This document shows, one piece after another, positions 1-11,307 of a stretch of 11,307 nucleotides of DNA (positions within the stretch are counted from its first letter, which is position 1; each line of letters starts with the position of its first letter). Under the pieces are notes generated by a model that saw only the letters and a list, made by a program, of their open reading frames with translations, was not told where the DNA came from and searched no databases. The position numbers and the translations under genes were made by a program. This DNA comes from a virus: the UHGV virus genome UHGV-0356378; one strand, written 5' to 3'.

Positions 1-237
1 GTCGGTTCTGTTGAAATCCTCTATCTGGTGTTTAACGGTACGCTGCACTGGAGCGATTTCATCTGGCCCTTCGCACTACCTACTTTAGCGGGGAACATCT
101 GCGGCGGCACCTTTATCTTCGCGTTAATGAGTCATGCACAGATTCGTAACGACATGAGCAATAAGCGTAAAGCAGAAGCACGCCAAAAAGCAGAACGTGC
201 GGAAAACATTAAGAAAAATTATAAAAACCCGGCATAA
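1..237 (+). CDS. yfdC: C-terminal part of an FNT (formate/nitrite transporter) family inner-membrane protein; the reading frame is open from base 1, so the gene starts upstream of the window
   Basis: Frame 1 is open from position 1 to the stop at 235-237. It has a hydrophobic helix with a GNICGG motif typical of the last FNT transmembrane segment, then a lysine/arginine-rich tail. Its position immediately upstream of argW matches the yfdC-argW-intS order I recall for E. coli K-12. The symbol is from memory, not a search. Confidence 0.55.
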   Translation, partial: VGSVEILYLVFNGTLHWSDFIWPFALPTLAGNICGGTFIFALMSHAQIRNDMSNKRKAEARQKAERAENIKKNYKNPA

Positions 238-312
238 ATGGCGAGGGTTTAAGCAATCGAGCGGCAGCGTACTTACCCCGCACTCCATTAGCGGGTATAC
301 TCATGCCGCATT

Positions 313-387
313 GTCCTCTTAGTTAAATGGATATAACGAGCCCCTCCTAAGGGCTAATTGCAGGTTCGATTCCTGCAGGGGACACCA
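313..387 (+). tRNA. argW: tRNA-Arg, anticodon CCU (reads AGG)
   Basis: A 75-nt cloverleaf can be drawn: acceptor stem GTCCTCT pairing with AGGGGAC (one G-U), anticodon stem CCCCT/AGGGG around loop CCTAA with CCT in anticodon position, T-arm GCAGG-TTCGATT-CCTGC, discriminator A and encoded CCA. The known attachment site of KplE1-type prophages is argW. Confidence 0.9.
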
Positions 388-388
388 T
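373..388. repeat. attL core: 16-bp CTGCAGGGGACACCAT, the 3' end of argW, repeated exactly at 11167-11182
   Basis: Exact 16/16 identity between 373-388 and 11167-11182, with mismatches immediately on both sides of each copy. The integrase gene lies just inside the left copy and the excisionase gene just inside the right copy. Confidence 0.8.
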
Positions 389-482
389 TTATCAGTTCGC
401 TCCCATCCGTACCAGTCCGCAAAATCCCCTGAATATCAAGCCTTCCGTATATTCACAGTTCGTAATGGTTCGCGTCAGATCG

Positions 483-512
483 TTGACAGCCGCACTCCAT
501 GACGGGTAAAAA
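483..512 (+). promoter_or_regulatory. Candidate sigma-70 promoter for the integrase gene: -35 TTGACA (483-488), 17-18 bp spacer, -10 GTAAAA/TAAAAA (506-512)
   Basis: Perfect -35 hexamer with an A/T-rich -10 at correct spacing, 37 bp upstream of the ATG at 549. In KplE1 the intS promoter is reported to lie within attL. Sequence-pattern evidence only. Confidence 0.35.
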
Positions 513-548
513 GTGGATAAAATAATTTTACCCACCGGATTTTTACCC
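504..548. promoter_or_regulatory. Cluster of three GGGTAAAA motifs (504-511 forward; 526-533 and 541-548 as TTTTACCC, i.e. reverse orientation); candidate integrase arm-type or excisionase binding sites
   Basis: The same 8-mer occurs three times within 45 bp directly upstream of the integrase ATG and twice more in tandem at 11088-11109 beside attR. One given 8-mer is expected about 0.35 times in 22.6 kb of two-strand sequence. Confidence 0.4.
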
Positions 549-1706
549 ATGCTCACCGTTAAGCAGATTGAAGCAGCAAAGCCGAAAGAAAAACCATACC
601 GCCTTCTCGATGGTAATGGCCTGTACCTTTATGTTCCTGTATCCGGGAAAAAGGTATGGCAGCTTCGCTACAAGATTGACGGTAAGGAGAAAATCCTGAC
701 CGTCGGAAAATATCCGCTTATGACTTTGCAGGAAGCAAGGGATAAGGCATGGACTGCGAGGAAAGACATCTCGGTTGGCATCGATCCGGTAAAGGCGAAA
801 AAGGCTTCGTCTAACAACAATTCATTTAGTGCGATTTACAAGGAATGGTACGAGCACAAGAAGCAAGTCTGGTCAGTAGGCTATGCAAATGAACTTGCAA
901 AAATGTTTGATGACGACATTTTACCTATCATCGGCGGCCTTGAAATTCAGTATATTGAGCCGATGCAACTGCTGGAAGTAATCCGCAGATTTGAAGATCG
1001 CGGTGCAATGGAGCGAGCAAATAAAGCCCGCAGAAGATGCGGCGAGGTTTTCCGTTACGCTATTGTCACCGGCAGGGCTAAATATAACCCGGCACCTGAC
1101 CTTGCTGACGCCATGAAGGGATACCGCAAGAAGAACTTCCCGTTTCTTCCTGCAGACCAGATCCCGGCATTCAACAAAGCACTGGCAACATTTTCAGGAA
1201 GTATCGTATCGCTCATTGCAACCAAAGTTTTACGCTACACAGCCCTCAGAACAAAAGAACTTCGTTCCATGCTATGGAAGAACGTCGATTTTGAAAACAG
1301 GATTATCACCATCGACGCCAGTGTGATGAAGGGACGCAAAATTCATGTGGTCCCGATGTCAGACCAGGTGGTTGAACTTCTCACTACGCTAAGCTCAATC
1401 ACCAAACCAGTCTCAGAGTTTGTTTTTGCCGGGCGCAACGATAAGAAGAAGCCAATCTGCGAGAACGCGGTATTGCTTGTGATCAAACAAATCGGCTATG
1501 AGGGTCTGGAAAGCGGTCACGGATTCAGGCATGAATTCAGCACGATTATGAACGAGAACGAATGGCCTGCTGATGCTATTGAAATGCAACTGGCACATGC
1601 CAACGGCGGATCTGTGCGCGGTATTTACAACCATGCGCAGTATCTCGATAAGCGCAGAGAAATGATGCAGTGGTGGGCGGACTGGCTTGATGAAAAGCCT
1701 GAGTGA
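549..1706 (+). CDS. intS: P4-type tyrosine integrase with N-terminal arm-DNA-binding domain, 385 aa from the ATG at 549 (the ORF track's 513 start is a GTG 12 codons upstream)
   Basis: N-terminus LTVKQIEAAKPKEKPYRLLDGNGLYLYVPVSGKKVWQLRYKIDGKEK is the typical P4-integrase arm-binding domain. The C-terminal half has tyrosine-recombinase signatures (ALRTKELRS box I arginine, HGFRHEF box II, catalytic Tyr in RGIYNHAQY). It sits directly inside attL at argW. Length and sequence match what I recall of K-12 IntS. Confidence 0.9.
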   Translation: MLTVKQIEAAKPKEKPYRLLDGNGLYLYVPVSGKKVWQLRYKIDGKEKILTVGKYPLMTLQEARDKAWTARKDISVGIDPVKAKKASSNNNSFSAIYKEWYEHKKQVWSVGYANELAKMFDDDILPIIGGLEIQYIEPMQLLEVIRRFEDRGAMERANKARRRCGEVFRYAIVTGRAKYNPAPDLADAMKGYRKKNFPFLPADQIPAFNKALATFSGSIVSLIATKVLRYTALRTKELRSMLWKNVDFENRIITIDASVMKGRKIHVVPMSDQVVELLTTLSSITKPVSEFVFAGRNDKKKPICENAVLLVIKQIGYEGLESGHGFRHEFSTIMNENEWPADAIEMQLAHANGGSVRGIYNHAQYLDKRREMMQWWADWLDEKPE

Positions 1707-1819
1707 TCCACCTTAACAACTATCGAATAGCACAAAGCCTTGCAACCCAGTACAAAGCTTTGTGTGTCTAATTTCTTTCTCATGCAATTGGTCTATTATT
1801 AACCATGTAATTTGGCGCT

Positions 1820-1866
1820 TACATCATGATGTACACAAAGTCAAATGCTAAACAATTTTTTAGCAT
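1820..1866. promoter_or_regulatory. Two palindromic elements in the integrase/membrane-gene spacer: perfect 14-bp palindrome TACATCATGATGTA (1820-1833) and inverted repeat ATGCTAAA-caattt-TTTAGCAT (1845-1866)
   Basis: Both checked base by base as self-complementary. They lie 120-170 bp upstream of the start codon of the AT-rich membrane-protein gene, where an operator or switch site would be expected. Function not shown. Confidence 0.3.
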
Positions 1867-1987
1867 GTTATGATTGTTAAGATGTTCTGTTCATGAAGTT
1901 GTTAGTGGGAAGCTCTGCATTAAAGTGATAAAGTGTGATAAATTCAATCTGAATCTTGTTGTGAGATGAAGCAAGTATGGTAAAGCT

Positions 1988-3331
1988 ATGAGTGATATAG
2001 ACTTTTTTTATTTTATATTTTCAAATTGGTCAGAGTATTTACTGTACGCTACAGTAACAACTGTTTTATGTTACATGACGGTAAGGAAGCTGGCAGTAGG
2101 AGTGATAGATCCAATACACTTCTATTTTACCTTCACATTTGGAACTTCTTACGCAATAGTATTAATGCTATGGAATTACAACTACATTCCTGATCACTTG
2201 TTCTACATGATTATTCTAAACTGGATTGTATTGGCTTCGTTTATGCACTTGGCATATAGAACACCTAAATTTAGACTACTTGGAACAACTGACAAGGTAT
2301 TTAATACATGCAAAAAAAACTCATCAATAATATTCTATTTGTTGCTAATATTTTATATATCACTAACGGTAATATATATAAAAAGTATATCTTTTGATGC
2401 CTTTGTACAGTCTAGGTTTGAGGCAAACAGAGGTCTTGGTGCTATCGTAAGGATACTTGATGTTGTAAGACTGATGCTCACTGGATATCTTTCTGTCATG
2501 GCAGTAAAGTCCAGAGGGTTGAAAAGAGCATCAATAGCACTTATAGCTATAATTATATCTATAATTGCGTCTTTTGTTTCAGGCGCAAAACTTTCTCTCC
2601 TAGAGCATTTGCTAGTTGCTATAATTGCAATTTATATTTTTACAGGTCGTAAACCAAGGCTAACGATAAAAAGTGCGGTTGTTTTTTTAATTATATCCGT
2701 ATCTCTTGTTGCTTATGTGCTATTCCTAATATCATATAATTCAGCAGCAATAGGGTATACAAAATCAAACTACATGGACGCCCCTGTTGTTGTTGAAATG
2801 TTATTCATGCGGATATTTGCAAATGGAGACGCATACTACTTCTCACTCCCAAATGCAGTTATTGACATGTTGCAAGTAAAAAATGCATTTCTACAACTAT
2901 TCGGATATATAGCCGGGAATGGGATAATGCAAAACATGCTTGGATATGACTACTCAGCTAATGATGTTGGCAGAATGATTTGGAAGGTATGGTATCCTGG
3001 GGATGATGTAGCAAGGGGGCCAACAAGTCACTTTGATCTTGCTGGTTATGTTTACTTTGGCTTTGTCGGCGGTTTATTCATGACTGCATTTTTTGGCTGG
3101 ATACTTGGTCGTGTATGTAAAGCAAAAAACATTAGATTAAGAAGCGATATATTCTACTCTTCTTTCATAGCATCTTTCTATTGCAGGGCATTGGCAATAA
3201 TGCTGTCTCCCCCTATAGGCTTGGCATACATGTTTGATAGCATCGTGTTCTTAATTGCCTTGATGATTTTGTCATCTTTCATTTCTATCTTACTTGGACG
3301 CGGAGTTCGATATAAAGTAGAAGTTAGATGA
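1988..3331 (+). CDS. Polytopic integral membrane protein, 447 aa, roughly 10-11 predicted transmembrane helices with one large loop (about residues 265-335); probable surface-polysaccharide (O-antigen) polymerase or modifying enzyme of the Wzy/EpsG/ligase-like kind; function unresolved
   Basis: Long uninterrupted ORF that is visibly very AT-rich (roughly one-third G+C by eye, against about half in the flanking integrase and ejection genes) and rich in Phe/Tyr/Ile/Leu. It occupies the slot between integrase and tailspike where P22-like phages carry conversion genes (gtrABC, oac, neuO). No gtrA or gtrB is adjacent and no acyltransferase-3 signature is visible. Followed by a strong terminator. 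Confidence 0.75.
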   Translation: MSDIDFFYFIFSNWSEYLLYATVTTVLCYMTVRKLAVGVIDPIHFYFTFTFGTSYAIVLMLWNYNYIPDHLFYMIILNWIVLASFMHLAYRTPKFRLLGTTDKVFNTCKKNSSIIFYLLLIFYISLTVIYIKSISFDAFVQSRFEANRGLGAIVRILDVVRLMLTGYLSVMAVKSRGLKRASIALIAIIISIIASFVSGAKLSLLEHLLVAIIAIYIFTGRKPRLTIKSAVVFLIISVSLVAYVLFLISYNSAAIGYTKSNYMDAPVVVEMLFMRIFANGDAYYFSLPNAVIDMLQVKNAFLQLFGYIAGNGIMQNMLGYDYSANDVGRMIWKVWYPGDDVARGPTSHFDLAGYVYFGFVGGLFMTAFFGWILGRVCKAKNIRLRSDIFYSSFIASFYCRALAIMLSPPIGLAYMFDSIVFLIALMILSSFISILLGRGVRYKVEVR

Positions 3332-3336
3332 ATAAT

Positions 3337-3365
3337 GCCAGCCCCGAGATTATCTCGGGGCTGGC
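3337..3365. terminator. Bidirectional intrinsic terminator between the convergent membrane-protein and tailspike genes: 13-bp perfect stem GCCAGCCCCGAGA / TCTCGGGGCTGGC with loop TTA
   Basis: Perfect inverted repeat lying between the stop at 3329-3331 (plus strand) and the stop at 3369-3371 (minus strand), with A/T-rich flanks on both sides. Confidence 0.7.
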
Positions 3366-3368
3366 ATA

Positions 3369-5582
3369 TTAACTACCGTAGTATGCAATTGATCTAGATA
3401 GTAAATCCCAATCCTTTAAATCACTCGGCCCCTGCACAGCAACATTTCCTTTGCATAAATTAACATTGGCTATGATGATGTTTACTTCTTGTGATTTTGG
3501 AAGCGAAAAGGATAAATAAGCATTCGCATCGCTTGCGGACACAAGACCTTCAAAAGGTATTGCTAATGTGAATTTTTTCAACCCCCATGAACTACCAATA
3601 TCAAACTCACCGAATGAATATACTCTTTGAACGCCTAATGATGAAGAATAGCTCAATATCAAGTTCACGGAAATTTTAGTTTGAACAGATGGCAACCCAT
3701 TTACAGCCATGAAAGATAATGTGACTTCTTTCCCTTGACATTTAAAAACATTTTTATCAATAACAACTCGCAGTGTCTTATTATCGGTATTTGCTATTGG
3801 TATCACCACTCCTATAGTTGTACCATCATGATGAAACTGAGAATCTGAGCTAATTTCATTTCTGTAAATATTACAAACAGCAGCTCCATCAGATGTATAC
3901 TGCCAAAAATCAAATACGCGAGAATCCGATGATGTCGTATTAAATGTAAATGAGTTAGATATTCTAGATAACCTACCACTACCATTTATAACAAGATTAT
4001 CTATTGATATAGATGATGTCCAAGTCTCAACCATAGCGTTAAAATCATGAATCTGAACTCCCGGGAAATTAATTTTTTCATATGAGTTACCATAGCTAAT
4101 TTTATTGGTATTGGTTTTTACAAGCACCTGCGTGTTATCGTATGAAAAAAGATCAAGGCAACCAATATGAGTATTTCTCAGAACAACATTACTTCTTCCA
4201 GGTATCATAAACCTACAATTTGTAGTATATCCCTCAGGCCCAGAAGCCACATTATGAGCATTCCAGTAAAGGCCATTACCACCAATCAATCCACCATCAA
4301 AATAATCATCATCTCGAACAACAGTATCACTTGGTGTTCCACCGTATGTTATCAATGCTTCACACTCTGGGTAAATAGTTTCATGGTATCCATTTATTCT
4401 AGGGTTATTGGCAAAAGATCCTAGTTGATGGGTTATTCTCCATCCTTGAGCAACGCCATCAAAACGATAATCAGCCCCTCCTACGTCAATGCACACACCA
4501 CCTGAACGAGTTCCTTCAATATGAAGATAAACATCAGACCCTATATGCAGTCTACTGTTTCCATAGTCAACGGTTCCATCTTTCATTTTGCCATTGGCGC
4601 TTAGCCAGTTTATTGCCTTTGACTTTGCGTAGGAGTGGCGTATGTTGTCTACGGTAATATCCCAGCAATGACCCCAAAGCTTTATCTGATAGTAATCTTC
4701 AGAGCCATAATCAATAAAACGCAAACCGATAATTCTTGGATTGGTTATGTATTCGTTGAAAACGATCCCATCGGAAAAAAGATCTCCAGTAAAAGTAAAT
4801 AAACCGTTTCCTACAAATCCATAAGTTACATGTAGACGGTGGTCTATGCCGCCTTTATCTCCATTAAAAGTAATTCCGTCCGGACCGAATTTTATTTGGT
4901 TGGAGGTACCATTAAATTCAAGTTTAGTGTTTCCTGCACTGGTTAGGATTACAGGTCTTTTGAACCAAAGCGTAGATGAATGCTTGAACCAGCCAGATGG
5001 GAACTCCAGAGTCACTGGCTTGCCATTATGTTCAGTATTGGCAATGCCATTAACGGCAGAAACCACCTGAAGCAACTGATCATCGATCACCATTCCTGGA
5101 GTATAGTCAATATCAATGTAATCAGATACGTAAACAACATCACCATCTCTGCGCTTAATGCCGCCCAACGCCTTCCCTACTGTTGAGTCTCCATACCCGA
5201 CCATCCAAGCTCCAACAATACCAGAGAGATCAGTTCGCAATCTATCTGGATCATACTTCAGCACATTAGGAGAATAGAACTGCTTCGCACCATACGCATC
5301 ATAAACGGCCATTGAATGGCCTTGCACGGTAACGAACTTGGCAATCTGTCCGTTATATACCGGATATCCAGCAGCGTTAATGATGATTGGTTGCGAAACA
5401 GGAACGTGAGAACCGTCTTCATTCTCCACATAAACCTGAATCTGGTTTTCAGGATTTACCGGGTCAGTGTCAATTTTACCGATATAAATTTTACCATTGG
5501 CAACTGCTTTAAAAGAACGCGCCATAGTGAAGAGTTGCGATGGCATACTTACTACAACATTGGCATTTATCGAATCTGTCAT
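3369..5582 (-). CDS. P22-like tailspike, 737 aa: conserved N-terminal head-binding domain (about aa 1-113, nt 5244-5582) fused to a divergent receptor-binding/probable polysaccharide depolymerase domain
   Basis: The N-terminus [98 protein letters not shown]...VLKYDPD is near-collinear with the P22 gp9 head-binding domain as I recall it. Beyond about residue 115 I see no similarity to the P22 receptor domain. A GGAG ribosome-binding site precedes the ATG. The downstream two-thirds is more AT-rich than the 5' end. Confidence 0.9.
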
Positions 5583-5746
5583 TTAATTTGCTCCGGACGT
5601 AGCAATACCGGACAAGATGCAACTTGCCAAGCATTGCACTAATGTCAGTTATTGTTTGTTAATTATGAGATGAGTCTATGCAAAGAGATATGCTGAATAT
5701 TGCGTTCTACATATTTGGTTTTTTCACTTTCCTCGTGTTTGCAAAG

Positions 5747-7744
5747 CTATTCTGACAACGCATCAGACTTAGCCCCCTGCGTCAGAGCGTTAATTGCCTT
5801 TTGTGCCTGCTGCATTGCTTTCTCAAAGGCTGTTGATCCGCGTGGGGTGTTTGCCATTCGGAGCATTGCATTTCTGAATGTTTCGCTCTCATAGGCGCGA
5901 GTAAGAAGTCCGTAGCTTACTGCTGCGCCAGTTGTCGCCGGGTTCATTGCCGTCCCATACCCGATAATGAACGGGATGGTTTGCTGCCCTGTTGGTGTTG
6001 TTACTGCCGCTTTTGCTGCCTGCTGAGTGGACTGAAGGTAATTTTTCAATCCTTTCAGATAAGCAGCGTCCTGCCCCTTAAATGTGATGCCAGTCTGGTT
6101 TTGCAGGGTGTTAAGCTGTCGAAGGAACTGGTCAGGGGAACCACCTGATTTCTCCATCGCCTTTCCAATGATGCCATTGCGCATTTGCGCCCTGCCAATA
6201 CGACCAACTGAGTTATACAGCGTCTTAATTTCCGATTTGTTCTTGCTGAATAGCATGTTGTTGACAACTTCCGGCGTCAGGTCGCCTTTCATGAGAACAT
6301 TCTTCAGCCTGGTATTCTTTAGTTTCGCCGCTTCGTCAGCGTAGACGGCATTGGCCTGCTGATATTTACGGAGAGTATCGTTGCCAAGATTCTGACCAAT
6401 GGCACCATTGATATCGTCTGTCATTGCCTTGTAAACGCGCTGAATGGCAGCATCGGAACGGTTTGGTAACACTGGTCGTTCCCCCTTCACGTCCATTCTG
6501 AACTGGCTGCGCAGATCGCTTAATTGCTTCAAATCCAGATTTACCGGACCATCAGGGCCAGCATTGCGAACAAGCTCATCACGATAGGACTGAAGTTTTG
6601 AAATTGTCTCGTTATCAGCAACCTTACCAAGCTTCTGCAGGTTAGATATTTCTGTATCAATCTGCTGAATTGCTCTTGCAGGCTGAATGTTTATTCCCGC
6701 CATAGCATTCTGAACCTGCTCCAGTCGATTTCCTGCAGCGCGACGAATTCCTGATGTTTTCGCTTTAAGGCTGTCAATAACAACCGCTGGATCATACTCA
6801 CCGAATTTATCAGCAAATCTCTGCACCAACTGGCTTCTCGCTTCCTGTTGCGTTGCTCTCATTCCGCTTGTGCCAGCCAGGGGGATATTTTCTGCTGTCG
6901 TTTGCGCCATTTTTCCGACGCGGGAAGTGGGTTGTAACAGGTCTGTGGTGTGCAGAGGAACACCTTCACGCTCTGCAAATCTGATAGCCTGCTGCGCTTC
7001 TGGCGCAATAGCACCACGAACGCCACGATAAGCAGCACCTAATCCACGCCCGGCAGCGTTAATAGCACCGCCAGCAAGTACACCAACGCCTAAATCGGTG
7101 GCGAGTGCTTCCGCATCATCTTTCGCACTATTTGCAGCAAGTGATCCAACTGCGTTTTCTGCTAGAAGGCGAGTTGCCCCCTGAGCAATTCGACCAGCAA
7201 GTGTTGGTGCCTGTACCGCCGCTCTCTCAACGCCAGCAGGAGTGAGGTAAGGCAATGCTTCAGCAAATACCTTTCCCTCTGTCGTTTGTGGAGTCAGCGC
7301 ACCTTGCTGAAGGCCAAAGTCCTGCTCTAATCCCTGCGTTGTTACTCGTGGTGCTGGTTGATATGTACCATCGCCAATACCGAGTTTACCGCCAGCCCAA
7401 GCCGCCGCGCTTGTTACAGCATCGGCAACTGATGCAGGTATGTTTGCCACGTTCACGCCGGCCTGCACCAGTCCGCGACCAGTCTCTTTTACTGCTTCAC
7501 CAAGATCAGACATAAATCCACTTTGCTGTGGTTGTTGCTGTGCTACTGGTTGTTGTGTCTCCACTGGCTGCACAGATGGCAATGGATAGGCAGCATAGAA
7601 AGCTTGCTTAGCCTGCTCTGCATTTTCTCCGGCTTGCGGGGCAACGACTTCATTGAAGTATTGCTCCTGAGCCTGCGCTTTTTGTTCTGGTGCTAACGCC
7701 TGATACTGTGGAGAGGCGATAACATCTTTCCATGCTTTAGCCAT
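5747..7744 (-). CDS. Ejection (DNA-transfer) protein of the P22 gp16 type, 665 aa
   Basis: Third gene of a gp7-gp20-gp16 set immediately upstream of the tailspike, as in P22-like late operons. Its start overlaps the stop of the upstream gene (TAATG). Ala/Gln-rich low-complexity segments are typical of these proteins. Assignment by synteny and size; P22 gp16 is about 609 aa. Confidence 0.8.
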   Translation of the reverse strand: MAKAWKDVIASPQYQALAPEQKAQAQEQYFNEVVAPQAGENAEQAKQAFYAAYPLPSVQPVETQQPVAQQQPQQSGFMSDLGEAVKETGRGLVQAGVNVANIPASVADAVTSAAAWAGGKLGIGDGTYQPAPRVTTQGLEQDFGLQQGALTPQTTEGKVFAEALPYLTPAGVERAAVQAPTLAGRIAQGATRLLAENAVGSLAANSAKDDAEALATDLGVGVLAGGAINAAGRGLGAAYRGVRGAIAPEAQQAIRFAEREGVPLHTTDLLQPTSRVGKMAQTTAENIPLAGTSGMRATQQEARSQLVQRFADKFGEYDPAVVIDSLKAKTSGIRRAAGNRLEQVQNAMAGINIQPARAIQQIDTEISNLQKLGKVADNETISKLQSYRDELVRNAGPDGPVNLDLKQLSDLRSQFRMDVKGERPVLPNRSDAAIQRVYKAMTDDINGAIGQNLGNDTLRKYQQANAVYADEAAKLKNTRLKNVLMKGDLTPEVVNNMLFSKNKSEIKTLYNSVGRIGRAQMRNGIIGKAMEKSGGSPDQFLRQLNTLQNQTGITFKGQDAAYLKGLKNYLQSTQQAAKAAVTTPTGQQTIPFIIGYGTAMNPATTGAAVSYGLLTRAYESETFRNAMLRMANTPRGSTAFEKAMQQAQKAINALTQGAKSDALSE

Positions 7745-11307: not shown

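What the first reader, a model, noticed from the sequence alone, without database searches (positions are those of the whole stretch)
504..548. Three GGGTAAAA repeats overlapping the predicted integrase promoter and ribosome-binding region
The motif occurs at 504-511 (forward, overlapping the predicted -10) and as TTTTACCC at 526-533 and 541-548 (the last abutting the ATG at 549). With the two tandem copies at attR that makes five copies of one 8-mer concentrated at the two prophage ends, against a chance expectation of about 0.35 per window. They are strong candidates for arm-type integrase sites or excisionase sites. Their overlap with the integrase promoter offers a mechanism for the autoregulation of intS reported for KplE1. 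I did not scan the rest of the window exhaustively by eye for further copies.
Basis: partly seen in the sequence, partly recalled or inferred. Interest (0 to 1): 0.5.

Follow-up and report, generated by a model that had tools for sequence, protein, structure and literature searches.

The report
Known IntS integrase arm-binding sites
The repeated GGGTAAAA words at both ends of this E. coli prophage remnant are the docking sites for its own integrase, and their overlap with the integrase promoter is the self-repression mechanism already published for prophage KplE1, so this is a correct rediscovery.

Summary
GGGTAAAA occurs exactly five times in the window: 504-511 (+), 526-533 (-), 541-548 (-), 11088-11095 (+) and 11100-11107 (+). 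Chance predicts 0.32.

The window is an argW-integrated HK620/Sf6-type prophage remnant. It carries the KplE1 recombination module: intS, torI and the 16-bp core CTGCAGGGGACACCAT at both ends. Positions 475-560 are base-for-base identical to E. coli K-12.

For that sequence, Panis et al. (PLoS Genet 2010, PMC2951348) reported:
- IntS arm-type P' sites that share TAAA, with P'1 overlapping the -10 box.
- Mapped transcription starts, which fall at window 518/519.
- About 5-fold repression of PintS by IntS.
- TorI (the excisionase) binding elsewhere, to GTTCG-type sites at 395-482.

So the arm-site and autoregulation reading is right, the excisionase alternative is wrong, and nothing here is new.

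Comparison with 30 relatives adds three points:
- The copies are the best-conserved non-coding positions.
- A fourth, degenerate P'-arm copy (GGATAAAA, 515-522) lies on the transcription start. It is a perfect GGGTAAA in many relatives.
- A sister clade has GGGCATA at the same positions, in both arms where both could be read.

Verdict: already known, low interest.

The parts
313..387 (+). argW tRNA-Arg(CCT), the integration target. Its 3' end contains the attL core.
   Evidence: ARAGORN; RefSeq annotation of L001 and L002.
373..388 (+). attL core CTGCAGGGGACACCAT, the crossover region and site of IntS core-type binding.
   Evidence: Exact 16-mer found twice in the window. It is the same 16-nt duplicated core stated for KplE1 in PMC2951348.
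395..482 (+). Five TorI (excisionase/RDF) sites I1-I5, centred on the pentamers GTTCG 395-399, GTCCG 415-419, GTTCG 458-462, GTTCG 468-472 and GATCG 478-482.
   Evidence: Read. The pentamer sequences, the two-block layout and the spacing match PMC2951348 section 8. The GTTCG repeats are conserved in relatives.
483..512 (+). PintS promoter: -35 TTGACA 483-488, 18-nt spacer, -10 TAAAAA 507-512. Transcription starts at T518 and A519.
   Evidence: The -35/-10 sequences and primer-extension start sites are in PMC2951348. Coordinates were converted with ATG = 2464567. The Sf6 record annotates the same stretch as promoter pX. TTGAC is invariant in 31 of 31 relatives.
504..511 (+). P'-arm IntS arm-type site 1 (GGGTAAAA), overlapping the -10 box. 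It corresponds to published P'1.
   Evidence: Column identity is 1.00 in 17 diverged relatives. PMC2951348 states that P'1 overlaps the -10 box and shares TAAA.
515..522 (+). P'-arm degenerate direct copy (GGATAAAA), 11 bp after site 1 and covering the transcription start.
   Evidence: One-mismatch search. It is a perfect GGGTAAA in L016-L019, L021-L027 and L033, and always 11-12 bp (11 in all but L035) after site 1. The HK620 GenBank repeat_region that maps to window 503-524 spans sites 1 and 2.
526..533 (-). P'-arm IntS arm-type site 3 (TTTTACCC on the + strand), inverted, in the transcribed leader (+8 to +15).
   Evidence: Column identity is 0.98. It is absent from the short-leader Xenorhabdus relatives L023 and L025.
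541..548 (-). P'-arm IntS arm-type site 4 (TTTTACCC), inverted, filling the gap between the GGA ribosome-binding site (537-539) and the ATG.
   Evidence: Column identity is 0.975. An inverted copy lies 7-9 nt before the ATG in 31 of 31 relatives. The RBS is annotated in Sf6 record X59553.
549..1706 (+). intS, a heterobivalent tyrosine integrase: Arm-DNA-bind_3 at residues 2-86, central domain at 93-188, catalytic domain at 199-365.
   Evidence: Pfam; RefSeq 'prophage integrase IntS'; central domain matches PDB 2KJ8, CPS-53 integrase.
10893..11093 (+). torI, the excisionase (RDF). Its last sense codon and stop codon (GGG TAA) lie inside P-arm site P1.
   Evidence: ORF list. Same protein accession WP_001163428.1 as K-12 TorI. 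Matches PDB 1Z4H. Sequence read.
11088..11107 (+). P-arm pair of IntS arm-type sites, GGGTAAAA at 11088-11095 and 11100-11107 (12-bp spacing), 60-79 bp from the attR core.
   Evidence: Identical in K-12 and HK620. Conserved as G(G/A)GTAAA in Klebsiella and Erwinia phages and replaced by GGGCATA twice in phage Emek. HK620 annotates the stretch as an attP repeat.
11167..11182 (+). attR core CTGCAGGGGACACCAT.

Best explanation
The GGGTAAA(A) copies are the arm-type binding sites of the IntS integrase in a KplE1/HK620/Sf6-type recombination module integrated in argW.

IntS is a heterobivalent tyrosine recombinase. Its catalytic domain works on the 16-bp core CTGCAGGGGACACCAT. Its N-terminal arm-binding domain (residues 2-86) docks on the GGGTAAA words. 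Two direct copies lie in the P arm (attR, 11088-11107). The P' arm (attL) holds two direct copies (504-511 and the degenerate 515-522) followed by two inverted copies (526-533, 541-548). Bridging arm and core sites, together with TorI on the GTTCG sites (395-482) and IHF, builds the intasome for excision and integration.

intS is read outward from attL, so the P' sites coincide with its promoter. Site 1 covers the -10 box. Site 2 covers the transcription start (518/519). Sites 3 and 4 lie in the 30-nt leader. Bound IntS therefore excludes or blocks RNA polymerase and holds intS at a low, constant level (about 5-fold repression).

What is shown in the literature for the identical K-12 sequence: the P' arm sites share TAAA, P'1 overlaps the -10 box, the transcription starts, and repression by IntS and by TorI.

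What is shown here: the sequence identity, the site geometry, the conservation and the concerted change in a sister clade.

What is inferred: that each of the individual copies, especially 515-522, is occupied, and which copies carry the repression.
For: 1. Five exact copies against 0.32 expected, all within the two att arms.
2. Window 475-560 is identical to K-12 KplE1 attL, and the attR pair is identical too. TorI is the same protein accession as in K-12.
3. PMC2951348 reports IntS arm-type P' sites sharing TAAA, P'1 overlapping the -10 box TAaAAa, -35 TTGACA, mapped transcription starts, about 5-fold repression by IntS, and TorI acting through GTTCG-type sites I4/I5.
4. All copies lie within the att fragments used as substrates for in vitro excision. 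The published primers map to window 353-572 and about 11070-11206.
5. IntS has Pfam Arm-DNA-bind_3 at residues 2-86 (E = 2e-25).
6. Phylogenetic footprint: among 17 relatives diverged to about 64% identity in neighbouring non-coding DNA, the copies score 1.00, 0.98 and 0.975 column identity, equal to the -35 box. The spacers score 0.75-0.85.
7. The geometry is fixed in 31 of 31 sequences: -35, then site 1 at +21, then site 2 11-12 bp further on (11 in all but L035), then the inverted copy or copies, the last one 7-9 nt before the ATG.
8. Concerted switch: a sister clade (L020, L028-L031, L035, phage Emek) carries GGGCATA at the same P' positions. In Emek, the only member whose P arm could be read, both P-arm sites are also GGGCATA. 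Several arm-domain residues differ between the clades, for example Q38R.
9. The HK620 GenBank record already marks these stretches as attP repeats.
Against: I could not read the two papers that mapped the sites by footprinting and mutagenesis (J Biol Chem 2007, pmid 17545146; Virology 2010, pmid 20494389). The one-to-one assignment of published P1, P2 and P'1-P'n to my coordinates therefore rests on three things: the text statements (TAAA shared, P'1 on the -10 box), sequence identity and geometry.

In PMC2951348, single mutations of P' sites other than P'1 did not relieve repression. P'1 could not be separated from promoter function. So which copy or copies mediate repression is not settled experimentally.

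The link between arm-domain residues and site type is confounded by phylogeny, because only two clades are compared.
Confidence: 0.93

Rival explanations
1. The copies are binding sites for the excisionase TorI (the RDF) rather than for the integrase.
For: RDF sites are typically short direct repeats about one helical turn apart. The 11-12 bp spacing of the direct pairs (504/515 and 11088/11100) fits that pattern.
Against: PMC2951348 identifies the TorI sites as GTTCG, GTCCG and GATCG, mutated to CAAGC, in two blocks. These map to window 395-419 and 458-482. TorI repression is lost when I4 or I5 is mutated. Those pentamers are separately conserved in relatives. The same paper labels the TAAA-containing sites as IntS arm-type sites.
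Confidence: 0.03
2. The copies are conserved only as promoter and translation signals (-10 box, start region, leader, spacer before the ATG), and the repetition is a by-product of A/T-rich regulatory sequence.
For: Site 1 overlaps the -10 box and site 4 sits between the GGA ribosome-binding site and the ATG. Any mutation of P'1 that altered IntS binding also reduced promoter activity.
Against: This does not explain the two copies at the other prophage end, 10.5 kb away and overlapping the torI stop codon. It does not explain the inverted orientation of sites 3 and 4. It does not explain the replacement of the sites by GGGCATA in a sister clade, including both P-arm sites in phage Emek.
Confidence: 0.02
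3. The copies are sites for a host nucleoid protein (IHF or Fis) that bends the att arms.
For: Host bending proteins do take part in intasome assembly, and IHF is used in the KplE1 in vitro reaction.
Against: GGGTAAA does not resemble the IHF consensus (my knowledge of WATCAANNNNTTR). The sites switch to GGGCATA together with the integrase clade in Salmonella, Kluyvera and Pantoea elements, whose host IHF and Fis are essentially the same as in E. coli. The published map assigns them to IntS.
Confidence: 0.02

Closest known systems
KplE1 (CPS-53) prophage of E. coli K-12: IntS arm-type sites P1, P2 (attR) and P' sites (attL) and the autoregulated PintS promoter (Panis et al. 2007, 2010)
   Same: Same integration site (argW), same 16-bp core and identical TorI. 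IntS is about 99% identical. The sequence from the -35 box to the ATG is identical, and so is the attR repeat pair. The published description fits exactly: TAAA-containing arm sites, P'1 on the -10 box, repression by IntS.
   Different: Only the cargo between the ends differs. Here it is an O-antigen polymerase, a tailspike and ejection proteins, instead of K-12's yfdG-yfdT genes. A few substitutions lie in the TorI-site region at 445-474.
attP of phages HK620, Sf6 and CUS-3 (Lederbergvirus)
   Same: 97-99% identical over 374-620. The HK620 record annotates attP repeat regions that map to window 11087-11109, 503-524 and 524-549. The Sf6 record annotates promoter pX over window 482-511.
   Different: In the phage the two arms are joined in one attP. 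Here they are split into attL and attR of a decayed prophage.
Phage lambda attP arm-type sites (P1, P2, P'1-P'3) bound by the Int N-terminal domain
   Same: The same logic applies: a heterobivalent integrase, a short motif repeated in both arms, and an RDF and IHF as architectural partners. This is established knowledge and is summarised in PMC2951348.
   Different: The motif, number, spacing and orientation of the sites differ. The arm-domain family differs too (Pfam Arm-DNA-bind_3 here). Lambda int is not transcribed from a promoter inside attL, so its arm sites do not act as operators.
Satellite phage P4 integrase autoregulation
   Same: The integrase binds at its own promoter and represses it, and the RDF (Vis) also lowers Int. 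PMC2951348 cites this as the only other documented case.
   Different: Vis is proposed to act on the mRNA, whereas TorI acts on DNA next to the -35 box. The sequences are unrelated.

Membership tests
Arm-type sites of a heterobivalent tyrosine integrase | A short motif repeated several times in both arms of attP (at both prophage ends), outside the crossover core | tested here: met
   Five exact copies plus one degenerate copy lie at 504-548 and 11088-11107, 116-160 bp and 60-79 bp from the cores. None occurs elsewhere in the window.
Arm-type sites of a heterobivalent tyrosine integrase | The cognate integrase has a separate N-terminal arm DNA-binding domain | tested here: met
   Pfam PF13356 Arm-DNA-bind_3 at residues 2-86, 89 bits against a cutoff of 27. 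Related isolated domains are solved as PDB 3JU0 and 3JTZ.
Arm-type sites of a heterobivalent tyrosine integrase | The motif is distinct from the core-type sequence | tested here: met
   The core CTGCAGGGGACACCAT contains no GGGTAAA.
Arm-type sites of a heterobivalent tyrosine integrase | The sites lie inside att fragments that are functional recombination substrates | tested here: met
   The published in vitro attL (220 bp) and attR (135 bp) primers map to window 353-572 and about 11070-11206. These fragments include every copy.
Arm-type sites of a heterobivalent tyrosine integrase | The sites change together with the integrase lineage | tested here: met
   GGGTAAA is replaced by GGGCATA at the same P' positions in a sister clade, and at both P-arm sites in phage Emek, the only member whose P arm was read. 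Clade-specific arm-domain residues accompany the change. Only two clades are compared, so phylogeny confounds the result.
Arm-type sites of a heterobivalent tyrosine integrase | Direct protection or binding by the integrase (footprint, EMSA) | not testable with these tools
   PMC2951348 says this was 'previously characterized' for KplE1 attL, citing J Biol Chem 2007. That paper is not held.
KplE1/HK620/Sf6 argW recombination module | Integration in argW with the duplicated 16-nt core, intS at one end reading outward from attL, and torI at the other end | tested here: met
   The core is as stated in PMC2951348.
KplE1/HK620/Sf6 argW recombination module | Near-identity of attL, attR, IntS and TorI to the reference elements | tested here: met
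   attL is 99% identical to K-12 and 100% identical over 475-560. attR is 98% identical. The same TorI accession is annotated in both genomes. HK620 and Sf6 are 97-98% identical.
Negatively autoregulated integrase promoter overlapping attL | A promoter between the core and int, with an integrase site on the -10 box or the transcription start | tested here: met
   TTGACA at 483-488 and TAAAAA at 507-512. Site 1 at 504-511 is on the -10 box, and site 2 at 515-522 is on the start at 518/519.
Negatively autoregulated integrase promoter overlapping attL | Lower promoter activity when the integrase is present | not testable with these tools
   Published for the identical K-12 sequence: 6368 against 1270 units, a ratio of about 5.
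TorI (RDF) binding sites | GTTCG-like pentamer repeats that TorI needs for binding and repression | tested here: not met
   GGGTAAAA contains no GTTCG-like pentamer. The TorI pentamers are separate, at 395-482.

The most novel reading that the evidence does not exclude
The P' arm may contain four integrase sites, not three. They would be arranged as a conserved direct pair 11 bp apart (504-510 and 515-521) followed by an inverted pair. The degenerate second copy lies exactly on the intS transcription start. If the published map omits it, it could supply the redundancy that explains why single P' mutations did not relieve repression.

Separately, the family splits into two natural specificity classes, GGGTAAA and GGGCATA, with matching changes in the arm-binding domain such as Q38R. 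That offers a ready-made specificity-swap experiment.
Probability: 0.3. Interest if true: 0.25.

Novelty: already known. Interest (0 to 1): 0.1.

Why it matters
It matters little beyond confirming that the scan can recover real regulatory DNA from sequence alone. These sites and their double role, intasome assembly and self-repression of the integrase gene, were worked out experimentally for KplE1 in 2007-2010 and were annotated as attP repeats in phage HK620 in 2001.

The comparative data here add modest value. They show that the site layout is fixed across Enterobacterales elements. They show that a fourth copy sits on the transcription start. They also show that a sister clade has switched its sites to GGGCATA at the same positions. 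This could guide experiments on arm-site specificity and on which copies carry the repression.

Tried and rejected
1. I tried to read the primary mapping papers (J Biol Chem 2007, doi 10.1074/jbc.M701827200; Virology 2010). They are not held. The supplements of PMC2951348 contain no primer or site sequences. Three further literature searches found no text giving the site coordinates.

2. The consensus promoter scan missed the experimentally proven promoter, because its -10 box TAAAAA lacks the final T the scan requires. It reported ATGACG-16-AATAAT (499-526) instead. That is the promoter guessed in the 1991 Sf6 record X59553. I rejected it as the main promoter because the mapped starts (518/519) fit TTGACA/TAAAAA.

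3. The coordinates the paper gives for the TorI blocks fit the window with an offset of either 2464016 or 2464018. I fixed the offset at 2464018 from the statement '-223..+64 = 2464344..2464630', and I report the pentamers themselves rather than 8-bp boxes.

4. I rejected the one-mismatch copies elsewhere (645, 919, 1228, 2125, 4369, 5474, 5489, 10958, 11289). Their number matches chance, and the copy at 10958 is not conserved as a motif in relatives.

5. I rejected the GTG at 513 as the intS start, because it lies upstream of the transcription start.

6. The excisionase-site, promoter-only and host-factor readings are rejected under the rival explanations.

Full report
**Observation.** An exact search finds GGGTAAAA five times in the 11,307-base window: 504-511 (+), 526-533 (-), 541-548 (-), 11088-11095 (+) and 11100-11107 (+). 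Dinucleotide-preserving shuffles give a mean of 0.32, and none of 200 reached five. With one mismatch allowed, the total (15) is close to chance (9.06). One extra copy, GGATAAAA at 515-522 (+), lies inside the cluster. The word is not rare in itself, since it occurs twice in the 12 kb of chromosome left of argW. The signal is the clustering.

**Context.** The window runs as follows:
- The 3' end of yfdC.
- tRNA-Arg(CCT) argW at 313-387.
- intS (549-1706).
- An O-antigen polymerase, a tailspike and three ejection/transfer proteins.
- A few small ORFs, then torI (10893-11093).
- The start of the dsdC side.

It is 100% identical to E. coli FDAARGOS_1248 over the query used. The 16-bp core CTGCAGGGGACACCAT occurs at 373-388 and 11167-11182. 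This is the duplicated core given for prophage KplE1 (PMC2951348). The K-12 element has the same ends but different cargo. TorI is the same protein accession in both and matches PDB 1Z4H. Window 370-560 differs from K-12 at five positions, all upstream of 475. From the last TorI site to beyond the ATG the two are identical. The attR segment with the two copies is identical too. Of 5,426 complete E. coli genomes, 1,869 carry this attL-intS junction. HK620, Sf6, CUS-3 and other Lederbergvirus phages carry it at 97-99% identity.

**What the literature says about this sequence.** Panis et al. (PLoS Genet 2010, PMC2951348) report the following for KplE1 attL:
- The promoter has -35 TTGACA and -10 TAaAAa.
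- Primer-extension starts fall at a T and an A. With the ATG at 2464567 these are window T518 and A519.
- There are five TorI sites in two blocks, with pentamers GTTCG, GTCCG and GATCG. In the window these are at 395-399, 415-419, 458-462, 468-472 and 478-482.
- The IntS arm-type P' sites all contain TAAA, and P'1 overlaps the -10 box.
- IntS represses a PintS-gfp fusion about 5-fold, and so does TorI, which acts through I4/I5.
- The authors conclude that the integrase regulates its own expression by binding to the promoter close to the -10 box.

The att fragments they use for in vitro excision map to window 353-572 and about 11070-11206, and include every copy. The HK620 GenBank record marks attP repeat regions that correspond to window 11087-11109, 503-524 and 524-549. 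The Sf6 record marks promoter pX over window 482-511. The alternative, excisionase sites, is contradicted by the published TorI sites.

**Independent evidence gathered here.**
- IntS has the three-domain architecture of a heterobivalent integrase, with Pfam Arm-DNA-bind_3 at residues 2-86.
- I joined the window's P arm and P' arm into a virtual attP. I aligned it with HK620, two Klebsiella phages, two Erwinia phages and Salmonella phage Emek (70-79% DNA identity for the distant ones). GGGTAAA is kept at all five positions in the first group.
- A scan of one genome per species returned 80 loci with IntS relatives. In the 30 relatives examined (24 of these loci plus the six phages, 58-99% protein identity) and in the window itself, the geometry is fixed. 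The TTGAC of the -35 box is followed 21 bp later by a direct copy, 11-12 bp later (11 in all but L035) by a second direct copy, and then by one or two inverted copies. The last inverted copy lies 7-9 nt before the ATG.
- Among 17 diverged GGGTAAA-type sequences, column identity is 1.00, 0.98 and 0.975 for the three exact copies and 1.00 for the -35 box. It is 0.78 for the second direct copy, 0.75-0.85 for the gaps between them and 0.64 for upstream non-coding DNA.
- The second direct copy (window 515-522, GGATAAAA) is a perfect GGGTAAA in L016-L019, L021-L027 and L033.
- A sister clade (L020, L028-L031, L035, phage Emek) has GGGCATA at the same P' positions. In Emek, the only member whose P arm I could read, both P-arm sites are GGGCATA as well. 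Several arm-domain residues separate the two clades, for example Q38R. Because only two clades are compared, this last point is confounded by phylogeny.

**Mechanism.**
- Shown in the literature: IntS and TorI each repress PintS, P'1 lies on the -10 box, and the sites belong to the recombination substrates.
- Shown here: the window carries the identical DNA, and the sites are the most constrained non-coding positions. They switch as a set at the P' positions of the sister clade, and in both arms of Emek, the one member whose P arm could be read.
- Inferred: the IntS arm domain occupies the direct pair on the -10 box and the transcription start, and the inverted pair in the 30-nt leader. This blocks RNA polymerase and keeps IntS low and constant. 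The same contacts, together with the P-arm pair, TorI and IHF, assemble the excisive intasome.
- Unresolved even in the literature: which P' copies carry the repression. Single mutants other than P'1 had no effect, and P'1 could not be separated from the promoter.

**Limits.** I could not read the two papers that mapped the sites. The assignment of published site names to my coordinates is therefore inferred from text statements, sequence identity and geometry. I recall three P' sites in the published figures, but I could not verify that number. Whether 515-522 is already part of the published map is thus open.

**Verdict.** This is a rediscovery of a characterised system, so it is already known and of low interest. 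The residual novelty is the fourth site on the transcription start and the two specificity classes, and it is modest and uncertain.

Noticed in passing
window 10858-10873: A 16-nt exact copy of the argW T-arm (TTGCAGGTTCGATTCC, tRNA positions 358-373) lies 20-35 bp upstream of the torI start. The box GGTTCGATTCCC is also found upstream of the RDF gene in K-12, HK620, Erwinia phage Midgardsormr38 (two tandem copies) and, as AAGTTCGATTCCC, in Salmonella phage Emek. It is absent in the Klebsiella phages and in EhrS49. It contains the TorI pentamer GTTCG. The HK620 and Sf6 records annotate the stretch as promoter pI with a cII site. It could be a TorI operator on its own uncharacterised promoter, or a relic of a longer tRNA-derived att site.
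   Followed up: partly
window 1988-10750: The cargo is not that of K-12 KplE1. It comprises an O-antigen polymerase (1988-3331), a tailspike with a head-binding domain (3369-5582, -), three P22-type ejection/transfer proteins (5747-9873, -), a truncated DUF2824 gene, an ASCH-domain protein and a small ORF. It looks like an HK620/Sf6-like prophage that has lost everything except the recombination module and the tail/ejection end (RefSeq annotation of L001).
   Followed up: no
L020, L028-L031, L035 (about 930-1003) and L006 (Emek) 500-780: A sister clade of IntS-like integrases (58-72% identity) keeps the same promoter and site geometry but with GGGCATA instead of GGGTAAA. The RDF-site region also differs: the GTTCG repeats are replaced by other short repeats such as GTTACCC or (C/G)GAACC. 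This suggests that both DNA specificities of the module have diverged together.
   Followed up: partly
L023 and L025 (Xenorhabdus) about 950-1003: These relatives have a leader 14-15 nt shorter and only one inverted copy (three P' sites in all). The second inverted copy is therefore dispensable in some members.
   Followed up: no
window 11088-11093: The first P-arm site overlaps the last sense codon and stop codon of torI (GGG TAA). The end of the excisionase gene and an integrase docking site share the same bases.
   Followed up: yes
window 499-526: A second promoter-like match (ATGACG, 16 nt, AATAAT) lies inside the site cluster. It is the promoter annotated in the 1991 Sf6 record X59553. 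The KplE1 primer extension gave no start that fits it.
   Followed up: partly
L015 (CAWCSS010000004.1, 1-2310): An integrase 81% identical to IntS sits at the very end of a 245-kb contig of a MAG labelled Solirubrobacteraceae (Actinomycetota). This is an unexpected host for an enterobacterial-type module, and may reflect a binning or labelling error.
   Followed up: no
window 917-927: The HK620 record also marks an 11-bp attP repeat inside int. It maps here to a one-mismatch copy (AGGTAAAA on the minus strand, 919-926). It lies in coding sequence, and I could not separate its conservation from that of the protein.
   Followed up: no

What the first reader, a model, noticed from the sequence alone, without database searches (positions are those of the whole stretch)
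1707..3365. AT-rich orphan membrane-protein gene in the lysogenic-conversion slot of a defective prophage
Between the integrase and the tailspike, where P22-like phages carry receptor-modifying genes (gtrABC in P22, oac in Sf6, neuO in CUS-3), this element has one 447-aa polytopic membrane protein. Its G+C content is far below that of its neighbours, and it is set off by an AT-rich 281-bp upstream spacer and a strong terminator, the hallmarks of a moron with independent expression. It has no GtrA/GtrB partners and no acyltransferase-3 signature that I can see. Many helices plus one large loop and high aromatic content fit a Wzy/EpsG/O-antigen-ligase-like enzyme. Phage-borne O-antigen polymerases are known (epsilon15, Pseudomonas D3), but I do not recognise this protein. 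It appears intact although the prophage cannot make virions, suggesting it is kept for the host's benefit.
Basis: partly seen in the sequence, partly recalled or inferred. Interest (0 to 1): 0.75.

Follow-up and report, generated by a model that had tools for sequence, protein, structure and literature searches.

The report
Prophage O-antigen polymerase replacing host Wzy
The gene encodes a phage-borne O-antigen polymerase (Wzy) found only in E. coli strains with the O5 sugar-unit genes; most of those strains have a broken copy of their own polymerase, so the phage enzyme probably now builds, and probably re-links, their surface polysaccharide.

Summary
A 447-aa, AT-rich (35% G+C) membrane-protein gene lies at 1988-3331, between intS and a P22-type tailspike, in a 10.8-kb prophage remnant at tRNA-Arg (argW). 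It is not an orphan. It passes NCBIfam TIGR04370 (oligosaccharide repeat-unit polymerase), RefSeq already names it 'O-antigen polymerase', its predicted fold matches FtsW/RodA/WaaL, and a 33%-identical Pseudomonas relative sits in a Wzx/Wzy O-antigen cluster.

The new result is its context. All 8 of 5,426 complete E. coli genomes that carry it have the O5 O-antigen cluster. In 6 of the 8 the resident O5 wzy is dead, through three independent lesions. Nine of 10 checked non-carriers are intact, and the tenth shares a carrier's lesion. A 49%-identical allele shows the same pattern in O114, which has the same O-unit backbone. The gene travels with the tailspike's receptor-binding domain between phage families and genera.

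Best reading: an epsilon15-like conversion polymerase, without an inhibitor gene, that has taken over O-antigen polymerisation. It is a candidate genetic basis for O5ab versus O5ac. This is a new member of a known kind, of moderate interest.

The parts
313..388 (+). tRNA-Arg (CCU), the argW integration target. attL is the 21-nt repeat at 368-388.
   Evidence: ARAGORN. Direct repeat 368-388 / 11162-11182 at 90% identity.
513..1706 (+). Prophage integrase IntS (RefSeq start at 549). It is always retained together with the polymerase gene.
   Evidence: Pfam Phage_integrase, Arm-DNA-bind_3 and Phage_int_M. RefSeq annotation. The intS-wzy pair is kept in all four decay states seen.
1707..1987 (+). 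AT-rich 281-bp spacer with no convincing ORF. The putative extended -10 promoter element is TGATAAAGT at 1926-1934. Two mini-uORFs abut the start codon.
   Evidence: 34.5% G+C. Identical in four carriers. The only block shared with the Enterobacter cassette is TTTAAAGTG(A/G)TAAA(G/A)T. The small ORFs are not hydrophobic. The consensus promoter scan found nothing significant, so the promoter is an inference.
1988..3331 (+). wzy(Ph): a 447-aa O-antigen repeat-unit polymerase with 11 TM helices. Periplasmic loops at 134-150 and 256-348 carry the family-invariant residues R143, E145, N147, E270, R275, N279, D281, R329 and H348.
3337..3367 (.). Perfect 15-bp G+C-rich hairpin between the two convergent stop codons. 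Probably a bidirectional terminator or transcript-end stabiliser.
   Evidence: -31.6 kcal/mol, z = -7.25. The core GCCCCGAG/CTCGGGGC is conserved in the Enterobacter cassette, and ws5-3 has a compensatory outer pair. No T-tract.
3369..5582 (-). Tailspike, 737 aa. The N-terminal P22 head-binding domain is aa 1-117. The receptor-binding part (aa 118-737, window 3369-5231) is AT-rich and co-inherited with wzy.
   Evidence: Pfam Head_binding. The receptor-binding part is 66-70% identical to the tail proteins next to the wzy homologues in Enterobacter, Morganella and Xenorhabdus. The only coliphage relative is the St11Ph5 tailspike. G+C.
5747..9873 (-). P22 gp20-, gp16- and gp7-type ejection protein genes. 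They are context showing the phage type.
   Evidence: Pfam Inj_translocase and P22_gp7; phrog_770, phrog_917 and phrog_598.
11162..11182 (+). attR, the right end of the 10.8-kb prophage remnant.
   Evidence: Direct repeat of the tRNA 3' end. dsdC follows in the RefSeq record.

Best explanation
The ORF encodes a Wzy-type polymerase carried as the lysogenic-conversion gene of a P22-like phage of E. coli O5.

Proposed mechanism. The host O5 cluster builds the Und-PP-linked tetrasaccharide Qui3NAc-Ribf-Gal-GalNAc, and Wzx flips it to the periplasmic face. There the prophage enzyme joins the units, using the conserved charged residues of its two periplasmic loops. It probably makes an inter-unit linkage different from the one made by the resident Wzy. 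The phage's own tailspike, whose receptor-binding domain is inherited together with the polymerase gene, would then no longer recognise the lysogen.

Difference from the classical cases. No inhibitor of the resident polymerase is encoded next to the gene, unlike in epsilon15. Instead, in older lysogens the resident wzy has been inactivated by mutation. The prophage enzyme is then the only O-antigen polymerase, which explains why intS-wzy survives while the rest of the prophage decays.

Shown: family membership, fold, restriction to serogroups O5 and O114, decay of the resident gene, retention of the prophage gene, and co-transfer with the tailspike domain.
Inferred: enzymatic activity on the O5 unit, a different linkage, exclusion of the phage, and the order of events.

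The confidence of 0.7 applies to the core claim, that this is a functional Wzy acting on the host O unit and substituting for the resident enzyme. The sub-claim that it makes a different linkage, such as the O5ac linkage, is less certain (about 0.4-0.5).
For: Family and fold:
- TIGR04370 is matched above its cut-off over the full length. The same model matches the resident O5 and O114 Wzy proteins.
- The 33%-identical Pseudomonas homologue lies between wzx plus a GT2 gene and a WbpL-type initiating transferase, in a cluster with FdtA and DegT genes, and is the only polymerase candidate there.

O5 association:
- All 8 carriers are among the 35 O5-cluster genomes of 5,426. The hypergeometric probability is 1e-18, though the genomes are not independent.
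- Carriers fall into three O5-cluster haplotypes, each shared with non-carriers.
- Resident O5 wzy in carriers: delG468 in FDAARGOS_1248; delT560 in ZF34 (ZF31 inferred from its identical match length and score); L151* in S163-2, TUM9754 and DETEC-P61; intact in ws5-3 and B25FEP.
- Of 10 non-carriers checked directly, 9 are intact.
- In the carrier clusters examined, wzy is the only gene flagged as a pseudogene.

O114 replication:
- A 49%-identical allele occurs in 4 genomes, all among the 9 with the O114 cluster.
- The resident O114 wzy is frameshifted in the two carriers examined directly, at different sites. Two further carriers match the frameshifted sequence at 100% identity over its full length.
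- One non-carrier was checked and is intact. The other four have the intact match length.
- O114 has the same backbone as O5 (PMC10609480).

Retention and order of events:
- ws5-3 has a complete prophage and an intact resident wzy. The other lineages have differently decayed prophages that keep an uninterrupted wzy. Differences among three of the four carriers are all synonymous, and the spacer is identical in all four.

Cassette:
- The tailspike's receptor-binding domain co-occurs with wzy in P22-like and T7-like prophages of four genera.
- epsilon15 has the same convergent layout of tailspike, hairpin and polymerase.
Against: - No experiment and no LPS structure is available for any carrier.
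- The S163-2 lineage's prophage Wzy has P337L at a family-invariant position and may be impaired.
- One non-carrier (19SZHZ886Rt) has the L151* resident allele and an empty argW site.
- The two O114 frameshifts lie in T7/T8 runs. One of them rests on a single assembly and could be a sequencing error.
- Host wzy frameshifts are also selected simply by O-antigen-specific phages (Kapi1 study, PMC8787464).
- The genomes are phylogenetically related, so the Fisher and hypergeometric values overstate the support.
- No inhibitor gene was found, so how a fresh lysogen with two active polymerases behaves is unexplained.
- Foldseek found no significant structural match.
Confidence: 0.7

Rival explanations
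1. Same-linkage spare polymerase. The prophage Wzy makes the same inter-unit bond as the resident enzyme, so there is no seroconversion. It is kept only because it complements hosts whose own wzy was knocked out.
For: The resident wzy is dead in 6 of 8 carriers, so complementation alone would explain retention. Both proteins match TIGR04370.
Against: The two proteins are only 20% identical. A phage gains nothing from duplicating a host function. The gene is inherited with a tailspike receptor-binding domain and sits in epsilon15's conversion-gene position. Known phage Wzy enzymes change the linkage (PMC9241936). Infection by O-antigen-specific phages needs polymerised O antigen, so lysogeny most likely came before the host gene was lost; ws5-3 has both genes intact.
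Confidence: 0.12
2. Coincidental decay. The resident wzy mutations are ordinary phage-resistance (semi-rough) mutations selected by O5- and O114-specific phages. The prophage gene is an inactive or irrelevant passenger.
For: One-base frameshifts in host wzy arise readily under phage selection (PMC8787464). One non-carrier also has a dead wzy. P337L occurs in one carrier lineage. The O114 lesions are in homopolymer runs.
Against: All dead resident alleles found lie in carriers, apart from one non-carrier that shares a carrier's L151* allele. In carrier clusters only wzy is hit, whereas the one non-carrier with a dead wzy also has a shortened GT2 gene. The prophage wzy and its spacer stay uninterrupted while IS elements and deletions remove the neighbouring genes.
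Confidence: 0.1
3. A different enzyme of the same fold class. The protein could be a ligase-like or side-chain-adding enzyme, or a polymerase for another glycan (capsule, ECA, colanic acid), rather than the O-unit polymerase.
Against: The Pfam scan returned no family for this protein at E <= 1, so it does not match the ligase family Wzy_C (PF04932), which epsilon15's enzyme does match. The TIGR04370 match covers the full model length. The gene is restricted to two O-antigen serogroups that share one backbone. The host gene that decays is specifically wzy. The Pseudomonas homologue fills the wzy slot of an O-antigen cluster.
Confidence: 0.05

Closest known systems
Salmonella phage epsilon15 conversion module (gp21 beta-polymerase with the gp22 inhibitor of alpha-polymerase)
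   Same: A temperate podovirus carries an O-antigen polymerase gene placed tail-to-tail with the tailspike gene, with a hairpin between them. The presumed logic is the same: re-link the host's own O units so that the phage's tailspike no longer recognises the lysogen.
   Different: The polymerases are not homologous. epsilon15 gp21 matches Pfam Wzy_C, and hhalign against this family gives a probability of 0.2%. epsilon15 has a 66-aa two-TM inhibitor gene directly upstream of its polymerase. Here that position is an ORF-less spacer, and the resident gene is instead found mutated.
Pseudomonas aeruginosa phage D3 (Iap, Wzy-beta, Oac) and the D3-like prophage wzy-beta of serogroup O2 strains
   Same: A phage-borne second Wzy changes the inter-unit linkage of an unchanged O unit and coexists with a chromosomal wzy. 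This rests on the literature cited in PMC7685785, and the details are from my own knowledge.
   Different: D3 uses a three-component system that includes an inhibitor peptide. tblastn of this protein against the phage collection gave no match to any deposited phage.
Acinetobacter baumannii prophage-encoded Wzy (WzyPh1 for K127; wzy1Ph and wzy2Ph for KL58)
   Same: A prophage wzy outside the polysaccharide locus re-links unchanged repeat units. It is tied to particular loci and is found in unrelated prophages, so it moves between phages (PMC9241936, PMC13228068).
   Different: That system concerns capsule rather than O antigen, and a different genus. The resident wzy is reported as intact but suppressed. 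Here the resident gene has been pseudogenised repeatedly, and the polymerase gene moves together with a tailspike receptor-binding domain.
Resident O5 and O114 Wzy of E. coli (TIGR04370 members in the galF-gnd cluster)
   Same: They match the same curated family model (49.9 and 46.3 bits), have a similar length (438 and 443 aa), and presumably use the same Und-PP-linked substrate.
   Different: They are only about 20% identical to the prophage protein and are chromosomal rather than phage-borne.

Membership tests
Wzy repeat-unit polymerase (NCBIfam TIGR04370 glyco_rpt_poly) | Profile score above the curated cut-off over most of the model | tested here: met
   45.8 bits against a cut-off of 40, E = 4e-12, model positions 9-394 of 396. 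The margin is small: homologues P0010 and P0002 score 33 bits and P0016 does not match.
Wzy repeat-unit polymerase (NCBIfam TIGR04370 glyco_rpt_poly) | Polytopic inner-membrane protein (about 10-14 TM helices) with a large periplasmic loop carrying conserved charged residues | tested here: met
   11 helices and a 93-residue loop at 256-348. K+R counts are 17 inside and 4 outside. All invariant loop residues lie on the predicted periplasmic side. The topology is predicted, not measured.
Wzy repeat-unit polymerase (NCBIfam TIGR04370 glyco_rpt_poly) | Works with a Wzx flippase and an initiating transferase in a Wzx/Wzy-dependent pathway | tested here: met
   Homologue P0016 lies inside such a cluster in Pseudomonas. 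Here the partners are supplied in trans by the host O5 cluster, which has wzx.
Wzy repeat-unit polymerase (NCBIfam TIGR04370 glyco_rpt_poly) | Polymerises Und-PP-linked repeat units; loss gives semi-rough LPS | not testable with these tools
   This needs an LPS gel of a deletion mutant or a complemented strain.
SEDS / WaaL / Wzy fold class of Und-PP-glycan enzymes | Shared helical membrane fold | tested here: met
O-antigen ligase / Wzy_C (Pfam PF04932) | Match to the Wzy_C domain | tested here: not met
   The Pfam scan returned no family for this protein at E <= 1. epsilon15 gp21 matches Wzy_C at 40 bits.
epsilon15 / D3-type polymerase-swap seroconversion | Phage-borne polymerase gene adjacent to the tailspike in a temperate phage | tested here: met
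   The convergent pair with a shared hairpin is seen here and in epsilon15. A complete prophage version exists in ws5-3.
epsilon15 / D3-type polymerase-swap seroconversion | Small membrane peptide that inhibits the resident polymerase | tested here: not met
   There is no hydrophobic small ORF in the 281-bp spacer or next to the gene. The 71-aa single-TM ORF at 10534-10749 is absent from reduced carriers. An unrecognised inhibitor elsewhere in the complete phage cannot be excluded.
epsilon15 / D3-type polymerase-swap seroconversion | A new inter-unit linkage and loss of adsorption by the converting phage | not testable with these tools
   This needs the polysaccharide structure and phage adsorption tests.
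GtrABC glucosylation and Oac (acyltransferase-3) conversion modules of P22-, Sf6- and SfV-type phages | GtrA/GtrB partners or an Acyl_transf_3 domain | tested here: not met
   No such Pfam or NCBIfam hit, and no such neighbouring genes.

The most novel reading that the evidence does not exclude
This prophage gene is the undiscovered genetic basis of the O5ab/O5ac split. On this reading the resident O5 Wzy makes GalNAc-alpha-(1->4)-Qui3NAc (O5ab, as in the O114 type structure), and the prophage Wzy makes GalNAc-alpha-(1->2)-Qui3NAc (O5ac). Its O114 allele would define an unrecognised O114 subtype in ETEC O114:H49. More generally, polymerase plus tailspike receptor-binding domain would form a mobile two-gene 'read and rewrite the receptor' cassette that moves between phage families. 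It would drive the host to discard its own polymerase, making the host dependent on a prophage remnant for its O antigen.
Probability: 0.4. Interest if true: 0.7.

Novelty: new member of a known kind. Interest (0 to 1): 0.55.

Why it matters
- O-serotyping from genome sequence reads only the galF-gnd cluster. A polymerase at argW that re-links the same units would make two antigenically and phage-wise different surfaces look identical in silico. It would also make strains with a 'broken wzy' look rough when they are not.
- It offers a testable genetic explanation for the O5ab/O5ac subtypes. These share one repeat unit joined through different linkages (PMC7496230), and the 2019 E. coli O-antigen review gives no genetic basis for them.
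- It predicts a hidden O114 variant in an ETEC lineage.
- It is a clear natural example of a host becoming dependent on a prophage remnant, which would explain why such remnants persist.
- It suggests that receptor-binding and receptor-rewriting functions are exchanged between phages as one unit, which matters for choosing phages and depolymerases for therapy.

Tried and rejected
- Pfam search of the protein: no family.
- Sequence search of solved structures: none.
- tblastn against 50,697 deposited phage genomes: no match at 1e-5. No sequenced free phage carries this family, and it is known only from prophages.
- Search for an Iap-like inhibitor. The spacer ORFs (29 and 31 aa) are not hydrophobic. 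The 71-aa TM ORF at 10534-10749 is a phage family of unknown function but is missing from reduced carriers.
- Homology to the epsilon15 polymerase: rejected (hhalign probability 0.2%).
- Kapi1, an argW P22-like phage that converts O antigen: its conversion gene is unidentified and it has no homologue of this protein.
- Consensus sigma-70 promoter scan of the spacer: no better than shuffled sequence. The extended -10 proposal rests only on conservation with Enterobacter.
- Attempts to confirm the O5ab 1->4 linkage from held papers failed. The primary papers and the review's supplement are not held. That linkage is from my own knowledge (MacLean and Perry 1997; Urbina et al. 2005).
Full report
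**1. The observation**

- The window is 100% identical, over the 2.1-kb segment (1500-3600) used as query, to the argW region of E. coli FDAARGOS_1248.
- tRNA-Arg(CCU) lies at 313-387. Its 3' end is repeated at 11162-11182. These repeats bound a 10.8-kb element.
- The element contains intS, the 447-aa ORF (1988-3331, +), a convergent P22-type tailspike (3369-5582, -), three ejection-protein genes, a DUF2824 fragment, an ASCH gene, small ORFs and torI/xis.
- There are no head, packaging, lysis or immunity genes, so the prophage is defective.
- The ORF is 35.4% G+C and its 281-bp spacer 34.5%, against 47.2% for intS and about 51% for the ejection genes. The receptor-binding part of the tailspike is also low (38.6%; GC3 0.30 against 0.32), so the low-GC block spans both genes.
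- A perfect 15-bp G+C-rich hairpin fills the gap between the two stop codons (-31.6 kcal/mol, z = -7.25). It has no T-tract, and the terminator scan did not flag it.

**2. What the protein is**

- Pfam gives no family. NCBIfam TIGR04370, 'oligosaccharide repeat unit polymerase', is matched over its whole length at 45.8 bits against a cut-off of 40. RefSeq already calls the protein 'O-antigen polymerase'.
- The same model matches the resident O5 and O114 Wzy proteins.
- A family alignment of 21 relatives shows 48 invariant positions. The AlphaFold model built on it is confident (pLDDT 81, pTM 0.84).
- The model has 11 transmembrane helices. The positive-inside rule fits throughout (K+R 17 inside, 4 outside). 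Every invariant loop residue falls on the predicted periplasmic side, in loops 134-150 and 256-348.
- A 33%-identical Pseudomonas relative occupies the polymerase slot of a Wzx/Wzy O-antigen cluster that also has FdtA- and DegT-type genes for a 3-amino-3,6-dideoxyhexose.
- A profile search of 1.84 billion representatives finds 338 relatives, nearly all matching over their full length.
- No deposited phage genome encodes one.

**3. Restriction to serogroup O5**

- The gene occurs in 8 of 5,426 complete E. coli genomes, always at argW.
- The host of the window has the O5 O-antigen cluster. The O5 wzx-wzy DNA occurs in 35 genomes, and all 8 carriers are among them. The hypergeometric probability is 1e-18, although the genomes are not independent.
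- Carriers fall into three O5-cluster haplotypes, each shared with non-carriers. They come from humans, pigs, chicken, a pangolin and water on three continents.

**4. Decay of the resident polymerase**

- The window's host has its cluster wzy annotated as frameshifted. Direct comparison of carriers shows:
  - delG468 in FDAARGOS_1248;
  - delT560 in ZF34, with ZF31 showing the same match length and score;
  - L151* in S163-2, TUM9754 and DETEC-P61;
  - intact genes in ws5-3 and B25FEP.
- That makes three independent lesions in 6 of 8 carriers. None lies in a long homopolymer, and wzy is the only gene of those clusters flagged as a pseudogene.
- Of 10 non-carriers inspected, 9 are intact. The other 17 have the intact match length and the same match scores as inspected intact genomes.
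- The exception, 19SZHZ886Rt, shares the L151* allele with a carrier lineage. It has an empty argW site and also a shortened GT2 gene.

**5. Replication in O114**

- A 49%-identical allele sits in the same slot of a full P22-like prophage in four genomes. All four are among the nine genomes with the O114 cluster.
- These indels are in T7/T8 runs. Error cannot be excluded for the single-genome case, and slipped-strand switching is possible.
- The O114 repeat is ->3)-a-GlcNAc-(1->4)-b-Qui3N(AcSer)-(1->3)-b-Ribf-(1->4)-b-Gal-(1-> (PMC10609480). This is the same backbone as O5. O5ac contains a-GalNAc-(1->2)-b-Qui3NAc-(1->3)-b-Ribf (PMC9912281).

**6. Retention and order of events**

- ws5-3 carries an apparently complete P22-like prophage and an intact resident wzy.
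- The other lineages have decayed differently: intS-wzy-IS1 in ZF34, intS-wzy-tailspike stub-IS1A in S163-2, and the 10.8-kb remnant here.
- The polymerase gene is uninterrupted in all four, and its spacer is identical. Three of the four distinct nucleotide differences are synonymous.
- The fourth is P337L, at an invariant position, in the S163-2 lineage. This is a caveat.
- O-antigen-specific podoviruses need polymerised O antigen to infect (PMC8787464). Lysogeny therefore most likely came before the loss of the host gene.

**7. A mobile cassette**

- In every context examined, the close homologues lie tail-to-tail with a tail protein: E. coli O114, Morganella and Xenorhabdus P22-like elements, and a T7-like prophage of Enterobacter.
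- The window tailspike is 69-70% identical over its whole length to the Morganella and Xenorhabdus proteins. Residues 118-736 are 66% identical to the C-terminal part of the Enterobacter tail protein, which has a different N-terminal adaptor.
- The O114 allele is paired with an unrelated receptor-binding domain.
- The hairpin core is shared with Enterobacter, and ws5-3 has a compensatory outer pair. The only conserved upstream block reads as an extended -10 element.
- The only coliphage relatives of the receptor-binding domain are the tailspike of St11Ph5 and that of an identical isolate (23% identity, E = 1e-6). St11Ph5 was isolated on an O5ab strain (PMC5764931).

**8. Comparison with known systems**

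- epsilon15 has the same layout: tailspike, hairpin, and a convergent polymerase gene. It also has a 66-aa two-TM inhibitor gene directly upstream of the polymerase.
- Its polymerase is a Wzy_C protein with no profile similarity to this family.
- Here no inhibitor gene is found.
- Acinetobacter prophage Wzy enzymes re-link unchanged capsule units and move between prophages.
- In the held literature I found no description of this for E. coli. The 2019 review mentions a second wzy plus an inhibitor only as a possibility for O118/O151, and it does not explain O5ab/O5ac.

**9. Verdict**

- What is new is the evidence that it acts on the host O5 unit, that it has taken over from the resident polymerase in most carriers, and that it moves with its tailspike domain.
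- Whether it makes the O5ac linkage is a well-posed, untested hypothesis. The assignment of resident = 1->4 rests partly on my own recollection of the O5ab structure.

Noticed in passing
window 10534-10749 (+): A 71-aa ORF with one N-terminal transmembrane helix. It matches phrog_15342 (unknown function) over its full length at E = 7e-52, but the RefSeq record does not annotate it. It is absent from the more reduced carriers.
   Followed up: partly
window 358-373 and 10858-10873: An exact 16-nt copy of part of the tRNA-Arg 3' region lies about 300 bp inside attR, just upstream of torI. It may be a relic of a second or tandem integration.
   Followed up: no
window 1966-1990: Two mini-uORFs lie directly before the polymerase start: ATG1966 (MKQVW-stop) and ATG1976 (MVKL-stop), whose TGA overlaps the wzy ATG. 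The gene also has 15.9% rare codons, against 4.9% in intS. This suggests deliberately low, coupled translation.
   Followed up: no
window 1925-1942: Tandem GTGATAAA motifs. The first copy is conserved upstream of the Enterobacter homologue and reads as an extended -10 element.
   Followed up: partly
L031 18942-22764 (E. coli S163-2): A second intS-type prophage is integrated in tandem and carries a 631-aa acyltransferase-family gene next to its integrase. This is a second candidate O-antigen modifier at the same site.
   Followed up: no
L031 14489-15832 (S163-2; same protein expected in TUM9754 and DETEC-P61): The prophage polymerase has P337L at a position invariant in all 21 family members. 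It may be impaired in the lineage whose resident wzy carries L151*.
   Followed up: partly
L034 8245-9577 and L035 2160-3490 (resident O114 wzy): Both inactivating indels lie in T7/T8 runs. Either assembly error or slipped-strand on/off switching of the resident polymerase is possible.
   Followed up: partly
L038 9003-9728 (E. coli 19SZHZ886Rt): This non-carrier has the L151* resident wzy and an empty argW site. Its GT2 gene after wzy is also shortened (726 nt instead of 879 nt), so the O-antigen pathway there may have been abandoned.
   Followed up: partly
window 9876-9983: A 36-codon fragment of the DUF2824 (P22 gp14-like) gene abuts the ASCH-domain gene. This marks the deletion junction that removed the whole morphogenesis, lysis and immunity region.
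   Followed up: no
L009/L010 (Pseudomonas sp. MPDS O-antigen cluster): The chromosomal homologue lies in a cluster with FdtA-type isomerase and DegT aminotransferase genes. The family may therefore be specialised for units containing a 3-acylamino-3,6-dideoxyhexose.
   Followed up: no

What the first reader, a model, noticed from the sequence alone, without database searches (positions are those of the whole stretch)
3369..5582. Mosaic tailspike: P22-type head-binding domain fused to an unrecognised receptor-binding domain
The first ~113 residues are near-collinear with the P22 gp9 head-binding domain, but the remaining ~620 residues bear no resemblance that I can recognise to the P22 endorhamnosidase domain. 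The nucleotide composition also drops in G+C after the head-binding segment (5' end of the gene, 5244-5582). This is the classic module swap that retargets P22-like phages to new O-antigens or capsules. The receptor domain (nt 3369-5243) probably encodes a polysaccharide depolymerase whose substrate may be the structure made or altered by the adjacent membrane protein.
Basis: partly seen in the sequence, partly recalled or inferred. Interest (0 to 1): 0.6.

Follow-up and report, generated by a model that had tools for sequence, protein, structure and literature searches.

The report
P22-type tailspike with new receptor domain
This gene is a phage tailspike whose common P22-type attachment domain is joined to a rare, uncharacterised beta-helix receptor domain; the gene sits next to a phage-borne O-antigen polymerase, and that polymerase, which always accompanies it, is found only in E. 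coli strains with the O5 surface sugar, so it is an ordinary kind of module swap with an unstudied specificity.

Summary
ORF 3369-5582 (-), 737 aa, has a P22 head-binding domain at aa 4-114 (PF09008, E 9e-64). DNA homology to 1118 of 5426 complete E. coli genomes stops exactly at window 5244, codon D113 of YDPD.

The same receptor domain is fused to P22, T7, P2 and TSP1/gp66 N-terminal adaptors in seven genera, so it is a portable module.

It usually travels with a convergent Wzy-like polymerase gene (window 1988-3331). All 8 E. coli genomes with this wzy carry the O5 O-antigen cluster. In 6 of them the cluster's own wzy is inactivated, by three independent mutations.

The most likely function is an O5 O-antigen glycosidase, paired with a seroconverting polymerase. 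Activity and substrate are untested.

Here the gene lies in a deleted, defective prophage at argW. Verdict: new member of a known kind, moderate interest.

The parts
3369..5582 (-). Tailspike CDS, 737 aa plus stop
   Evidence: ORF list. Annotated 'phage head-binding domain-containing protein' in the identical genome NZ_CP069542.
5244..5582 (-). P22-type head-binding (particle-binding) module, aa 1-113, ending in YDPD
   Evidence: PF09008 E 8.9e-64. PDB hits to Sf6 and P22 N-terminal domains. DNA homology to 1118 E. coli genomes ends at 5244.
5016..5243 (-). Linker/neck and N-terminal cap of the receptor domain, aa 114-189. Start of the portable module (conserved GDVVY..DY motif).
   Evidence: Family alignment A1/A2. 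Helices at model residues 9-64.
4011..5015 (-). Right-handed beta-helix, aa ~190-524, presumed catalytic and substrate-binding body. Conserved polar residues: N276, W307-D308, N325, D339, S343-R344, Y399/E401, N441/H443/N444.
3450..4010 (-). C-terminal beta-sandwich, aa ~525-711, CBM4/9/11/22-like
   Evidence: Stand-alone relatives match profile positions 409-624, and 5 of 12 carry PF02018 CBM_4_9. Foldseek hits to CBM11/4/22/16.
3372..3449 (-). C-terminal tail, aa 712-737 (..[15 protein letters not shown]). Conserved in the family, low model confidence.
   Evidence: Alignment A1. pLDDT about 30.
3335..3367 (.). Perfect 15-bp hairpin between the convergent stop codons of wzy and the tailspike. 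Candidate bidirectional terminator.
   Evidence: Sequence. Folding energy -31.3 kcal/mol, z -8 against shuffles.
1988..3331 (+). Prophage-encoded Wzy-like O-antigen polymerase, 447 aa, partner of the receptor domain
   Evidence: TIGR04370 45.8 bits against a cut-off of 40. phrog_14022. Annotated O-antigen polymerase. Co-occurs with receptor-domain homologues. Found only in O5 genomes.
5747..9873 (-). P22-type ejection protein genes gp16 (5747-7744), gp20 (7744-9171) and gp7 (9181-9873), immediately upstream of the tailspike
   Evidence: PF16928 and PF25688. PF26808.
313..1706 (+). tRNA-Arg(CCT) argW (313-387) and prophage integrase intS (513-1706): the integration end of the prophage
   Evidence: ARAGORN. 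Pfam integrase domains. Annotation.

Best explanation
The gene encodes the tailspike of a P22-like temperate phage that integrates at argW.

Architecture:
- aa 1-113 dock the spike on the phage tail. This module is shared with HK620, Sf6, CUS-3 and P22.
- aa 114-737 are a portable receptor-binding module: a right-handed beta-helix followed by a CBM-like beta-sandwich. It belongs to a small, uncharacterised family distantly related to the PF12708 'pectate-lyase-3' depolymerases.

Most likely mechanism (inferred):
- The spike is presumably trimeric and binds the host O-antigen, in E. coli the O5 polysaccharide.
- It cleaves the O-antigen hydrolytically so that the virion reaches the outer membrane.
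- The convergent neighbour is a phage Wzy polymerase. After lysogeny it re-polymerises O5 repeat units with a different inter-unit linkage, which removes the receptor for further phages of this type.

In this window the prophage has lost about 30 kb, including the head, replication and lysis genes. The tailspike is therefore an intact but functionless relic, while wzy is the part that is kept.

What is shown: domain architecture, junction, fold class, portability, Wzy pairing and O5 association.
What is inferred: trimer state, enzymatic activity, hydrolase chemistry, substrate and the direction of seroconversion.
For: Domain and junction:
- PF09008 hit and N-terminal PDB hits.
- DNA homology ends at YDPD.

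Fold:
- AF2 model with pLDDT 72.9.
- Foldseek best hit CBA120 TSP4; the C-terminal part matches CBM jelly rolls.
- BFVD rank 2 is the St11Ph5 spike, 23% identical over aa 118-505. St11Ph5 was isolated on an O5ab host (PMC5764931).

Remote homology:
- 28 of 55 distant relatives carry PF12708; 5 of 12 C-terminal relatives carry CBM_4_9.

Portability:
- The same module sits on PF09008, PF18668, PF03906 and PF12571 N-termini.

Virion context:
- gp7-gp20-gp16-tailspike-wzy-int order in the window.
- A fuller prophage with coat, gp4, gp10, gp26 and gp14 carries the identical tailspike.

Wzy pairing:
-.
- A more divergent Wzy (49% identity) goes with an unrelated receptor domain on the same head-binding domain.

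O5 link:
- The wzy occurs in 8 of 5426 genomes, and all 8 are among the 35 genomes with the O5 wzx/wzy.
- The cluster wzy is inactivated in 6 of the 8, by three different mutations.
- O5ab and O5ac share the same tetrasaccharide and differ only in the inter-unit linkage (PMC7496230, PMC9912281).

Decay of the tailspike but not of wzy:
- Tailspike intact in 3 genomes, IS1-truncated in 3, deleted in 2; wzy intact in all 8.
Against: - No enzymatic or binding data exist for any family member.
- The module itself does not reach PF12708 or any CAZy-type profile.
- Catalytic residues cannot be assigned. Only conserved D308, D339, E401 and H443 are known.
- The model is of moderate confidence and monomeric.
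- The O5 association may partly reflect shared ancestry of the carrier strains rather than independent lysogenisations.
- In Hafnia and Citrobacter the neighbour is an acyltransferase, not a Wzy.
- One E. coli prophage has an identical Wzy but a receptor domain that differs by 25-45% at the DNA level over aa ~240-710, so the pairing is not one-to-one.
- St11Ph5 was reported to infect independently of O-antigen (PMC6393563).
Confidence: 0.7

Rival explanations
1. The beta-helix is a non-catalytic adhesin. It binds the O-antigen or another surface glycan without cleaving it, as the beta-helical adhesin PfbA does. Host-range specificity would come from binding alone.
For: - No catalytic dyad can be assigned, and no glycosidase or lyase profile is reached.
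Against: - Characterised P22-family tailspikes that I know of (P22, Sf6, HK620, CUS-3) are enzymes (established knowledge).
- Acidic and histidine residues (D308, D339, E401, H443) are conserved even in relatives at about 20% identity. This is typical of an active site rather than a variable binding surface.
- The central helix is 80-97% identical across genera while the distal parts vary.
Confidence: 0.15
2. The substrate is not the O5 O-antigen but another exopolysaccharide: a group 1/4 capsule, colanic acid, or a structure shared by many Enterobacterales such as ECA. The O5 association would then be a by-product of clonal descent.
For: - The family occurs at 63-84% identity in seven genera with a very conserved core, which could point to a common substrate.
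- The O5 carriers were not shown to be phylogenetically independent.
Against: - 8 of 8 carriers lie within the 35 O5 genomes out of 5426.
- The carriers show several different cluster-wzy haplotypes and different prophage decay patterns.
- The partner gene is an O-unit polymerase, and receptor domain and Wzy change together.
- The position next to O-antigen modification genes is the classic one for O-antigen-specific spikes.
Confidence: 0.12
3. The spike recognises the converted O-antigen made by the adjacent phage Wzy, rather than the unconverted one. This would resemble epsilon34, which needs epsilon15-converted cells. Spike and polymerase would then be matched as maker and user of the same receptor.
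For: - Tight co-inheritance of receptor domain and Wzy across genera and phage types.
Against: - A temperate phage that creates its own receptor on lysogens would lose progeny by adsorption to immune cells.
- Known phage Wzy systems (epsilon15, D3) abolish the receptor (established knowledge).
- An identical Wzy is paired with two different distal receptor-domain alleles.
Confidence: 0.15

Closest known systems
Tailspikes of P22-like phages HK620, Sf6, CUS-3 and P22 (gp9 family)
   Same: - N-terminal head-binding domain: 89% identity to HK620 over aa 1-130, 76% to Sf6; PDB 7sg7, 2xc1.
- YDPD junction.
- Gene order gp7-gp20-gp16-tailspike-conversion gene-int.
   Different: - No sequence similarity beyond about aa 144.
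- Not the endorhamnosidase, endo-N-acetylglucosaminidase or endosialidase modules.
- Ends in a CBM-like jelly roll.
- The conversion gene next to it is a Wzy, not gtrABC or oac.
Escherichia phage St11Ph5 tail spike (analogue of G7C gp63.1; MG208881, ATS92539)
   Same: - Closest protein from an isolated phage: 23% identity over aa 118-505, E 4e-14; hhalign probability 96%; BFVD rank 2 over the full length.
- Its isolation host produces the O5ab O-antigen (PMC5764931).
   Different: - Very distant in sequence.
- Has a G7C-type N-terminus.
- Function only predicted ('lyase') and never assayed.
- Infection was reported to be independent of O-antigen (PMC6393563).
PF12708 (Pect-lyase_RHGA_epim / pectate lyase 3) phage depolymerases, e.g. 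CBA120 TSP4 (5w6h) and Acinetobacter APK14 gp49 (8oq1)
   Same: - Right-handed beta-helix fold.
- 28 of 55 distant sequence relatives are PF12708 members.
- The N-terminal cap motif aligns with the DFGA..DG.TD..A motif of the family.
   Different: - The window protein and its 20 close relatives do not reach the Pfam model at all.
- Catalytic residues are not alignable to a characterised member.
Seroconversion by phage-encoded O-antigen polymerases: Salmonella phage epsilon15 and Pseudomonas phage D3 (Newton et al. 2001, cited in PMC7685785)
   Same: - A temperate phage carries a Wzy next to or near its O-antigen-specific spike.
- The host O-unit is expected to be re-polymerised with a new linkage.
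- The host's own polymerase becomes dispensable (cluster wzy inactivated in 6 of 8 carriers).
   Different: - No inhibitor of the host polymerase (Iap-like peptide) was identified here.
- The linkage change is inferred, not measured.
- The phage is P22-like, not epsilon15- or D3-like.

Membership tests
P22-like tailspike (gp9-type particle-binding domain) | N-terminal head-binding domain matching PF09008 above the gathering score | tested here: met
   213 bits against a cut-off of 24, aa 4-114. Sf6 and P22 PDB chains match aa 1-144 and 5-116.
P22-like tailspike (gp9-type particle-binding domain) | Gene lies in the P22-type virion module, after gp7/gp20/gp16 and before the conversion and integrase genes | tested here: met
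   Fuller prophages with coat, gp4, gp10, gp26 and gp14 upstream.
P22-like tailspike (gp9-type particle-binding domain) | Module junction at the conserved YDPD linker | tested here: met
   DNA homology to 1118 genomes ends at window 5244, which is D113.
P22-like tailspike (gp9-type particle-binding domain) | Homotrimer | not testable with these tools
   Only a monomer was modelled.
P22 gp9 endorhamnosidase receptor domain | Sequence homology to P22 gp9 residues ~120-666 | tested here: not met
   P22 chains 2xc1 and 8tvr align only to aa 2-116. A profile of the C-terminal part finds no PDB sequence.
PF12708 pectate-lyase-3-like phage depolymerases | Match to the PF12708 profile | tested here: not met
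   No hit at E <= 10 for any of 20 family members.
PF12708 pectate-lyase-3-like phage depolymerases | Transitive (remote) homology to members | tested here: met
   A family profile retrieves 129 proteins. 28 of the 55 scanned carry PF12708, best E 8.5e-17.
PF12708 pectate-lyase-3-like phage depolymerases | Right-handed parallel beta-helix fold | tested here: met
PF12708 pectate-lyase-3-like phage depolymerases | Identifiable catalytic acid/base residues and polysaccharide-cleaving activity | tested here: inconclusive
   D308, D339, E401 and H443 are conserved in distant relatives, but there is no residue-level superposition and no assay.
CBM4/9-like carbohydrate-binding jelly roll (C-terminal domain) | Beta-sandwich fold and homology to CBM_4_9 members | tested here: met
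   There is no direct Pfam hit. Stand-alone relatives of aa ~525-737 carry PF02018 in 5 of 12 cases. Foldseek hits to CBM11/4/22/16, E 3e-6 to 1e-4.
Phage Wzy seroconversion system (epsilon15/D3 type) | Phage-encoded O-unit polymerase adjacent to the receptor-binding protein | tested here: met
   TIGR04370 45.8 bits against a cut-off of 40. Convergent partner in E. coli, Morganella, Xenorhabdus, Cedecea and Enterobacter.
Phage Wzy seroconversion system (epsilon15/D3 type) | Restricted to hosts with one O-antigen type | tested here: met
   8 of 8 carriers are among the 35 O5 genomes out of 5426. Phylogenetic independence was not resolved.
Phage Wzy seroconversion system (epsilon15/D3 type) | Inhibitor of the host polymerase | tested here: inconclusive
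   Only unconvincing 20-31 aa ORFs lie between intS and wzy. No homology test is possible for such peptides.
Phage Wzy seroconversion system (epsilon15/D3 type) | Altered inter-unit linkage in lysogens | not testable with these tools
   Needs NMR or serology. O5ab and O5ac differ in exactly this way (PMC7496230).

The most novel reading that the evidence does not exclude
The receptor domain and the convergent Wzy form a two-gene 'cut the receptor / rebuild it differently' cassette. The cassette moves as a unit between P22-like, T7-like and other prophages of at least five genera.

In E. coli it would be the unrecognised genetic basis of the O5ab/O5ac split, meaning the same tetrasaccharide joined by a different inter-unit linkage. 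The spike would be the founding member of a new glycoside-hydrolase family specific for the Qui3NAc/Ribf-containing O5 polymer.
Probability: 0.3. Interest if true: 0.55.

Novelty: new member of a known kind. Interest (0 to 1): 0.4.

Why it matters
Tailspike receptor modules decide which serotypes a phage, or an engineered phage or enzyme, can attack. This one belongs to a family with no characterised member, no Pfam model and no solved structure. It appears tied to E. coli O5, a clinically relevant STEC and UPEC serogroup (PMC4309606 lists O5 among STEC serogroups). O5 strains were reported as hard to find phages for (PMC5764931).

The pairing with a phage Wzy gives a testable genetic explanation for the O5ab/O5ac subtypes. 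It also explains why O-genotyping finds broken wzy genes in strains that still make O-antigen. None of this changes the general picture: modular exchange at the YDPD junction of P22-like tailspikes is textbook.

Tried and rejected
- Direct family assignment of aa 116-737 failed with Pfam (also at E <= 10), PHROGs, NCBIfam, and PDB sequence searches with a single sequence and with a profile.
- tblastn against 50,697 phage records gave only weak hits: St11Ph5, Aeromonas TSW001 and a Lactobacillus phage.
- Names of the nearest distant relatives were uninformative ('glycosyl hydrolase family 28-related' in Cohnella; otherwise unnamed).
- An esterase or deacetylase spike of the G7C gp63.1 type was considered and rejected, because the fold is a beta-helix.
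- A lyase mechanism was considered and judged unlikely if O5 is the substrate. As far as I recall, the O5 unit (Qui3NAc, Ribf, Gal, GalNAc) has no uronic acid. This is partly supported by PMC9912281 and by the gene content of the cluster.
- The search for an Iap-like inhibitor ORF between intS and wzy was inconclusive.
- The promoter and terminator consensus scan gave nothing above shuffled expectation except the hairpin, which was found by eye.
- The Wzy has no match in the phage genome collection.
- The alternative receptor-domain allele (P0004) is absent from complete E. coli genomes, so its host serotype could not be determined.
Full report
**1. The observation**

The window holds an ORF at 3369..5582 on the minus strand, 737 aa. 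Pfam places a P22 head-binding domain (PF09008) at aa 4-114, with E 8.9e-64 and 213 bits against a cut-off of 24. Solved structures that match by sequence are the N-terminal domains of the Sf6 and P22 tailspikes, and no match goes beyond aa 144.

Against 50,697 phage records, 186 records match, but none beyond about aa 144: HK620 89% over aa 1-130, CUS-3 and Sf6 similar. At the DNA level, window 5244-5597 matches 1118 of 5426 complete E. coli genomes at 84-95% identity. Almost all of these matches stop at 5244-5251, which is codon D113 of the YDPD motif.

The remaining 622 residues have no Pfam hit even at E <= 10, no PHROG, no NCBIfam and no PDB sequence match with a family profile.

The G+C claim holds only weakly. 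The head-binding segment is 42.0% and the rest 38.6%, with a marked drop (30-37%) only after about aa 450. The neighbouring ejection genes are 50-52% and the wzy gene 35.4%.

**2. Where the window comes from**

The window is 100% identical to E. coli FDAARGOS_1248 (NZ_CP069542). It lies between yfdC/argW and dsdC, and tRNA-Arg(CCT) is at 313-387. The gene order is:
- intS (513-1706)
- a Wzy-like polymerase (1988-3331, +)
- the tailspike (-)
- gp16, gp20 and gp7 (-)
- a truncated gp14 fragment
- an ASCH gene
- torI

No head, replication or lysis genes remain, so this is a deletion remnant of a P22-like prophage. Draft genomes GCA_905397475.1 and GCA_017162495.1 carry the identical tailspike behind coat, gp4, gp10, gp26, gp14, gp7, gp20 and gp16. 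The phage therefore exists, or recently existed, in fuller form.

Between the convergent stop codons of wzy and the tailspike lies a perfect 15-bp hairpin at 3335-3367 (-31.3 kcal/mol, z -8). It is a candidate bidirectional terminator.

**3. What the receptor part is**

*Rarity.* In 5.8 billion clustered proteins only 24 clusters match aa 116-737. An exhaustive profile search of 1.84 billion representatives gives 129 hits at E <= 1e-3, and only 8 at E <= 1e-30. IMG/VR holds 3 loci.

*Portability.* The close family (63-84% identity) occurs in E. coli, Cedecea, Hafnia, Enterobacter, Citrobacter, Xenorhabdus and Morganella. The same module is fused to four different N-terminal adaptors:
- PF09008 (P22 type)
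- PF18668 (TSP1/gp66 type)
- PF03906 (T7 tail-fibre type)
- PF12571 (P2-type tail-collar fibre)

This shows directly that aa ~114-737 is a portable module.

*Fold.* An AlphaFold2 model built on a 20-sequence alignment has pLDDT 72.9 and pTM 0.61. It shows three parts:
- a beta-helix, roughly aa 190-524
- a beta-sandwich, roughly aa 525-711
- a low-confidence terminal helix

*Remote homology.* Of 55 distant sequence relatives, 28 carry PF12708. Of 12 relatives of the C-terminal part alone, 5 carry CBM_4_9.

*Conserved residues.* The polar residues conserved across the distant relatives are N276, W307-D308, N325, D339, S343-R344, Y399/E401 and N441/H443/N444. These are candidates for an active site, but I could not place them in three dimensions.

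*Nearest isolated phage.* The closest protein from an isolated phage is the spike of St11Ph5: 23% identity over aa 118-505, hhalign probability 96%, BFVD rank 2. Its activity has never been assayed (PMC6393563).

**4. Mosaicism inside the module**

Across the family, aa 320-400 are 80-97% identical, while aa 440-560 fall to 30-60%.

One E. coli prophage (P0004, GCA_041090955.1) is almost 100% identical in DNA to the window from about 5300 to 4870, and from about 3450 through wzy and intS. Between those points (aa ~240-710) it is only 55-76% identical. So there is a second level of exchange that replaces only the distal part of the helix and the sandwich. That allele is absent from complete E. 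coli genomes.

**5. The neighbour and the likely substrate**

The adjacent 447-aa membrane protein reaches the oligosaccharide-repeat-unit-polymerase model TIGR04370 (45.8 bits, cut-off 40) and is annotated O-antigen polymerase. Its family is as small as the receptor-domain family, at 21 clusters. It occurs on the same contigs as receptor-domain homologues in Cedecea (two strains), Xenorhabdus bovienii and Morganella morganii.

In each of the following cases the Wzy gene is convergent with, and immediately downstream of, the spike or fibre gene:
- E. coli, both receptor-domain alleles
- Morganella (Wzy 51% identical)
- Xenorhabdus (58%)
- a Cedecea-type T7-like element (69%)
- a second IMG/VR contig (79% over the part present)
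- Enterobacter asburiae (82%)

In Hafnia and Citrobacter the neighbour is an Acyl_transf_3 gene, which is another O-antigen modifier. A more distant E. coli Wzy (49%) at argW is paired with a P22-type spike that has the same head-binding domain but an unrelated receptor domain. Receptor domain and polymerase thus tend to change together.

*The O5 association.*
- Among 5426 complete E. coli genomes the prophage wzy occurs in 8.
- All 8 are among the 35 genomes that carry the O5 wzx/wzy genes.
- FDAARGOS_1248 has the O5 cluster between galF and gnd.

*State of the cluster's own wzy*:
- delG468 in FDAARGOS_1248
- delT560 in ZF34 and ZF31
- T452A nonsense mutation in S163-2, TUM9754 and DETEC-P61
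- intact in B25FEP and ws5-3

Of ten O5 genomes without the prophage wzy that I checked, nine have an intact cluster wzy. One (19SZHZ886Rt) shares the T452A allele. Three independent inactivations in carriers argue that the prophage Wzy polymerises O5 units in place of the chromosomal enzyme.

The O5ab and O5ac antigens consist of the same tetrasaccharide joined through different linkages (PMC7496230). In O5ac the linkage is GalNAc-alpha-(1->2)-Qui3NAc (PMC9912281). A second Wzy would produce exactly this kind of difference. I found no paper that gives the genetic basis, but my literature access is partial.

*Retention.* The tailspike itself is not kept under comparable retention. It is intact in 3 carriers, IS1-truncated in 3 and deleted in 2, while wzy is intact in all 8.

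**6. Mechanism proposed**

Shown:
- a P22-type docking domain
- a portable beta-helix plus CBM-like receptor module
- a convergent phage Wzy
- restriction of the accompanying wzy, and so of the tailspike that always sits beside it, to O5 hosts

Inferred:
- The spike is trimeric and binds and hydrolyses the O5 O-antigen during adsorption.
- After lysogeny the phage Wzy re-polymerises the same units with another linkage and so removes the receptor. This is the epsilon15/D3 paradigm.

Hydrolysis is preferred to beta-elimination because the O5 unit, as far as I recall, contains no uronic acid. This rests on the literature and on the gene content of the cluster, not on an assay.

Rivals:
- a non-catalytic adhesin
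- a non-O-antigen substrate
- a spike that needs the converted antigen

Each is addressed by the LPS-digestion experiment described under next steps.

**7. Comparison and novelty**

Module exchange at the YDPD junction of P22-like tailspikes is well established. A new receptor module on this scaffold is a new member of a known kind.

What is not in the databases I searched:
- any characterised member of this receptor-domain family
- any Pfam model for it
- the observation that the family travels with a specific Wzy family
- its restriction to E. coli O5

**8. Verdict**

Interest is 0.4: ordinary in kind, but an unstudied specificity with a concrete, testable link to O5 subtype variation.

Noticed in passing
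window 1988-3331 (+); O5 cluster in L005 7001-8316 (NZ_CP069542 2287000-2288315): The prophage Wzy-like polymerase occurs in 8 of 5426 complete E. coli genomes, and all 8 carry the O5 O-antigen cluster. In 6 of the 8 the cluster's own wzy is broken by three independent mutations: delG468, delT560 and a T452A nonsense mutation. It is intact in 9 of 10 O5 genomes without the prophage gene. This suggests that the prophage Wzy has taken over polymerisation, and it may underlie the O5ab/O5ac linkage difference.
   Followed up: partly
window 9874-11307; L001 3151-4368: The prophage is a deletion remnant. A 108-nt fragment of the gp14 (DUF2824) gene abuts an ASCH-domain gene (9949-10269) and torI (10893-11093). 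All head, lysis and replication genes are missing. Fuller versions with the identical tailspike exist in GCA_905397475.1 and GCA_017162495.1.
   Followed up: partly
L002 7288-8824 (NZ_CP058709); L013 10345-11174 (NZ_CP047461): In three genomes (S163-2, TUM9754, DETEC-P61) an IS1 element truncates the tailspike, leaving only the last ~274 codons, annotated 'hypothetical protein'. In ZF34 and ZF31 IS1 has removed all but about 40 nt of it. In every case wzy and intS are untouched.
   Followed up: yes
window ~3450-4870 compared with L019 8700-10150: A second E. coli prophage has identical flanks (first 240 codons of the tailspike, wzy, intS) but only 55-76% DNA identity over aa ~240-710. This is an internal allele replacement within the receptor domain, next to an identical Wzy.
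   Followed up: partly
window 3335-3367: A perfect 15-bp inverted repeat with a 3-nt loop lies between the convergent stop codons of wzy and the tailspike (-31.3 kcal/mol, z -8). It was not picked up by the terminator consensus scan because it lacks a T-run.
   Followed up: yes
L041 7001-10422 (E. coli CP148541): Another argW P22-like prophage in E. coli carries a 49%-identical Wzy next to a 679-aa tailspike. That tailspike has the same head-binding domain but an unrelated PF12708-type receptor domain. Alternative [receptor domain + Wzy] cassettes therefore exist at the same locus.
   Followed up: partly
L032 (NZ_CP080080, strain 19SZHZ886Rt): This O5 strain shares the T452A nonsense allele of the cluster wzy but lacks the prophage wzy, and no GT2 gene is listed downstream. 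It may be a semi-rough descendant that lost the island.
   Followed up: no
window 5747-7744 (-): The gp16 homologue gave no Pfam hit in my scan, but it is listed with PF26808 (Phage_P22_gp16) in the precomputed tables, and RefSeq calls it a lytic transglycosylase domain protein. Its allele differs strongly between otherwise near-identical prophages.
   Followed up: no
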